Source: Nostoc sp. DedSLP01 | GTDB lineage: Bacteria > Cyanobacteriota > Cyanobacteriia > Cyanobacteriales > Nostocaceae | Direction of reading: 5' to 3' | Assembly (NCBI GenBank): GCA_034530875.2 | Contig: JAVRCJ020000003.1 | Span: forward strand, 330,514-394,513 | DNA length: 64,000 nucleotides | Shown: positions 1 to 64,000 of the stretch, piece after piece | Layout: every line of letters begins with the position of its first letter | Position numbering within the stretch: the first letter of the stretch is position 1 | Made by a program: the position numbers and the translations under genes | The notes under the pieces: model-generated | Database searches by the model: none | Seen by the model: the letters and a program-made list of their open reading frames with translations, nothing else | What the model was told of the DNA's origin: nothing

Positions 1-413
1 ACTTGAGAAGTAGTTTGTTCGGGAACTGTTGTGTATTTGGATATAATCCCATCGATAAAATTCAGCCTTTCTAAAACGAAAGTAGGACTGAGGTATTCTA
101 TGCCTGCTTTATTAGCAGCTTTTTGATTTTCTTCATCTAGAAACCAACGGCTGGCTCTAAATTCTGTCAGCCGCATCCTGGCAATTTTTAATAGCTTGTT
201 TAAGTCTGCCTCAAAATAATCCATGACTGTGTTACTGTACATGGCTGAATTGATGTCTATTTTATTACCATTAAAATGCTTATCTTCTATTTCCTTAATC
301 TTTAATGCTGCATCGTAAGCTTCATTTAAAGAACGTTCGGGAGTCTGTAAGTACCGTCGATAAGCAGCAAGTAAGAAAGAATAGATTTTTTGGCTAAAAA
401 CAGAGTTTTTCAT
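1..413 (-). CDS. pcxA: Proton extrusion protein PcxA (CemA family), 5' part; runs off the window
   Basis: Manual translation from the ATG at 413 gives MKNSVFSQKIYSFLLAAYRRYLQTPERSLNEAYDAALKIKEIEDKHFNG..., matching the cyanobacterial PcxA N-terminus. Not in the ORF track because it is truncated. Confidence 0.8.
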   Translation of the reverse strand, partial: MKNSVFSQKIYSFLLAAYRRYLQTPERSLNEAYDAALKIKEIEDKHFNGNKIDINSAMYSNTVMDYFEADLNKLLKIARMRLTEFRASRWFLDEENQKAANKAGIEYLSPTFVLERLNFIDGIISKYTTVPEQTTSQ

Positions 414-500
414 TGCAAACAATCATCCAGCATTATTTGGTGATTCTTAACCCTAAGTTAACGCACGAGGTATACTAGCAAATCTACAAGGAGAAAGTTT

Positions 501-2747
501 GTGGTTTCTCATTCGGTTTGGATTGTTGGCACTAGCCGCAGTGGCAAGACAGCTCGTTTGGTAGAGCAATTTTGTAGTTGGGTAGAACCTAAAAATAAGT
601 ACATTGAATTATTTTATACTAAAAACAACGGACGTGAAAAAGGTGGCAATGCCTCCAAATTTTTATATCTTAAGCCAACAGAACCAGGAGTTTTAGTCTT
701 AGCTGCGAATGATGATAATCGTCGAGAACTAGGAGATAGAATTGTTACATTTACTTTAGGGAAATATCCGGTTCGTGCTAAGACACCGTTAGGTTTTTTT
801 CAGGATGAGGTTATTTTATTTTGGCCTTTGCTAATTAATTCGTTGAACCTCAAAGCCCATTTCCCGGTAAGATTGCGGCCAGAAACCGAACAAGAGCTAG
901 CAACCAAGCTGTGGCGTTCTCAATTAGACGAAGAAATTTTACGTCTTGCGGGTGTGAATGAGTCTCGTTTAGTACGTCGCATCTTAGACTTATTCCAATT
1001 AGCAGCCTATAGTGGCGTACCTTGTGAAGATATTGCGCGGATTTTAGCTAGGGGTTTAGGGGAGAATAACACAAATTTAGACCCGGAATTTTTAGCGTCT
1101 TTGCTGTTAGATTGGCGTAACTGGTGTTTAGAAAGGGGATTGTTAACTTATGGGATTATTACTGAACTTTATAGCCAGCATTTATTAAGCGATCGCAATT
1201 ACCAAAAGCACTTAACAAAACGCTATCAAGCAGTACTTGCGGATGATGTCGATGATTATCCAGGGGTAGCGCGTCTGTTGTTTGAGTTGCTGTTAGACCA
1301 AGGCGCAGTTGGGGCGTTTAGTTATAATCCCGATGGTGCAGTGCGATTGGGATTGGGAGCAGACCCGAACTATCTAGAAGGCTTAGCAGACCGTTGTCGA
1401 GTAGAAACGTTGACTGAGCCGCCTCCAGAGTCTTTAGGACAACAACTAGCTACGCAAATGGTGGAATTAGTTACAGAGTCCGTAATGCCGTTGAGTTTAC
1501 CAGAAATCGTCCACTCAATTCAAACCACTTCCCGCGCCCAACTATTGCGCCAAACAGCACAAACGATCGCCAATGCGATCCAATCAAAGCAAGTGGAACC
1601 GGAAGAAGTAGCAATTATAGCACCAGGTTTAGATGCGATCGCTCGTTATACCCTAGTAGAAATCCTCGTCAAGCAAAACATCCAGGTAGAATCGCTCAAC
1701 GACCAACGCCCTCTAATTAGTTCGCCAGTCATTCGCGCATTGCTCACCATACTGGCACTAGTTTATCCCGGCTTAGGACGCCTTGTAGATCGGGATGCCG
1801 TGGCAGAAATGCTGGTTGTCTTGAGCAGAAAACAACAACCATTAGAAAGCACAGAGGCGATAAATCGTGCAGACGCGATGAATCGCGTTTCTACGACAGA
1901 CATTGACCCGGTACGCGCTGGTTTAATAGCAGATTACTGCTTTGTACCCCACCCCGACCGACCCAACTTGCTATCAGTCTCAGCCTTCGAGCGTTGGGAT
2001 CGAATTGGGTATGCAGCTACTACAGCTTATAACGAGATATTACAGTGGTTAGAACAGCAGCGATCGCAACAAGAACAGCGTTTAATTCCCAGCCCCATTT
2101 CCCTATTAGATAGGGCAATTGTGCGTTTTTTGTGGAATGGTAGCAATCTCCCTTACGAACAACTAGCAGCATTGCGGGAATTATTAGAAACCGCCCAACA
2201 CTATTGGGAAATTGATACAAGACTACGACAAAGCAATTCAAAATTATCCCCCGATCTCCCCATCTCTCCATCTCCCAATCTCCCCATCTCCCCATCTCCT
2301 TCAACCGCTACTATTATCGAATTCATTCAGCTATTGCGACGCGGTACTATCACCGCCAACCCTTATCCGGTGCGTCCCATTGGTGGAGCGAGAAAAGCTG
2401 TAACTTTAGCAACTATATTTCAATATCGATCTAGTAGGCGATCGCATCGTTGGCATTTTTGGCTAGATGCTGGTTCGCCTCTATGGGCCAAAGGTGGTGC
2501 GGCCACATTGTTCGGTGCGCCATTTTTCCTGCAAAACAGATTAGGCGAATCTTGGACAGCAGAAGATGAAAAATTAGCAGAACAACAACGACTGCGTAGG
2601 ATTTTGGCAGATTTGCTGTCTCGTGTATCCCAGAGAGTTTATTTGTGTCACAGCGATTTAGCCGTGAATGGACAAGAGCAACTAGGGCCGCTGTTACCCT
2701 TAGTGAATGCCTGTGTCACAGTTATTTCTGAAACTAGTGTTAATTAA
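501..2747 (+). CDS. Conserved cyanobacterial degenerate P-loop/UvrD-like protein (often annotated as recombinase family)
   Basis: N-terminal GTSRSGKT Walker A-like motif; LADDVDDY Walker B-like motif; divergent from pcxA. Confidence 0.6.
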   Translation: MVSHSVWIVGTSRSGKTARLVEQFCSWVEPKNKYIELFYTKNNGREKGGNASKFLYLKPTEPGVLVLAANDDNRRELGDRIVTFTLGKYPVRAKTPLGFFQDEVILFWPLLINSLNLKAHFPVRLRPETEQELATKLWRSQLDEEILRLAGVNESRLVRRILDLFQLAAYSGVPCEDIARILARGLGENNTNLDPEFLASLLLDWRNWCLERGLLTYGIITELYSQHLLSDRNYQKHLTKRYQAVLADDVDDYPGVARLLFELLLDQGAVGAFSYNPDGAVRLGLGADPNYLEGLADRCRVETLTEPPPESLGQQLATQMVELVTESVMPLSLPEIVHSIQTTSRAQLLRQTAQTIANAIQSKQVEPEEVAIIAPGLDAIARYTLVEILVKQNIQVESLNDQRPLISSPVIRALLTILALVYPGLGRLVDRDAVAEMLVVLSRKQQPLESTEAINRADAMNRVSTTDIDPVRAGLIADYCFVPHPDRPNLLSVSAFERWDRIGYAATTAYNEILQWLEQQRSQQEQRLIPSPISLLDRAIVRFLWNGSNLPYEQLAALRELLETAQHYWEIDTRLRQSNSKLSPDLPISPSPNLPISPSPSTATIIEFIQLLRRGTITANPYPVRPIGGARKAVTLATIFQYRSSRRSHRWHFWLDAGSPLWAKGGAATLFGAPFFLQNRLGESWTAEDEKLAEQQRLRRILADLLSRVSQRVYLCHSDLAVNGQEQLGPLLPLVNACVTVISETSVN

Positions 2748-2888
2748 AGCTATACCAATTTGAAATAAAGAATGCCAAAAATTGTTGTAGAGACGCGATG
2801 AATCGCGTCTTTACTATTAACGTATTTTTACTATTAATACGATTCGGTGTAGCTAACAGACGAAATAAATCGCCGTCTCTACAAAATG

Positions 2889-3413
2889 TTATTTTATAAT
2901 AGATTTAAACAATAAAAATATATTCTTATACTGATTAGTAATTACCAAATTTTTAAGATTTATTTTTGGATTCAATATTTGCCGACTTAGTGGCTGTTGG
3001 TGAGGTGGAATAGGAGAACTAGCAGGCACTTTATTACGCCATAGAATCAAAGGAATACAGAAAATTCCTAAAATAATTATTACTACAGTCATAATCCAAA
3101 CAATTAATCTATTTGGTTTATAATCTCCGCGTTCAATTTGCCAAAAAACTTGATTGTATCGCCACGCAGCGAACGCAATTGTGAAAATTCCAGCAATTAC
3201 TAAAGCCAGTCCCAAATTTTCTGAATTAGTTAATGGATTTACCTGAGTTTCTTGTTGAGTAATAGCAAGATTAAGCTGCCGCAAAAATATACCAAATCGG
3301 GCAATAGCAATTCCAAAACTAATTAATGCAATAGAAGTGCGTAGCCAAGCTAAAAAAGTACGTTCGTTCGCTTGATGCTCCCTTTGACGGTCAATTTTCG
3401 GTATTTTATCCAT
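2889..3413 (-). CDS. YidH/DUF202 family membrane protein
   Basis: ANERTFLAWLRT signature; three hydrophobic segments. Confidence 0.85.
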   Translation of the reverse strand: MDKIPKIDRQREHQANERTFLAWLRTSIALISFGIAIARFGIFLRQLNLAITQQETQVNPLTNSENLGLALVIAGIFTIAFAAWRYNQVFWQIERGDYKPNRLIVWIMTVVIIILGIFCIPLILWRNKVPASSPIPPHQQPLSRQILNPKINLKNLVITNQYKNIFLLFKSIIK

Positions 3414-3521
3414 AAGTATCTAAACAAAGTGACACTTATAGCATTACTAAATAAGTTGTGAAATTAGTTATAGAGATAGGCAATAGATTTTTTCACTAAT
3501 GATTTAGGATTGCTATATTTT

Positions 3522-4526
3522 CTACAACCGCTTTACTTCGCCTTGTTTTTGCAAAAACTCTTTGAGTTTATTTTTATGAAACTGCTGATATTCATTTAAT
3601 CTATATTGATGGATAGGAATTCCAAAAATTGCCTGTTCTCCTTCCAGAACTCGTGCTATTTGATTGTTCACATCTGGATGATAGTGACTACCATCATAAG
3701 TATTATCTGTTCTGATAGTGATCTCTGAAGGATATGAGAAATCATAGGTTAGATCGTAGGTCTTTGAAGCTTCATAAATTGCCTGTAATTGGCAGTCTAG
3801 TAAACCGCGAGCATAGCTCTCATTGAAAAGCTTCCAAACTGAGATTGGTGGCACATACCCAATAATTTTAGCATTTGGGAATATATTTCGTATTTGTCGA
3901 TAATAAGCTATGCGCTGGAAGTTACATTTCTCCTGAGTCTTTTGATTTGAAAGTTTAGGTTTGTATTTAGGAGCATTCTCAAAAATTTTACCTTGGAAGT
4001 CTCCATCGTAAAATCTAATTTCTGTATTTAGCCTAAAAACTGTTTTTAAAGACATCTGTAAAGTGTCTATCGAAAATATATATGGCTGATAGATGGGTTT
4101 TGGTTCTGCTACCTCCACTTTATTTTTAAAAGATGTCTTTTTGTCGAAAGTAAAATTGTAAGCGTCTATCCCCACATATACTTTTTTGGGATTAATTCCT
4201 TTATCTTTAACGTATTGGGCATATTTAGCAATTTCTTCAGATGTGGCAGCACTGAAGGAATAATTGAAACAAAAATTATTTTTGAGAGCTTTACTACCTA
4301 AAAGGGTGACACGAGAACTACCAAAAATCACGCAATCATACTTTTGGCGAGCGCTATGCAAAAATAGATTAGTTTTGGTCAACCTCTCGTTATATGGAAC
4401 ATTGACTTGATTTAGCTTGTTGCCTTTATTGTACCAAAGTGGGTCAACACCTAAATTAACTGCTCCAATCAATAATAAAAGCGTACTTACCATCGTGAGG
4501 TACGTTTTCAAATAAGCAAGCATCAT
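3522..4526 (-). CDS. Membrane-anchored SGNH-like protein, partner of the MBOAT (polysaccharide O-acylation)
   Basis: N-terminal anchor ending in VDP; FGSSR (GxS) motif; C-terminal DGSH (DxxH) motif; 12 bp downstream of the MBOAT gene. Confidence 0.6.
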   Translation of the reverse strand: MMLAYLKTYLTMVSTLLLLIGAVNLGVDPLWYNKGNKLNQVNVPYNERLTKTNLFLHSARQKYDCVIFGSSRVTLLGSKALKNNFCFNYSFSAATSEEIAKYAQYVKDKGINPKKVYVGIDAYNFTFDKKTSFKNKVEVAEPKPIYQPYIFSIDTLQMSLKTVFRLNTEIRFYDGDFQGKIFENAPKYKPKLSNQKTQEKCNFQRIAYYRQIRNIFPNAKIIGYVPPISVWKLFNESYARGLLDCQLQAIYEASKTYDLTYDFSYPSEITIRTDNTYDGSHYHPDVNNQIARVLEGEQAIFGIPIHQYRLNEYQQFHKNKLKEFLQKQGEVKRL

Positions 4527-4538
4527 ATTTGATTATCC

Positions 4539-6044
4539 TTAGAACTGAAAATACACAAACTCACTAACTTTGGTAAGATGCAACAATGCGATCGCAGTTA
4601 AAACTGAAACAATTGCGGCATAGCTTTGATTAGGTTGCCAATAGAATTTAGACCAGAAAAGGCTATTAGATGAAAGTTTTTTGATTTTTTCATAATTTAA
4701 GACTGGCTCATACTTGCTCATCCATTCCTGAACATTAGGTGTAAACCAGACAATTGCCAGTAAAATACAAATATCAATAATTGCTTTTTTTAATCCAGAT
4801 GCAATAATTTGAGTACTAAACAATAGGCCATTTAATCCCACCATGCCTTTGACAATTACAAATGCTGTACTCATGTTTTCTGCTCTGAAGAATACCCACC
4901 CGAAGACAACTGCTATAAATGTTATGAGCCAAGCTAGTTTTAGGCTTATCCAGTTATCTGTTTTCAGATTGTATTGTTTTTGTAAAACATTCCATTGGTG
5001 GTTAATGCTTAGATAAGCTCCATGTAACCCACCCCAGAAGAGAAATTGCCAGCCTTCACCATGCCAAATTCCTCCCAGCAGCATGGTAATCATCAAATTC
5101 AAACTACGTCTGATCTCACCTTTGCGATTACCACCTAAAGGAATGTATAGGTAATCTCGAAGAAAGTTAGAAAGAGTGATATGCCATCTACGCCAGAAGT
5201 CACTAATACTAATAGCTTTGTAAGGGGAGAAGAAGTTTGTTGGTAACTTAATCCCGAACATCCTAGCTATTCCAATAGCCATATCGGAATAACCAGAAAA
5301 ATCAAAGTACAACTGCAAAGCATAGGCTAAAGCACCAATCCAAGATTCTAAAAATGTCGGGAATACACCAGCAGCAGCAGTATTAAATACTGGGCTTGCA
5401 TAAACAGCAATGTTATCTGCAAATACAACTTTCTTAAATAATCCCAGACTAAAAATGGTAATACCGACTGCCATGTTCTCTAAGTTAAACCGATAGATAG
5501 TTTTGTCGGCAAATTGTTGCATTAGCTCTGAATTATGAACAATAGGCCCAGAAATAAGTTTAGGGAAAAAAGCAATAAACAGGCAGTAGTCTAGAAATTT
5601 GGTATCTTTGGTTTCTCCACGATAAGAATCAACCAAGTATGTAATTTGCTGAAAAGTAAAGAACGATATTCCTAATGGCAGGATTATCTTTTGGAAATTA
5701 AAGTTTATCCCTAATATATCGGCTGCACTTGAAACAAAAAAATTAGCATACTTGAACCAAGCAAGGATGATGATATTAGATGCTATTCCTAAGCTTAGTA
5801 GTGTCTTTTTTTTGCTAGGTGAGTTGTCCTCTTGGTTTAGTATAGAACCTATAGTAAAATTTAAGCCAATTGAAGTTCCAAGCAATATTAAATATCTTGG
5901 ATTCCACCAACCATAAAAAAATAAAGAAGCAATCAATAACCAAGTAATTGCTAATCGGTAATAGCCATATTTACCAATCCAGAAAAATATCAAAAGAGTA
6001 ATTGGCAAAAACAAAAATATAAATTGTAGCGAGCTAAATAACAT
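4539..6044 (-). CDS. MBOAT family O-acyltransferase (AlgI/DltB-like)
   Basis: LPLGISFFTFQ, YFDFSGYSDMAIG, FWRRWHITLS and GIWHG motifs; ends in FVYFQF. Confidence 0.92.
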   Translation of the reverse strand: MLFSSLQFIFLFLPITLLIFFWIGKYGYYRLAITWLLIASLFFYGWWNPRYLILLGTSIGLNFTIGSILNQEDNSPSKKKTLLSLGIASNIIILAWFKYANFFVSSAADILGINFNFQKIILPLGISFFTFQQITYLVDSYRGETKDTKFLDYCLFIAFFPKLISGPIVHNSELMQQFADKTIYRFNLENMAVGITIFSLGLFKKVVFADNIAVYASPVFNTAAAGVFPTFLESWIGALAYALQLYFDFSGYSDMAIGIARMFGIKLPTNFFSPYKAISISDFWRRWHITLSNFLRDYLYIPLGGNRKGEIRRSLNLMITMLLGGIWHGEGWQFLFWGGLHGAYLSINHQWNVLQKQYNLKTDNWISLKLAWLITFIAVVFGWVFFRAENMSTAFVIVKGMVGLNGLLFSTQIIASGLKKAIIDICILLAIVWFTPNVQEWMSKYEPVLNYEKIKKLSSNSLFWSKFYWQPNQSYAAIVSVLTAIALLHLTKVSEFVYFQF

Positions 6045-6292
6045 ATATTATACTTTTATTATTCCTACAGAAATAAAATTTTGTAGTTCTATTTTCACAA
6101 GCAGATAAATAATATCATGAGTAGATAAATTGTTTCAATTATGTAGATTTATAAAACTTTACGAAAAAGTTACCCATTAATAGTTTGCTGAAAAGCAATG
6201 GCTCTAGTGAGAATTCTGGAAAGACCCCAAGCGATCGCCAAAATCTTTACAATGTTAAATAAGGTAAAGATCTATATTCAGAATCAAAATCA

Positions 6293-6964
6293 ATGGCACT
6301 ATTTGGATTTGGCAAAAAGCAAAATATGCCCACACCTGAGGAAGCTTTGCCAGGAAGGGCACAGCCGATGTCGGTACCTGCTCATCATTATGTCAACAAT
6401 AATCCCCTGAAACCTCCTTTCCCCGATGGATTCGAGAAAGCTTTGTTTGGTTTAGGCTGTTTTTGGGGTGCAGAACGTAAATTCTGGCAACTTCAAGGAG
6501 TTTACACCACCGCAGTGGGTTACGCTGCCGGTTTTACGCCCAATCCTACCTATCAAGAGGTATGTACTGGCAGAACCGGACACAATGAAGTGGTGTTAGT
6601 TGTGTTCGATCCGAAAGTAATTAGTTACTCAGAACTGCTGAAAGTCTTTTGGGAAAGTCATAACCCCACCCAAGGTATGCGCCAAGGTAACGATGTTGGC
6701 ACTCAATACCGTTCGGGAATTTATGTATACTCTGAAAACCAAAAGCAGCTAGCACAAACATCGCTAGAAGTTTATCAGGAAGCCCTAAACAACGCAGGCT
6801 ATGACAAGAAGATTACCACAGAAATCTTAGATGCCCCTGAGTTCTACTACGCAGAAGACTACCATCAACAATACCTAGCGAAAAATCCCGGCGGCTATTG
6901 TGGTTTGGGAGGAACAAACGTTTCTTGTCCCATCGGTTTAGTTGAATCGCAAGTGACTGGTTAA
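6293..6964 (+). CDS. msrA: Peptide-methionine (S)-S-oxide reductase
   Basis: GCFWG active site; AEDYHQQYL motif. Confidence 0.96.
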
Positions 6965-7052
6965 GTGGGGAATTAGGGAGTAGCGAGTAGGGAATGGGAA
7001 AAAGCAGGATCTTCGCTTCCCTCACTCCCCACTCCCTATTCCCTACTCCCCA
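6965..7052. repeat. STRR-type heptamer repeats (GGGAGTA/ACTCCCC) in inverted arrangement between convergent genes
   Basis: gggagtagcgagtagggaatggg ... actcccactccctattccctactcccc. Confidence 0.6.
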
Positions 7053-8264
7053 CTAAAATGCAGATTTAAGCAAAGCGATCGCCCATACCCATAACATAAT
7101 ACTTATAGGCGCACCAATTAAAATACCAGCGATCGCCCAACCTCTTTGATGGGCTTTGAATTGTTCGATATTGCGCCACTGTCTACTTTTCCAAGCCCAT
7201 TCATTGCCTTTGGCACCAAGAGCGATCGCCATTACCCATCCAATATGTGGTATAAAACAGAACAAAGCAAACCATACTTGGTTAGTCCACATCCAGAACC
7301 AAGGCAAGAGAAATGCACCCCAATTCCAACCGAGAATTTCTTCTGGGACTGTCTCTTGGTAATTATTAATACCGCATCCAGAATTGTTAATAATTTCTTT
7401 GGGCGGCAAAAGCTCATATCTGTTTGCAGATTTGACGACTAGACCAGATTTGAGAGCTTTTAGCGCTTGGCGGGCACTAGTAAATCGTTGTTCTGGTGCT
7501 GGTTCTGTCAATTTTTCTAGCCAACTGATAAAACTGCGACTCAGGTTCACTTGGTCTGCAAATTGCAATCGTAAATCCTGCTGGGGTAAATCAGCTGGGG
7601 GAATACCAGTTAGCAAATGAATTAAAGTCGCCCCCAAAGCATAGAGATCTGATGCAGCTACAGCGCGTCCACCAAATTGTTCCATTGGGGCATAACCATA
7701 AGTGCCGACAACAGTAAAAGTAACACCTTCTTTTGCTGCTTTATCCTGAACTGCGCCAAAATCAACTAAATAAATTCGATTATCTTCACCCCAGATTAAA
7801 TTGCTTGGTTTAATATCTCTATGCAATACTCCAGGATTCAATTCATGTAAATATATAAGAATATTTAAGACTTCAACGGCAATTTTTTTAGCTCGTTTTT
7901 CACTAAACCTTTTGCCACTGGCAAGTTTATCCTTGAGTGACTCACCAGGGATATATTCTTGGATTAAGCCAAACCAGAGGGTGCGATCGTCAATACAAAA
8001 ATAATCGATATATTGGGGAATTCGGGGATGATTTAGCTGTTTGAGAATTTGTGCTTCTCTCTCAAAAAGTTTTAAATCATCCCACTGCACAGTACCGCCA
8101 AAAGCCAAAAGTTTGACGACAACGCTGGAATTTTCGCCATTCTCAGCTTTTAAATCCAATGCTTGCCAAGTTTGACGGATTCCGTTGTTACCGAGTTGGC
8201 GTTGAATCTGATAACGGTCTTGTAATATCTGTTCTGCTTGCAGCATCTGAACACCTGCTGGCAA
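7053..8264 (-). CDS. Ser/Thr protein kinase (Pkn2-type) with C-terminal membrane domain
   Basis: HRDIKPSN, DFG and GTYGYAPMEQ motifs; C-terminal WNWGAF and hydrophobic segments. Confidence 0.92.
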   Translation of the reverse strand: MPAGVQMLQAEQILQDRYQIQRQLGNNGIRQTWQALDLKAENGENSSVVVKLLAFGGTVQWDDLKLFEREAQILKQLNHPRIPQYIDYFCIDDRTLWFGLIQEYIPGESLKDKLASGKRFSEKRAKKIAVEVLNILIYLHELNPGVLHRDIKPSNLIWGEDNRIYLVDFGAVQDKAAKEGVTFTVVGTYGYAPMEQFGGRAVAASDLYALGATLIHLLTGIPPADLPQQDLRLQFADQVNLSRSFISWLEKLTEPAPEQRFTSARQALKALKSGLVVKSANRYELLPPKEIINNSGCGINNYQETVPEEILGWNWGAFLLPWFWMWTNQVWFALFCFIPHIGWVMAIALGAKGNEWAWKSRQWRNIEQFKAHQRGWAIAGILIGAPISIMLWVWAIALLKSAF

Positions 8265-8344
8265 TTTACGCTAATCTGATTCCCTTACTATTTAAGGATA
8301 GTAATTATCTAGAGGAACTGTCATACCAATTAAAAATGAGGCTT

Positions 8345-8457
8345 GTAGACTCGCTCTAAGCGTACCCCTACGGGGAAGCAAGCTACGCGTAGCGTCTCGT
8401 AGAGAAGCCATGCCGTTGGCAAAGCCTCTCGTAGAGAAGGCTTTACGCTGCGCTAAC
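8345..8457. repeat. Cluster of nested small dispersed repeats
   Basis: TCTCGTAGAGAAG occurs twice with palindromic arms; a related agcaagctacgc...tagagaa copy lies near 36718. Confidence 0.45.
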
Positions 8458-8674
8458 AAAATTCAAAATTAAGAAAAGTAAATATCACAAGGGTTTGAGC
8501 TTATTAATTAAACACTTGTTATTTCTAAGTTTATCGTTGGAGTTCTAAAGTCGAAAGTTGGTGTCACGAACCAAAACGATAGCGTTGTGAACTTGAAAAT
8601 TCTTCTACGATAAGAACTAACCACAAATAACGCTAAAACTAAAAATTTCCCCGCATCCCCGCGTCTTCTTCACC

Positions 8675-10444
8675 TCACTTCAGCCCTAATTCTTCCTTCA
8701 ACTCCTCTGGCACATTAACTGCTGTCTCTAATCCCCGCACACCTTCCCACTGCTGCTTTTGACCCCAAGTAATTTTTTCCATATTGGCGTCGCTGAGGTC
8801 GGCACCGCCGAGAATGGCGCTGCTGAGATTGCTATGACTGAGATTCGCGCCGTTAAGAATAGCACCACTAAGGTTACTGCCGCTGAGGTTAGCGCTATTC
8901 AAGTTGGCATAGCTGAGGTCTGTACCGAAGAGTATGGCGTCGCTGAGGTCTGCACCGCTGAGGTCGGCGTCGTTGAGAATCACGCCACTGAGGTCAGCTT
9001 CGTTGAGAACTACCCGACTTAAGTCTACACCGCTGAGGTCAGCACCTAAGAACATAGCACCGTTGAGTCTAGCGTTGTTCAGCTTGGCACCATTGAGTTT
9101 GGCATAACTGAGGTCGGCGGCAACGAGGATGGCACTGTTGAGATTGGTACTGAAAAGAATTGTATCGCTAAGGTTCGTACCGTTGAGGATGGCGTGACTC
9201 AAGTCAGCACCGCTAAGGTCGCCACGGCAAAGGTCGGCATGATTAAGGTTAGTGTTGCTGAGGTTGGCGTCACTTAAGTTAGCACCGAAAAGGATGGCGT
9301 TGCTGAGGTCGGCACGATTGAGGTTGGTGCTGCTGAGGTCGGCGCGGTTGAGGTCGGCGCGGCTGAGGTTGGCACAGTTGAGATTTGCATTGCTAAGGTC
9401 GGCGCGGCTGAGGTTGGCGCGGCTGAGGTTGGCACCGCTGAGGTTTGCACCAGTGAGGTTGGCACTGCTGAGGTCGGCACCAGTGAGGTTGGCACTGCTG
9501 AGGTTGGCACCGCTGAGGTTGGCATCACCAAGGTTAGCAGCACTAAGGTTGGCACAACTAAAGTTGACTCCTGTTAAGTTAGCGTCCCCAAGGTAAGCAC
9601 GGGTGAGGTTGGCATTGCTAAAGTCTACCCCAGTCAAGTTTGCGTCGCCGAGGTAAGCACTAGTAAAGTTGCCACCTTTAAGAAATTGCCCGATGATACT
9701 GCTAAAGTTACCAACTTCCAGGGCATCGCTATAGTTAACGACCCGCAGTAGTTGGGAGGTGAAAAAACTATCTGTGTCTGGTTTGGCAGATGGATAGAAG
9801 CTGATTTTTTGGCTGAGTTGGTCTTGCTGTTGGGCATAGCGGTGTAACTCTAATAGTAAAATCAGCACGTTTAGCCCTGTATACATATCTACCTGCCTCA
9901 GCCCGCGCGCCATATTTTTTGCTGCCAGCTGTAACATTTTTTTCTGAGGTAGGTTATCCTCTGGTGTGGCATCGATAAATTCTCCCTGACACCAACGATG
10001 ATAAAAGTCTTCTAGCCGCCAGAACAGTAATTCTAGGCGAATCTTTTTACCTGTTACCAGGAATTCCATGAGTTCGTTAACTATTTCGGGTTTCAGCGCA
10101 CCGTTACCCAGTAAATCGTAAATCTCTTCATGCATTTGGCGATCGCCTACTGCAAAGTAAAAGGGAGCATGTTGCCTACTTAAGGTTTTTTCGTCTATCT
10201 TAGAATTCCAACCACTGGTAGGTATTGTCCATTTTTCTAAGCTTTTTTGTAGCTTTTCACGCAATAAATATTCCACCAAACGTTCTTGAGCAAAATTAAT
10301 GCTTTTGTCTGGTTCTTTAATACTTTTTTCTAGAGGTAAAATTGCTTCTGTTTCAAAAGATGTATTTTTTAACATCTCTTGTAACCTTCTACCTCTCACA
10401 TAATTTTTCAGTAGTTTCCAAACTTGAGATAAATATGTTGACAT
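8675..10444 (-). CDS. Pentapeptide repeat protein
   Basis: More than 60 A(D/N)Lxx repeats in the C-terminal half. Confidence 0.93.
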   Translation of the reverse strand: MSTYLSQVWKLLKNYVRGRRLQEMLKNTSFETEAILPLEKSIKEPDKSINFAQERLVEYLLREKLQKSLEKWTIPTSGWNSKIDEKTLSRQHAPFYFAVGDRQMHEEIYDLLGNGALKPEIVNELMEFLVTGKKIRLELLFWRLEDFYHRWCQGEFIDATPEDNLPQKKMLQLAAKNMARGLRQVDMYTGLNVLILLLELHRYAQQQDQLSQKISFYPSAKPDTDSFFTSQLLRVVNYSDALEVGNFSSIIGQFLKGGNFTSAYLGDANLTGVDFSNANLTRAYLGDANLTGVNFSCANLSAANLGDANLSGANLSSANLTGADLSSANLTGANLSGANLSRANLSRADLSNANLNCANLSRADLNRADLSSTNLNRADLSNAILFGANLSDANLSNTNLNHADLCRGDLSGADLSHAILNGTNLSDTILFSTNLNSAILVAADLSYAKLNGAKLNNARLNGAMFLGADLSGVDLSRVVLNEADLSGVILNDADLSGADLSDAILFGTDLSYANLNSANLSGSNLSGAILNGANLSHSNLSSAILGGADLSDANMEKITWGQKQQWEGVRGLETAVNVPEELKEELGLK

Positions 10445-10932
10445 TTCCGTATCCGTTGATACATTTAAAGTAATTGTTTTGATAATTGGGAACTGAAATT
10501 TTTTTCTGCTAGTTTGCTGTTTATAAATATATTTTTAGTATAAAATAATACTATTTTTAATGTTTTATTACTAATGTCCTTTGCCAAAAGCTTTGCTAAA
10601 AAGTGGTTTCGGTCTCAAACTTATTCTGGTGATGTAAATAAAGTGCTAACTGAAAAATTATTTCCAAAATGGCATCATTTTAGGACTTTGGCAAATTCGT
10701 TATATTTTTTCCCGCGAAATTTAGTAGTGTGATGTAAAAATAATACTTACTCTTTGTAATAGATGCAATTGTTAGGAAAAATCCTACTGTAAAACAGTGT
10801 AAAAAAACAGAAAAATGGCAATTAAAATTGTAGTTAAACTTGGCTGCTTGATATAAGGCAAGTAATGAATTGCTAGACGACGGGCTGCATAGCTTTGCAA
10901 AAGTTAAGAATTACTAAGGATAGTTATTAGGG

Positions 10933-13900
10933 ATGAACGTGATGAACAGATTGAGCTTTTATATAATTTTGTTACATGGTTTATTTTTAGGAATGGCAAC
11001 GGCTAGCGCCAAGTCAGTGTCCGTTAATGGTGTTAATAAACAGTTGTCTAGCAACCATCAGACAGCCTTAGTCACAGCCACAAGTAAAGACAAGTCTAAT
11101 AATCCCTTAATTAGAGAAACTTCTGCCAGTAAAACCTCAGGCTTATCGCTAAAAGATATTCAAACTAGCCCTCAGCAGGGACTAGCACCCGGTCAAGTTT
11201 GGGTAGTTAATCGCAGTAAAGACGTACATCCTCAAGATTTTCTTTGGGTAGTAAAAGATTTAAAAAAAGCAGTACACCAGCCATTTTTACAAGTCGCTAA
11301 ACCGCCGGAAAAACCAAACTCCAAACCGAATGATACTACTAAACCAGAAAAAAAAGATGATTTAGAGGCATTTGATGAAGTAGTGAAAGATACTGTTAAG
11401 CAGGGGGGATTGTTCACTCTTTATCGGCAAAAAGAAAAGAATAAAATTTATTTAGAAATTAAACCAGAACAACTCAATAAAAATTACTTAGCTGCGTCAA
11501 CATTAGAATCAGGCATTGGCGAAAGAGGTATTTACAGCGGTATGCCTCTGCAAGATTTTTTGTTTTATTTCCGCCGGGTGGATAATAATTTACAGTTTGT
11601 GATTCGCAATGTCAATTTCCGGACTCGTGAGGGAGATCCACAAGCGCGATCGCTGGCTCGTTCTTTTAGCGACTCTGTTCTCTATAATATTTCCATTAAA
11701 AGCATTCATCCCCAACGCAAAACGATTCTCATCGACTTGGGCGACTTATTACTCACAGACTTAGCAGGATTATCTGTAAATTTAGGAGTCCCAGGAAGCA
11801 CAGACCAGTCATATTTCGGTACTGCTAAAGCTTTTCCTCAGAATGTAGAAATTCAGTCAATTTTAAATTTCACAGGTAGCAGCGGTAAAGAAAATGAAGT
11901 GCCAAGCTTTGCTTCCCTAGCAGATAACCGTGGTTTTACCTTACGCGTCCACTACAGTCTTTCCGAACTACCCGATAACAATTATCGCCCCCGTATTGCC
12001 GACGATCGCATCGGCTATTTCATCACCGCCTACCAAGATTTATCCAAAGACGATCGCGGCGATTCTTTTGTCCGTTACATTAACCGTTGGGATCTAGAAA
12101 AACAAGACCCAAAAGCAGCAATTTCTCGTCCCGTAAAACCGATTGTGTTTTGGATTGATAATGCTGTGCCCTTAGAATACCGCGATGCGATTAAAGATGG
12201 CATCCTTATGTGGAACAAAGCTTTTCTCAAAGCTGGATTCAAGGATGCCATTGAAGTCCGCCAAATGCCAGATGATGCTACTTGGGATCCAGCAGATATT
12301 CGCTACAACACAATTCGCTGGATTAACACAGTAGATGGCTACTTTGCAATGGGGCCATCCCGCGTCAACCCGTTAAATGGAGAAATTTTGGATGCAGATA
12401 TTCTCGTAGATGCTAGCTTTATCCGGGCACTCAAGAACGAATATCGGACAATCGTCCAACCCAACCAAGTACAAAATACCACCACATTATCGGCATTGAT
12501 GCAAAATCGTTTACTTTGCGCCAATGGTGAAAATGCTAAAGACAAAAATACACCCCAGCAAACCCAAGGGTTGTTGAATCGTTTATCTAAAATGGCAGGG
12601 CAGTACGATTTGTGCTATGGCATAGAAGCAGCTAATCAGTTTGCCTTGGGTTCTGTGGCAATGTCATTGTTACCAGATAATATGCCCAGTCAAGAACAGG
12701 TAAAAGATTATATCAATCAATATTTACGTTTAATCATCGCCCACGAAGTTGGTCATACACTTGGTTTGCGGCATAACTTCCGCGGTAGTACGCTGCTACC
12801 ACCAGAAGAGATGAATAATACAGAAATTACCAAAACTAAAGGTTTGACAAGTTCTGTAATGGACTACATCCCCCCAAACATTGCCCCTCAAGGTACAAAA
12901 CAGGGAGATTATTTTCCCAGCATGGTGGGACTTTATGATGAATGGGCGATTCAGTACGGCTACGTGTCAATTCAGACATCAACTCCTCTAGCAGAAAAGC
13001 CGATTTTAGACGAAATTGCCTCACAATCTTACAAACCAGAGTATAGTTATTCCACTGACGAAGATGTGTATGACCTCGATCCCACAGCAGACGCTTGGGA
13101 TAACAGCGGTAATGTCCTGCTTTATTCTCAGTGGCAGTTGAATAATTCTCGTCTGATGTGGGAACGGCTTGATAAGCGTTATCCGATGGCTGGAGAGAGT
13201 TACAGCGATGTTAGCGAACGTTTTAGCACGGTATTAGGTAATTATTTCCAACAAATATATTACGCAACAAAATACATTGGCGGACAGTCATTCTATCGCA
13301 TTCATGCTAGCGAAACCCCCTCTCAAAATGCCTCAGAAACCCGCCAACGGCGATTACCATTTGAACCGATACCAGCCGAACAACAACGTCAGGCTTTAGA
13401 AACGCTACATAAATATCTATTTGCAGAAGATGCCCTCACCTTTTCACCAGAACTGCTGAATAAATTAGCACCTTCTCGTTGGCGGCATTGGGGTAGCTAT
13501 CCGCAAGTTGGTCGTTTGGATTATCCAATTCATGACTTGGTGCTACTGTTGCAGAGTGCTGTGTTGCGGGATTTACTCTCAGGCGATCGCCTTTCGCGTC
13601 TCAAGGATATCGAACTCAAAACCAAACCAGAAAATGCGCTGACTCTGCCAGAGTTATTTGATACATTACAATCAGGTATCTGGACGGAAGTCATTAAACC
13701 AAAAGGTAAACCAATGAAAATTGCCAGTTTGCGGCGCGGCTTACAACGCGAATATTTGGATATCTTGTCTGGTATGGTGTTGCGAAAACAATATGTCCCA
13801 GAAGATGCTCGCACTTTGGCATGGTATAAACTCAGACAATTGGATGATAAACTCAAAGATGTTAGTTCCGATGATGAATATACCAAAGCCCACTTGCTGG

Positions 13901-13953
13901 AAACACGCGATCGCATTGAGAAAATCTTGAATGCGCCGTTGCAAGCAAATTAA
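10933..13953 (+). CDS. Exported zinc-dependent metalloprotease (DUF5117/DUF4953, EcxA-like metzincin)
   Basis: Signal peptide; HEVGHTLGLRH zinc motif; SVMDY Met-turn; RIADDRIGYF. Confidence 0.88.
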   Translation: MNVMNRLSFYIILLHGLFLGMATASAKSVSVNGVNKQLSSNHQTALVTATSKDKSNNPLIRETSASKTSGLSLKDIQTSPQQGLAPGQVWVVNRSKDVHPQDFLWVVKDLKKAVHQPFLQVAKPPEKPNSKPNDTTKPEKKDDLEAFDEVVKDTVKQGGLFTLYRQKEKNKIYLEIKPEQLNKNYLAASTLESGIGERGIYSGMPLQDFLFYFRRVDNNLQFVIRNVNFRTREGDPQARSLARSFSDSVLYNISIKSIHPQRKTILIDLGDLLLTDLAGLSVNLGVPGSTDQSYFGTAKAFPQNVEIQSILNFTGSSGKENEVPSFASLADNRGFTLRVHYSLSELPDNNYRPRIADDRIGYFITAYQDLSKDDRGDSFVRYINRWDLEKQDPKAAISRPVKPIVFWIDNAVPLEYRDAIKDGILMWNKAFLKAGFKDAIEVRQMPDDATWDPADIRYNTIRWINTVDGYFAMGPSRVNPLNGEILDADILVDASFIRALKNEYRTIVQPNQVQNTTTLSALMQNRLLCANGENAKDKNTPQQTQGLLNRLSKMAGQYDLCYGIEAANQFALGSVAMSLLPDNMPSQEQVKDYINQYLRLIIAHEVGHTLGLRHNFRGSTLLPPEEMNNTEITKTKGLTSSVMDYIPPNIAPQGTKQGDYFPSMVGLYDEWAIQYGYVSIQTSTPLAEKPILDEIASQSYKPEYSYSTDEDVYDLDPTADAWDNSGNVLLYSQWQLNNSRLMWERLDKRYPMAGESYSDVSERFSTVLGNYFQQIYYATKYIGGQSFYRIHASETPSQNASETRQRRLPFEPIPAEQQRQALETLHKYLFAEDALTFSPELLNKLAPSRWRHWGSYPQVGRLDYPIHDLVLLLQSAVLRDLLSGDRLSRLKDIELKTKPENALTLPELFDTLQSGIWTEVIKPKGKPMKIASLRRGLQREYLDILSGMVLRKQYVPEDARTLAWYKLRQLDDKLKDVSSDDEYTKAHLLETRDRIEKILNAPLQAN

Positions 13954-14082
13954 AAAAGTACAGACGCGATGAATCGCGTCTGTACAAGAGTTAGGAATTA
14001 GTAAAATTCCTAACTCTTATTGTTTGCCCATAATTTTGGCAAAATATTATATAGAATGCCTATACACGCTGAAAAAAAGTTT

Positions 14083-14347
14083 ATGTCAGCTTGAGATAAA
14101 TTTCACGATATTGTGAAATTTGCATTACAAAAGGACGGGTGGCGAATTACTCGTGGGACAGTTTATTAATTATCGATATGCATTAGAAGAAATTAGTTAT
14201 GAGCTAATTTTGTATTTAGCAGTGCCATTAAACACTTATAACGATTTTTTAAGTAAACCGTTTATTCAAAAAATAATCCAGCGAAGTCAAATTAATCTGA
14301 TAGTTGATGATGTGGAAAGGAAGGAAATTATTCGATGGCAGATTTAG
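14083..14347 (+). pseudogene. xisH: xisH family pseudogene
   Basis: ATG at 14083 reads MSA*DKFHDIVKFALQKDGWRIT (stop at 14092). It then shifts frame into GQFINYRYALEE..LYLAVP..EIIRW, and the middle of XisH is missing. Confidence 0.8.
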
Positions 14348-14670
14348 ATAAATATCGGGAGTGTATTCGGAAATTAATTACAGAATATGCTCAGCTTGCC
14401 TTATGTAATAATGAAATCGAAGCTCAAACAATTTTTGACATAGAAAAAGACCATTACCAACTGATATATATTGGTTGGCAAAATAAACGTCGGGTTTTTG
14501 GTCCTGTGATGCATTTTGATATTAAAAACGGCAAGATTTGGATTCAGTGGAATGGCACGGAAGAGGATGTAGGCGAACAACTGGTGGCAATGGGAGTGCC
14601 AAAACAAGATATTGTGGTTGGATTTCATCCGCCATATATGCGACAGTACACAGATTATGCTGTGAGTTAA
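14335..14670 (+). CDS. xisI: XisI family protein
   Basis: HFDIKNGKIWIQWNGTE and GVPKQDIVVGFHPP motifs; overlaps the xisH remnant. Confidence 0.92.
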   Translation: MADLDKYRECIRKLITEYAQLALCNNEIEAQTIFDIEKDHYQLIYIGWQNKRRVFGPVMHFDIKNGKIWIQWNGTEEDVGEQLVAMGVPKQDIVVGFHPPYMRQYTDYAVS

Positions 14671-14689
14671 TGTCATTTTGCTAAAGTAT

Positions 14690-15271
14690 CTAGAAAAATA
14701 TCATTCGCTCTACGTGTGTTGCATCATTGAGGAAGTCTACGCGATAGACATCTGGATTGCTCAATTTTTGCCACTCGGCATAACCAATGCGATCGTCAAA
14801 ATGCTTTAGGATCAGTGCCATTAAATTACCATGCGTGGCGATCGCAATTGTGTCTGCTTTTTGCTGTAATGCTTCATCAATTACGGCTATTCCACGCGCC
14901 ATAGCAGTACGACTGGACTCACCGCCATCCAGGCATAGATCGAGATTGGTAAATGATTCAGCCAATCGTTCTTGCCAATCAGCTAGGGGTGTTCCACACA
15001 GAACGCGTTCGGCGAGTCGGTTATCTATTTCGATGGCAAGACACAGATGTTCAGCCAAAGGAGCAATAGATCGATATGCTCTAGTAAATGGGCTAGAGAT
15101 GACTCGCTCGATGCCAAAACCTGATAAAAGATGAGTAAGAGCGATCGCTTGCATTTTGCCTTCTGATGTCAGAGGCGCGTTAGGTTCCTGTCCAACTGCT
15201 TTGCAATGTCGCACAATGTACAGGGTTTTCAAGATTAAGTTTTTGTTGGAGAAAGAAATACGAGCCAACAA
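14690..15271 (-). CDS. Histidine phosphatase family protein (true start probably slightly downstream)
   Basis: IVRHC (RHG-like), SSPFTRA, GGES and ATHG motifs. Confidence 0.85.
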   Translation of the reverse strand: MLARISFSNKNLILKTLYIVRHCKAVGQEPNAPLTSEGKMQAIALTHLLSGFGIERVISSPFTRAYRSIAPLAEHLCLAIEIDNRLAERVLCGTPLADWQERLAESFTNLDLCLDGGESSRTAMARGIAVIDEALQQKADTIAIATHGNLMALILKHFDDRIGYAEWQKLSNPDVYRVDFLNDATHVERMIFF

Positions 15272-15329
15272 TCAACTCGTAATTATATGCAAATTTTCTG
15301 TATTTTAGTTTAAATACGTAAAACTTACT

Positions 15330-15368
15330 AAAAGGTAGCAGGGGGTTAAGTTTACTCCTGCTACCTTT
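15330..15368. terminator. Stem-loop after the DUF1995 gene
   Basis: AAAGGTAGCAGG...CCTGCTACCTTT inverted repeat. Confidence 0.6.
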
Positions 15369-15376
15369 GCTTTCTG

Positions 15377-16111
15377 TTAACTACTCAACGCCTTTAAAAA
15401 CCGTTGCAAACTCTTAAACACATTCGGCTTTCTCCCAGGTACAGCGTTGGTTGTTGTTTGCGGTTGTCCCTTCATAAGGATGAGATCCAACTCATCACCC
15501 GATGGTTTTGTGGGTAAATCGGCAATTTTTTGATAATCACCACCATTTTCCACCCAAATTTCCCACTGTCCTGGATAACAGCGATATAAGGCAGTTCGAT
15601 CGTCTATTGGGCGGAGATAATAGGCGGATTCAATGTTACTGATAAAGCGATCGCGGACTTTTCTGGCTGCATAACCAATGCCCACAGTTCCAGCATCTTC
15701 AAGGCGGGGATTTAAAAATACTAAAGGGCGATCGCCGATTACTTCACATAACTTTTCTAACTGCGGTACTTCTACGGAAGTGGGGGAGATGAATAAGAAA
15801 ATTTCATCCTCTGGCTGGATTTTTGTTTGTAACGAAGCAGCCCTTCCCGTCCCGATATCCAAAATTTGAAATGGTGCATCAGCCCAATCGCGGCGGGCTA
15901 AAGCCGCAGCCCCAGCATCTGCAAAGAAAACTTTCAAGCGAGAATCATATTCCCTAAACAACGGCACAAATTGTTCTGCCACTGGCATCAGTTTCAGTTC
16001 TGGGAATAAGAACTCAACTTGTAGGCGATTGCAGCCATCTGCAAGGGCAGCTTGGACGGCGGTTTGAGATTGGGCGATCGCATCTTCAAGACTATTGGGA
16101 AGTTCACTCAT
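15377..16111 (-). CDS. DUF1995 family protein
   Basis: Conserved LPxSLEDAIAQ, DAGAAALARRDW, NPRLED and YPGQW motifs. Confidence 0.85.
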   Translation of the reverse strand: MSELPNSLEDAIAQSQTAVQAALADGCNRLQVEFLFPELKLMPVAEQFVPLFREYDSRLKVFFADAGAAALARRDWADAPFQILDIGTGRAASLQTKIQPEDEIFLFISPTSVEVPQLEKLCEVIGDRPLVFLNPRLEDAGTVGIGYAARKVRDRFISNIESAYYLRPIDDRTALYRCYPGQWEIWVENGGDYQKIADLPTKPSGDELDLILMKGQPQTTTNAVPGRKPNVFKSLQRFLKALSS

Positions 16112-16230
16112 GGTTTATTATGTTGGTTTAGCATTACTTCTATTGTTCCAGCATTGGCTGTGATTTTCGGCAGCAACGACACATAGTGCTGCGATCGGCT
16201 TTACTGAGGAACTTGAACAAGATTAGAAAA

Positions 16231-16263
16231 TATCCTTTTTTGGGATTATCCGAAAATAGGTTT
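16231..16263 (+). promoter_or_regulatory. Tandem C-box-like operators upstream of the controller gene
   Basis: TATCC-N7-GGATT (16231-16247) overlapping TATCC-N7-GGTTT (16247-16263). Confidence 0.6.
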
Positions 16264-16300
16264 ATTGTGTTCAATGTTATGGTGCTAATGTCAAGGCACA

Positions 16301-16564
16301 ATGAAATCTGTTTTTAGCCATGAGTATGAAGTGTTCCGTCACTGTATGATTGCGGCTCGTAAAGAGGCAAAACTAACTCAACAGACACTTGCTAAATCCC
16401 TTCAAAAGCCGCAATCTTTCGTAGCTAAATATGAAAACGGTGAACGGCGGTTAGATGTAATTGAGTTCCTGCTAATTTCTCGTGTAATCGGTGTAGATCC
16501 TTGCGATATTCTCAGAAAAGTTGAGCAAGAAATATCTGGAGCATCTTCTGAGGACGAACTATGA
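16301..16564 (+). CDS. XRE-family HTH regulator, probable RM controller (C) protein
   Basis: ARKEAKLTQQTLAKSLQKPQSFVAKYENGERRLD HTH; ATGA overlap with the next gene. Confidence 0.85.
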   Translation: MKSVFSHEYEVFRHCMIAARKEAKLTQQTLAKSLQKPQSFVAKYENGERRLDVIEFLLISRVIGVDPCDILRKVEQEISGASSEDEL

Positions 16565-17478
16565 ATCCACAAGATGTCATCAGACTTGCATCTCAATATT
16601 TAGATAAGTTATCAAGCCATACTTTTGATGTTTTAGATATATCTAAGCCTGTAACTGTAGACGCAGCAGTAAACTTAACTAAAGTTATTTCAAAGCTTTC
16701 ACCCTTACTCGGAAATTTAATCGAATTTAACACCGTTGAATTTTTGAATAAGCAAAATGAATTTTCTGAATTTGGAAAGTGGCAAAGGCAAGATCCTGGC
16801 TTTCCAGATACTATTTTTGTGGGAAGAGTTCAACCAACACCAGGATTAGAAATTAAAGCATGGTTTCCATTAGCAACGGAAATAACAGCACGTTTTAAAG
16901 ATAGCCAAAATCACTTTCAGCACGATCAAACCTATGTTGCTATGTTGGCATGGTTACCCGAAAAAATTATCTATGGTAAGCCTCGTATTCTTGATGTATG
17001 CCTTGTCTCTGGTTTGTCGGTAGCTTTAGCTAGAGATACTCATTATCATAATCCGCCAGATTACCTTGTTTTAGAACCAGAGGATACAACTCAGAGAACA
17101 GCAAATTTACAGCAGACAAACACTAGTGGTTATAAATTTCAAGGATCTGTCGAAGAGTTATTAGAAGCTCAAAAAATAGTTGACTCATGGGGTGTTGAGG
17201 GAAAAGCCTATAAACCAACTAGAGAATATCAGCGTCTGCTACGCGAACTGTTAATAAGATACAAATACAGGCTTGATACTAATTTTGCAAAGATGGATAG
17301 AATCGTACATCCAGGTATTAAAAAATTTAAGCAGCGTGTGTACAATACTCAAGTTTCTGGTATGACAGTGGGGCAGTGGAATAGGCTTCTGTCAAGCCGT
17401 AAAGAAGACAATATCAGAAAATATTTACAAGATTATCTAGATATTAGAGAAGAGAGTATTGACGAACTTCTTGATTAA
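16561..17478 (+). CDS. Putative type II restriction endonuclease
   Basis: PD...EIK (PD-(D/E)xK-like) motif in QDPGFPDTIF...GLEIKAW; coupled to the HTH gene and convergent with the MTase. Confidence 0.65.
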   Translation: MNPQDVIRLASQYLDKLSSHTFDVLDISKPVTVDAAVNLTKVISKLSPLLGNLIEFNTVEFLNKQNEFSEFGKWQRQDPGFPDTIFVGRVQPTPGLEIKAWFPLATEITARFKDSQNHFQHDQTYVAMLAWLPEKIIYGKPRILDVCLVSGLSVALARDTHYHNPPDYLVLEPEDTTQRTANLQQTNTSGYKFQGSVEELLEAQKIVDSWGVEGKAYKPTREYQRLLRELLIRYKYRLDTNFAKMDRIVHPGIKKFKQRVYNTQVSGMTVGQWNRLLSSRKEDNIRKYLQDYLDIREESIDELLD

Positions 17479-18532
17479 ATCTTTGTACTCCATAGTAGAA
17501 ATAATCTGCATCTATTTCGCAGGAGTAGGCTTTTCTTCTAAGTTTCTGGGCTGCCAAAGATGCAGTGAACATACCTCCAAAAGGTTCCCATACAACATCA
17601 TTTTCATCGCTTGACGCTTCGATAATAATACTCATCAAATCAAGGGGTTTTTGATTAAAGTGTACTGCTTTTCCAGAAGAAGTTTTAACTCTTTCATCAC
17701 CTCGTAAAGCTTGACGATCCCAAACATTTGTAAAACCATGAGGGCATCTGAATTTTGAACGCATCTTATTCCATTGTTGCCCTGTTAAAGATTGCTTACC
17801 ATCCAAAGAAAAATAAGGTTTTCCTTGTGGCTTCCCATATTCATTTGCATAGTTAACTAGTCTCTCAAACATCTCTGGAGGAGGAAAATACCATAAGTGT
17901 CCTTGATCGAAATACTTCCTAGTTGCAGCATCAGCCACGCCACAAGCCTCATTTGCCTGCCGTAGCCTTAACCCAGAACGTTTCCATTCTTGTAGCAACC
18001 ATGTTTTTAAGGTGAGTTCATTAACTTTAACTTCTCTTACATATTGAACACAGACTTCTGTAACTACAGGGAATCTACGAATTTTTTTTGTATTAATATT
18101 TCCTGCTATATGGCCTTTTCCTTTGTTCCAAATATTGCAATTTACATAACGCCAACCGTACTTTTCTAAAACTGGATGCACAACAGCCCAGCCAATTTCT
18201 GAATTCCAAAACCATAGTGTTGTAGATGGTATGGCTGCTTTTGACCATGCTTCAATATGAGGTTCATACCAATTAGGTAAATCAATATGATCTGAAGTGT
18301 CTCCTTCAAAACCAAGAACACCGTAAGCTCCATCTGAAACGATAACTATAGGCTGCTCCCAATTGTTGTAATGTTCAAGGCTATCGCCTAAATATAGAGC
18401 AACACTTTCATCGTTCCACGCAGAAAAATTGAAGTTGGTGTTGAGGTTGAGTACTTTTCCACGACCAACTGTGCTGGTAGCCTTGCGTTTTAAAGTCTTA
18501 GAGGAACTCGGTTCTGCGTTAGATAGACTCAT
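17444..18532 (-). CDS. Site-specific N4-cytosine/N6-adenine DNA methyltransferase (beta-class motif order)
   Basis: LYLGDS, then SDGAY (motif IV variant), HFNQKP, and WEPFGG..AYSCEID (motif I). Confidence 0.88.
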   Translation of the reverse strand: MSLSNAEPSSSKTLKRKATSTVGRGKVLNLNTNFNFSAWNDESVALYLGDSLEHYNNWEQPIVIVSDGAYGVLGFEGDTSDHIDLPNWYEPHIEAWSKAAIPSTTLWFWNSEIGWAVVHPVLEKYGWRYVNCNIWNKGKGHIAGNINTKKIRRFPVVTEVCVQYVREVKVNELTLKTWLLQEWKRSGLRLRQANEACGVADAATRKYFDQGHLWYFPPPEMFERLVNYANEYGKPQGKPYFSLDGKQSLTGQQWNKMRSKFRCPHGFTNVWDRQALRGDERVKTSSGKAVHFNQKPLDLMSIIIEASSDENDVVWEPFGGMFTASLAAQKLRRKAYSCEIDADYFYYGVQRFNQEVRQYSLL

Positions 18533-18574
18533 TGATTGGTTTACGTAGGTCTGAAACTTAGATACCTGTTACTT

Positions 18575-18591
18575 TATCCTGTTTTGGGATA
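18575..18591 (-). promoter_or_regulatory. Single C-box-like operator upstream of the methyltransferase
   Basis: TATCC-TGTTTTG-GGATA has perfect inverted arms and is 15/16 identical to the site at 16231. Confidence 0.6.
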
Positions 18592-18674
18592 TCTTAATAG
18601 TCATAGACGCTAAAGTTAATGAAAAATACGCTCAATAGGCAATATTTTTTATATAAGTACACGCTCGAAAAAAT

Positions 18675-19844
18675 TTAACGTTTAACTAAAGATAAATCTG
18701 GCGTCAGCCTTTCTAAAACTTGCTTCAATACCATCGCTGTCCAATCTATATCGGCTTCGGTAGTATCGCGCCCCAACGTGATGCGAATTCCGCCCAAGGC
18801 AGCTTTTTCGGAATAACCCATTGCTAATAATATCGGACTTGGGCTGAGTTTTCCGCTATGACAAGCAGCACCAGCACTAATACCAATGCCGGCAAGATTT
18901 AGCTGTCTTACTAAGGTTTTACCGCTAAGTTTTTCGCCATCAGCGTATTCTAAACACATACTCACATGATGAGGCAAGCGATCGCAGCTATCCCCTGTAG
19001 GAATTAAACCAGGAATTTCAGCTAATTGGGCAAAGGCGCGATCGCGTAACTGAATCAAGCGTGGTGCTTCTGTTGGCAATTCCTGTGCTGCTAATTCAGC
19101 GGCGACACCAAACCCAGCAATTATCGGTACTGCTTGCGTACCAGAACGCAATCCCATTTCTTGACCGCCGCCACCTAATAAAGGCATCAATTCCACACCA
19201 GGACGGACATACAGCGCCCCTACTCCTTGGGGGCCATAGATTTTATGACTGGCAAGGCTAAGTAAGTCTACGGAAAGTTCTTGTACGTCTATTGCTACGC
19301 GTCCCGCAGCTTGCACTGCATCTGTATGGAACAAAGCACCATGCGATCGCGCAATTTTTGCTAATTCTGCAATTGGTTGTACAGTCCCAACTTCACTTTG
19401 ACCGTAAATTATAGAAACTAAAACTGTATTATGCCGCAACGCCGCCTTTAAATCCAACGGGTTAACTCTGCCTTTATTATCTACATCTAAGCGCGTAACT
19501 TCCCAACCCCATATTTCTAACAACCGCGCTGTCTCAGAAATTGCAGAATGTTCGACGCTGGAGATAATTATATGTCGAGGGACAGTATACAACCGAGCCA
19601 CGCCCATAATTGCCAGATTATTTGCTTCAGTACCGCCGGAGGTAAAAACAATCGATTCTGGAGTCGCAGCGTTAATTAATTCAGCAACTTGGACTCTGGC
19701 TTGTTCTACAACCGTTGCAGCCCGATTTCCCCATTCATGTAAGCTGGAAGGATTGCCCCATTGTTGAGTGAGGACTGTTTGCATAACTGCGATCGCTTCT
19801 TTGCGAGTGGGACTAGTCGCGCTGTAATCTAGATAAATTTGCAT
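18675..19844 (-). CDS. iscS: Cysteine desulfurase (IscS/NifS family)
   Basis: IYLDYSAT, GNPSSLH, SGGTEANN, SHKIYGP and SAGAAC motifs. Confidence 0.9.
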   Translation of the reverse strand: MQIYLDYSATSPTRKEAIAVMQTVLTQQWGNPSSLHEWGNRAATVVEQARVQVAELINAATPESIVFTSGGTEANNLAIMGVARLYTVPRHIIISSVEHSAISETARLLEIWGWEVTRLDVDNKGRVNPLDLKAALRHNTVLVSIIYGQSEVGTVQPIAELAKIARSHGALFHTDAVQAAGRVAIDVQELSVDLLSLASHKIYGPQGVGALYVRPGVELMPLLGGGGQEMGLRSGTQAVPIIAGFGVAAELAAQELPTEAPRLIQLRDRAFAQLAEIPGLIPTGDSCDRLPHHVSMCLEYADGEKLSGKTLVRQLNLAGIGISAGAACHSGKLSPSPILLAMGYSEKAALGGIRITLGRDTTEADIDWTAMVLKQVLERLTPDLSLVKR

Positions 19845-20058
19845 ATAACAGATAATGGTGAGAACAAAGGCGGTTAATAGGCTGCTGATTTTTTAGTACA
19901 TACACTTTAAGCGGACAAATCTAACAAAATTGCTGTAATTATGCGTGTATGAGTAGGTTTTTCTTGCCTGGGAAAGCTATTTTTCTAGTTAATCTGAGAA
20001 ACCAAAATTTTGGGAATGATAAATATGTCCACTCTCAATCCACTTTTAACAGATTACA

Positions 20059-21483
20059 GTGCAAATTTTATCTAGACAAAGGTTTTTTTTATATATCTTT
20101 TTACTGATTTTTCCCCTCGCTGGTTGTCAACGAGTCCAGTCATCCAATAAGCTTCTATCAGCTTTACCACAAGATCCTTTAGTTCAAGTTTACTTTAACC
20201 ATTCTCAAGCTTCGGAATACAAAGAACCATACCGTCAGCAAACTCGCTTGGGGGATGACTTTGAAAAATTGATTGTTGATACTATTTCTCAAGCTAAATC
20301 CACTATAGATGTAGCGGTGCAAGAATTACGTTTACCGAAAGTAGCCCAAGCACTGGTTGATAGACAAAAAGCTGGGGTAAAAGTCAGGTTAATTTTAGAA
20401 AATACTTATAGCCGACCTTGGAGTAGTTTGACACCTCAAGAAGTAAGTAAGTTAGATAAAAGAGAAAAACAACGCTATCAAGAATCTCGTGAGTTTATCG
20501 ATATTAACCACGATAATCAACTTACTCCCACAGAAATAAATCAAAGAGATGCTTTAATCATTTTACAAAATGCAAACATTCCCTGGCTAGACGATAAAGC
20601 AGATGGTTCAGCAGGTAGTAGTTTGATGCACCATAAGTTTCTAATTGTAGATAATCGCATTGTAATTATTACTTCGGCCAATTTTACCTTGAGCGATACC
20701 TTTGGTGATTATACAAATCCTAGCAGTTTAGGTAATGCCAATAACTTATTGCAAATTGATAGTCCAGAATTAGCATCTTTATTTACAGAAGAGTTTAATA
20801 TTATGTGGGGTGACGGGCCGGGAGGTAAACCCGATAGCCGATTTGGTCTACAAAAGCCACTGCGTTTGCCTAAACAAATTACATTAAATAAAACTAAAAT
20901 TACTATACATTTTTCACCTACATCTCCAACTCAACCTTGGACTAATACCAGTAATGGTTTAATTGGCAAAACTTTAGATTCAGCAACACAATCTATTGAT
21001 TTAGCTTTATTTGTATTTTCTGAACAGCGTCTCGCTAATATTTTAGAAAATAGACATCAAGAAAATGTCCAAATTCGGGCTTTAATTGAACCACAATTCG
21101 CCTATCGTCCTTATAGTGAAGCATTAGATATGATGGGAGTTGCTCTCAGCAATAAATGTAAATATGAAGTTGATAACCATCCTTGGCAAAATCCAATTAC
21201 GACTGTAGGCGTACCTATATTACCCCAAGGCGATTTATTACACCATAAGTTTTCCGTTATTGATAACAAAACAGTAATTACAGGTTCTCATAATTGGTCA
21301 GATGCAGCTAATAATGGTAATGACGAAACACTTTTAGTAATTGAAAGTCCAATAGTTGCTGCTCATTATGTACGAGAATTTTCTCGACTTTATGCCAAAG
21401 TTAAACCTGGCTTACCACCCGCAATTCAACAAAAAATTAAAGCCCAGCAAACGCAATGTACTAAGGCAAAAACTTCATCATAG
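20059..21483 (+). CDS. Phospholipase D-family nuclease lipoprotein (ComA-like competence protein)
   Basis: LAGC lipobox; two HKD motifs (HHKFLIVD, HHKFSVID). Confidence 0.8.
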   Translation: MQILSRQRFFLYIFLLIFPLAGCQRVQSSNKLLSALPQDPLVQVYFNHSQASEYKEPYRQQTRLGDDFEKLIVDTISQAKSTIDVAVQELRLPKVAQALVDRQKAGVKVRLILENTYSRPWSSLTPQEVSKLDKREKQRYQESREFIDINHDNQLTPTEINQRDALIILQNANIPWLDDKADGSAGSSLMHHKFLIVDNRIVIITSANFTLSDTFGDYTNPSSLGNANNLLQIDSPELASLFTEEFNIMWGDGPGGKPDSRFGLQKPLRLPKQITLNKTKITIHFSPTSPTQPWTNTSNGLIGKTLDSATQSIDLALFVFSEQRLANILENRHQENVQIRALIEPQFAYRPYSEALDMMGVALSNKCKYEVDNHPWQNPITTVGVPILPQGDLLHHKFSVIDNKTVITGSHNWSDAANNGNDETLLVIESPIVAAHYVREFSRLYAKVKPGLPPAIQQKIKAQQTQCTKAKTSS

Positions 21484-21805
21484 AGTGGCTTTATAACCCC
21501 GATTTCTCAAGTCGGGGTTCTGGTTTTTGATGAAGCTAAGTTTATATTCAATACTTTCAGGTAATTCTCAGTTTAAATTAATTTAATTGGCTGCGATCGC
21601 ATATAAATTATTATTAGAGAGCTTGGGTAATTGAAAAGACAATAAAATAAAACTTACTAGCTTTTAGGGAATAGCTAAGCTTTTAGTTACGTCTACAATA
21701 CAGCTATTTTAAAATCAGTATTGACGATAAAATTTTACAGCTAAGAATTAAAAATTAATAAACCAAATTCCTTAGCCCCAACTTTATTTTTAAAATATTA
21801 AAGCA

Positions 21806-23224
21806 GTGAAGCAAATCAACAAAATTTGGCAAAAAATAGACCCATTTTCATTACAGCTACGCCTAACAATTGGAATTGCTGGCTTTTCGGCTTTGGTGTT
21901 AGGTAGTCTGGCTACATGGATGAGCTGGAAAACACAGCAAATTTTAATTAATAGTCATAAAGATAACATCGAGCAAATAGCAAAACGTTTGCCACGAGAT
22001 GTACAAATTTATAGTGAAATGATGCAACCTGAAACTGGGTTAGACAAAGCTATTAATAATTTGACCGATACCAATATATTGTTATGGGTTAAAAGTCCCG
22101 ATCGTAAAATATTGGTACAATCCCGTAGTTTAAGTTTGCTATCTAATTCTATGGCATCTGAGTTAATGTCCTTAACTAAAATGCCTATTAAATCGCAAGT
22201 TTATAAAATCCATCAAAACTATTTTGTTTTATCTGGTCATTCTATAGAAGTGCAGGGTAAGTCGCTGGGTGAATTATTTGTAGTTAAAGATATCACCCGC
22301 GATCGCACAATGTTTGTGCTAATGGTGCAGAATTTAGCTGCTGTTAGTATCTTAGCAATTATTATTTTAACAGTTGCGATCGCTATTTATATCAAACATT
22401 CCCTACAACCTCTTTGCCAGCTAAATCAAATGGCTGCTGTAATTTCCGCAGAAGATTTAGGAAAAGCAGAGTTATATCTCGATAATGCACCCACTGAAGT
22501 TAAAGAATTAGCTCAAACTTTAACCATGTTACTATCGCGTCTTTCCCAATCGTGGGAGCAAGAGCGAGAATTTGTCAGTAATGTTTCTCACGAATTACGC
22601 ACACCTTTGACCATTGTACATGGTTACTTACAAAGCGTTTTACGAAGGCAAAATAATTTAACCCAAACCCAACAAGAAGCTTTAGAAACTGCTGCATCAG
22701 AAGCCGAACGTACTATTCGCTTGCTACAAGATTTACTCGATTTAGCACGAGCAGATAGCGGTTATTTGCATTTTCAGGTGAAATCTTATGTATTAAATGA
22801 CTTAATTGAAGAGATTGTGATGATGGCAGAAAAATATAGCGATCGCCAAATTACTATCGAATCAACAATTTACCCAATTGAAGTTAAAGTAGACTACAGC
22901 CGTCTCAAACAAGTATTACTCAATTTAATTGACAATGCTGTTAAATATTCTGAACCTAATACACCTATAAATTTTAAATTAGAGCAACTTCCAGACAAAG
23001 CAATTATTCAAGTTTGTGACAATGGTTATGGTATTCCTTTACAACATCAAGCGCGGATTTTTGAAAGATTTTACCGTGTAGATGAATCTCGCTCTCATGC
23101 AACTGGAGGTTCTGGTTTAGGTTTATCAATTGTCAAGACACTTGTAGAAGGTATGGGCGGTAATGTCAGCGTACAATCGAAATTAGGAGAAGGAAGTATT
23201 TTTACAATCACTTTACCAATATAA
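21806..23224 (+). CDS. Membrane sensor histidine kinase (HAMP-HisKA-HATPase)
   Basis: Two TM segments; SHELRTPL, NLIDNAVKYS and GSGLGLSI motifs. Confidence 0.95.
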   Translation: MKQINKIWQKIDPFSLQLRLTIGIAGFSALVLGSLATWMSWKTQQILINSHKDNIEQIAKRLPRDVQIYSEMMQPETGLDKAINNLTDTNILLWVKSPDRKILVQSRSLSLLSNSMASELMSLTKMPIKSQVYKIHQNYFVLSGHSIEVQGKSLGELFVVKDITRDRTMFVLMVQNLAAVSILAIIILTVAIAIYIKHSLQPLCQLNQMAAVISAEDLGKAELYLDNAPTEVKELAQTLTMLLSRLSQSWEQEREFVSNVSHELRTPLTIVHGYLQSVLRRQNNLTQTQQEALETAASEAERTIRLLQDLLDLARADSGYLHFQVKSYVLNDLIEEIVMMAEKYSDRQITIESTIYPIEVKVDYSRLKQVLLNLIDNAVKYSEPNTPINFKLEQLPDKAIIQVCDNGYGIPLQHQARIFERFYRVDESRSHATGGSGLGLSIVKTLVEGMGGNVSVQSKLGEGSIFTITLPI

Positions 23225-23414
23225 TTCATCAAATTTATTATTCTAGAGAAGGCTATTTATCGCGTTTGTGCAATTTATAATTACAGCAGTTTGCAAATAA
23301 ATGAGGTACACAACTGGAAAATTGAATATAGAAATTCTTCTTTTCCCTCCTGCCTCCTACCTCAAAACGATTAACTCTGTACCTCATGAAAATCAAAAAT
23401 GCTGTATGTTTAAG

Positions 23415-23440
23415 TGCCGACTTGGTTAACCAAGTCGGCA
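23415..23440. terminator. Perfect 26-bp palindrome between convergent genes; likely bidirectional terminator
   Basis: TGCCGACTTGGTTAACCAAGTCGGCA. Confidence 0.55.
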
Positions 23441-23543
23441 TTTTGAAATATCAACATTTTGAAACTTAATTGGCAATATTGTTTAAAATCAAGAGCCAGA
23501 TATAATACACCAAACTTGAATTATGACTCTTGAATTCTAAATT

Positions 23544-24047
23544 CTAACTGTTATCAGTAATATCAACTCTCGCCGTTCCAATAGGAATGTCTCCTTTTAA
23601 CCCAACTCTTTTAGCAGTTACTCCATAGAGTAGGACTTTTTCAAATGGGATTCTTCTTTGCACCCCTAAAAATTCTACTTCCACAGAATCACCAGGATTT
23701 ACAGGTTGGTCAAAGCTGATAGACACGCGTTCTCGATTAATTTCTGTTTTAGCTGCAATTTCTTTACCAGATTGGTCTGTAATCCGAACTTTATCAAACC
23801 TTTCCATCTGATTTGGTAATGAAATCATCAAGTCTGCTAAAGACATACCTACGACTGACACTTTGATAAAGTGAGTATCATTTCTAGCACCAGAGTTAGT
23901 GATATGCGGAACATTTACATTTAATGCTATTTGAGAGACTGTATGTGTATCAGAACTTGAATGTTCATACTTTACAGGTGCCGCTATACTCGCAGTAGAT
24001 ATCGTGAGTATTAGAGCTGATAAACTACCAAAAATTAAACCTTTCAT
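23544..24047 (-). CDS. Exported DUF2808-like protein
   Basis: Signal peptide; ISFDQPVNPG...YGVTA...PIGTAR pattern. Confidence 0.7.
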   Translation of the reverse strand: MKGLIFGSLSALILTISTASIAAPVKYEHSSSDTHTVSQIALNVNVPHITNSGARNDTHFIKVSVVGMSLADLMISLPNQMERFDKVRITDQSGKEIAAKTEINRERVSISFDQPVNPGDSVEVEFLGVQRRIPFEKVLLYGVTAKRVGLKGDIPIGTARVDITDNS

Positions 24048-24470
24048 ATAAATCCTCGTTTTTGCCTGAACTAAACTTGTAATTAATAGATTGCTACATG
24101 ACTATGAGTTATAACTAATGTATAAATTAAAATATTCTGAGATTTAAATATTAATTTCCTCAGAAAAATATTCTCTCTGATATCCCACAAAAAACTTTGA
24201 AAAATAAAACTTTACAGCTTTTTAAGCAAAAGCTCTAACTCTATTCAGCAAAAACTCATTTTTCTGAGACGCATATATATTAAAGTGAGATGGCATATAG
24301 TAATCTGATTTGATTTTGAGAATCAGTTGTAGAGAGAGGGAACAGGGTAAAAAGTTTAAATAGCTTTGTAAAAATCAAGTATGAGTTTTATATAAATAAT
24401 TGGTTATCTTATATATTTCTGGAATTGCAACGAAAAGCTATTTAGAAATTGCCTATTTTAGGAGTAAAAA

Positions 24471-25145
24471 ATGACAGCACATATCCTTTTGGTTGAAGAT
24501 GAAGTCAAGCTAGCCCGATTTGTGGAATTAGAACTTAGTAGTGAAGGATACAAAGTTAGCATCGCCCATGATGGCATTAGCGGATTGACGATGGCACGCG
24601 AGTCATCGCCAGATTTAGCGGTTCTTGATTGGATGTTACCGGGGCTGTCGGGTTTAGAGATTTGTCGGCGTTTGCGAGCCACAGGTAGCTCAGTACCAGT
24701 AATTTTGTTGACAGCAAAAGATGAAGTTAGCGATCGCGTGGCAGGATTAGATGCGGGAGCCGATGATTATGTAGTCAAACCCTTCAGTATAGAAGAACTC
24801 TTAGCGAGAATTCGCGCTCACTTGCGCCGCACCCAAGAAACAGACGAAGACTTATTGCAGTTTGAAGATTTAAGCTTAAACCGCCGCACTCGTGAAGTGT
24901 TTCGCGCTAAACGAAGCATCGAGTTAACAGCAAAAGAATTTGATTTATTAGAATATTTGCTCTCCCATCCCCGCCAAGTATTTACCAGAGACCAAATTCT
25001 CGAAAAAGTCTGGGGTTATGACTTCATGGGCGATTCCAACATTATCGAAGTCTACATTCGTTATCTGCGCCTGAAACTAGAAGAGAATAAGGAAAAACGC
25101 CTAATTCACACAGTGCGCGGTGTCGGTTACGCACTGCGCGAGTAA
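24471..25145 (+). CDS. OmpR-family response regulator
   Basis: LVEDE, LDWMLPG, KPF and winged-helix TVRGVGY motifs. Confidence 0.96.
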   Translation: MTAHILLVEDEVKLARFVELELSSEGYKVSIAHDGISGLTMARESSPDLAVLDWMLPGLSGLEICRRLRATGSSVPVILLTAKDEVSDRVAGLDAGADDYVVKPFSIEELLARIRAHLRRTQETDEDLLQFEDLSLNRRTREVFRAKRSIELTAKEFDLLEYLLSHPRQVFTRDQILEKVWGYDFMGDSNIIEVYIRYLRLKLEENKEKRLIHTVRGVGYALRE

Positions 25146-25229
25146 TACCATTTTGAATTTTAGATTTTGGATTGGGAATAGCCTTGATGGATCTGGGTTT
25201 ACTGAATTCATCTATTGCAGCCATTGTTC

Positions 25230-25592
25230 AAGCAGCAAACTTGTTTAAAAATTACTGGTAGAATTCACTATCAACATGAGATAACTGCCAAAATAAACTT
25301 TCGCCAGTTAGTGTTTCTACCGCACTGTATAACCCAGATACCTTAAATTGCCACTGCTATTCACCAATCGGTTTAATTCCTGCAAGCGTAATCTTATTTC
25401 TCTCAATGGTTTTGAGTCCAAGCCGGCTTTCATCTTGTACGAACTAACGGATATTTTCGTACTGCGGTAACGCGATCGCACATACCTTCATATCTCCGGT
25501 TTTAATTAAATACAGTACTTGTAGCTGTTCTTTGAGTCGCCAATTTTTTTCCTCACGAATTAATCCCCCGAGTTCTTCTACACTTTCCGATG
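25230..25592 (-). pseudogene. Degraded IS630-family transposase
   Basis: Minus strand gives ESVEELGGLI..LQVLYLIKTG (HTH part) and QDESRLGLKTIERNKITLAGIKPIGE*QWQFK..LYSAVETLTGESLFWQLSHVDSEFYQ*FL, with stops and a large internal deletion. Confidence 0.75.
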
Positions 25593-25831
25593 GAGTTCAA
25601 AAAAGTGGAGAAAAAGGAAGCTAAAGTACCTAAGGTGTAATATTTAACTCTAAATTTTATTCTTAACTATTTATTACATGCTTGTAAGTTTTTGTACTGC
25701 TTTACTTACAATATAGTAATATATCATTCAATTTTACTAAACTTTGAAGATAATTTCAACCATTATTAATTTAGCTAAAATCAAGACGTAATCATTTTGT
25801 AGTCTTTGTGTAATCCTTAATAAGGTGAATT

Positions 25832-28507
25832 ATGTTCGACAAAATATCTAGATATAACTTTTATGGAATCTTCAAACTTATGAGTGAAATTCCGTTTCAG
25901 TACAAAACACAACATGATGCGTTAAAGCGAATTACTGAACTTGGCAAACAATTTATCGATTCTCATACTTTTGCTATAGCTCTCATTAATACTGAAACAA
26001 AAGTTGTTAATGAATTGGTTTGTACGAGCAACAATCTAGAATTAGAAGAATTGATTAATAATGAAAAACTTTTATGGAATGAAATAGTACTTTATAAGCA
26101 AGGAAAGCTTCATCCTGACATTAGAAAAAAGTATTATTTAAAGTCAATACATAGTTATCCTTTATGGTCACAAGAAAGTAAGGTGGTTGGTTATATCTAT
26201 CACTTTTCTTCTATATTTAAAACTTTGAATAAACAAGAACAAGGATTGTTAAAATCATTTGCCAGTAGAGCAATAGTAACTATTGAAAATCTCAATTATA
26301 ATTATAACACTTATAAACCGTTGCAAGTTTTGTGTAAGTTATCAGAACAGTTAATGACGGTTGCTCCTGATGAATTCATTCAGTTATTGCCTCAAAAAGC
26401 CTGTGAGCTTTTTGAGGCATCAGCTTGTATTCTTTGGAAAAAAGATATCAAGCATCAAAAGTTTAAAATATTGGCTACTGCTGGCAAAGTAGATGATGAA
26501 TATAAAAATCTAGAACTGAACGATAATTTTCATTTGATACAAAATTTTTACCACCGAAAAGAGGTTTTTTATTTACGGGACATTACTAGAGCTTCTGCAA
26601 ACTTTCTACATTACGAAGAAGTTAAAAAAAGAGGCTGGATTTCTATGCTCAGTTCGCCGTTAATGAGTAATGGAGAAATAATTGGAATATTGGACATTTT
26701 TACTACAAAAAATCGCCATTTTAAAAAATTAGAAAAAGAAGGATTTCAATGTTTTTCAAACTATGCAGCTTTATCTTTTGAGAAAGCAGTAACAAATCAA
26801 AAAACAAAAGAGCTAACTGAAATTATGCTAAAAATGATTAATTGCGATACGGCTAAAGAAGTTTTTCAACGTCTTATAGACGGTGCTATAAATTTACTTG
26901 ATTCAGGACATGGAGATATTAGTCGCTTAAATTACTTTACGGGGGAATTAGAAGTTATTGAAAGTATAAAACCTCTTAAAAAAAATTTTACTAAATGGAA
27001 AATAGGTGAAGGTATTACTGGTAAAGCCCTTGAGTTAAAAGAAACTATCAATGTTGGTAATGTTTTAACCGATTCCAGATGGAAAGATATTTATGTAGAA
27101 TATTGGCCGGATACTCGTTCGGAAATTGCTATTCCTATATTAATAGAAAACATCCTAGTTAGAAAAGGAACTGAGGTCGAATTAGGTTCAAAAAGACTAG
27201 GGGTTTTAAATATTGAAAGTCCAGAAATAAATGCTTTTTCAAAAGCTGATGAGGAGTATCTTAAATTATTAGCACGTTATGCTGCGATATTGATTGATAG
27301 ACGAGAATCCGACAAAAAGCTCAGTGAGCTACGTCAAAAAGAACAGCAGATTACTGAAGCTCAAAATCACAATCAAATAATGGAAAATGTCTTGAAGAGT
27401 ATTACTGATATATTACAATTTGAAGTTGTTAATATTTCATTAGTTAACCGCGAAACAAATACTATCAAAACAGAATTTATTACTGGAATTTCAGATAATC
27501 AAATAGAAGAGTTTAAAAAAGAAGCTGTTCATTCGTTAGATAGTAATGATATTCAAGCTAGTATTGTGAAAAGTATAAAAATTCAAGTACCAGATATTGA
27601 AGATCAACGCTTTGATAAACAAATATATCATAAATATGGTCATCAAGACTTAATTAGAGTTTTTATCCCTCTGATTGAACCTTTCAAAAGCCAAGTAATT
27701 GGAACTCTTGAAGCAGGCTATAAAAGACATTATAGAGAGTATATTTATGAACAAGATGTGCAAGTGTTAAAAAGTTTTGTTGACTCTGTTGTTCATGCGG
27801 TTGAACGTACAAAATCACAAATAATTGATAAAATTACTCATGAATTTAGGTCTCCTATTGTTGGAATTAGAAGTAATGCAAGTTTTATTCAAAGACGTAG
27901 AGAAGAAATAACTTTAGAGCATTGTGACAGAAAAATAGAAGATATTCTGACAGATTGTGAAATACTTTTATACCAGGTTGCAGAATTAGAATATATTATG
28001 GGCGGACGAGTTTCTGGAAAATCTAAAAAAGAAAAAGTTTTCATTTTTAGAGATGTTATTATTAAAACAATTAATCAACTTCGTCCGATTGTAATTGACC
28101 ACGGACTATCGATAGAAAATATTGACTATAGCAAAAGATTTTTAAGATTAGAAATTAATACAGATAAAATAAAAATCAACCAAGTTGTTTATAATTTATT
28201 GATGAATTCGATAAAGTATGCAAAAGATGATAAAAATCAATTTAAAATTGATATCGATATTGATGATAAAAACAAAGACAATTTAATTATTAAATTAAAA
28301 GATTGGGGAATTGGTATTGAAAAAAAATTTGTAAACGACATATTTAAAGAAGGGTTTCGCTGTCCTGAAGCAATCAAAAAAAATGTAGCAGGTTCGGGAT
28401 TAGGACTTGCTATTTCTAAAAATATAATGAGAGAATTAGAAGGAGATTTAATTTTATCTAATAATACTGAGCCAACAGAATTTCACTTAGTTATTCCTAG
28501 ATACTAA
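25832..28507 (+). CDS. Cytoplasmic multi-GAF sensor histidine kinase
   Basis: Several GAF-like units (GEGITG..SEIAIPI..GVLNIES..AFS); THEFRSP H-box; NLLMNSIKY, DWGIG and GSGLGL motifs; no TM segment. Confidence 0.88.
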   Translation: MFDKISRYNFYGIFKLMSEIPFQYKTQHDALKRITELGKQFIDSHTFAIALINTETKVVNELVCTSNNLELEELINNEKLLWNEIVLYKQGKLHPDIRKKYYLKSIHSYPLWSQESKVVGYIYHFSSIFKTLNKQEQGLLKSFASRAIVTIENLNYNYNTYKPLQVLCKLSEQLMTVAPDEFIQLLPQKACELFEASACILWKKDIKHQKFKILATAGKVDDEYKNLELNDNFHLIQNFYHRKEVFYLRDITRASANFLHYEEVKKRGWISMLSSPLMSNGEIIGILDIFTTKNRHFKKLEKEGFQCFSNYAALSFEKAVTNQKTKELTEIMLKMINCDTAKEVFQRLIDGAINLLDSGHGDISRLNYFTGELEVIESIKPLKKNFTKWKIGEGITGKALELKETINVGNVLTDSRWKDIYVEYWPDTRSEIAIPILIENILVRKGTEVELGSKRLGVLNIESPEINAFSKADEEYLKLLARYAAILIDRRESDKKLSELRQKEQQITEAQNHNQIMENVLKSITDILQFEVVNISLVNRETNTIKTEFITGISDNQIEEFKKEAVHSLDSNDIQASIVKSIKIQVPDIEDQRFDKQIYHKYGHQDLIRVFIPLIEPFKSQVIGTLEAGYKRHYREYIYEQDVQVLKSFVDSVVHAVERTKSQIIDKITHEFRSPIVGIRSNASFIQRRREEITLEHCDRKIEDILTDCEILLYQVAELEYIMGGRVSGKSKKEKVFIFRDVIIKTINQLRPIVIDHGLSIENIDYSKRFLRLEINTDKIKINQVVYNLLMNSIKYAKDDKNQFKIDIDIDDKNKDNLIIKLKDWGIGIEKKFVNDIFKEGFRCPEAIKKNVAGSGLGLAISKNIMRELEGDLILSNNTEPTEFHLVIPRY

Positions 28508-28529
28508 ATGTAAGTGAAGGAGACTATTA

Positions 28530-28934
28530 ATGATTCTTTTTATTGATGACGAAGAGAGAGGAATAGCTAGCTTTGTTGAAGAATTAAAACTTTCTAAATT
28601 TGAGACTACTTTGAAAAAAGATGTTAATTCTGCTTTAAAATATCTCGAAGATAATCATGACAAAATTCAATTAGTCATTTTAGATGTGATGATGCCAGCA
28701 GAAGAAATATTTAAAGATTGCGACACTAATGATGGATTAAGAACGGGAGTTCATTTTCATAGAAAAATTAGAAAAAGTTTTCCTAATTTACCGATTATTA
28801 TTTTTACCAATTTTTCTGATGATGAGCTTGAGCAAGAAAGCAATAAAGATCGTAAAAGCCGATTTCTTCATAAATATGATTATCTGCCTTTTGAATTTGT
28901 TGAAGAAGTTCGCAAAGCTCTAAATGAGCAATAA
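28530..28934 (+). CDS. Single-domain response regulator (receiver only)
   Basis: ILFIDDE, ILDVMMP and PIIIFT motifs. Confidence 0.88.
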   Translation: MILFIDDEERGIASFVEELKLSKFETTLKKDVNSALKYLEDNHDKIQLVILDVMMPAEEIFKDCDTNDGLRTGVHFHRKIRKSFPNLPIIIFTNFSDDELEQESNKDRKSRFLHKYDYLPFEFVEEVRKALNEQ

Positions 28935-28995
28935 TATTTGTTTTTTTCTTCCTATCAAAATAAAATTTATTTGTACTATTTGCTCGGAGATCAAG

Positions 28996-31617
28996 ATGTC
29001 AGCAGTTATCGATCAAGTTGAATCGCGTATTGAAAATGCAGATAGAGAACTGAGTAATATTGTCCAAAACAAAGAAATGAATATTCATTTAAAAAAAGAC
29101 AGATTGCAATCTTTAAATTCAGAGATCGAATCAATCCAGTTATTAATTAATGAAGTTAGTACAGGAGAAAAAGGACAAGAATTAAAAGCAAGCAAAGCTG
29201 CTGAAATCCAAAAAGTTCGTGAATTACGCAACTATCTGGAAAGAATCTGGAAAAAAACACAATTATTAAATCCTCGCGAGCCTAAAGAATTTTGGCAGGC
29301 ACTATCATGGTTTTTTAGTCTAGGAGGTAGAAATGAGTTATCTTTAATACAGAAAGCGAGGAATAATTTACCATATAATGAGCCTAAATTTCAAGATTTT
29401 ATTGAAAAAGTTCAAAAAAATATTGAAACAAAACTTTTTACTTCAGAAGTTTATCAGGTCTTTTGTTCTGAAGATCGGATTAAGCAACTTTTTCCAGAAA
29501 TAGCAGTAATTGAAGCTTATAGCGCTTTTGTAATTATTTCCGTAGATCCTAACGATGAAAAAATAATTGCACAGTTAAAAAATGTCTACCCAGTGGAAAA
29601 TTTTTCAAAAGACCTTGTGGAAGACTTAAGAGAATATATGCCTTACAAAAGAGAGCAAGTTGTTAAATTTAGATTTCCTATTCGCTATGAATGGAAGCAG
29701 CGAATAGAAAATATAGGCGCAATCATTTTAGAATCGATAGGAAATTCAGAACTTATTGTTTCTGTACCAAATGAACAAATTTTGACTAAAATTCAAAATT
29801 TTAGAGAAGTTGCTAGCGTAACCCTTTATGAGCCAACTATTAGAGTGCAAGAGGAATATTTAAAAGATTTAGGGGTAGAAGTCACTGAAGAAATGTTGGC
29901 AGAGGCAAGACTAAAAATAGCTGAAAATGTTCAAAATACTAAAATTAACAACAATTTTATTCCAGGTATTTTAATTGCTCGTTTCTTTACTGAAGAAGAC
30001 CGCGATCGCGCTCTAAAAACTTTAGAGGTTGAGAAAATTGATGTCGTTGACAAACCTGATATTAATGAATTAGTTATAGATTTAATCAGTCATAGTAATC
30101 CTATTAATGCTTATGAAATTCTCAAAAGTTTACCAGGTTTAATTTCGCTAGAAGAAGAAACCATCGAAACGATTGATAATCATGTTGCTGTTCTCCTACT
30201 TGCCAATGGTGTTTCTCCCATCGACTATATTCCTGAGTTGACCGGCAAGGGAGAAATTATTGCTATTGCAGATACAGGTTTAGATACAGGACTAAAAGAA
30301 ACACTACACCTTGATTTTCAAGGAAGGGTAAGAATAATTCAAAGTTATCCTATCAGAGCTGCATATTCTAACAGAGTTAATAATCCTAATGGTGATGATG
30401 GAGCATCGGATAAATATTCAGGACATGGAACTCATGTAGCAGGAAGTGCATTAGGAAGCGGAAGAATGGCACAAAACTACGGACTTCCTCCTATTCAGGG
30501 AATGGCGCCTGAAGCAGAATTGATCTTTCAAGCAGTTGAGCAAACTCCCAAACGGAAGATAGAAGAAATACACTCATACTTGAAACGTGAACTGATACCT
30601 CCCGCCTCTGATTTGCTAGGAATTCCTAGTAATATCAAAACATTATTTGAATTTGCTTTCACGAACGGCGCACGTATTCATTCTAATTCTTGGGGAGGAT
30701 CTGAATCTGGCTATTATAATAGCCGATGTCTTCAATTAGATGAATTTGTTTGGCAACACAAAGACTTTTTGATTGTGTTCGCTGCTGGGAATACAGGTAA
30801 TCAACAGGGAAGAATTACACCACCAGGAACGGCGAAAAACTGTTTAACAGTAGGAGTATTTGATGATTTTAGCAGTCGAGGCCCTTGTCAAGATGGTCGT
30901 TTGAAGCCTGATGTTCTCGCGCCAGGCGCTTTTATTTTATCCACTCGTTCCTGTCAGATTACGCATTACTCAGAAGCTCCTTATCCACCAGCTAAAAGCG
31001 ATTATATGTATATGAGTGGGACTTCTATGGCAACTCCTTTAATTGCTGGCAGCGCGGCATTAGTTCGTCAATATCTTCGTACAAAGAAGAACATTAGTAA
31101 TCCGAGTGCAGCTTTACTCAAAGCAGCATTAATTCATTCAGCGGAGTATTTTCAACACTCTTATGCTCATAACTCTTCTAAAAAATGGGCACATAACGAG
31201 CAAGGATGGGGCAGAATAAACCTTAGTCGGATTATTAATCCACCTTATCACGTCGAATTTTTCGATCGCACCCAAGGTTTCTTGGAGTCTGGCGAGAAGG
31301 AGCATCAATACGAATTCGAGATTGTCGACAACTCGATTCCTTTGCGAGTAACTTTAGTTTACACCGACTATCCAGGTAAACAACCACTAGGCCAACTTGT
31401 TAATAATCTCAACCTAGTAGTTTATAATCCTCAAGGCAAATATTATCTTGGCAATGATTTCGACGAGCTAGGCATGGTAGATAATATTAATAATGTCGAA
31501 GGTTGCATTATCGATCCGCCCATAACAGGAAGATGGAAAATCAAAATTGTTGGAAAAACGATAATGCAACCCCCACAAGACTATGCCTTGGTGATTTCTG
31601 GTGCGATCGCACATTGA
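28996..31617 (+). CDS. S8 (subtilisin, Kp43-like) serine protease with long N-terminal extension; no signal peptide
   Basis: Catalytic DTG, HGTHVAG, AAGN and SGTSMATP motifs; C-terminal jelly-roll-like NNVE region. GGAG RBS favours ATG 28996 over 28924. Confidence 0.88.
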   Translation: MSAVIDQVESRIENADRELSNIVQNKEMNIHLKKDRLQSLNSEIESIQLLINEVSTGEKGQELKASKAAEIQKVRELRNYLERIWKKTQLLNPREPKEFWQALSWFFSLGGRNELSLIQKARNNLPYNEPKFQDFIEKVQKNIETKLFTSEVYQVFCSEDRIKQLFPEIAVIEAYSAFVIISVDPNDEKIIAQLKNVYPVENFSKDLVEDLREYMPYKREQVVKFRFPIRYEWKQRIENIGAIILESIGNSELIVSVPNEQILTKIQNFREVASVTLYEPTIRVQEEYLKDLGVEVTEEMLAEARLKIAENVQNTKINNNFIPGILIARFFTEEDRDRALKTLEVEKIDVVDKPDINELVIDLISHSNPINAYEILKSLPGLISLEEETIETIDNHVAVLLLANGVSPIDYIPELTGKGEIIAIADTGLDTGLKETLHLDFQGRVRIIQSYPIRAAYSNRVNNPNGDDGASDKYSGHGTHVAGSALGSGRMAQNYGLPPIQGMAPEAELIFQAVEQTPKRKIEEIHSYLKRELIPPASDLLGIPSNIKTLFEFAFTNGARIHSNSWGGSESGYYNSRCLQLDEFVWQHKDFLIVFAAGNTGNQQGRITPPGTAKNCLTVGVFDDFSSRGPCQDGRLKPDVLAPGAFILSTRSCQITHYSEAPYPPAKSDYMYMSGTSMATPLIAGSAALVRQYLRTKKNISNPSAALLKAALIHSAEYFQHSYAHNSSKKWAHNEQGWGRINLSRIINPPYHVEFFDRTQGFLESGEKEHQYEFEIVDNSIPLRVTLVYTDYPGKQPLGQLVNNLNLVVYNPQGKYYLGNDFDELGMVDNINNVEGCIIDPPITGRWKIKIVGKTIMQPPQDYALVISGAIAH

Positions 31618-31816
31618 TTGGAAGCAAGTGCCATGAGAAAAGCCACTGTCTTAAAAGTCATCTCACCACACCAAAAATCTTTTTTGGCAAAGTCCCGGCA
31701 ATCTAAAGCTTTTGGAAGTCCCTTAGTGTAAGTTAATATTTAATCGCTATAAAAACCCTTATCCTAAGATATATAGATTTAGGTGATTGAAAATATTTTT
31801 AGGAGGAAACCGCACC

Positions 31817-32293
31817 ATGAACCTCTACCATAAACTTGCTCTTTTAACAGATGATGAGGCAAGAATTTGCCTTAATGGTGTTTTGAAAGGCTTGCTTGCG
31901 CTTCAACCTCAATATGAAGCTTTGTTTGCATCTGAAAATCAAATGCAAGCAGCGATCGAGCAGGTTATTTCAGAACTTGGTCAGGCTCCAAGTTCTGCTA
32001 TTGATACTATTAAAAAGCAAAATACATCAAAAGCTATTCGGCTGATTCTAATTGAAATTGCTGAAAATCCAGAGATAAGCCCCAGGTTAGAGGCGTGGTT
32101 TTCAAGTGCAAGACCAAAGTTGCTAGAACCTGTAACCACTGCTTTAGTTCTCGCTGGCATTATTTTAATTCTTTCAACGGATATCACTATTGAGTACAAA
32201 AATCAGGATGGGAAAAAGAACTTCAGAGTAAAGGTAGAGAAGAAAGCAACACCTAGCAAATTTTTGGAGAAATTTTTTAGTCTTTTTTCGTGA
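31817..32293 (+). CDS. Small protein with one hydrophobic helix and an amphipathic C-terminus; protease-associated, function unknown
   Basis: AGGAGG RBS at 31801 precedes ATG 31817; hydrophobic segment PVTTALVLAGIILIL. Confidence 0.7.
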   Translation: MNLYHKLALLTDDEARICLNGVLKGLLALQPQYEALFASENQMQAAIEQVISELGQAPSSAIDTIKKQNTSKAIRLILIEIAENPEISPRLEAWFSSARPKLLEPVTTALVLAGIILILSTDITIEYKNQDGKKNFRVKVEKKATPSKFLEKFFSLFS

Positions 32294-32420
32294 GCCTACT
32301 TTTAATAGATACTAAACAATAGCTTCAATATATATTAAATATCGGTAATCTTAGGAAATAAAAATTGCCATACGAATAGCAATTACCTAATTCAATACCT
32401 TAAGTATAAATAGGGTTTAT

Positions 32421-34355
32421 ATGATATATGAACGACCCAGTTTTCAACTTTTTATTTTGGGACAACTGTTAAACCATACGCAACCCGAAACCTTAACAGT
32501 GCTTGCCGAATTCAAAAACAGTAGAGCAGTAGAGCGAGTGCAACTGATTCAAAGAGAAGTTGAGGAACTAACTCAAAATATTGCCAATATTAGGGGTTTT
32601 ATTGAAGCTGGATTTCCTGTTATTGATGAATTTGCTCTTGAACAATTTGGTGGTAGACTGTTCGATCTGATTATAAAAAACAATGTAAGAAGGTTATTTG
32701 ATAGAGCAACAGGTTCAACTCAAGAATTGCTGCCTTTGCAGATTTTTGTAGAGGATTACACGATTGCAGGATGGCCTTGGGAATACTTATATGACTCCAA
32801 CTCCAGTGTATTTATGTGCCAAGAGTTTCATCCTATTTCGCGTGGCATTTTTACTCTTTTTCCAGCAGGAAACCAGATTATCCAAAACAATATAGTTCGG
32901 ATTTTATTACTTATCGGAGTTTTAGATGACGATCCAAATACAACTCCAACAGATGAAATTAAATGGATTCAAGAGGTATTTAAAACACAGCTTCAAACAA
33001 GAAAAATTGAATTGAAAATAATGCAGGCAGTTAATCCAAAAGCTTTAGAGGAGGAGCTTCAGAAACATCACTATGATATTTTGCATTTTTTCGGTCATGC
33101 AGGGTTAGATGCTGGACGAAAAGAAGGATATCTCAGATTTGACCAGCCTCAGGGTCAACCGTTCCATTTTCCTGCAAACACTTTTGCTCAGTTGCTAGCA
33201 CAGCAGAAGATTCGATTGGTATTTCTTAATGCTTGCGAAACTGCCAAAGCATCTCAGAATGAAAATCCTGCCAGAAGTTCTGTTGCTGCTGCTTTACTGG
33301 GACGAGGTATTCCTGCTGTTATTTCAACTCAGTTTTCTATACCTGATACCAGCGCTCATTTCCTTTCATCTGTCATTTATAGTGCATTAGTAAATGGAAA
33401 AACTCTTGGAGAAGCTTTACGTGATGGTCGCCGAGCAATGTCCTATGACGCAAACTCTAAGTTCTTTGACTGGGGTATTCCAGTACTTTATTGCTCCGAC
33501 CCAAATCTGAAAATTTTCCCCAATTTTCAAACTCAACCTGAACCCGACAGAGCAGTTACTTTATTTGATAATGCTAATGCTTCAAAAAACTTTATTGACG
33601 ATCGAGAAGAGTTCCCGGAATCAATAATGAGCATTGAACGTTTTAAAGATTTAAATGCACTCTTGCCAGAGAAAAGAATTAGCTTAAACCAAAAGGTTCC
33701 AAGAATAAGGATTGCAATTGTGGACATTGATGCTAAAGTCGGCTTCTTGCCAGAGTTGCTTGAATTTGCTAATCAAGCACAAAAATACTATTGGTTTAAG
33801 GTCGCTTATTTACCGATTCCATCAAATGCAGTCAGAAATAACATCAAGGGTGAATCAGTTACTCCCCAGTTATATTTACCTCTATTAGAGAAATCGCTGA
33901 ATAATGCACCTCAGGGGCTAAACGCAGACCTGGTTTGCTGTTTAACTAAAAATTTAGTTGCTGGAGAAGTCAATGGAAAGCCTTATTATAACTACTTTGC
34001 CTCTGCTTTAAATAGCAACCCAAAAATTTCAGTAGTTTCAACTTTTGGAGTGCGAGGATATGCACGACAGGCAAATGTTGATTTTGCGAAAGCAGTGCTT
34101 GATATTTGCCTCTCAATTCTGCTTGTCACTGAAAGACGTTGGTCATTAGAATATCATGAGGAAACCTGTGGATGTTTGTTTGACCTGTGCCGTAATCGAG
34201 ATGACATTGTTGTGGCATTGAAGCATAAAAAGTTCGATCATAAAACCTGTCGAAACAGGATTAGAGATCCAGAGCAACTTGATGCGATAGATGCTCTGAT
34301 TGATTTGGAAGTAGATCTAGAGAGGGAATCAACTTCTGCCTTAGAAATGGAGTAA
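32421..34355 (+). CDS. CHAT (caspase-like) domain protein with Cys/His-rich C-terminal domain
   Basis: PWEYL, HFFGHAG (His) and FLNACET (Cys) motifs; WGIPVLY; C-terminal HEETCGCLFDLC..HKTC. Confidence 0.85.
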   Translation: MIYERPSFQLFILGQLLNHTQPETLTVLAEFKNSRAVERVQLIQREVEELTQNIANIRGFIEAGFPVIDEFALEQFGGRLFDLIIKNNVRRLFDRATGSTQELLPLQIFVEDYTIAGWPWEYLYDSNSSVFMCQEFHPISRGIFTLFPAGNQIIQNNIVRILLLIGVLDDDPNTTPTDEIKWIQEVFKTQLQTRKIELKIMQAVNPKALEEELQKHHYDILHFFGHAGLDAGRKEGYLRFDQPQGQPFHFPANTFAQLLAQQKIRLVFLNACETAKASQNENPARSSVAAALLGRGIPAVISTQFSIPDTSAHFLSSVIYSALVNGKTLGEALRDGRRAMSYDANSKFFDWGIPVLYCSDPNLKIFPNFQTQPEPDRAVTLFDNANASKNFIDDREEFPESIMSIERFKDLNALLPEKRISLNQKVPRIRIAIVDIDAKVGFLPELLEFANQAQKYYWFKVAYLPIPSNAVRNNIKGESVTPQLYLPLLEKSLNNAPQGLNADLVCCLTKNLVAGEVNGKPYYNYFASALNSNPKISVVSTFGVRGYARQANVDFAKAVLDICLSILLVTERRWSLEYHEETCGCLFDLCRNRDDIVVALKHKKFDHKTCRNRIRDPEQLDAIDALIDLEVDLERESTSALEME

Positions 34356-34663
34356 AAACTAGCAAGATAAGCAAAAAAGGTTTGAAGTTTTTTAGCAATT
34401 GATATACCATGCCGTAACATTAAAAAGTAATTTTTGACAGTTGATAAATTATAAATTTTCAAACTGATAACATCTAAATTTTTAAGTCTATCCTAAATAC
34501 TGGAGTTTAGACTAACCCATGAGAAAATGACTCAGCAGTACTGAGTTAACAAGCTAGACCACTAAAAATATAAAAACTAAAAGTTCAAGAAAGTTCCAAG
34601 GAATAAGTTACTCAACAAAAATCAAAAGCCTACATTTTAACAAAAATGATAATCTTTATTAGA

Positions 34664-34704
34664 GGGATAAGAGGTGGTTGCCGACGGCAACCACCTCTTA
34701 TCCC
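34664..34704. terminator. Perfect hairpin with 20-bp arms between convergent genes
   Basis: GGGATAAGAGGTGGTTGCCG-A-CGGCAACCACCTCTTATCCC. Confidence 0.55.
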
Positions 34705-34779
34705 AATTTAAGATGAAGCTGCATACAAAAAAGCTTTTGATACTGAATTTAGCTAACCCTGCGTCCCCCTGTCTCCCTA

Positions 34780-35427
34780 TCACTGATGAATCGCACCATC
34801 AGGCATGATTGCCCCAGCTAGATTAGCACCGATTAGTTTAACTAGAAGCCTCTCGCCAGAGCGAATCCGCGCGCCGGTTAAGTCAGCACCGCGCAAATCG
34901 GCTCCGCTGAGATCCGCGCCAATTAGATTAGCAGCACGTAAATTTGCTTCCCTGAGATCGGCTAAAAGCAGATTTGCGCGAAATAAATTAGCTTCAGATA
35001 AATTGGCTCCTCTGAGGTTAACTTTGTGCATAAAAGTATCGCTGAGATTAGCACCACTCAAGTTGGCATAACTGAGATTTCTGCCAGATAAATCTTTATT
35101 GCTTAAATTTGCCCGACTATAGTCTTTACCACTCAAGTCTGGATTGTGTTTTGAGGGTGGGTGACTTATGTGAGATGGTGGTTCGTGGTGAGAGGGCTGT
35201 GACTTGTGCGTAGTGTGATGTTTGGTTTTTATAGAGCGCAATTTTTCACGAGCTTCATTAATCGCTTTGAGCTTGTCCTGTGCCTTCTGCTGTAAGCGAA
35301 GATTTTCCTTCGGAATGCGATCGGGATGCCAAACAAAAACCAGATCTTTATAAGCCTGGTTCACTTCCTCAAGCGTTGCACCAGGCTCTATTTCCAAAAT
35401 CCTATAGTACCGCTCCAGATCGCTCAT
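34780..35427 (-). CDS. DnaJ-domain plus pentapeptide repeat protein
   Basis: WHPD J-domain motif; ANLS/ADL repeats. Confidence 0.92.
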   Translation of the reverse strand: MSDLERYYRILEIEPGATLEEVNQAYKDLVFVWHPDRIPKENLRLQQKAQDKLKAINEAREKLRSIKTKHHTTHKSQPSHHEPPSHISHPPSKHNPDLSGKDYSRANLSNKDLSGRNLSYANLSGANLSDTFMHKVNLRGANLSEANLFRANLLLADLREANLRAANLIGADLSGADLRGADLTGARIRSGERLLVKLIGANLAGAIMPDGAIHQ

Positions 35428-35600
35428 ACGTCATTTTGGTGGACAATCAACTTAATTATGAGTGATACAGCGGTCTATCGGCTGTATCTTCTATATATTT
35501 AGGGAGTGGGGAGTAGGGAGTGGGGAATGGGGAGTTAGGAGTGAGGAGTTAGGAGTTAAGAGTTATTATTCTCCCGCTGCTCCCCCTGCTCTCCTGCCCC

Positions 35601-36095
35601 TCATCTTCCCATCTCCCCATTTCTCCATCGAGCGATCGCTCTTAAATATGCTGCAACTGGAATTTGATAAACTTCAATAAAAATCCAAACAATAATTGAA
35701 AAATGCGACAAAAAAGTTAATACTGTCCAAATATATGGCATCCACGTAAATGGTTCGTTGATGTTAGGAGGAAAATAATAAGCTACTATGCCAATGAGAG
35801 TAGTAGGAAGAATTACAAAAGCAGCAGCGGCTAGTGCATAACCCCAACCTAATTCCACCCCTTCTAACTGCGCTTCTGTCCAACTAAACCCATTCCAACG
35901 CCAAATTAAGGGCGGTTGTCTAGAAGGCATTTTGATTTGCTGTAGTTCCAAGTTGACTGTAAAAATCTCTTGGCAAAAATCACAAGCCATAGCTTCCATT
36001 AATGGCATGTGAGAAATCTTACCTATCCGACAGACTGGGCAGGGGTAAACTCCATGATAGTCAAAAGATTTGGCTAAGATTTTGGGACTGGGCAT
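35601..36095 (-). CDS. Conserved cyanobacterial zinc-ribbon membrane protein
   Basis: CPVC...CDFC motifs followed by two TM helices. Confidence 0.65.
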   Translation of the reverse strand: MPSPKILAKSFDYHGVYPCPVCRIGKISHMPLMEAMACDFCQEIFTVNLELQQIKMPSRQPPLIWRWNGFSWTEAQLEGVELGWGYALAAAAFVILPTTLIGIVAYYFPPNINEPFTWMPYIWTVLTFLSHFSIIVWIFIEVYQIPVAAYLRAIARWRNGEMGR

Positions 36096-36811
36096 AATGA
36101 AACTAGTGATTCTAAAAAGTTGATCTGGTGAATGAAAAGTGGGTAAGAATGATACATCGCAATCCTAAATAAAATACAAACAAATCTGTTTCCTGTTTTT
36201 TGTTCCCTCCCACCACAAGTAGTTTGCAAATCAAATAGGATTGGTATACGGCATTTCTCAATTCTTTGGAATCAGCTTTCGTAAGGTAAAACACGACTCA
36301 GGAGAATTAGATGTTTAGATTTTGGAATCCTGGCTCTTTGAATTTTTGAAACACTAAGCTGCCACTGTAAGTTTTCTCTAATTTCTGGGTATTTTCTGTA
36401 TTTATTCATCTGAATTTTTAAATTTTCAACATTAATTTTTGATTATTTACATTGATAAGGTTATACAAATATAATAATTTTTTATTAAAAGAGCCTTTCT
36501 GCTTCTAGACAAATAAATAACAAGCACTTCACTACACAAAATTCTGACAAATTGAGGAAAACAAAGCTTATAATCTAAGCATTTTAAATTTGGAGAGAAG
36601 TTTGAAACTCGTTTCAGGTAAAGCGCACCGATTTCTACTCCAGACGCACAAACGACGACTTGCCGTAGGCATTAAAACAGAGCGTAATGAGTGAATTTTG
36701 CGTAATCCTTTACACAAAGCAAGCTACGCATAGCATTTCCTAGAGAAATGCTATAGTTTTGATTCCCCCAATTGTACTGAGTTTATCGCTTTTTTAGTTT
36801 TCTTGGGGGTC

Positions 36812-36840
36812 TTGACAGCACTAGCTCTTCTTGTTAATGT
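36812..36840 (+). promoter_or_regulatory. Sigma70-type promoter of the DAHP synthase leader
   Basis: TTGACA (36812), 17-bp spacer, extended TGn-TAATGT (36835). Confidence 0.7.
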
Positions 36841-36897
36841 TACTATATGTATGTTTATCTAGTTTAAGTTAAATTTTTCAGCAACAGAGCTTCGCAA

Positions 36898-36954
36898 ATG
36901 TTAAACACAAACTCCTACTTTTATTTTTGGTACAGGGCGGTTCACCGGGAGTGA
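36898..36954 (+). CDS. Attenuator leader peptide 1, MLNTNSYFYFWYRAVHRE
   Basis: Six consecutive aromatic codons (YFYFWY); the 3' end overlaps the antiterminator arm. Confidence 0.8.
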   Translation: MLNTNSYFYFWYRAVHRE

Positions 36955-37018
36955 ATAAAGTTTCCATACGGAAACTGCCCGGTGAACCGCAGAGCGAACT
37001 CTGCGGTTTTGTTTTTTT
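36937..37018 (+). terminator. Attenuator 1: antiterminator and intrinsic terminator
   Basis: GCGGTTCACCGGG (36937-49) pairs with CCCGGTGAACCGC (36978-90), excluding the terminator AACCGCAGAG-CGAA-CTCTGCGGTT (36985-37008) plus its T-tract. Confidence 0.85.
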
Positions 37019-37033
37019 AAGGAGAATTTCATT

Positions 37034-37099
37034 GTGACGACTTATTTCGCTAGTTGGTTTTACGGCTTTTACTTTTGGCCCAGAGTCAGTTCCGGGTAA
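37034..37099 (+). CDS. Attenuator leader peptide 2, MTTYFASWFYGFYFWPRVSSG (GTG start)
   Basis: AAGGAG RBS at 37019; 9 of 21 codons are aromatic (4 Phe, 3 Tyr, 2 Trp). Confidence 0.82.
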   Translation: MTTYFASWFYGFYFWPRVSSG

Positions 37100-37160
37100 A
37101 TTGCGTTATGCCGATAAACCACAACGCGCCCGGAACTTCTCAAAGGTTCCGGGTTTTTTT
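37088..37160 (+). terminator. Attenuator 2: antiterminator and intrinsic terminator
   Basis: AGTTCCGGG (37088-96) pairs with CCCGGAACT (37129-37), excluding the terminator CCCGGAAC...GTTCCGGG (37129-53) plus T7. Confidence 0.85.
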
Positions 37161-37265
37161 ATTAGTCATTGGTCATTGGTCATTAGTCATTAGTGTTCCC
37201 CTGCCTCCTCTGCTCAATGCCCAATCCCCAATCCCCAATACTTAATTTTTAAGGAGAATTAAACC

Positions 37266-38138
37266 ATGATTAACGCTAAACTTGCTGCACAATCCCATCC
37301 CAACCATCAGACAATCGTTAAAGTTTCAGAAAAAGTTGCTTTCGGCGGTGAAGAACTGGTAATTATCGGCGGCCCCTGTACTGTTGAAAGCTGGGAACAA
37401 ATGGAGACAGTGGCGCAGAAACTATCTACGACATCGGTACAAGCTTTGCGTGGCGGTGTGTACAAACCTCGCACATCTCCCTACGCGTTCCAGGGTATGG
37501 GTGAGTCAGGATTGGAAATTTTGGCGAAAGTGCGATCGCTTTACAATATGCCAGTCGTCACCGAGGTGATGTCAATTTCACAAATTGAAGCAGTAGCCAC
37601 CCATGCTGATATGCTTCAAGTTGGTAGCCGCAATATGCAAAACTTCGATTTGCTCAAAGCTTTAGGACAAGCCGGTAAACCGATACTGCTAAAACGCGGT
37701 TTAGCAGCGACTATTGAAGAATTCGTGATGGCAGCAGAATATATTCTCAGTCACGGCAATCCTGATGTGGTGTTGTGCGAAAGGGGTATTCGTAGCTTCG
37801 ATGATTACACGCGCAACGTCCTAGATTTAGGCGCAGTAGCAGCACTCAAACAAATAACTCACCTGCCTGTGATTGTAGATCCCTCCCATGCCGTAGGTAA
37901 ACGGGAATTAGTAGCACCTGTAGCTAGAGCTGCGATCGCTTGCGGTGCAGATGGGTTAATAATTGAGTGTCACCCACAACCAGAAAAATCTGTTTCTGAT
38001 GCCCGTCAAGCACTTTCTTTAGAAGATATGGTGGATTTAGTTGATAGTCTAAAGCTGATTGCAACAGCCGTCGGGCGCAGTATATTACAAACAAAAGGGG
38101 CAGGTTATAAACCTACCCCTTTTGTTTATGCTGCTTGA
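37266..38138 (+). CDS. aroF: 3-deoxy-7-phosphoheptulonate (DAHP) synthase, type I-beta, without N-terminal regulatory domain
   Basis: GPCTVES, KPRTSPYAFQG, GSRNMQNF, LLKRG, CERGIR and DPSH motifs; only 290 aa. Confidence 0.93.
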   Translation: MINAKLAAQSHPNHQTIVKVSEKVAFGGEELVIIGGPCTVESWEQMETVAQKLSTTSVQALRGGVYKPRTSPYAFQGMGESGLEILAKVRSLYNMPVVTEVMSISQIEAVATHADMLQVGSRNMQNFDLLKALGQAGKPILLKRGLAATIEEFVMAAEYILSHGNPDVVLCERGIRSFDDYTRNVLDLGAVAALKQITHLPVIVDPSHAVGKRELVAPVARAAIACGADGLIIECHPQPEKSVSDARQALSLEDMVDLVDSLKLIATAVGRSILQTKGAGYKPTPFVYAA

Positions 38139-38683
38139 ACAAAATATTGAACTTAAACCCTACTCATAATTTTTCATTTGGGTAGGGTTAGCAAAATTAA
38201 TTCTATAAAAGAAAGTAAGATTAATTATTATTTGTATAGCTTGTGACAGAATAAAATACTGCTCCACTCGACTATTTTTTGTCTATAAAAAGTAGTCAGT
38301 TCTCAGGAGTGGTGAATTAGTGAACACACCACCCATGAAGGCATAGTGTTTTAAAAAAAGTTTCAACCCCTGTCTCGTCCACAAAGGACGATTTTTTGAG
38401 CAGTATTTATTCTTCTGATTTCTGAATTCTGACTCCTGAGTTCTTCTTTATAAAACTATACTTTTACAGGTTTTCACACAAATTTCTCTCTAGAGAGCTA
38501 AGCAAAACTCAAACTTATTTAGTATGCTAATGTTTAGCTTGACTAACATTACGTTGAGCTACTAAAAATAGATTACAACAATTTGGCACAAAATGTGACG
38601 TTTGGCAACCAACTTGACTTTTGGGCGATGGCTTATGTCTTTGTGACAAATTGCTCAAGCTAGGCGATCGCTAATGCAGTCGC

Positions 38684-40123
38684 TTGGTTGTCACCCAAAC
38701 CGAAACCACTGCTCGATTGCTAGGTGTTTGTGCTTCTCCTATGATTTTTAATATGCGTTGTTTAACCTCAGTTCAGACGACAAAGCCTTTATCTATATCT
38801 CAAAAGATTCCTCGTCTTTATAGCTTAAGTTCCAGAGGAAGGTTGTGGCTGCTGGTGTTGGGTTTGTCCTACTTATGTGCTGCTTGTAATGCTTCCGAAG
38901 CTCAATCAAGCGGCCAACAAGCAGGTAAAAAGCGAGCTGTGCCAGTGGTGATTGCCACTGCAACTCAAAAAACCATTCCAATACAGCTATCGGCTACGGG
39001 AACAGTAGAAGCATATTCCACTGTATCTGTCAAGTCTCAAGTTGGCGGGCAACTGATTGGAGTTTATTTTCAGCAAGGACAGAACGTCAAGAAAGGAGAC
39101 TTGTTATTTAAAATTGATTCCCGTTCCTTAGAAGCAGCGCTGATGCAAGCTAATGCTGCCAAAGCCAAAGATTTAGCGCAGGTGAAACAGGCACAGGCAA
39201 ATGTAGTAAAAGCGATCGCTCAAGTTAACCAAGCAAAAGCGAATGTCACCAAGGATATCGCCCAAGCTACAAATGCAGACGTGCAGGCGAAAAGATACAA
39301 CAGCTTACTCAAGGAAGGGGCAATCAGCAAAGAACAAGCAGATCAATTCCAGACGACAGCAGCAGCTCAACGAGCAACAGTTAACGCAGACCAAAATGGA
39401 GTAGCAGACGCTCAAGCAGCCGTGGCAGCAGCCGAAGCAGACGTGCAAAACGCCAAAGCAGCAGTAGTAGCAGATGAAGCTGCGATCGCCAATGCAAAAA
39501 TCCAGCTTTCCTACAGTTCCATCTACTCGCCGATTACCGGGCGTACAGGTAGCCTGAAGTTCACTCAAGGCAACTTAATAGAAGCCAACGCCACCGATCC
39601 GTTAATTACCATCAGTCAAATCCGCCCGATTTACGTTAACTTTTCCATTCCACAACGACTCTTGCCAGATTTGAAGAAGTACAGCACTAACGGCAAGTTA
39701 GAAGTCACTGCTATACCTCCCAAAGATAAAGGGCGTCCGATAACGGGAGAACTCACCTTCGTTGATAGCGGACTCAATACCCAAACAGGCACAATTCAAC
39801 TTAAAGCCACCTTTGCCAACACAGAGGATCGCCTAGTTCCAGGGCAGTTTGTCAATGTAGTCCTCAAGCTTACCGAAGAACCAAATGTGATAACCGTGCC
39901 TTCCCAAGCCGTCCAAAGCGGACAACAAGGGCAATTTGTATTTGTAGTCAAACCTGACAAAACAGCCCAAATGCGCCCGGTTACCGTAGGCGACACCATT
40001 GGCAACGAAACAGCCATTACACAAGGGTTGCAAGCAGGCGAACAAATCGTTATCGACGGGCAATTTAACTTAGTACCTGGTGCCGCAGTGCAGGTGAAAC
40101 AGGGAGTGGGGAGTAGGGAGTAG
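38684..40123 (+). CDS. RND efflux periplasmic adaptor (MdtA-like); true start probably downstream
   Basis: Lipoyl half-motifs (VKSQVGG..GQNVKKGDLL; IYSPITGRTG), coiled coil, PGQFV. Confidence 0.9.
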   Translation: MVVTQTETTARLLGVCASPMIFNMRCLTSVQTTKPLSISQKIPRLYSLSSRGRLWLLVLGLSYLCAACNASEAQSSGQQAGKKRAVPVVIATATQKTIPIQLSATGTVEAYSTVSVKSQVGGQLIGVYFQQGQNVKKGDLLFKIDSRSLEAALMQANAAKAKDLAQVKQAQANVVKAIAQVNQAKANVTKDIAQATNADVQAKRYNSLLKEGAISKEQADQFQTTAAAQRATVNADQNGVADAQAAVAAAEADVQNAKAAVVADEAAIANAKIQLSYSSIYSPITGRTGSLKFTQGNLIEANATDPLITISQIRPIYVNFSIPQRLLPDLKKYSTNGKLEVTAIPPKDKGRPITGELTFVDSGLNTQTGTIQLKATFANTEDRLVPGQFVNVVLKLTEEPNVITVPSQAVQSGQQGQFVFVVKPDKTAQMRPVTVGDTIGNETAITQGLQAGEQIVIDGQFNLVPGAAVQVKQGVGSRE

Positions 40124-40248
40124 GGAGTGCTGAGTTAAGAGTTATTTTCATTGTCTACCACACTCCCTTATCTCCCCACACTCCCTCATCTCCCCACACT
40201 CCCTCATCTCCCCACCTCCCCACTCCCTACTCCCCACTCCCCACTAAG

Positions 40249-43200
40249 ATGAACATTTCCCAGCTATTCATCCGCCGTCCAATCATGACAACCTTAGTGA
40301 TGGTTGGCGTCTTAATATTTGGGCTGATGAGTTACCAACAATTACCCGTTAGTGACTTGCCCAATGTGGATTATCCGACACTCCAGGTAACGGCTAGTCT
40401 GCCTGGAGCCAATCCAGAAACGATGGCGTCTTCGGTTGCCACTCCTTTAGAGCAGCAGTTTTCTAGCATTGCGGGATTGAGTTCCATGAACTCTACCAGC
40501 TCTTTGGGTAGCACGCAAATTACGCTGCAATTTGACCTCAATCGGGATATTGACGGGGCTGCACAGGATGTACAGTCTGCTATTTCTAAAGCAGCTAGGC
40601 AGTTGCCGACTAATATGCCTAATCCTCCTTCTTTCCGCAAGGTGAATCCGGCAGATCAACCAGTTCTCTACATCTCTTTAAATTCCTCGATTTTGCCGCT
40701 TTCAACTGTAGATAAGTACGCGGAAACGCTTTTGGCACAACGTCTGTCGATGGTGGATGGGGTGGCGCAAGTGCAGGTTTACGGTTCGCAAAAGTACGCG
40801 GTACGGATTCAGCTCGACCCGGAATCATTGAGCGCTAAGGGTATAGGAATCGATGAAGTGGCAACTGCGATCGCTAACGGGAATGTTAACCTCCCAACCG
40901 GGACGCTTTACGGACAGCAACAGAATTATACAATTCAAGCAAACGGTCAACTCAACGATGCCGCCAGTTATCGCTCTCTAGCTGTAACTTATCAAAACGG
41001 TGCGCCCGTGCAGCTAGGGGAACTCGGCCAAGTGCTGGACAGCGTGGAAAATGATAAGATTGCTAGCTGGTATTTTCCGACAAAGCAGGGAGTAGGCGAG
41101 ATGGGGAGTAGGGGAGATGGGGAGGTGGGGAATAACTCCTCACTCAATACTCCCAATACCAAAATCCAAAATTCTGGCGTGCGGGCGATCGTTTTAGCAA
41201 TTCAACGCCAACCGGGAACTAATACCGTGGAAGTGGTGGATGCAATTAAGAAATTGCTACCCACCTTCCAAAAACAGATTCCCGCGGCTGTGAACATGAA
41301 TATTCTCTACGATCGCTCCCAATCAATTCGCGAATCAGTAGATGATGTACAATTCACGCTCTTACTCACCATTGCTCTGGTAGTACTGGTAATCTTTCTC
41401 TTCCTTCGCAATATCTCGGCTACAGTCATTCCCAGTTTGGCAGTACCTTTATCAATCGTCGCCACCTTTGCAGTAATGCTGCTGCTGGGCTATTCCCTCG
41501 ATAACCTATCGCTGATGGCATTAACTTTATCAGTGGGTTTCGTGGTGGATGATGCCGTAGTCATGCTAGAAAACATTGTCCGCCACATGGAAATGGGTGA
41601 GAGCCGTTTGGAAGCAGCGCTGAATGGTTCTAGGGAAATTGGTTTCACAATTTTATCTATGACTATTTCCTTGGTAGCAGTATTTATCCCCGTGCTGTTC
41701 ATGGAAGGTATTCTGGGGCGACTGTTCCGTGAATTTGCCGTTACCATTAGCGTTGCCATCTTGGTTTCTGGCGCCATTTCTCTGAGTTTAACGCCAATGC
41801 TTTGTTCCAGATTCTTGCGTCCGCCTCATCATCAGGAAGCAGGGGGAGCAGAGGAGCAGAGGAGCAGAGGAGCAGAGGAAGCAGAGGGAGCAGGGGAGGC
41901 AGGGGATGCAGAGGAGGAAGGGGGAGAGATGCCCTATGCCCAAATCAAAAATCGAAAATCCAAAATCCAAAATTTCCAGACTCGTCTGTACGATATTTCG
42001 GAAAGCTTCTTTAATTTGTTGTTGCGGGGATACGATTGGAGTTTGAAAATATCGCTGAAGTATCACCGGACGACGATGGTGATTTCGGGAGCAATTCTTT
42101 TAGCGACGGTTTATCTATTTATAGTTGTGCCTAAGGGATTTGTGCCCAATGCTGATGTTGGACAAATTACTGCAACAACTCAGGCATCAGAGGATATCTC
42201 CTTTGATGAAATGGTAAAACATCAACAGGCTGTAGCTGCGATCGCTTATCGGGATCCTAATGTTGATTCGATTAACTCCAGTGTCGGAGCTGGCGGGCCA
42301 AATGCTTCTGCTAACAGCGGACGGCTGTTAATCGAACTCAAGCCCCGCCACGAGCGCCATCTTAGTGCGGATGAAATCGTGGAGAAGCTTCGACCGAAGT
42401 TGTCGAGTGTGCCTGGAATCAAAGTCTTCTTACAGAATCCCCCTGCGATAAATATTGGCGGACAACAGACAAAAGCACAGTATCAATTTAGTCTCCAAAG
42501 TCCCGATATTCAAGAGCTTTATCAGTACGCACCGCTTCTAGAAAACCAACTCCGCAATCTCTCAGAATTGCAGGATGTCAACAGCGACCTACAAATCAAA
42601 AATCCCCAAGTCAAAGTAGACATTAACCGCGACCAAGCTTCAGCTCTCGGTTTGACTGCCAATCAAATCGAAACTGCCCTCAGTAATGCTTATGGTACTC
42701 GTCAAGTCTCTACCATCTACGCCTCTGATAGCCAGTATCAAGTAATTATGGGCGTGGAACCAAAATATCAACAAAATTCCAATGCCCTAGATTTGCTCTC
42801 AATTCGCGCTCCCAACGGGCAACTCGTACCTCTGAATGCTGTAGCAACTTTGACTAAGGATGTAGGGCCGCTAACCATTAACCACAAAGGACAGCTAGCT
42901 TCTGTTACCTTTTCTTTTAACCTCAAGCCAGGAATATCTCTCAGTAGCGTCACTGGCAAAATTGAGCAACTTGCGCGTCAAACATTACCAGCTACTATTA
43001 GTACAGGCTTTCAGGGTTCAGCCCAGGCGTTTCAGTCTTCAATTCAGGGTTTAGGACTGCTGCTGCTGGTTGCCATCTTAGTGATTTATATCGTGTTGGG
43101 GATTCTCTACGAGAACTTCATTCACCCCTTGACCATCCTTTCTAGCTTACCCTCAGCTGGATTTGGGGCGCTGCTGACTTTGCTGCTGTTTCAAGTTGAC

Positions 43201-43587
43201 TTGAATATTTACGCCTTCGTGGGCATTATCTTACTGGTTGGCATTGTCAAGAAAAATGGGATTATGATGGTTGACTTTGCGATCGCAGCTCGTCAAGAAG
43301 GTAAAACTCCTTATGATGCCATTTATCAAGCCTGCTTGGTGAGATTTCGACCAATCATGATGACCACAATGGCAGCATTGATGGGCACATTACCCATCGC
43401 CCTTGGCTTTGGAGCCGGAGCAGATACACGCCGTCCCCTTGGTTTAGCAGTAGTTGGCGGGTTATTGTTCTCGCAATTCCTAACGCTTTATTTAACACCA
43501 GTTTTTTACACTTATATGGAGTCTTGGCAAACAAAGTTGCAAAAACACAACTGGCAAAAACATTCAGATTCAACCTTGGAAACTTAG
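40249..43587 (+). CDS. RND efflux permease (AcrB/MdtB/MdtC family)
   Basis: FIRRPI, GFVVDDAVVMLENI, GIVKKNGIMMVDFA and RFRPIMMTT motifs. Confidence 0.95.
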   Translation: MNISQLFIRRPIMTTLVMVGVLIFGLMSYQQLPVSDLPNVDYPTLQVTASLPGANPETMASSVATPLEQQFSSIAGLSSMNSTSSLGSTQITLQFDLNRDIDGAAQDVQSAISKAARQLPTNMPNPPSFRKVNPADQPVLYISLNSSILPLSTVDKYAETLLAQRLSMVDGVAQVQVYGSQKYAVRIQLDPESLSAKGIGIDEVATAIANGNVNLPTGTLYGQQQNYTIQANGQLNDAASYRSLAVTYQNGAPVQLGELGQVLDSVENDKIASWYFPTKQGVGEMGSRGDGEVGNNSSLNTPNTKIQNSGVRAIVLAIQRQPGTNTVEVVDAIKKLLPTFQKQIPAAVNMNILYDRSQSIRESVDDVQFTLLLTIALVVLVIFLFLRNISATVIPSLAVPLSIVATFAVMLLLGYSLDNLSLMALTLSVGFVVDDAVVMLENIVRHMEMGESRLEAALNGSREIGFTILSMTISLVAVFIPVLFMEGILGRLFREFAVTISVAILVSGAISLSLTPMLCSRFLRPPHHQEAGGAEEQRSRGAEEAEGAGEAGDAEEEGGEMPYAQIKNRKSKIQNFQTRLYDISESFFNLLLRGYDWSLKISLKYHRTTMVISGAILLATVYLFIVVPKGFVPNADVGQITATTQASEDISFDEMVKHQQAVAAIAYRDPNVDSINSSVGAGGPNASANSGRLLIELKPRHERHLSADEIVEKLRPKLSSVPGIKVFLQNPPAINIGGQQTKAQYQFSLQSPDIQELYQYAPLLENQLRNLSELQDVNSDLQIKNPQVKVDINRDQASALGLTANQIETALSNAYGTRQVSTIYASDSQYQVIMGVEPKYQQNSNALDLLSIRAPNGQLVPLNAVATLTKDVGPLTINHKGQLASVTFSFNLKPGISLSSVTGKIEQLARQTLPATISTGFQGSAQAFQSSIQGLGLLLLVAILVIYIVLGILYENFIHPLTILSSLPSAGFGALLTLLLFQVDLNIYAFVGIILLVGIVKKNGIMMVDFAIAARQEGKTPYDAIYQACLVRFRPIMMTTMAALMGTLPIALGFGAGADTRRPLGLAVVGGLLFSQFLTLYLTPVFYTYMESWQTKLQKHNWQKHSDSTLET

Positions 43588-43665
43588 AGGATAAGGTTTT
43601 GAAACCCACGCAGGTGGGTTTCATCTGTGTAGCCGCGATTTCCAATCGCCCTTTTCAAACAACCT

Positions 43666-44136
43666 CTAAGCAACAGCAGTAGCACTATAAAATTTTTCTA
43701 AGTTTTGCTTTTGAAAAAAATTGAGATATTGAGACACAATTTCTGGACTGAGTAATTCAAGTAATAGACGGTTTTCAATCCAAAATTCGATTACTTCAAA
43801 TCTACCCCGGTTACAACGCAGTACCCGCCATCCTTCACTAGCAGCAATTTCTTCAATCTCTTTTTGGCTAACAGACACACTTACGGCTGCATGAACGGCA
43901 TTGAATTGGTTAATGTTATCATTTTCACGAAATTTAACTTGTTGTTCGCCATCACCAGGAATCAACTCAATACCTAGTGGATAAACTTCAATCATAGTGC
44001 CGTGTTCATCAAGAGCTACTGCTACATAGCTTCCAGGATTTGAAGGAAACGGAGCAGCCTTGCCACCTAAAATTTTAGCTAAAACCTCAGCAACATGAGG
44101 GGGGTTATTCGCTGGAATAGAAATATGGTGAATCAT
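43666..44136 (-). CDS. VOC/glyoxalase-like hypothetical protein
   Basis: IHHISI...IEVYP...VHAAV...IEFWIENRLLLE pattern. Confidence 0.6.
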   Translation of the reverse strand: MIHHISIPANNPPHVAEVLAKILGGKAAPFPSNPGSYVAVALDEHGTMIEVYPLGIELIPGDGEQQVKFRENDNINQFNAVHAAVSVSVSQKEIEEIAASEGWRVLRCNRGRFEVIEFWIENRLLLELLSPEIVSQYLNFFQKQNLEKFYSATAVA

Positions 44137-44471
44137 CTGTCTTGCCTCAATAGTTTAGACAATTTATAATTAGCTATACTTTTAACCGATAGTTAATATC
44201 GGCTTTATATAGCAATCCACTTTGATTTTTGAATTTCTTTGTGTAGGTAATTAGCCTTTTCGATATCTAGCCTATGTTTTTAACCCAATCAAATAGGATT
44301 ACTATACATATTAACTATTCAAAAATAAAATATTTTATTAATACTTATTTGTTCATAAAAGTTAGTATTAATTATAAATTGTCTAATTTCTTTGATTAAA
44401 AAAATTATCTTATGCCTTGATTGCATCTATCTTTAGTAGCGTGCTATTTATGTCTGTAGCAAGTTTAATTT

Positions 44472-45353
44472 ATGATTCTCAATCTAAAAATTGAGATTAT
44501 GTCTTCTGAATTCGCACTTTCTCCGAAAACTAAACTGATGATTTTGGAAAATTATCAATTTAACTATTCTTTAATTGGCAAACCAGACAAACCGCTGATT
44601 CTTTTTCTACACGGCTTCATGGGTAATATTGATGAATTTGATGAAGCGATAAAATTATTATCTGATGAATTTTCTTATTTAACGCTTGACCTGCCAGGAC
44701 ACGGCAAAACTCAAGTTTTAGGTGGCGATGAATACTATACAATGCCTAAAACTGCGGATGCAATAATTAGTTTATTAGACAAATTAAAAATAGACAAATC
44801 TTTTTTAGTTGGTTATTCAATGGGCGGAAGATTAGCTCTATATCTTGCCCTACATTTTCCAGAACGCTTCTTGAAAGTAATATTAGAATCAGCTTCGCCA
44901 GGTTTGGCAACAGAAACAGAACGATTAGAAAGAATTAAACGGGATACGCAAATAGGCAGAAAATTGACAAGAATTACTACTAAGACTGATTTTGCCGATT
45001 TTCTCTCTAATTGGTACAAGCAAGCAATTTTTGGCGATATCAAAAATCATCCAGAATATGACAAAATGCTAGAAAATCGCTTGCAAAACAATCCGCAAGA
45101 ATTAGATAAATCGCTACGCTTTATGGGTACTGGATGCCAGCCTAATTTATGGTCTAAATTAGCAGACAATAAAATTCCTATACTGTTATTAGCTGGTGAA
45201 TATGATGAAAAGTTTGTATATGTTAATACAGAGATGGCTCAGATATGTAAATTTGCCCAGCTAAAAATAATTGCTAATGCTGGACATAATATTCACTTTG
45301 AAAACACTTTAGTATTTATGCAAGTTCTCAAAGATTTTTTGGAATTATCCTAA
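44472..45353 (+). CDS. menH: SHCHC synthase (alpha/beta hydrolase); start probably 44499 or 44538
   Basis: LHGFMG, GYSMGGR, ESASPG, DEKF and AGHNIH motifs. Confidence 0.85.
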   Translation: MILNLKIEIMSSEFALSPKTKLMILENYQFNYSLIGKPDKPLILFLHGFMGNIDEFDEAIKLLSDEFSYLTLDLPGHGKTQVLGGDEYYTMPKTADAIISLLDKLKIDKSFLVGYSMGGRLALYLALHFPERFLKVILESASPGLATETERLERIKRDTQIGRKLTRITTKTDFADFLSNWYKQAIFGDIKNHPEYDKMLENRLQNNPQELDKSLRFMGTGCQPNLWSKLADNKIPILLLAGEYDEKFVYVNTEMAQICKFAQLKIIANAGHNIHFENTLVFMQVLKDFLELS

Positions 45354-45787
45354 TTGTCTTTAAATTTAAATAATTTTCTGTTTCCTATCGCTTGGGCGAT
45401 CGCTGTCTCTAGCAGCTATATTAAACGAAGCACAATTAGATATTATTAGTCAATCATTCTTTAGTATAGTTAAAATCCAACTTTTGGAAGAAGTTGAAAT
45501 TCAATATTTTTTCTAATCTTTGAAAATAATTGAAACTTAATATGCACATCTTGGTAATGTCAAAACAATTGGCACTATCTCAATTTTGCATCGCTAAATT
45601 ATTTTTTTAGTTATCAATTCTCAATTAATTTGATTGTCATTTTTGCGTCACATTTATATTGAACTATATTCTATATCGAGATATGAATATAACTTGATAT
45701 TTCTATCTCTACTAAATAATTATTTGAGGTAATTCTTTGATGGAAGAAACCAAAAAATTCCTGCTCAACACTAAATGAGGAATTAAT

Positions 45788-47155
45788 GTGAGTAGACCTA
45801 AAGACTACAATTTGCTTGAGCAGACAGAGATTATTGAAGTAGCATCACCCAAGCCATCACTGACATTACCTGATGCAGTAGCTCTGATTGTTGGTATTGT
45901 CATCGGGGCAGGGATTTTTCAAACCCCCGCTCTAGTAGCTAATCAAGCGGGTAGTAATATTGCGGTACTGCTTTTTTGGTTCGTCGGTGGTCTAATATCT
46001 CTCGTAGGAGCGCTGTGCTATGCAGAGTTAGCAACAGTTTATCCTGATGTGGGAGGCGCTTACTACTATTTAAAACGTGCTTTTGGGCGAGGAGTCGCCT
46101 TTTTATTTGCTTGGGCACGGATGACAGTAATTCAAACTGGTTCCATTGCTCTTTTAGCATTTGTTTTTGGCGATTATGTTTCCCAAATATGGTGGCTAGG
46201 CACGTTTTCATCTTCAATTTATGCAGCAGTAGCGATCGCCTTTTTAACTGCTTTGAACATCGTCGGTTTGGAACAAGGCAAGCGGACACAAAACTTACTG
46301 AGTATTGCCAAAGTTTTAGGTTTATTGTTGGTAGTAATTATCGGACTTAGCGCCACTCCTAATTCCACTGCGCCTGTAGAATCTGCATCCTCAGGAACCT
46401 GGGGACTGGCGATGGTGTTTGTGCTGCTTTCCTACGGCGGTTGGAATGAAGCCGCTTACATCTCCGCCGAAATTCAGAATGGCCGGCGCAACATAGTGCG
46501 ATCGCTCATTTGGAGTATTGGTATTATCACCGCCATTTACGTGTTGATTAACCTAGCTTATCTGCGGGGGCTAGGGTTAACCAACATGGCACAGTCAGAA
46601 GCAGTAGCCGCAGATTTAATGCGATCGCTTTGGGGCGCACCAGGAGCTTTATTCATCAGCGTGTTGATTGCGATCGCCACTTTAGGGGCAACCAACGCCA
46701 CAATTTTTACCGGAGCGCGTACCAATTACGCACTGGGACAAGATTTTTCCGTATTTGGTTTTATGGGGCGCTGGCAGCAACGTCCTAGCAGTCCTACCCA
46801 AGCCTTATTGTTGCAAGGAGCGATCGCTTTAGCACTGATTGTTTTAGGCACGCTCACCCGCAAAGGCTTTGAAACAATGGTGGATTACACCGCACCTGTG
46901 TTTTGGTTCTTCTTCTTGCTTTCAGGCATATCGCTGCTCGTCTTACGGGTGCGAGAACCCAACATAGCACGCCCATTTCGCGTACCGTTTTATCCTTTCA
47001 CACCATTACTCTTTTGCGCCGTCTGCGGTTACTTACTTTATTCCAGCTTAGTTTACACAGGCGTCGGAGCAATTTTAGGTGTTTTAGTTGTCGCAGCAGG
47101 TATCCCGCTGTTGCTCTGGAATAACCAACGGGGGCAGAGAGATGTGGGGAGATGA
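45788..47155 (+). CDS. APC family amino acid permease
   Basis: GIVIGAGIF, YAEL and YGGWNEAAYISAE motifs; about 12 TM segments. Confidence 0.9.
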   Translation: MSRPKDYNLLEQTEIIEVASPKPSLTLPDAVALIVGIVIGAGIFQTPALVANQAGSNIAVLLFWFVGGLISLVGALCYAELATVYPDVGGAYYYLKRAFGRGVAFLFAWARMTVIQTGSIALLAFVFGDYVSQIWWLGTFSSSIYAAVAIAFLTALNIVGLEQGKRTQNLLSIAKVLGLLLVVIIGLSATPNSTAPVESASSGTWGLAMVFVLLSYGGWNEAAYISAEIQNGRRNIVRSLIWSIGIITAIYVLINLAYLRGLGLTNMAQSEAVAADLMRSLWGAPGALFISVLIAIATLGATNATIFTGARTNYALGQDFSVFGFMGRWQQRPSSPTQALLLQGAIALALIVLGTLTRKGFETMVDYTAPVFWFFFLLSGISLLVLRVREPNIARPFRVPFYPFTPLLFCAVCGYLLYSSLVYTGVGAILGVLVVAAGIPLLLWNNQRGQRDVGR

Positions 47156-47318
47156 GGAGTAGGGGAGATGGGGAGATGGGAAGTGTGGGGAGTGTGGGAA
47201 GAAAAAGAATTTATGCCCCTTCTCTTCCCACACCTCCCACGCCTCCTGCTTCCCCAATGCCCAATGTTCCAATAACTAATGACTAGTGACTAATAACTAA
47301 TGACTAAGGAGAAAATTC

Positions 47319-47975
47319 ATGAACTTCAAAAAAATTCTGTTTTTAGTGGTTACAGGGGTTAGTATTACCAGCTTGGGAATTAGTGGGTGTACGACGGAAC
47401 AGCGTAATGCTGAAACTGGGACAGAACCTCCTTCTACTTTAACGGCTGAAACTGAAACACTAACTCCCTCGGGTGCGCCAACAACTCAACCCCAAGAACG
47501 TCCCGGTGATGTTCCTTATGTGCCAACTCCGCAACCAGTGGTAGATGCAATGTTGAAAGTGGCAAAAGTAGGCCCGAATGATGTGCTTTACGACCTTGGC
47601 AGTGGTGATGGGCGAATTGTGATTACTGCGGCACAAAATATCGGTACGCGTGGTGTAGGCATAGATATTGACCCCCAACGCATCCAAGAAGCTAATGAAA
47701 ATGCCAAGAAAGCAGGAGTGACAGACCGCGTGAAGTTTGTCCAGCAGGACTTGTTTAAAACTGATTTGAGCGATGCAACAGTAGTTACGCTTTACCTGTT
47801 ACCAGAAATCAATGAGAGACTGCGCCCCACACTCTTGAAACTCAAACCTGGTACCCGCATTGTTTCCCACGCTTTTGATATGGGCGACTGGAAACCACAG
47901 CAAACACTCAATGTAGAGGGTAAAACTGTTTACTATTGGGTAGTTCCTAAAGAGATACCAGCGAATTTACGATAA
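47319..47975 (+). CDS. Class I SAM-dependent methyltransferase with lipoprotein-like signal
   Basis: PYVPTP, YDLGSGDGRI and TLYLL motifs; N-terminal MNFKK..ISGC lipobox. Confidence 0.85.
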   Translation: MNFKKILFLVVTGVSITSLGISGCTTEQRNAETGTEPPSTLTAETETLTPSGAPTTQPQERPGDVPYVPTPQPVVDAMLKVAKVGPNDVLYDLGSGDGRIVITAAQNIGTRGVGIDIDPQRIQEANENAKKAGVTDRVKFVQQDLFKTDLSDATVVTLYLLPEINERLRPTLLKLKPGTRIVSHAFDMGDWKPQQTLNVEGKTVYYWVVPKEIPANLR

Positions 47976-48168
47976 AAAGCGTGTGAATTTAGCATTTGGG
48001 ATTGAAAAAATAATCTTAGATCCAAATTCCAGATAAGTAGCTCAACCTAAAAAACGTAAGATGTAGATGTAAATAAATGTAGTGGACTGACACAGCTAAA
48101 ATAGTGCATTAGTAAACTCTTGTGGGATGGGCGTCTCGCCCGTCCGGGGCGGGCAGGATGCCATTGGT

Positions 48169-48349
48169 GTCAACTTAAGCTCAAACTCTTGCCCCACAAT
48201 CGTTTTACCCCACCCCCAACCCCTCCCCTTGCCAAGGGGAGGGGAGGTTTTGGCTTTAGACAAAACCGGGGTGGGGTAACGCGGATCTTAATGGGAAGTC
48301 AGTAGACCTCGCTCATCACGTTTTCATCAGGGTTTCACGTTAAGTTGAC
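48169..48349. mobile_element. MITE-like element with GTCAACTTAA terminal inverted repeats
   Basis: GTCAACTTAAG...TTAAGTTGAC; the first ~115 bp are nearly identical to 51265-51573 once the insertion there is removed. Confidence 0.65.
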
Positions 48350-48598
48350 CTACTTACTAATAAGTAGCTGAAGAGAATTAACTACACAAAGTCATTGCGA
48401 TCGCTCGCAATGACTGTAATTATTTTTGCTTATCTACTTGTTGGTTGGAATTCTATCTCTCGATTTAGTAATTAATACTTTTAATCTCAAATTCCAAATC
48501 TGTCTTGAAAAGTTTTGATGCCTGCGGCGGGCTACGCCAACGGAGGAAACCTCCGCTCAAACTTTTCGCAAAATCCAAATTCATTTGAGTGAGAAAAT

Positions 48599-49408
48599 AT
48601 GATAGGGTTAAAGGGAAAGAATGCCTTAATTACAGGTGCAACATCAGGTATAGGTCAAGCGATCGCCATTAAACTTGCTCAAGAAGGCTGCAATATCGCT
48701 ATCAATTACCGCAAAGACCCTGAAGCAGCCGAACAAACTCAAGAGATGGCATTAGAAAAAGCCTGTCAAGATATTAATAATTGTGGTGTGAACTCGTTGT
48801 TAGTGCAGGGAGATGTATCTCAAGAATCAGACATTGTGGAGATGGTCAATACTGTTGTTAAAGAATTTGGCAGTTTAGATATTCTCGTCAACAATGCTGG
48901 TATTCAACTAGAAAATCCATCTCATGAAGTCCCCACAGCAGATTTTGACCGAGTGATTGCAGTAAATCTCCGGGGTGCTTTTCTCTGCGCCCGTGAAACT
49001 ATTAAACACCTGCTGTCTGCTAATCGTCAGGGAGTAATTATTAATATTTCCAGCGTTCACGAAATTATTCCTCGACCGATGTATATCAGTTATTCTATTA
49101 GCAAAGGCGGCATGGAAAACCTGACCAAAAGTTTAGCATTGGAATACGCTAGTCAAGGTATTCGTGTTAACGCCGTTGCCCCCGGAGCGACAATCACGCC
49201 AATCAATAAAGCCTGGACAAATGACCCTGAAAAAAAGGCGATCGTGGAAAGTCACATCCCAATGGGGCGGGCTGGCACCAGTGAAGAGATGGCAGCCGCA
49301 GTGGCTTTTTTAGCTTCTGATGAAGCCGCATATATCACCGGACAAACATTATTTGTAGACGGTGGATTAACTCTATATGCTGATTTCCGGGAATCCTGGT
49401 CGGCTTAA
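48599..49408 (+). CDS. Glucose 1-dehydrogenase-like SDR oxidoreductase
   Basis: TGATSGIG, NNAGIQ, SSVHE and YSISKGG motifs. Confidence 0.88.
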   Translation: MIGLKGKNALITGATSGIGQAIAIKLAQEGCNIAINYRKDPEAAEQTQEMALEKACQDINNCGVNSLLVQGDVSQESDIVEMVNTVVKEFGSLDILVNNAGIQLENPSHEVPTADFDRVIAVNLRGAFLCARETIKHLLSANRQGVIINISSVHEIIPRPMYISYSISKGGMENLTKSLALEYASQGIRVNAVAPGATITPINKAWTNDPEKKAIVESHIPMGRAGTSEEMAAAVAFLASDEAAYITGQTLFVDGGLTLYADFRESWSA

Positions 49409-49637
49409 GGAACTATTGAGAGCAGGGGGGAAGAAATAGTCGTATTGGGTCTGGAGATTGGGATAAGTTGTTTTTTGGAGTTCCTTAAGAGTTTAGCTGG
49501 CGTACTTTCCACGATTAAGCCAATACATCAATACAGTTTAGATCGGCGTGTTTTTTCTGGTTTCCTTATGTTCGCAGAGAAACTTTCTTAACTGAACTGT
49601 ATTGACCTATACATAATATTAGTGGAATTAAACGCCT

Positions 49638-51038
49638 ATGACTGGCACGAGCAATAAGAACAGTTTGCTAGAAGCGGAAGCTTGGAAATTTCTGGAAAAG
49701 TCGATAATTTATTATCAAGGAAAACCCATCGGTACTGTAGCTGCTTGCGATCCCAAGTTAGATGCACTCAATTATGACCAGTGTTTTCTTCGGGATTTTG
49801 TGCCTTCGGCTTTGGTGTTTCTGATGTATGGCAAAGCAGATATTGTCCGCAACTTCTTAATAGAAACGCTGAAATTACAAAGCCATGAAAAACAAATGGA
49901 CTGCTTTGAACCGGGTGCGGGGTTAATGCCTGCTAGTTTCAAAGTACAATATATTGGCAGTGAGGAATTTTTGATTGCTGATTTTGGCGAACAAGCGATC
50001 GCTCGCGTTCCTCCAGTTGATTCTTGTATGTGGTGGATTCTCTTGCTACGCGCTTATGAAAAAGCTACAGGCGATTTAACTCTAGCGCGTCAGCCAGATT
50101 TTCAAGCCGGAATTAAGTTAATTTTAGACCTTTGTTTGGTACATCGCTTTTCCATGTACCCAACAATGTTAGTTCCCGATGGCGCATTTATGATTGACCG
50201 TCGGCTGGGAGTTTACGAACATCCTTTAGAAATTCAAGTCTTATTTTATGCGTCCTTGAGAGCAGCTTGTGAATTACTTTTACCAGATGGCAATGGTGAT
50301 TATCTGGGTAAAGTTAATCGCAGATTGGGAGCTTTAAAATATCATATCCGCAATTATTACTGGCTAGACGTACAACGATTGCGAGAAATTTATCGTTACA
50401 AAGGTAACGAATTTGGTAAAGAAATTGCAAATAAATTCAACATCCAATCAGAATCTATCCCTAGTTGGTTGACTGAATGGTTACCCGAAACTGGAGGATA
50501 TTTAGCTGGGAATTTGGGGCCGGGACGGATGGATTTTCGCTTTTTTACTTTGGGAAATCTGATGGCAATCTTAGCTTCCTTAGCAAGCGAAAAAGAATCT
50601 CAAAGTATCATGAATTTGTTTGCCCAACGCTGGCAAGACTTGATTGGCTATATGCCTGTTAAAATCTGCTTTCCAGCTTTGCAAGGTTTAGAGTGGAGAA
50701 TTGTTACAGGATGCGACTCTAAAAACATTGCTTGGTCTTATCACAACGGTGGAAACTGGCCTGTTTTATTGTGGATATTTACTGCTGCGGCACAGAAAAT
50801 AGGTAGGATAGAACTTGCCCAAGAAGCGATCGCCATTGCTGAAAATCGTTTATTTGAAGATGAATTTCCCGAATACTACGATGGCAACAACGGTCGTTTA
50901 ATTGGCAAAGAAGCCAGAATTTATCAAACTTGGAGCATTGCCGGCTTACTAGCAGCAAAAAAGTTCCTAGCAAATCCAGATTATTTGGAATTAATCAGTT
51001 TTCCAGAGGGTCTTGAAGGGCCTGGCTGTAGTATTTAA
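49638..51038 (+). CDS. Alkaline/neutral invertase (GH100)
   Basis: [38 protein letters not shown] and EYYDG motifs. Confidence 0.95.
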
Positions 51039-51264
51039 CGAAGGCAGGAGGCAGAAGGCAGAAGGCCGTTTTTGTAACGAGGATTTATACGCCATTCCAA
51101 AAACTTTTCGCCTTAAAAGACTGTCTTTGTAGCGGTACGAAGTCCGGTCGATTGTTTCGATAACCATAGCCCTCATGTAGAGACGCGATTTATCGCGTCT
51201 AAAAGACAGGTTTCATATATTTAAACCACAATACCTGGTAGGGGCTTTATAGCTGTTCATTAGT

Positions 51265-51739
51265 GTCAACTTAAGCTCAAACTCCTGCCCCACAATCGTT
51301 TTACCCCACCCCCAACCCCTCCCCTTGGCAAGGCTACGGTGTACACACAAGTTATCGAATCACCACCAGTCCTCGAATTACCCCACCCTAACCCTCCCCT
51401 TAGAAAGGGGAGGGGGAGGGAACTGGATCTCTTTTTCCCCCCTTAACAAGGGGGGATTAAGGGGGGTAAAGTCCGGAATTCACAAGCAACTCCGACTTGT
51501 GTGTACACCGTAGCCTTGGCAAGGATAGGGGCGGTTTTGGCTTTAGACAAAACCGGGGTGGGGTAACGCGGATCGTGATGGTAAGTCAACTTAACGCAAA
51601 AGGGGCGGTTAGAAACCGCGTCTACACAAACAAAACCCACCTGCGTGGGTTTCAAAACCTTAATTTTCCCTTAGTCCGCGCACCATCCGGACTTTGCCTG
51701 TGTAGCGCGCGAATTCTATTCGCCGCGGCTTAAGTTGAG
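51265..51739. mobile_element. Composite of GTCAACTTAA-type repeats with a nested MITE
   Basis: GTCAACTTAA at 51265 and 51585; CTTAAGTTGA at 51729; homologous to 48169-48290 and 56638-56829. Confidence 0.65.
51334..51513. mobile_element. 180-bp MITE with 19-bp TIRs and an 11-bp target-site duplication
   Basis: TIRs CTACGGTGTACACACAAGT / ACTTGTGTGTACACCGTAG; flanking direct repeat CCTTGGCAAGG (51323-33, 51514-24). Confidence 0.88.
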
Positions 51740-52002
51740 TGTAAACAGACAAGGGGGAAATCGCGTCTTCACCAAAGAATATGTAGCGATCGCTAATTGA
51801 ATTAATACAAGTATTCCTAATTTTAACAAGCTTCGTAATCATATACTGACTACACGCGATTACTGATGGTGAAAACTCGGTTTATCAAGAAATGTTGATA
51901 CAATTAAGCCGCTTTTGGTTAACAATTTATTCTTAAAAGAAGAAACTAACTTTTCGCATCCATAACTCGACTCTCATAGCGAAGTTCAGGAAATTTGGAT
52001 AA

Positions 52003-55000
52003 ATGAACAATGATTTCTCCAACTCCCGCTACAGTAAGAATCCTATTGTTCGGGTAATCCATACAGCTGTCAAAGGAAGAGCTAGGTATAAGGTTGAGAA
52101 ACTCCATCATTCGCAGCCACTCAAACAATACATTGAGTTAAGACTCAACAATGAAGCAGGTATTCGGGATGTCTTTGCTAATCCGCTGACAGGAAGCGTA
52201 CTGGTAACTTTTCAACAAAACTTTAACCCAAAAGCGATCGCCTCGCTCATTCAAAAAATTGTCTTAGATTTCCAAGGCAAGGCTACAACATCTTTAGCTC
52301 GGGCATCTGTTAACGGTCGAGTTAAGCATAAAACTCAACATTTATCCTCTGTTTCAAAAACAAAGGACTTGCCAAACAAAATCGGTAAGCTGCCTACATC
52401 AGGCCAAAAGCAACAAATTTTACCCTGGCATATCTTAAAAGTAGATACAGCGATCGCTGATTTACACACATCAGCAACATCAGGATTATCTACTAATACT
52501 GCTACATCGCAGTTGCAAAAATATGGAGCAAATGTCCTAGCGGAATCTGAAACTCGCTCGAAACTGAGTATTTTTCTTGACCAATTTAAATCTTTACCAG
52601 TAGCATTACTGGGACTAGCGGCAGGGCTTTCGGTAGCCACTGGTGGGGTAGCTGATGCTTTTGTAATTATGGGCGTTGTAGTCATTAATGCTGTTATTGG
52701 CTACGCTACAGAAAACCAGTCAGAAAAGATTATTAACTCCCTCAAGCATCTGGTCAAACCATCTGCTGTGGTAATTAGAGATGGAATTTCTCAAGAAATT
52801 AGCGCTACCGAGATTGTCTTGGGAGATATTCTAGTCCTTAGACCTGGTAGTTATGTCGCGGCTGATGCGAGATTGATTGAAGCCAATCGTTTGAGCGTTG
52901 ATGAATCTGCATTGACGGGTGAGAGTCTGCCTGTTGCTAAAAATATCGAACCGCTTACCAAACAGGATATACCCCTTGGCGATCGCGCGAACATGGTTTA
53001 CATGGGGACTTTAGTTACTGGCGGTCAAGGTTTGGCTGTAGTTGTGGCTACAGGTCAATTTACCGAAATGGGCAGAATTCACACTTTGGTTGCTGAGAGC
53101 GAAACGCCAGAAACGCCCATGCAGAAACAACTCGACCAAGCAGGTAGTCAACTTGTCTTAATATCGGGGGCTGTGTGCGCGCTGGTCTTTGGTATCGGTT
53201 TATGGCGGGGATACGGTCTGATTCAAATGTTGAAATCATCTATATCCTTGGCGGTGGCTGCGGTTCCAGAAGGTTTACCAACTATTGCAACTACAACTCT
53301 GGCATTGGGAATTGCCAATATGCGACGGCATAACGTCCTCATCCGCCGTTTGGATGCTGTGGAAACCTTGGGTTCGGTACAGACAATTTGCTTGGATAAA
53401 ACAGGGACGCTCACAGAAAATAAAATGTCTGTGGTTGAAGTATATACAGATAACAAATCCATCCAAGTGTCATCTGACGGCAAATTTGTTGCCCAATCGC
53501 AAGATATCAACCCTTACAATTGCGATCGCCTCTTAAAGCTGATTCATGTCTCAGTACTGTGCAATGAAAGTGAAATCCACAAAAATGTTAATGGCGAGTA
53601 TGCAGTCAAAGGTTCTGCCACAGAAAATGCTCTGGTTTATTTAGCAATTAGTGCTGGGGTAGATGTCATTCAACTCAAAGAAAATTATCCTTGTTGCCGA
53701 ACTAACCACCGTTCAGAACATCAAAATTTCATGAGTACGGTGCATACCATCAAGCACGAGGATACTCCATCCCCAGATGCCACAGAAACTTTAGCTTTGG
53801 TGGCTGTTACAACTGAAATCGACTCCTTAAAACCATCGCCAGTCAAGAAAAAACGTCGGCGTCGTCCCTCGTCATCGCGTCATCCTCAGCAAATGCTTGT
53901 GGCAATAAAGGGGAGTCCTTCGGAAGTGCTGGAAATGTCTACCCAGCAAATTAAAAATGGTGAGTTAGTACCGCTGACAGAAGCAGATAGACAAGCCATC
54001 GAAAACGAAAACGAAATCATGGCTGGAAAGGGACTGCGGATATTAGGAACAGCTTACACCCACATCAATGAAAAGCAAACAAACGGCAACATTCACCAGA
54101 ATTTGATTTGGTTGGGTTTGGTTGGTATGGCAGACCCAATTAGAAATGGCGTTAAAGATTTGATGGGTGTTTTCCATCAAGCGGGTATTAATACAGTCAT
54201 GATTACCGGAGATCAAAGTCCCACAGCCTACGCCATTGGCAAAGAGTTGAATTTAAGTCGAGGCGAACAACTAGAAATCCTTGACTCCACCGACCTCAAC
54301 AACCTTGACCCGGAGTTGATGAAAGCACTTTGCGATCGCGTTAATGTTTTTGCTAGAGTTAGTCCTGCCAATAAATTACAAATCGTCCAAGCCCTCCAAA
54401 GTGTAGGTAAAGTTGTTTCCATGACTGGAGATGGCATTAATGATGCTCCCGCTTTGAAAGTTGCTGATGTTGGCATTGCAATGGGACATACAGGCACAGA
54501 TGCAGCACGGGAAGTTGCAGATATTGTCTTAGAAAATGACAATTTGGAAACCATGATTATTGCTGTCAGTCATGGACGGACAATTTATAACAACATCAGA
54601 AAATCCGTGCATTTCCTTTTGTCCACCAACATGAGCGAAATCATGGTGATGCTAATAGCAACAACTGCCGGTATTGGTGAACCTTTAACTGCTATGCAAC
54701 TGTTGTGGCTAAATCTAGTAACAGATATCTTCCCCGGTTTAGCTTTAGCATTGGAACCCCCAGAACCAGATGTCCTCAGTCAACCACCCCGCAATCCTGA
54801 AGAACGAATTATTAAAACATCGGATTTTGAAAGAATCATTTTTGAATCAGCGACAATTTCCGTTAGTTCCTTAGCAGCATATAGCTACGCCATTAGCCGC
54901 TATGGCATTGGCCCGCAAGCCAGCACTCTCGGTTTTATGAGTCTAACAATGGCACAACTGCTACATACCCTTAGCTGTCGTTCCCCACACCACAGTATTT

Positions 55001-55218
55001 TTAGCTCCGAAAAACTGCCAGCCAACCGCTACTTAACCGTAGCGCTAGGAACTTCCTTTAGTCTGCAAATCATAGCAGCAGCAGTACCAGGGCTCAGACA
55101 ACTGCTCAACCTCACCCCAATTAATCTTATCGATGGTGCAGTAATTGGCACAAGCGCCCTACTACCATTCGTAGTCAACGAAGCTACCAAACCAATTCAA
55201 AATAATTCCACCCTTTGA
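52003..55218 (+). CDS. P-type ATPase (P2, Ca2+-like) with N-terminal HMA-like (HMA2) domain
   Basis: TGES, PEGL, DKTGT, GDGINDAPAL and WLNLVTD motifs; N-terminal GRARYK..NPLTGSVLV. Confidence 0.92.
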   Translation: MNNDFSNSRYSKNPIVRVIHTAVKGRARYKVEKLHHSQPLKQYIELRLNNEAGIRDVFANPLTGSVLVTFQQNFNPKAIASLIQKIVLDFQGKATTSLARASVNGRVKHKTQHLSSVSKTKDLPNKIGKLPTSGQKQQILPWHILKVDTAIADLHTSATSGLSTNTATSQLQKYGANVLAESETRSKLSIFLDQFKSLPVALLGLAAGLSVATGGVADAFVIMGVVVINAVIGYATENQSEKIINSLKHLVKPSAVVIRDGISQEISATEIVLGDILVLRPGSYVAADARLIEANRLSVDESALTGESLPVAKNIEPLTKQDIPLGDRANMVYMGTLVTGGQGLAVVVATGQFTEMGRIHTLVAESETPETPMQKQLDQAGSQLVLISGAVCALVFGIGLWRGYGLIQMLKSSISLAVAAVPEGLPTIATTTLALGIANMRRHNVLIRRLDAVETLGSVQTICLDKTGTLTENKMSVVEVYTDNKSIQVSSDGKFVAQSQDINPYNCDRLLKLIHVSVLCNESEIHKNVNGEYAVKGSATENALVYLAISAGVDVIQLKENYPCCRTNHRSEHQNFMSTVHTIKHEDTPSPDATETLALVAVTTEIDSLKPSPVKKKRRRRPSSSRHPQQMLVAIKGSPSEVLEMSTQQIKNGELVPLTEADRQAIENENEIMAGKGLRILGTAYTHINEKQTNGNIHQNLIWLGLVGMADPIRNGVKDLMGVFHQAGINTVMITGDQSPTAYAIGKELNLSRGEQLEILDSTDLNNLDPELMKALCDRVNVFARVSPANKLQIVQALQSVGKVVSMTGDGINDAPALKVADVGIAMGHTGTDAAREVADIVLENDNLETMIIAVSHGRTIYNNIRKSVHFLLSTNMSEIMVMLIATTAGIGEPLTAMQLLWLNLVTDIFPGLALALEPPEPDVLSQPPRNPEERIIKTSDFERIIFESATISVSSLAAYSYAISRYGIGPQASTLGFMSLTMAQLLHTLSCRSPHHSIFSSEKLPANRYLTVALGTSFSLQIIAAAVPGLRQLLNLTPINLIDGAVIGTSALLPFVVNEATKPIQNNSTL

Positions 55219-55417
55219 TGTCGCCTTACGGCTATTCCTCACTAGACTTCTTGCAGAAGTCGGGAAAAGGGTAAGGGGGAAAGGGGAAAGGGATAAGAAA
55301 AAACCTTTTCCCTTTGCCCCAAGAGTGCAAAACTCTTTTTGCAAGAGGTCTACTTTCTCAAACACCTTACAATTTCCCTCTTCTTCTCTGCGCCTCTGCG
55401 CCTCTGCGTGAGAAAAT

Positions 55418-56617
55418 ATGAAAAAAGATTTTTTATTTACCTCAGAATCCGTCACCGAAGGACATCCTGATAAACTTTGCGATCAAATCAGCGATGCCAT
55501 TGTCGATCAATTTCTCCGGCGAGATCCCTTTGCCAGAGTCATTACCGAATGTGCCGTATCCACTGCCATTGTCTTCATTTCTGCCAGATTTGAGTCCGAT
55601 GCGATCGTCGATTTTACCAAAATAGCCAGACAGGTAATTAAGCAAGTTGGTTACGACCAACCCGACTTTAACGCCAAAACCTGTAGCATCATGACTAGCC
55701 TCAAAGAATTACCGCGTAGCGACAATCGCTTTTGGGATGAAAAAAAACTCTCCGAACAAGAGATAGAAAACATTCCCGTAAAAGACCAAGTGACAGTCTT
55801 CGGTTTTGCTTGCAATCAAACTAAAGTTTTAATGCCGCTTCCTATCTGGCTAGCACACCAATTAGCCAGAAGGCTGACCGCTGTTAGAGAGCAAAAAATC
55901 TTACCCTATCTCGCACCTGATGGTAAAACTCAGGTCGCAATTGAATACAAAGACCGCAAACCGCATAGAATTTACAGCATTACCCTAATTGCCAGCCAAA
56001 ATAAACTACTAGGATTAAATGGCGCAAATCTCAAGCGCCTCCAGGAAGATTTGCGAGAAAGTGTAATGAATGTTGTGTTTGCAGATGAAGAACTCAAACC
56101 CGATGCTAGCACCAGAATATTTATTGATTCTGACAATCCCTTTGCCATTGGCGGCCCTTCCGTTCATTCTGGGTTAACAGGTAGGAAAAATGCCATAGAT
56201 ACTTATGGCGAATATTCCCGCCACAGCGGTGCAGCCCTAAGTGGCAAAGACCCCACACGCATAGATAGAATTGGAGCTTATGCAGCTCGTTACGCTGCTA
56301 AGAATATCGTTGCAGCAGGTTTAGCTGAGGAATGTGAAGTACAACTCACCTATTCTCTAGGACTTTCTCGACCAGTGAGCATTCAAGTAGAAACCTTTGG
56401 CACAGGTAAGATTTCTGATGAAGAAATTGCTGGAATTTTAGAAAAGAATTTTGATTTTCGACTTGCAGGGATTATTCGCGAGTTTAATCTCAGATATTTG
56501 CCTGCGATTGTCAAAGGTGGATTCTATAAAAAGCTTGCTGCCTACGGCCATGTCGGTAGGCTAGATATTGGCGTCTTGCCTTGGGAAGAAACAGATAAGG
56601 TGCCAGTTTTGCAATAG
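55418..56617 (+). CDS. metK: S-adenosylmethionine synthetase paralogue (divergent)
   Basis: FTSESVTEGHPDK, PDGKTQV, GLTGRK, SGKD and AAYGH motifs. Confidence 0.85.
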   Translation: MKKDFLFTSESVTEGHPDKLCDQISDAIVDQFLRRDPFARVITECAVSTAIVFISARFESDAIVDFTKIARQVIKQVGYDQPDFNAKTCSIMTSLKELPRSDNRFWDEKKLSEQEIENIPVKDQVTVFGFACNQTKVLMPLPIWLAHQLARRLTAVREQKILPYLAPDGKTQVAIEYKDRKPHRIYSITLIASQNKLLGLNGANLKRLQEDLRESVMNVVFADEELKPDASTRIFIDSDNPFAIGGPSVHSGLTGRKNAIDTYGEYSRHSGAALSGKDPTRIDRIGAYAARYAAKNIVAAGLAEECEVQLTYSLGLSRPVSIQVETFGTGKISDEEIAGILEKNFDFRLAGIIREFNLRYLPAIVKGGFYKKLAAYGHVGRLDIGVLPWEETDKVPVLQ

Positions 56618-56637
56618 ATGTGTTTTGAAAATAGGAA

Positions 56638-56829
56638 GTTAACTTAACGCGAAAGGGGCGGTTAGAAACCGCACGCCAGTTGCTTCAAGTCGGCAGAGCC
56701 GCCCAACGCACTGGCTCGTCTACATAAACAAAACCCACCTCCGTGGGTTTCAGATTTTCCGTTAGTCCGCGCACCATCCGGACTTTGCCTGTGTAGCTGC
56801 GAATTCTATTCGCCACGCCTTAAGTTGAC
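56638..56829. mobile_element. GTCAACTTAA-type repeat copy with an extra ~45-bp palindromic insert
   Basis: Collinear with 51585-51739, plus acgccagttgc...gcactggct. Confidence 0.65.
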
Positions 56830-57128
56830 ACAAATGAAAGCTTCGCGCCCTTACAGATTTTAGATGTGTTGCAAAGATTTTTTTAAATGGTATTCAGATT
56901 AATAAAATTTCTATTCAGACTTTAGTTAATTTAAGTTTGACATCTGATTAAAATTATAGCTAAATTAAAGGCTGAACTTGCCGAAATATTAACTCAAAGA
57001 ATGAGTTAGAAAGTAGTCATGGCATGAAAAAAATTAGTTAAGTTTGATAGCAGTTTTAGTTAAAATTAATTTTGAAGGATGGGTAAGATACCCATCCTTA
57101 CTTTTTAGATATTTTTGGAGAAAAATTG

Positions 57129-57691
57129 ATGAATCAATTTACCACCGATAAATTATCCACACCCATACAACTACAAGTTGTTAGTAATACTCCAGGTCGT
57201 TTACGTTTGAGGATTCCTAGCGAATATCAAAACAATCAGGAACTTATAGCAATGGCTACCTCCCTGGATTCTTTTTTTCCTCAAATTGAAAAAGTGAAAA
57301 CCAATTTAGAGACAGGTAGCGTTACAATTTACTATTCTGGTGGCGGCGAAAGTTTTGCAGATGCTTTAAGCAAATTACAGGCTTTCGGTATAACTCTTGT
57401 AAATGCAGAAAAAAAAAATTAAAAGCGACAAGCCTAAATCTGACTTTATCTAACTTAAATCAACAAATTAAACAAGCAACAAAAGATACGATAGATTTAC
57501 GATCGCTAATACCATTTACCATAATTGTGCTTGTAATTAAACGTTTACTTCCTCAGTTAGCGCGCTGGCAGTCAACAGTATTGTATCTCTTGCTTTGGTA
57601 CGCCATAGAAAGTTTAGTGCAGATAAGCGATCGCCAAGAACCGCCAACTATACCAGAAGGCAGGAGGCAGGAGGCAGAAGGCAGAAGGTAA
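57129..57691 (+). pseudogene. HMA2-domain membrane protein split by a frameshift in an A10 tract
   Basis: Frame 1: SNTPGRLRLR..TGSVTIYY, ending at 57422. The -1 frame from 57419 reads ..LSNLNQQIKQATKDTIDLRSLIPF..LLWYAIESL.. to TAA 57691. Confidence 0.7.
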
Positions 57692-58118
57692 AAACTACTG
57701 CTATTCCTAGCATTCACGCTGACTACAGCTATAAATAAACAGCAAACCTAAATTATATTTTTACTTTACAAAAACTCATTCTTTGATAAGCTCACAACAA
57801 GCTGGAGTTAATACAACTTAAGCTTAACTTATACATAGATACGTTTACCTGCTAATCTTAGTTTTTGTATAATTTAAACTAATGTTTTACTTAATAAATA
57901 AATTTATTATTTATACAAAGTACTTAAATAATAAGTAAAACTTTATTTTACTAGATAAAATTTATTTTTAACTTATCGATTAATACATTTTAGTTAGTCC
58001 GGCACGTTCCGGAGTAACTAATCAACATGTTTTAGTTAGTCCGCCACTTTCTGAAGTAACAAATGCTTCTTCTGTAGTAGGGTGCGTTGTCGTTAAGCAC
58101 AACGCACCATGAAAATAC

Positions 58119-58415
58119 CTATCGTATTAAAATCTGACGGATTAAAATACTCATTACCTCGTCTCGGTTAGCAGTTGGTAGTAGTGGACTCCAGTCACCA
58201 GTGCTTGCATAGCCAATTACTTGCAGAGAGTGAATTGTACTAGTAACGGCTTTTGGAGAACCAATCAGCAAATGTTTAATCGGTTCTCTTTTGGGTGATG
58301 GATTTTTTAAAAGTTGATTCCAGGCGGGTGTATCTAACTTTTCGCCACGTAAGTATTGTTCTAACTTTGATTGAGCGAAGTTTCGATTTTTTACAAACTT
58401 TTTTACTTGTGCCAT
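58119..58415 (-). CDS. Conserved cyanobacterial hypothetical protein
   Basis: REPIKHLLIGS..TIHSLQVIGYA..WSPLLP motif; GGAG RBS and a promoter upstream. Confidence 0.7.
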   Translation of the reverse strand: MAQVKKFVKNRNFAQSKLEQYLRGEKLDTPAWNQLLKNPSPKREPIKHLLIGSPKAVTSTIHSLQVIGYASTGDWSPLLPTANRDEVMSILIRQILIR

Positions 58416-58498
58416 GATTGTATTTATCTCCCAGAATGGGGGTTTACGGAAAGGCGATCGCCCTCTGCCAAGAAACCGCGATCGCCTTTCTTATTCTC

Positions 58499-58527
58499 AT
58501 ATTAGAGTATAATTTTATACTTGTAAA
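58499..58527 (-). promoter_or_regulatory. Sigma70-like promoter with a palindromic site in the spacer
   Basis: Minus strand: TTTACA-17 bp-TAATAT; the spacer holds AGTATAAAATTATACT. Confidence 0.5.
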
Positions 58528-58748
58528 TACCCTGAATGAAAAAAATATTGCAGTTGGCGATCGAATTATTTAATTTTTGAAACAACGATGTACCACTTGA
58601 AACAACTGATTTCCCTGTTCCCCGTTTCCTTTTTACAGAGAGAAATACAAAAATCAAAACATATTAAAATATTTGTGGATTTTGCTGAACCAAAATTTAG
58701 TTTGAGTGGGGCATAGTAATTTTATAAGCCTTAGAAGGTAGTAAATTT

Positions 58749-59144
58749 ATGCCTCAGAAAAAACGCACATCTCGCGTTCTAGAAAATGCCGAGTTAAGAT
58801 TTGCTGGACTCAAAGCAATAAATAGCAATCTGGATCTTGGAGATAATTACAACATCGCCACCCTGACACAATTAATTGAAGAGTTACGCACTAGATTAGA
58901 AAACCATAATACTATTATCAGCATGGTTGGTTCTTCTAAAATAGAAGTTGAACAATTAGAACAAAATTTAGTTAGTTACTGTGAAAAAATGTTAATGGGA
59001 ATTGGCTTTAAATACGGCAAAGACAGCCCTGAATACCAAATGGCTGGTGGGATTCGTAGAAGTGAAAGTCTGCGTAAAAGTAGAGCAACTCGGATAAAAA
59101 CTATTGCTAAGAAAGCATCTAGCCAAACCTCTGAAAGTGTATAG
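58749..59144 (+). CDS. Conserved cyanobacterial hypothetical protein
   Basis: KRTSRVLE..RFAGLKAI..KYGKDSPEYQMAGG motif. Confidence 0.7.
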   Translation: MPQKKRTSRVLENAELRFAGLKAINSNLDLGDNYNIATLTQLIEELRTRLENHNTIISMVGSSKIEVEQLEQNLVSYCEKMLMGIGFKYGKDSPEYQMAGGIRRSESLRKSRATRIKTIAKKASSQTSESV

Positions 59145-59172
59145 CACGCTAGCAATAATACAGCAATAAATT

Positions 59173-59245
59173 TGTAGGTTGGGTTGAGGAACGAAACCCA
59201 ACACCGATATCCGCGTTGGGTTTCACTCCGTTCAACCCAACCTAC
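59173..59245. repeat. REP-like GTAG-terminated paired palindrome
   Basis: TGTAGGTTGGGTTGA...TCAACCCAACCTACA, with internal aaacccaac/gttgggttt. Confidence 0.6.
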
Positions 59246-59378
59246 ACTAATGCTCTATTTTAGCCTTACCACGCCACTAAGCTCATGTGCATTCAAGTTG
59301 CAAAATTTGAATTGTTGGTAATAACTTCAAACCCTTTTCCCTGCTCCCTACCTCATACAAATAAAAACTGCTGTATTA

Positions 59379-60227
59379 TCAAGGAAGCATTTTAGGACGA
59401 CTCAGAATTAGTACCTGCACTTGACCATCACTAGTGTTAATTGCTAATACTGGAGGACGTTGATCCCGTTTTGCATCAGCAGGCATTGCAGGAAACAGAT
59501 AAACCCAATTGTTGTTCTCAATTAGCAACCGCCACACAATAGGTTGCTTTGGATTAGTTGTTAAATCGTTTGTTTCTCGTCCATAAATTCGTCGGAATTG
59601 CTCAACATCTCCGATGATGCGAGAATTCTTCAAATTAGGATTTGTCAAATCCTCCAGATTGAGTCCTAAAGGACTTTTGTCTTGTGGGCTAACTAGAGTC
59701 ACAATCGGTCTAGTTGAGGTTGTATTAACTGCATCCCGGAAAGCATCAGCAGCACCTTGCCAACGACCTAACCAAAATAAAGCAGCCAAAATCCAGGCAA
59801 CAACAATAATTTCATGGCGTAAAGGCAGAGGTAAAAATTGGGCAAAAGAACGCAAACGTTGAAGCAGCCAAAAGCTGTGTACTTTTTGCGTATAACGAGT
59901 AACAAGTGAGTTTAAGGTACTAGGTGGGCTGACCGGCTTTGGCGAACGAATAATCCAAAGACTGAATTTAATTAATATAACAGTAATAATTAGAGCTGCC
60001 AACGCTCGTAAAAATATCCAAATATTACCTAGAATAACTTGGATTGGTACTAATAAAAAAGACTCAAATGGAAAATTTAAAGCAGTAATTTCTATTTCAA
60101 AAAAACTAAAGTAAGCCCAGCGATATATCCAGCCAAGAAAGTAAAGGAAGATAGCTAAGACGCCAAGCAAACTAGCGAAGCTTCCTAAAAAATTGCTGTT
60201 GGAAGAATGGTCAGGAGTAGGGGACAT
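59379..60227 (-). CDS. Hypothetical membrane protein
   Basis: 282-aa ORF with about three TM helices. Confidence 0.65.
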   Translation of the reverse strand: MSPTPDHSSNSNFLGSFASLLGVLAIFLYFLGWIYRWAYFSFFEIEITALNFPFESFLLVPIQVILGNIWIFLRALAALIITVILIKFSLWIIRSPKPVSPPSTLNSLVTRYTQKVHSFWLLQRLRSFAQFLPLPLRHEIIVVAWILAALFWLGRWQGAADAFRDAVNTTSTRPIVTLVSPQDKSPLGLNLEDLTNPNLKNSRIIGDVEQFRRIYGRETNDLTTNPKQPIVWRLLIENNNWVYLFPAMPADAKRDQRPPVLAINTSDGQVQVLILSRPKMLP

Positions 60228-60508
60228 AATTACGATCGAAATTACTAAGAATTTAGTTATAGCTACCTACTAGCAGACCAGATAAAACAACACTACTATA
60301 CAAGAAAGTACATTGCTTGATTGTTACATACACTCTCAGTACTGCCTTTAAATCAAAATTATCCATAATCTGTTAATCAAGCAAAAATCCTTAAAAAAGC
60401 TTTTCCGAAATCAAGAGTAATTTCTTTGATTGTATAATTGATGATACTAAGCTTTTAAGACTAAATCCACCTTTTTGCTTTAGTTCCTACATTATTAGCT
60501 ATAAATAT

Positions 60509-61093
60509 ATGAAAGTAGTTTTTAGCACACTGAGTATTGTGTCAATAATAGCTACAACTTTAACAATAGAAAATATATTGGTAGCAATTGCAACACCTCA
60601 AATAGCCCAAACACAACGCTCAACAATTAAAAGTCTAATACCTTTGGCATTACCTACTAGTGCAGATATATGGTTCAAAGATGGAAAATCCATCACTGGG
60701 CAACTAACAGATTTTAATTCTAAAAACCAAAAAATTCAGATTTTCCGTGCTGGCACACCTCGCTCGGTTCAGCTTAGCCAAGTACAGCGAATAAGTTTTA
60801 GACGAGATGCATTGGTTTATATCGCTGGTGAAGGGCGAGTAATCCGAGGAGAAGATAAGGCAAAAGCAACACAAAGTACATGGGGAAATATACCAGTAGA
60901 TGCATTTCGATTAATCGACTCAAAGCAAGGGCAAGCTAGCGTAGACCTATCAAAAGTAATGAATCAAAAACAACTACGTGGGATTTTGGGAGTAGCACAG
61001 GACAGTTTATATGTAGTGGATGAGATGGAATTTCAATCAGGTAAAAAGCTAACGATTAAGGTGACACCAACGGATCGCTTACAACCCCGTTAA
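60509..61093 (+). CDS. Hypothetical exported protein
   Basis: Hydrophobic N-terminus; upstream of and co-oriented with the TPR-CHAT gene. Confidence 0.65.
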   Translation: MKVVFSTLSIVSIIATTLTIENILVAIATPQIAQTQRSTIKSLIPLALPTSADIWFKDGKSITGQLTDFNSKNQKIQIFRAGTPRSVQLSQVQRISFRRDALVYIAGEGRVIRGEDKAKATQSTWGNIPVDAFRLIDSKQGQASVDLSKVMNQKQLRGILGVAQDSLYVVDEMEFQSGKKLTIKVTPTDRLQPR

Positions 61094-61156
61094 CTCAGAT
61101 GTAATGACTCAATCCATCAAACTGCTTTGTGACTGCAACGGCATTGCTGATTAAAA

Positions 61157-63787
61157 ATGAAACAGCTAGATAGAGTTTTGCTGGTAATAGGAATTGGCTT
61201 GGCTTGTGTGGTAATGGAGCCAAGTCAATTAGCAGTTTGGGGGCAAACTGAGAATTCTCAAACTCAACAAGCACAAAAACTGCTGGATATTGCAATAGAG
61301 CAAACGAACAAAGGACAACTACAAAAAGCTATTGCTACTCTTGAACAAGCATTATTGTTGGCACAGCAACAAAAAGATAGAAAACTGGAAGCAACTATTC
61401 TAACTAGGATTGGCTTGAACTACGCCAATATTGGGGAGCCAAAGCTGGCATTGGATTATTACAACCAATCTCTGCTCATTACAAAACAAGTGGGTGATCG
61501 CTCTGGTGAAGCTAGTACTCTGTCCAATATCGGTTTAGTCTACGCTGATATTGGGCAGCCACAGTTGGCATTGGCTTATTACAACCAATCTCTACCCATA
61601 ATAAAAGAAGTGGGCGATCGCGCTCGTGAAGCTAGTACTCTCAACAATATCGGTAATATTTACGCTCTTGTTGGGCAGCAGCAAACGTCATTGGCATATT
61701 ACAACCAATCTCTGATCATTAGAAAACAAGTGGGCGACCGCGCTGGTGAAGCTACTACTCTAAGTAATATCGGTAATATTTATGCCCTTCTTGGGCAGCC
61801 AAAGTTGGCATTGGATTATTACAACCAATCTCTATCCATTTCAGAAGAAGTGGTCGACCGCGCTGGTGAAGCTACTACTCTAAATAATATCGGTAATGTC
61901 TACGATCGCATTGGGCAGCCAAAGTTGGCATTGGATTATTACAACCAATCTCTCGTCATTATAAGACAAGTGGGCAACCGTGCTGGTGAAGCTACTACTC
62001 TAAGTAATATTGGTAATGTCTACGATCGCATTGGGCAGCTAAAGTTGGCATTGGATTATTACAACCAATCTCTGCCCATTTTCCAACAAGTGGGCAACCG
62101 TGCTGGTGAAGCTACTACTCTAAGTAATATTGGTAATGTCTACGATCGCATTGGGGAGCTAAAGTTGGCATTGGATTATTACAACCAATCTCTGCCCATT
62201 TTCCAACAAGTGGGCAACCACGCTGGTGAAGCTACCACTCTAAGTAATATCGGTGGTGTCTATGCCCGTATTGGGGAGCTGAACAAAGCAACTACATATT
62301 TCAAGGTATCACTGACTCGGATATTAAAAATAGGCGTCAATATTACCAAAGATGAAGGCCTTAACCTTTTACAATTACAAGAAAACACTAAGGCTGTCAT
62401 TAGTATTCTTATTAAATCAAATAAATTTCAAAATGCTTATGAACTTGCGTATGAACAGGCTAACTTTATTAACACTGTTAGTCTGATTGATTATATTCGT
62501 TTTATTAATCCCAAATTAAAAGACCCTGCATCTCAAAAAGCCATTAACGAGTGGAACCAACTCAACCAACAACTGCAATTAGTCCGGCAAAAACTACAGG
62601 AAAAATTTTCTGAACCCCTGTCACGACAAATGCGCGAACTTGAAGCGCAAGTCTTTAAAAAAGGTGAAGAAATTTCCCAAAGCTTTCCAGAAGTTGCAGA
62701 AATATTTGAAACCACTCCCATTGATATTAGTCGTTTACAAGCAAATATTCCCACTGGTACAACACTTATCCATCCTGTCGTTTTAACTGATACAAATAAT
62801 GCACCCAATAAAATTGCCTTATTCATGTTAACTAAAAACAGCTTGACAGTAAAGCAAATCTCTATTTCCAAGCAGTTTTATAAGTTAGTGGAACAAACTT
62901 ACGAGCAATTAACTAATCGTCTAGATGATAAATATCTGGATAACTTGGAAAGTCTTTATAATCTACTAATTGCTCCAGTAGAAGCTGAAATTCAAGCAAC
63001 TAAGCCTCAACAACTTGGCATCATTGCCAACGGAGCTTTACGCTATATCCCCTTTGATGCTCTTTATGATAGTAAGAACAATCAATTTTTACTAGAGAAA
63101 TATCCTGTTAGCTATTTAACCCGTTTATCTACCCGTTCTTCTCAATCTCTCAAAACAAATTCTTCACCTGCCCAAAAACGAGTTCTGGCTTTTGGGAATC
63201 CATCTCCTAATGGCTTGCTCGCACTTACAAATGCAGAAATCGAAGTCAAAAAAATCGCTGATACACTCCCAGGAAGTAAATTCTTTACTGGTGACAAAGC
63301 AACTCTTGATTCATTTAAAATTTTAGCTCCTCAATTTCCTTTGCTGCATTTGGCAACACATGGCTGTTTTCAACGTGGTGGTTGTCCTAAATTAAAGCTA
63401 AAAGAAAATATTCTGGTGTTTGCCAACAACGAAGAACTTAACATTGCTGATGCTGCTCGACTGGGATTAGAAAATGTTGATTTAATTACCCTTAGTGCTT
63501 GTCAAACTGCTCTGCAAACTGATAGTTCTGGCAAACCTATTATTGATAATAACGACGCTTCGATTACTGGACTTGCTTATTTATTTGAGAGAGCAGGTGC
63601 TAAGGCTGTGATTGCGAATCTTTGGAGTATTGATGACCAAGCTACACAAGATATTATGGTCAAATTTTACGAAAACCTCAAGGAGGGGAAGAGTAAAACA
63701 CAGGCACTACGCGAAGCTAAACTCACTCAGATTAAAAGACACCCTTTTTTCTGGTCTTCTTTTGTTCTGATTGGTGACCCTAATTAA
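61157..63787 (+). CDS. Exported TPR-repeat CHAT domain protein
   Basis: Signal peptide; about 8 TPRs of 40 aa (120-bp tandem repeats, ~61400-62280); HLATHG and LSACQT dyad; HPFFWSSFVLIG. Confidence 0.92.
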   Translation: MKQLDRVLLVIGIGLACVVMEPSQLAVWGQTENSQTQQAQKLLDIAIEQTNKGQLQKAIATLEQALLLAQQQKDRKLEATILTRIGLNYANIGEPKLALDYYNQSLLITKQVGDRSGEASTLSNIGLVYADIGQPQLALAYYNQSLPIIKEVGDRAREASTLNNIGNIYALVGQQQTSLAYYNQSLIIRKQVGDRAGEATTLSNIGNIYALLGQPKLALDYYNQSLSISEEVVDRAGEATTLNNIGNVYDRIGQPKLALDYYNQSLVIIRQVGNRAGEATTLSNIGNVYDRIGQLKLALDYYNQSLPIFQQVGNRAGEATTLSNIGNVYDRIGELKLALDYYNQSLPIFQQVGNHAGEATTLSNIGGVYARIGELNKATTYFKVSLTRILKIGVNITKDEGLNLLQLQENTKAVISILIKSNKFQNAYELAYEQANFINTVSLIDYIRFINPKLKDPASQKAINEWNQLNQQLQLVRQKLQEKFSEPLSRQMRELEAQVFKKGEEISQSFPEVAEIFETTPIDISRLQANIPTGTTLIHPVVLTDTNNAPNKIALFMLTKNSLTVKQISISKQFYKLVEQTYEQLTNRLDDKYLDNLESLYNLLIAPVEAEIQATKPQQLGIIANGALRYIPFDALYDSKNNQFLLEKYPVSYLTRLSTRSSQSLKTNSSPAQKRVLAFGNPSPNGLLALTNAEIEVKKIADTLPGSKFFTGDKATLDSFKILAPQFPLLHLATHGCFQRGGCPKLKLKENILVFANNEELNIADAARLGLENVDLITLSACQTALQTDSSGKPIIDNNDASITGLAYLFERAGAKAVIANLWSIDDQATQDIMVKFYENLKEGKSKTQALREAKLTQIKRHPFFWSSFVLIGDPN

Positions 63788-63814
63788 GAATAGGCTTGAA
63801 CCTTAATTAAAAGC

Positions 63815-64000
63815 CTACCCTATACACACAAGTCGGATTTCTTTTCAAATTCTGAGCATTACCCCCCTTAATCCCCCCTTGTCAAGGGGGGAAATAAGAA
63901 ATCTAGTTCCCTCCCCTTAGAAAGCTACGGTGTACACACAAGTCCAAGTAAAGTAATAAGAGCAAGAGTTGTGGGGAGTAAAAGGTGGTGAAAAATCCAA
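63815..64000. mobile_element. Inverted degenerate copy of the 180-bp MITE, interrupted at 63925 by a further element with the same TIR (runs off the window)
   Basis: CTACCCTATACACACAAGTCGGA at 63815; interior is the reverse complement of ~51410-51470; perfect CTACGGTGTACACACAAGT at 63925. Confidence 0.7.

What the first reader, a model, noticed from the sequence alone, without database searches (positions are those of the whole stretch)
36812..37265. Tandem double ribosome-mediated attenuator sensing all three aromatic amino acids upstream of a cyanobacterial DAHP synthase
Seen in sequence: a near-consensus promoter followed by two complete attenuator modules in series. Module 1 has leader MLNTNSYFYFWYRAVHRE (36898-36954), a perfect 13-bp antiterminator (36937-49/36978-90) and a mutually exclusive terminator (36985-37018). 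Module 2 has an AAGGAG RBS right after terminator 1, leader MTTYFASWFYGFYFWPRVSSG (37034-37099), an antiterminator (37088-96/37129-37) and a terminator with T7 (37129-37160). In both, the 5' antiterminator arm sits in the last leader codons, so a ribosome reaching the stop codon favours termination while stalling on Phe/Tyr/Trp codons favours read-through. Established: this is trpL/pheL-type logic, and DAHP synthase is the entry step to all three aromatic amino acids. Inference: serial attenuators would multiply dynamic range and integrate three aminoacyl-tRNA pools. I do not know of leader-peptide attenuation, let alone tandem, being characterised for this gene in cyanobacteria. Neither leader is in the ORF track.
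Basis: partly seen in the sequence, partly recalled or inferred. Interest (0 to 1): 0.92.

Follow-up and report, generated by a model that had tools for sequence, protein, structure and literature searches.

The report
Tandem aromatic leader-peptide attenuators before aroF
Two tiny reading frames packed with Phe, Tyr and Trp codons, each wired to a switchable transcription stop signal, sit in series ahead of a feedback-domain-less copy of the first enzyme of aromatic amino-acid synthesis; this looks like a textbook ribosome-sensing control, doubled, in a group of bacteria where I found no report of it.

Summary
Both leaders, both antiterminators and both terminators are at the stated coordinates; they are the only such modules among 103,616 short ORFs of this genome. 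Of 160 distinct loci picked by the enzyme, 152 carry both RNA signatures; 4 have one module. All four helices show compensatory changes, core codon changes stay aromatic (59/62, 95/114), and the Trp-to-stop distance is fixed. In folding models the antiterminator holds until the ribosome passes the last Trp codon. The enzyme lacks the regulatory domain that its two leaderless paralogs carry. Corrections: the -10 box is 3/6, both leaders sense all three amino acids rather than splitting them, leader 1 has no Shine-Dalgarno, and module 2 needs kinetic trapping. There are no transcript or translation data. Ten literature searches found no cyanobacterial report; precedents are Corynebacterium aroR, Acholeplasma uORFC-13-1 and Salmonella mgtM/mgtP. 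This scan already noted the same element on other genomes. Verdict: new variant of a known kind.

The parts
36812..36840 (+). Promoter: -35 TTGACA (36812-17), 17-nt spacer, TG extension (36832-33), -10 TAATGT (36835-40)
   Evidence: Sequence; same layout in 46 of 48 diverse loci vs 0 of 138 control blocks; none of this type inside the leader in 0 of 140. Start site not measured.
36898..36954 (+). Leader ORF 1 (18 aa); aromatic run Y-F-Y-F-W-Y at 36916-36933; no Shine-Dalgarno
   Evidence: Trp in 48/48, Trp-to-stop 8 codons in 44/48, SD-like motif in 0/48
36937..36990 (+). Antiterminator 1: 36937-49 pairs with 36978-90, enclosing an inner hairpin at 36960-75
   Evidence: -32.7 kcal/mol; 87.8% of cells paired, 31 cells with change on both sides, 0/500 shuffles
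36940..36956 (+). Candidate local hairpin over the leader-1 stop codon (possible pause or anti-antiterminator); unproven
   Evidence: 94% paired but only 1 both-sided change, not above shuffles; -4.9 kcal/mol
36984..37018 (+). Intrinsic terminator 1 (11-bp stem 36984-37009, then U-tract); overlaps antiterminator 1 by 7 nt
   Evidence: -17.2; 97.1% paired, 13 both-sided cells, 0/500
37019..37024 (+). Shine-Dalgarno AAGGAG of leader 2
   Evidence: SD-like motif in 34 of 65 relatives
37034..37099 (+). Leader ORF 2 (21 aa, GTG start); aromatic block W-F-Y-G-F-Y-F-W at 37055-37078
   Evidence: Trp-to-stop 7 codons in 62/65; ATG in 56, GTG in 9 of 65
37088..37137 (+). Antiterminator 2: 37088-97 pairs with 37128-37
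   Evidence: -20.8; 92.9% paired, 12 both-sided cells, 0/500
37128..37160 (+). Intrinsic terminator 2 (11-bp stem 37128-54, T7)
   Evidence: -17.0; 94.0% paired, 31 both-sided cells, 0/500
37161..37239 (+). Two 7-bp tandem-repeat arrays (4.9 and 3.6 copies) in the variable spacer; not part of the switch
   Evidence: leader-2 stop to aroF start varies from 76 to 660 nt
37251..37256 (+). Shine-Dalgarno AAGGAG of aroF, 97 nt past terminator 2 and not sequestered by it
   Evidence: SD-like in 68 of 77
37266..38138 (+). aroF: 290-aa DAHP synthase (TIGR01361 family) without the N-terminal ferredoxin-like regulatory domain
   Evidence: separate clade 98/98

Best explanation
Two ribosome-mediated transcription attenuators in series control a DAHP synthase isoenzyme that has no allosteric domain. 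In each module the last leader codons are the 5' arm of an antiterminator whose partner is the 5' arm of an intrinsic terminator. With charged tRNA-Phe, -Tyr and -Trp plentiful, the ribosome passes the aromatic run, covers the arm, and the terminator forms. If any of the three is short, the ribosome waits at or before the last Trp codon, the antiterminator folds first, and RNA polymerase reads on. Polymerase must pass both gates, so read-through probabilities multiply: low basal level and a steep response. The cell keeps regulatory-domain isoenzymes for routine and secondary-metabolite flux and switches on this one when aromatic amino acids run short. SHOWN: anatomy, conservation, covariation, aromatic-codon selection, fixed spacing, missing domain, leaderless paralogs. 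MODELLED: the switch point at the Trp codon. INFERRED: leader translation, termination, the response to starvation, multiplicative action, feedback insensitivity of the enzyme.
For: Both RNA signatures in 152 of 160 loci chosen by the enzyme, not by the leader (155 on inspection). Compensatory changes in all four helices, 0/500 shuffles reaching the both-sided cell counts, and slid controls at most 63% paired. Core codons that differ from the modal codon stay aromatic in 59/62 and 95/114 cases, while flanking codons vary freely. Trp-to-stop fixed at 8 codons (44/48) and 7 codons (62/65). With a 13-nt footprint the switch base is held up to the Trp codon in 48/48 and 65/65 loci and released at Trp+1 (1/48) and Trp+4 (4/65); at equilibrium terminator 1 goes from 14/48 at Trp to 47/48 at Trp+1. 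One promoter upstream, none of that type inside. PF18152 sits only on the two paralogs. No Rho and no T-box found in the genome, so intrinsic termination is the available route. Stop-to-stem distance is 12 nt or less in only 3 of 72 terminators, unlike the runaway signature described in PMC7858274.
Against: No RNA 3' ends, ribosome footprints or reporter data. Leader 1 has no SD-like motif (0/48). At equilibrium terminator 2 dominates with the ribosome on Trp in 43/65 loci, window included (P=0.93), so module 2 depends on kinetic trapping that I did not simulate. The switch point moves with the assumed footprint: at 15 nt, P(terminator 1) is already 0.87 with Trp11 in the A site. Two of the five covariation measures (pairs changed, pair types) were mostly not above shuffles, and kin are not independent. 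The aligned sets were picked by a signature pattern, which inflates invariance. A few relatives carry premature leader stops (L018, L045, L147, L163), an insertion (L135/L175) or a single module (L038, L168, L169, L170), so the intact tandem is dispensable in some lineages.
Confidence: 0.78

Rival explanations
1. Only one module is a working sensor. The other is a fixed damper or is rarely translated: module 1 for lack of an SD, or module 2 because its antiterminator is displaced before it matters.
For: SD-like motif in 0/48 for leader 1; terminator 2 favoured at equilibrium; 4 of 160 loci manage with one module of either type.
Against: Both modules keep start, frame, aromatic run, spacing and compensated stems across many families; either type occurs alone, which suggests each is self-sufficient.
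Confidence: 0.1
2. The leaders are arrest peptides (TnaC-like, recalled) that stall the ribosome at or near the stop codon when a free aromatic amino acid binds in the exit tunnel. That holds the antiterminator arm covered and gives the same polarity.
For: Conserved C-terminal residues (Val-His in leader 1, Ser-Gly in leader 2) and a conserved first Trp 14 codons before the leader-2 stop (47/65).
Against: The conserved C-terminal codons show almost no synonymous variation (GTT 46/46, GGG 61/62), which points to RNA and not peptide constraint. His-to-Arg changes come with compensation in the stem. L147 and L163 end leader 1 three codons after Trp yet keep the stems.
Confidence: 0.06
3. A general translation-speed or initiation sensor: default-ON architecture and U-rich wobble-read codons let any slowdown (nitrogen starvation, darkness, antibiotics) induce the gene, with aromatic specificity secondary.
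For: Antiterminator predicted without a ribosome in 48/48 and 47/65; leader Phe codons are 85% TTT against 32% in the aroF genes and 75% genome-wide.
Against: Changes stay among Phe/Tyr/Trp codons and not among other U-rich codons; the target is the entry enzyme for exactly these amino acids.
Confidence: 0.04
4. A protein- or small-RNA-controlled terminator pair, or a source of leader sRNAs; the ORFs are by-products of a U-rich binding site.
For: Strong nucleotide conservation of the U-rich run.
Against: Synonymous TAT/TAC variation, conserved start and stop codons in frame, and length changes only by whole codons.
Confidence: 0.02

Closest known systems
Corynebacterium glutamicum aroR-aroF leader-peptide attenuator (Neshat et al. 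2014; seen only as a passage in review PMC11802643; the original was not held)
   Same: Aromatic-codon leader ahead of a DAHP synthase operon; stalling raises transcription.
   Different: Single leader with Phe-Tyr-Phe and no Trp mentioned; responds to Phe and not Tyr; that AroF is itself inhibited by Tyr and Phe. Here two leaders each carry F, Y and W, and the enzyme has no regulatory domain.
Acholeplasma uORFC-13-1 motif (PMC8632094, passage)
   Same: Predicted uORF plus intrinsic terminator upstream of aroF.
   Different: Single module, at least one Phe codon, other phylum, prediction only; no sequence relation tested.
E. coli trpL and pheL attenuators (PMC11802643 and PMC3641672 passages; four-segment layout recalled)
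   Same: Control codons in a short leader, mutually exclusive antiterminator and intrinsic terminator, charged-tRNA sensing.
   Different: One module and one amino acid each. They use a 1:2 protector so that no translation gives termination (recalled); here candidate protectors lack covariation and the predicted default is read-through.
Salmonella mgtCBR tandem attenuators mgtM and mgtP (PMC3641672, abstract and Discussion section 11)
   Same: Two leader ORFs, each with alternative stems, in one leader.
   Different: Two different signals (ATP, proline), additive, and no intrinsic terminators; here the same three amino acids twice with two intrinsic terminators.
Bacillus clausii metE tandem riboswitches (as summarised in PMC3641672 section 11)
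   Same: Two intrinsic terminators in series in one leader.
   Different: Ligands are sensed by the RNA itself, without ribosomes.
DAHP synthases of the TIGR01361 family without N-terminal domain (PDB 1vs1, 1zco; that these are archaeal, unregulated type I-beta enzymes is recalled)
   Same: Catalytic barrel only; best PDB matches at E 1e-85 to 1e-82, aligned from residue 4 to 13 onward.
   Different: Here a separate cyanobacterial clade placed behind attenuators; inhibition not assayed.

Membership tests
Ribosome-mediated (leader-peptide) transcription attenuator | Short leader ORF rich in codons for the end products of the downstream pathway | tested here: met
Ribosome-mediated (leader-peptide) transcription attenuator | Intrinsic terminator between leader and gene | tested here: met
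Ribosome-mediated (leader-peptide) transcription attenuator | Antiterminator mutually exclusive with the terminator, supported by covariation | tested here: met
   overlap of 7 and 10 nt in the window
Ribosome-mediated (leader-peptide) transcription attenuator | Ribosome position on control codons versus the stop codon selects the structure | tested here: inconclusive
   Met in the snapshot model for both modules and at equilibrium for module 1; not met at equilibrium for module 2. Model only, and dependent on the assumed footprint.
Ribosome-mediated (leader-peptide) transcription attenuator | Leader is translated and termination responds to charged-tRNA level in vivo | not testable with these tools
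   Only assembled contigs were available
Classical four-segment trpL type | Protector (1:2) hairpin that gives termination when the leader is not translated | tested here: inconclusive
   Candidate stems about 94% paired but 1 and 0 both-sided changes; antiterminator still predicted without a ribosome in 48/48 and 47/65
T-box or other Rfam cis-regulatory family | Match to an Rfam covariance model | tested here: not met
   No match at any gathering score and none over 36812-37265 at E up to 10; no T-box found in the genome
Arrest peptide (TnaC type) | Peptide-level conservation of the C-terminal arrest motif | tested here: not met
   Tail codons are fixed at nucleotide level or change with stem compensation; arrest itself not testable here
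DAHP synthase, TIGR01361 / PRK08673 | Score above the curated cut-offs | tested here: met
   365 vs 268 and 406 vs 335 bits; KDO8P synthase models below cut-off
Allosterically regulated DAHP synthase with ferredoxin-like domain | N-terminal PF18152 domain | tested here: not met
   Absent here, present on the two paralogs; in-frame stop within 65 codons upstream in 156 of 160 orthologs

The most novel reading that the evidence does not exclude
Both modules work, so this is amino-acid-sensing leader-peptide attenuation in cyanobacteria and a tandem of two intrinsic-terminator attenuators reading the same three tRNA pools as a two-stage amplifier. It would be kept across many families to gate an isoenzyme that has traded allosteric feedback for transcriptional control. 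It would also be a natural in-vivo reporter of transcription-translation coupling in bacteria without Rho, and the related single leader in L188 would place its origin before the split from the sister class.
Probability: 0.62. Interest if true: 0.76.

Novelty: new variant of a known kind. Interest (0 to 1): 0.63.

Why it matters
It extends ribosome-mediated attenuation to cyanobacteria; a 2010 survey knew such leaders only from Proteobacteria, Actinobacteria and its own Firmicutes case (PMC2965389, passage). It offers a compact test of whether transcription and translation are coupled in these Rho-lacking organisms, and of what a duplicated attenuator gains, with natural single-module and broken variants as controls. 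It explains how an enzyme without a regulatory domain can be kept safely, and it points to a probably feedback-free DAHP synthase and a Phe/Tyr/Trp biosensor part for cyanobacterial engineering.

Tried and rejected
RNA evidence: one search found 4 RNA runs (1 study, share 0.05, contigs only). Laid at 80% likeness they show a relative's contigs covering leader and gene at flat depth, extending well upstream of the promoter and broken at the 7-bp repeats; this says nothing on ends or levels. Rfam: nothing. Other attenuated genes in this genome: nhmmer with both module profiles gave no second hit below E 0.08. Leader before other genes: a module-1 pattern matched 64 of 401 genomes (reversed control matched in 11). 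Of 10 hits away from a known aroF start that I cut out, 8 were chance matches without a leader, 1 was module 1 displaced by an insertion and 1 was module 1 fused to an aroF fragment. Duplication of one module: the shared F-Y-F-W run, a similar stem core and the same RBS context suggest it, but local alignment of the parts after the aromatic codons scored 17.3 against 15.1 +/- 3.1 shuffled, and only 16% of pairs exceeded the 95th percentile; the module-2 profile hits module 1 at E 9. Left as an unproven inference. Protector hairpins: no covariation. Downstream operon partner: no conserved next gene among 77 loci. Literature: ten searches gave no cyanobacterial attenuator. A heterocystous sRNA survey (PMC4734099; term search of the main text and 6 text supplements) did not contain the motifs; the two locus tags I used there were recalled. 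A small-protein review had no mention (PMC11848123). Term searches in PMC9529685 and PMC13323073 were empty; PMC13283749 mentions coupling only in passing. Subscription papers, large supplementary tables of TSS, Term-seq or Ribo-seq studies, and bioRxiv supplements were not seen and could hold this element; comparative attenuation surveys that I recall (Vitreschak, Merino, Lyubetsky groups) were not read.

Full report
OBSERVATION. Leader 1 (36898-36954) and leader 2 (37034-37099) are 18 and 21 codons. The antiterminator arms are perfect complements (13 and 9 bp). Both terminators have 11-bp stems of about -17 kcal/mol followed by U-tracts, and each shares its 5' arm with the antiterminator (7 and 10 nt). 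The promoter is real but not near-consensus: TTGACA, 17 nt, TG-extended TAATGT. The same layout precedes leader 1 in 46 of 48 diverse relatives, 0 of 138 control blocks, and is absent inside the leader in 0 of 140. In this genome only these 2 of 103,616 short ORFs combine an aromatic cluster, a strong terminator and a strong antiterminator. Rfam has no matching family.

THE GENE. The ORF at 37266-38138 is a DAHP synthase (TIGR01361, PRK08673 above cut-off) that starts about 68 profile positions in. It lacks the ferredoxin-like domain PF18152, which the genome's two other DAHP synthases carry. One of those ends a trp/tyrosinase cluster (resemblance to the scytonemin cluster is recalled). Neither has an aromatic leader. 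The short form is a separate clade (98/98; 22 short, 2 paralog and 18 distant rows). It was found in 37 of 37 genomes of the genus and 8 of 24 other families sampled, and in 52 of 301 genomes drawn from the phylum at E 1e-100. Named carriers include Nostoc, Scytonema, Fischerella, Calothrix, Microcoleus and Coleofasciculus. No downstream partner gene is conserved. No Rho and no T-box were found in this 99.8% complete genome.

CONSERVATION. I examined 171 loci chosen by the enzyme and dropped 3 with under 450 nt upstream and 8 duplicates, leaving 160. Both RNA signatures occur in 152, and both strictly typed intact leader ORFs in 142. By eye, 155 are adjacent tandems, 1 is split by an IS605-type insertion and 4 have one module: type 1 in L168 and L170, type 2 in L038 and L169. 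Premature leader stops occur in L018, L045, L147 and L163. For statistics I used subsets under 88% identity (48 for module 1, 65 for module 2). These were picked with a signature pattern, so their invariant columns are partly by construction and about a dozen divergent module-2 copies were left out. All 48 leader-1 and 64 of 65 leader-2 peptides contain Phe, Tyr and Trp. Core positions are 89-100% aromatic while neighbours vary; the last Trp lies 8 codons (44/48) or 7 codons (62/65) before the stop. Core codons that differ from the modal codon remain aromatic in 59 of 62 and 95 of 114 cases.

STRUCTURE. Cells paired and cells changed on both sides: antiterminator 1, 87.8% and 31; terminator 1, 97.1% and 13; antiterminator 2, 92.9% and 12; terminator 2, 94.0% and 31. 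No shuffle of 500 reached any of these values, and slid controls fell to 12-63% paired. The counts of changed pairs and of pair types were mostly within shuffle range, and relatives are not independent. One telling case: an A-to-G change in the shared segment is compensated in the terminator (7 sequences) and tolerated as U-G in the antiterminator. Two small local hairpins that could act as pause or protector stems are about 94% paired but show no compensation.

MECHANISM. I modelled the ribosome as covering 13 nt from the P site (12-15 nt per PMC3641672, section 11). With the transcript cut before the terminator's 3' arm appears, the diagnostic base is held upstream whenever the A site is at or before the last Trp (48/48, 65/65) and is released at Trp+1 in module 1 (1/48) and by Trp+4 in module 2 (4/65). 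Later module-1 values in that call reflect other local pairing, because the measure counts any upstream partner. At full equilibrium module 1 switches at the same point (terminator in 14/48 at Trp, 47/48 at Trp+1), but module 2 favours the terminator even at Trp (43/65). Module 2 therefore works only if the antiterminator, which forms first, persists until polymerase clears the U-tract. Without a ribosome the antiterminator is predicted in 48/48 and 47/65: a default-ON design. Leader 1 has no SD-like motif (0/48; leader 2 34/65; aroF 68/77). A crude count shows terminators within 12 nt of a stop codon in only 3 of 72 cases, not the runaway-transcription signature described in PMC7858274 (passages). 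My reading: aromatic shortage stalls the ribosome before the arm, both gates open, and a feedback-free isoenzyme is made. Since both leaders read all three amino acids, the doubling most likely multiplies range and steepness. Translation, termination and response are inferred; the only RNA runs available were contigs and uninformative.

BEYOND THE CLADE. Among 18 DAHP synthase loci from 9 of 10 genomes searched outside the window's class, 1 (L188) has a single 21-codon leader with a Y-F-Y-G-F-Y-F run and no Trp, a terminator and, by eye, an antiterminator and the same promoter type. It precedes a chorismate mutase and a long-form DAHP synthase. That these genomes are non-photosynthetic is my inference from the kinship label. 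This partly confirms an earlier scan note, but in 1 of 18 loci only.

KNOWN VERSUS NEW. It works like trpL/pheL and meets the sequence-level tests for a leader-peptide attenuator; the four-segment protector is not demonstrated. Closest cases: C. glutamicum aroR-aroF (review passage, PMC11802643; original not held), Acholeplasma uORFC-13-1 (passage, PMC8632094) and the Salmonella mgtM/mgtP tandem (abstract and one section, PMC3641672). None combines two intrinsic terminators, the same three amino acids twice, and an enzyme without a regulatory domain. Ten searches of the open library found no cyanobacterial report; closed journals and large supplements were not seen. The scan has noted this element on other genomes (8 notes listed); those are unchecked and not counted as support, though they gave me the aroR paper, the sister-class lead and the protector idea.

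VERDICT. Real, conserved, very probably functional; a new variant of a known kind. Interest 0.63.

Noticed in passing
window 37266-38138 and 77 orthologous loci: The enzyme is poor in what it makes: mean 0.13 Trp over the aligned part of 77 orthologs (1 in the window's protein) against 4-5 in the paralogs; its Phe codons are 68% TTC while the genome is 75% TTT and the leaders 85% TTT. Fits a protein that must be made under aromatic starvation.
   Followed up: partly
L175:1104-2363 (G199): An IS605/TnpB-type gene (PF01385, PF07282) has inserted at the start of leader 2, moving module 1 and the promoter about 2 kb from aroF.
   Followed up: partly
L172 (G105:C49 near 74100): Module 1 is fused to an internal aroF fragment: a deletion has removed terminator 1's 3' half, module 2 and the start of the gene.
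   Followed up: no
L018, L045, L147, L163, L051, L032: Natural leader mutants: stop at codon 3 of leader 2 (L018), last Trp to stop (L045), leader 1 ending three codons after Trp (L147, L163) or one codon early (L051), no canonical leader-2 start (L032). Useful as natural tests.
   Followed up: partly
L188, about 630-560 nt upstream of the DAHP synthase start at 1288 (G125): Single Tyr/Phe leader plus terminator before a chorismate mutase-DAHP synthase pair in a genome outside the window's class; the sister locus L186 has the same gene pair with no such leader seen.
   Followed up: partly
window 37161-37239: Two 7-bp tandem arrays between terminator 2 and the aroF RBS; the spacer expands and shrinks widely in relatives. 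Likeness to the short tandem repeats of heterocystous cyanobacteria is recalled.
   Followed up: no
L200 (G000:C18:146573-155975): Cluster trpE(G)-trpC-trpA-tyrosinase-trpB-trpD-DAHP synthase with regulatory domain, with no aromatic leader detected.
   Followed up: partly
window 36730-36754: A 10-bp inverted repeat upstream of the promoter, possibly insulating it; not checked in relatives.
   Followed up: no
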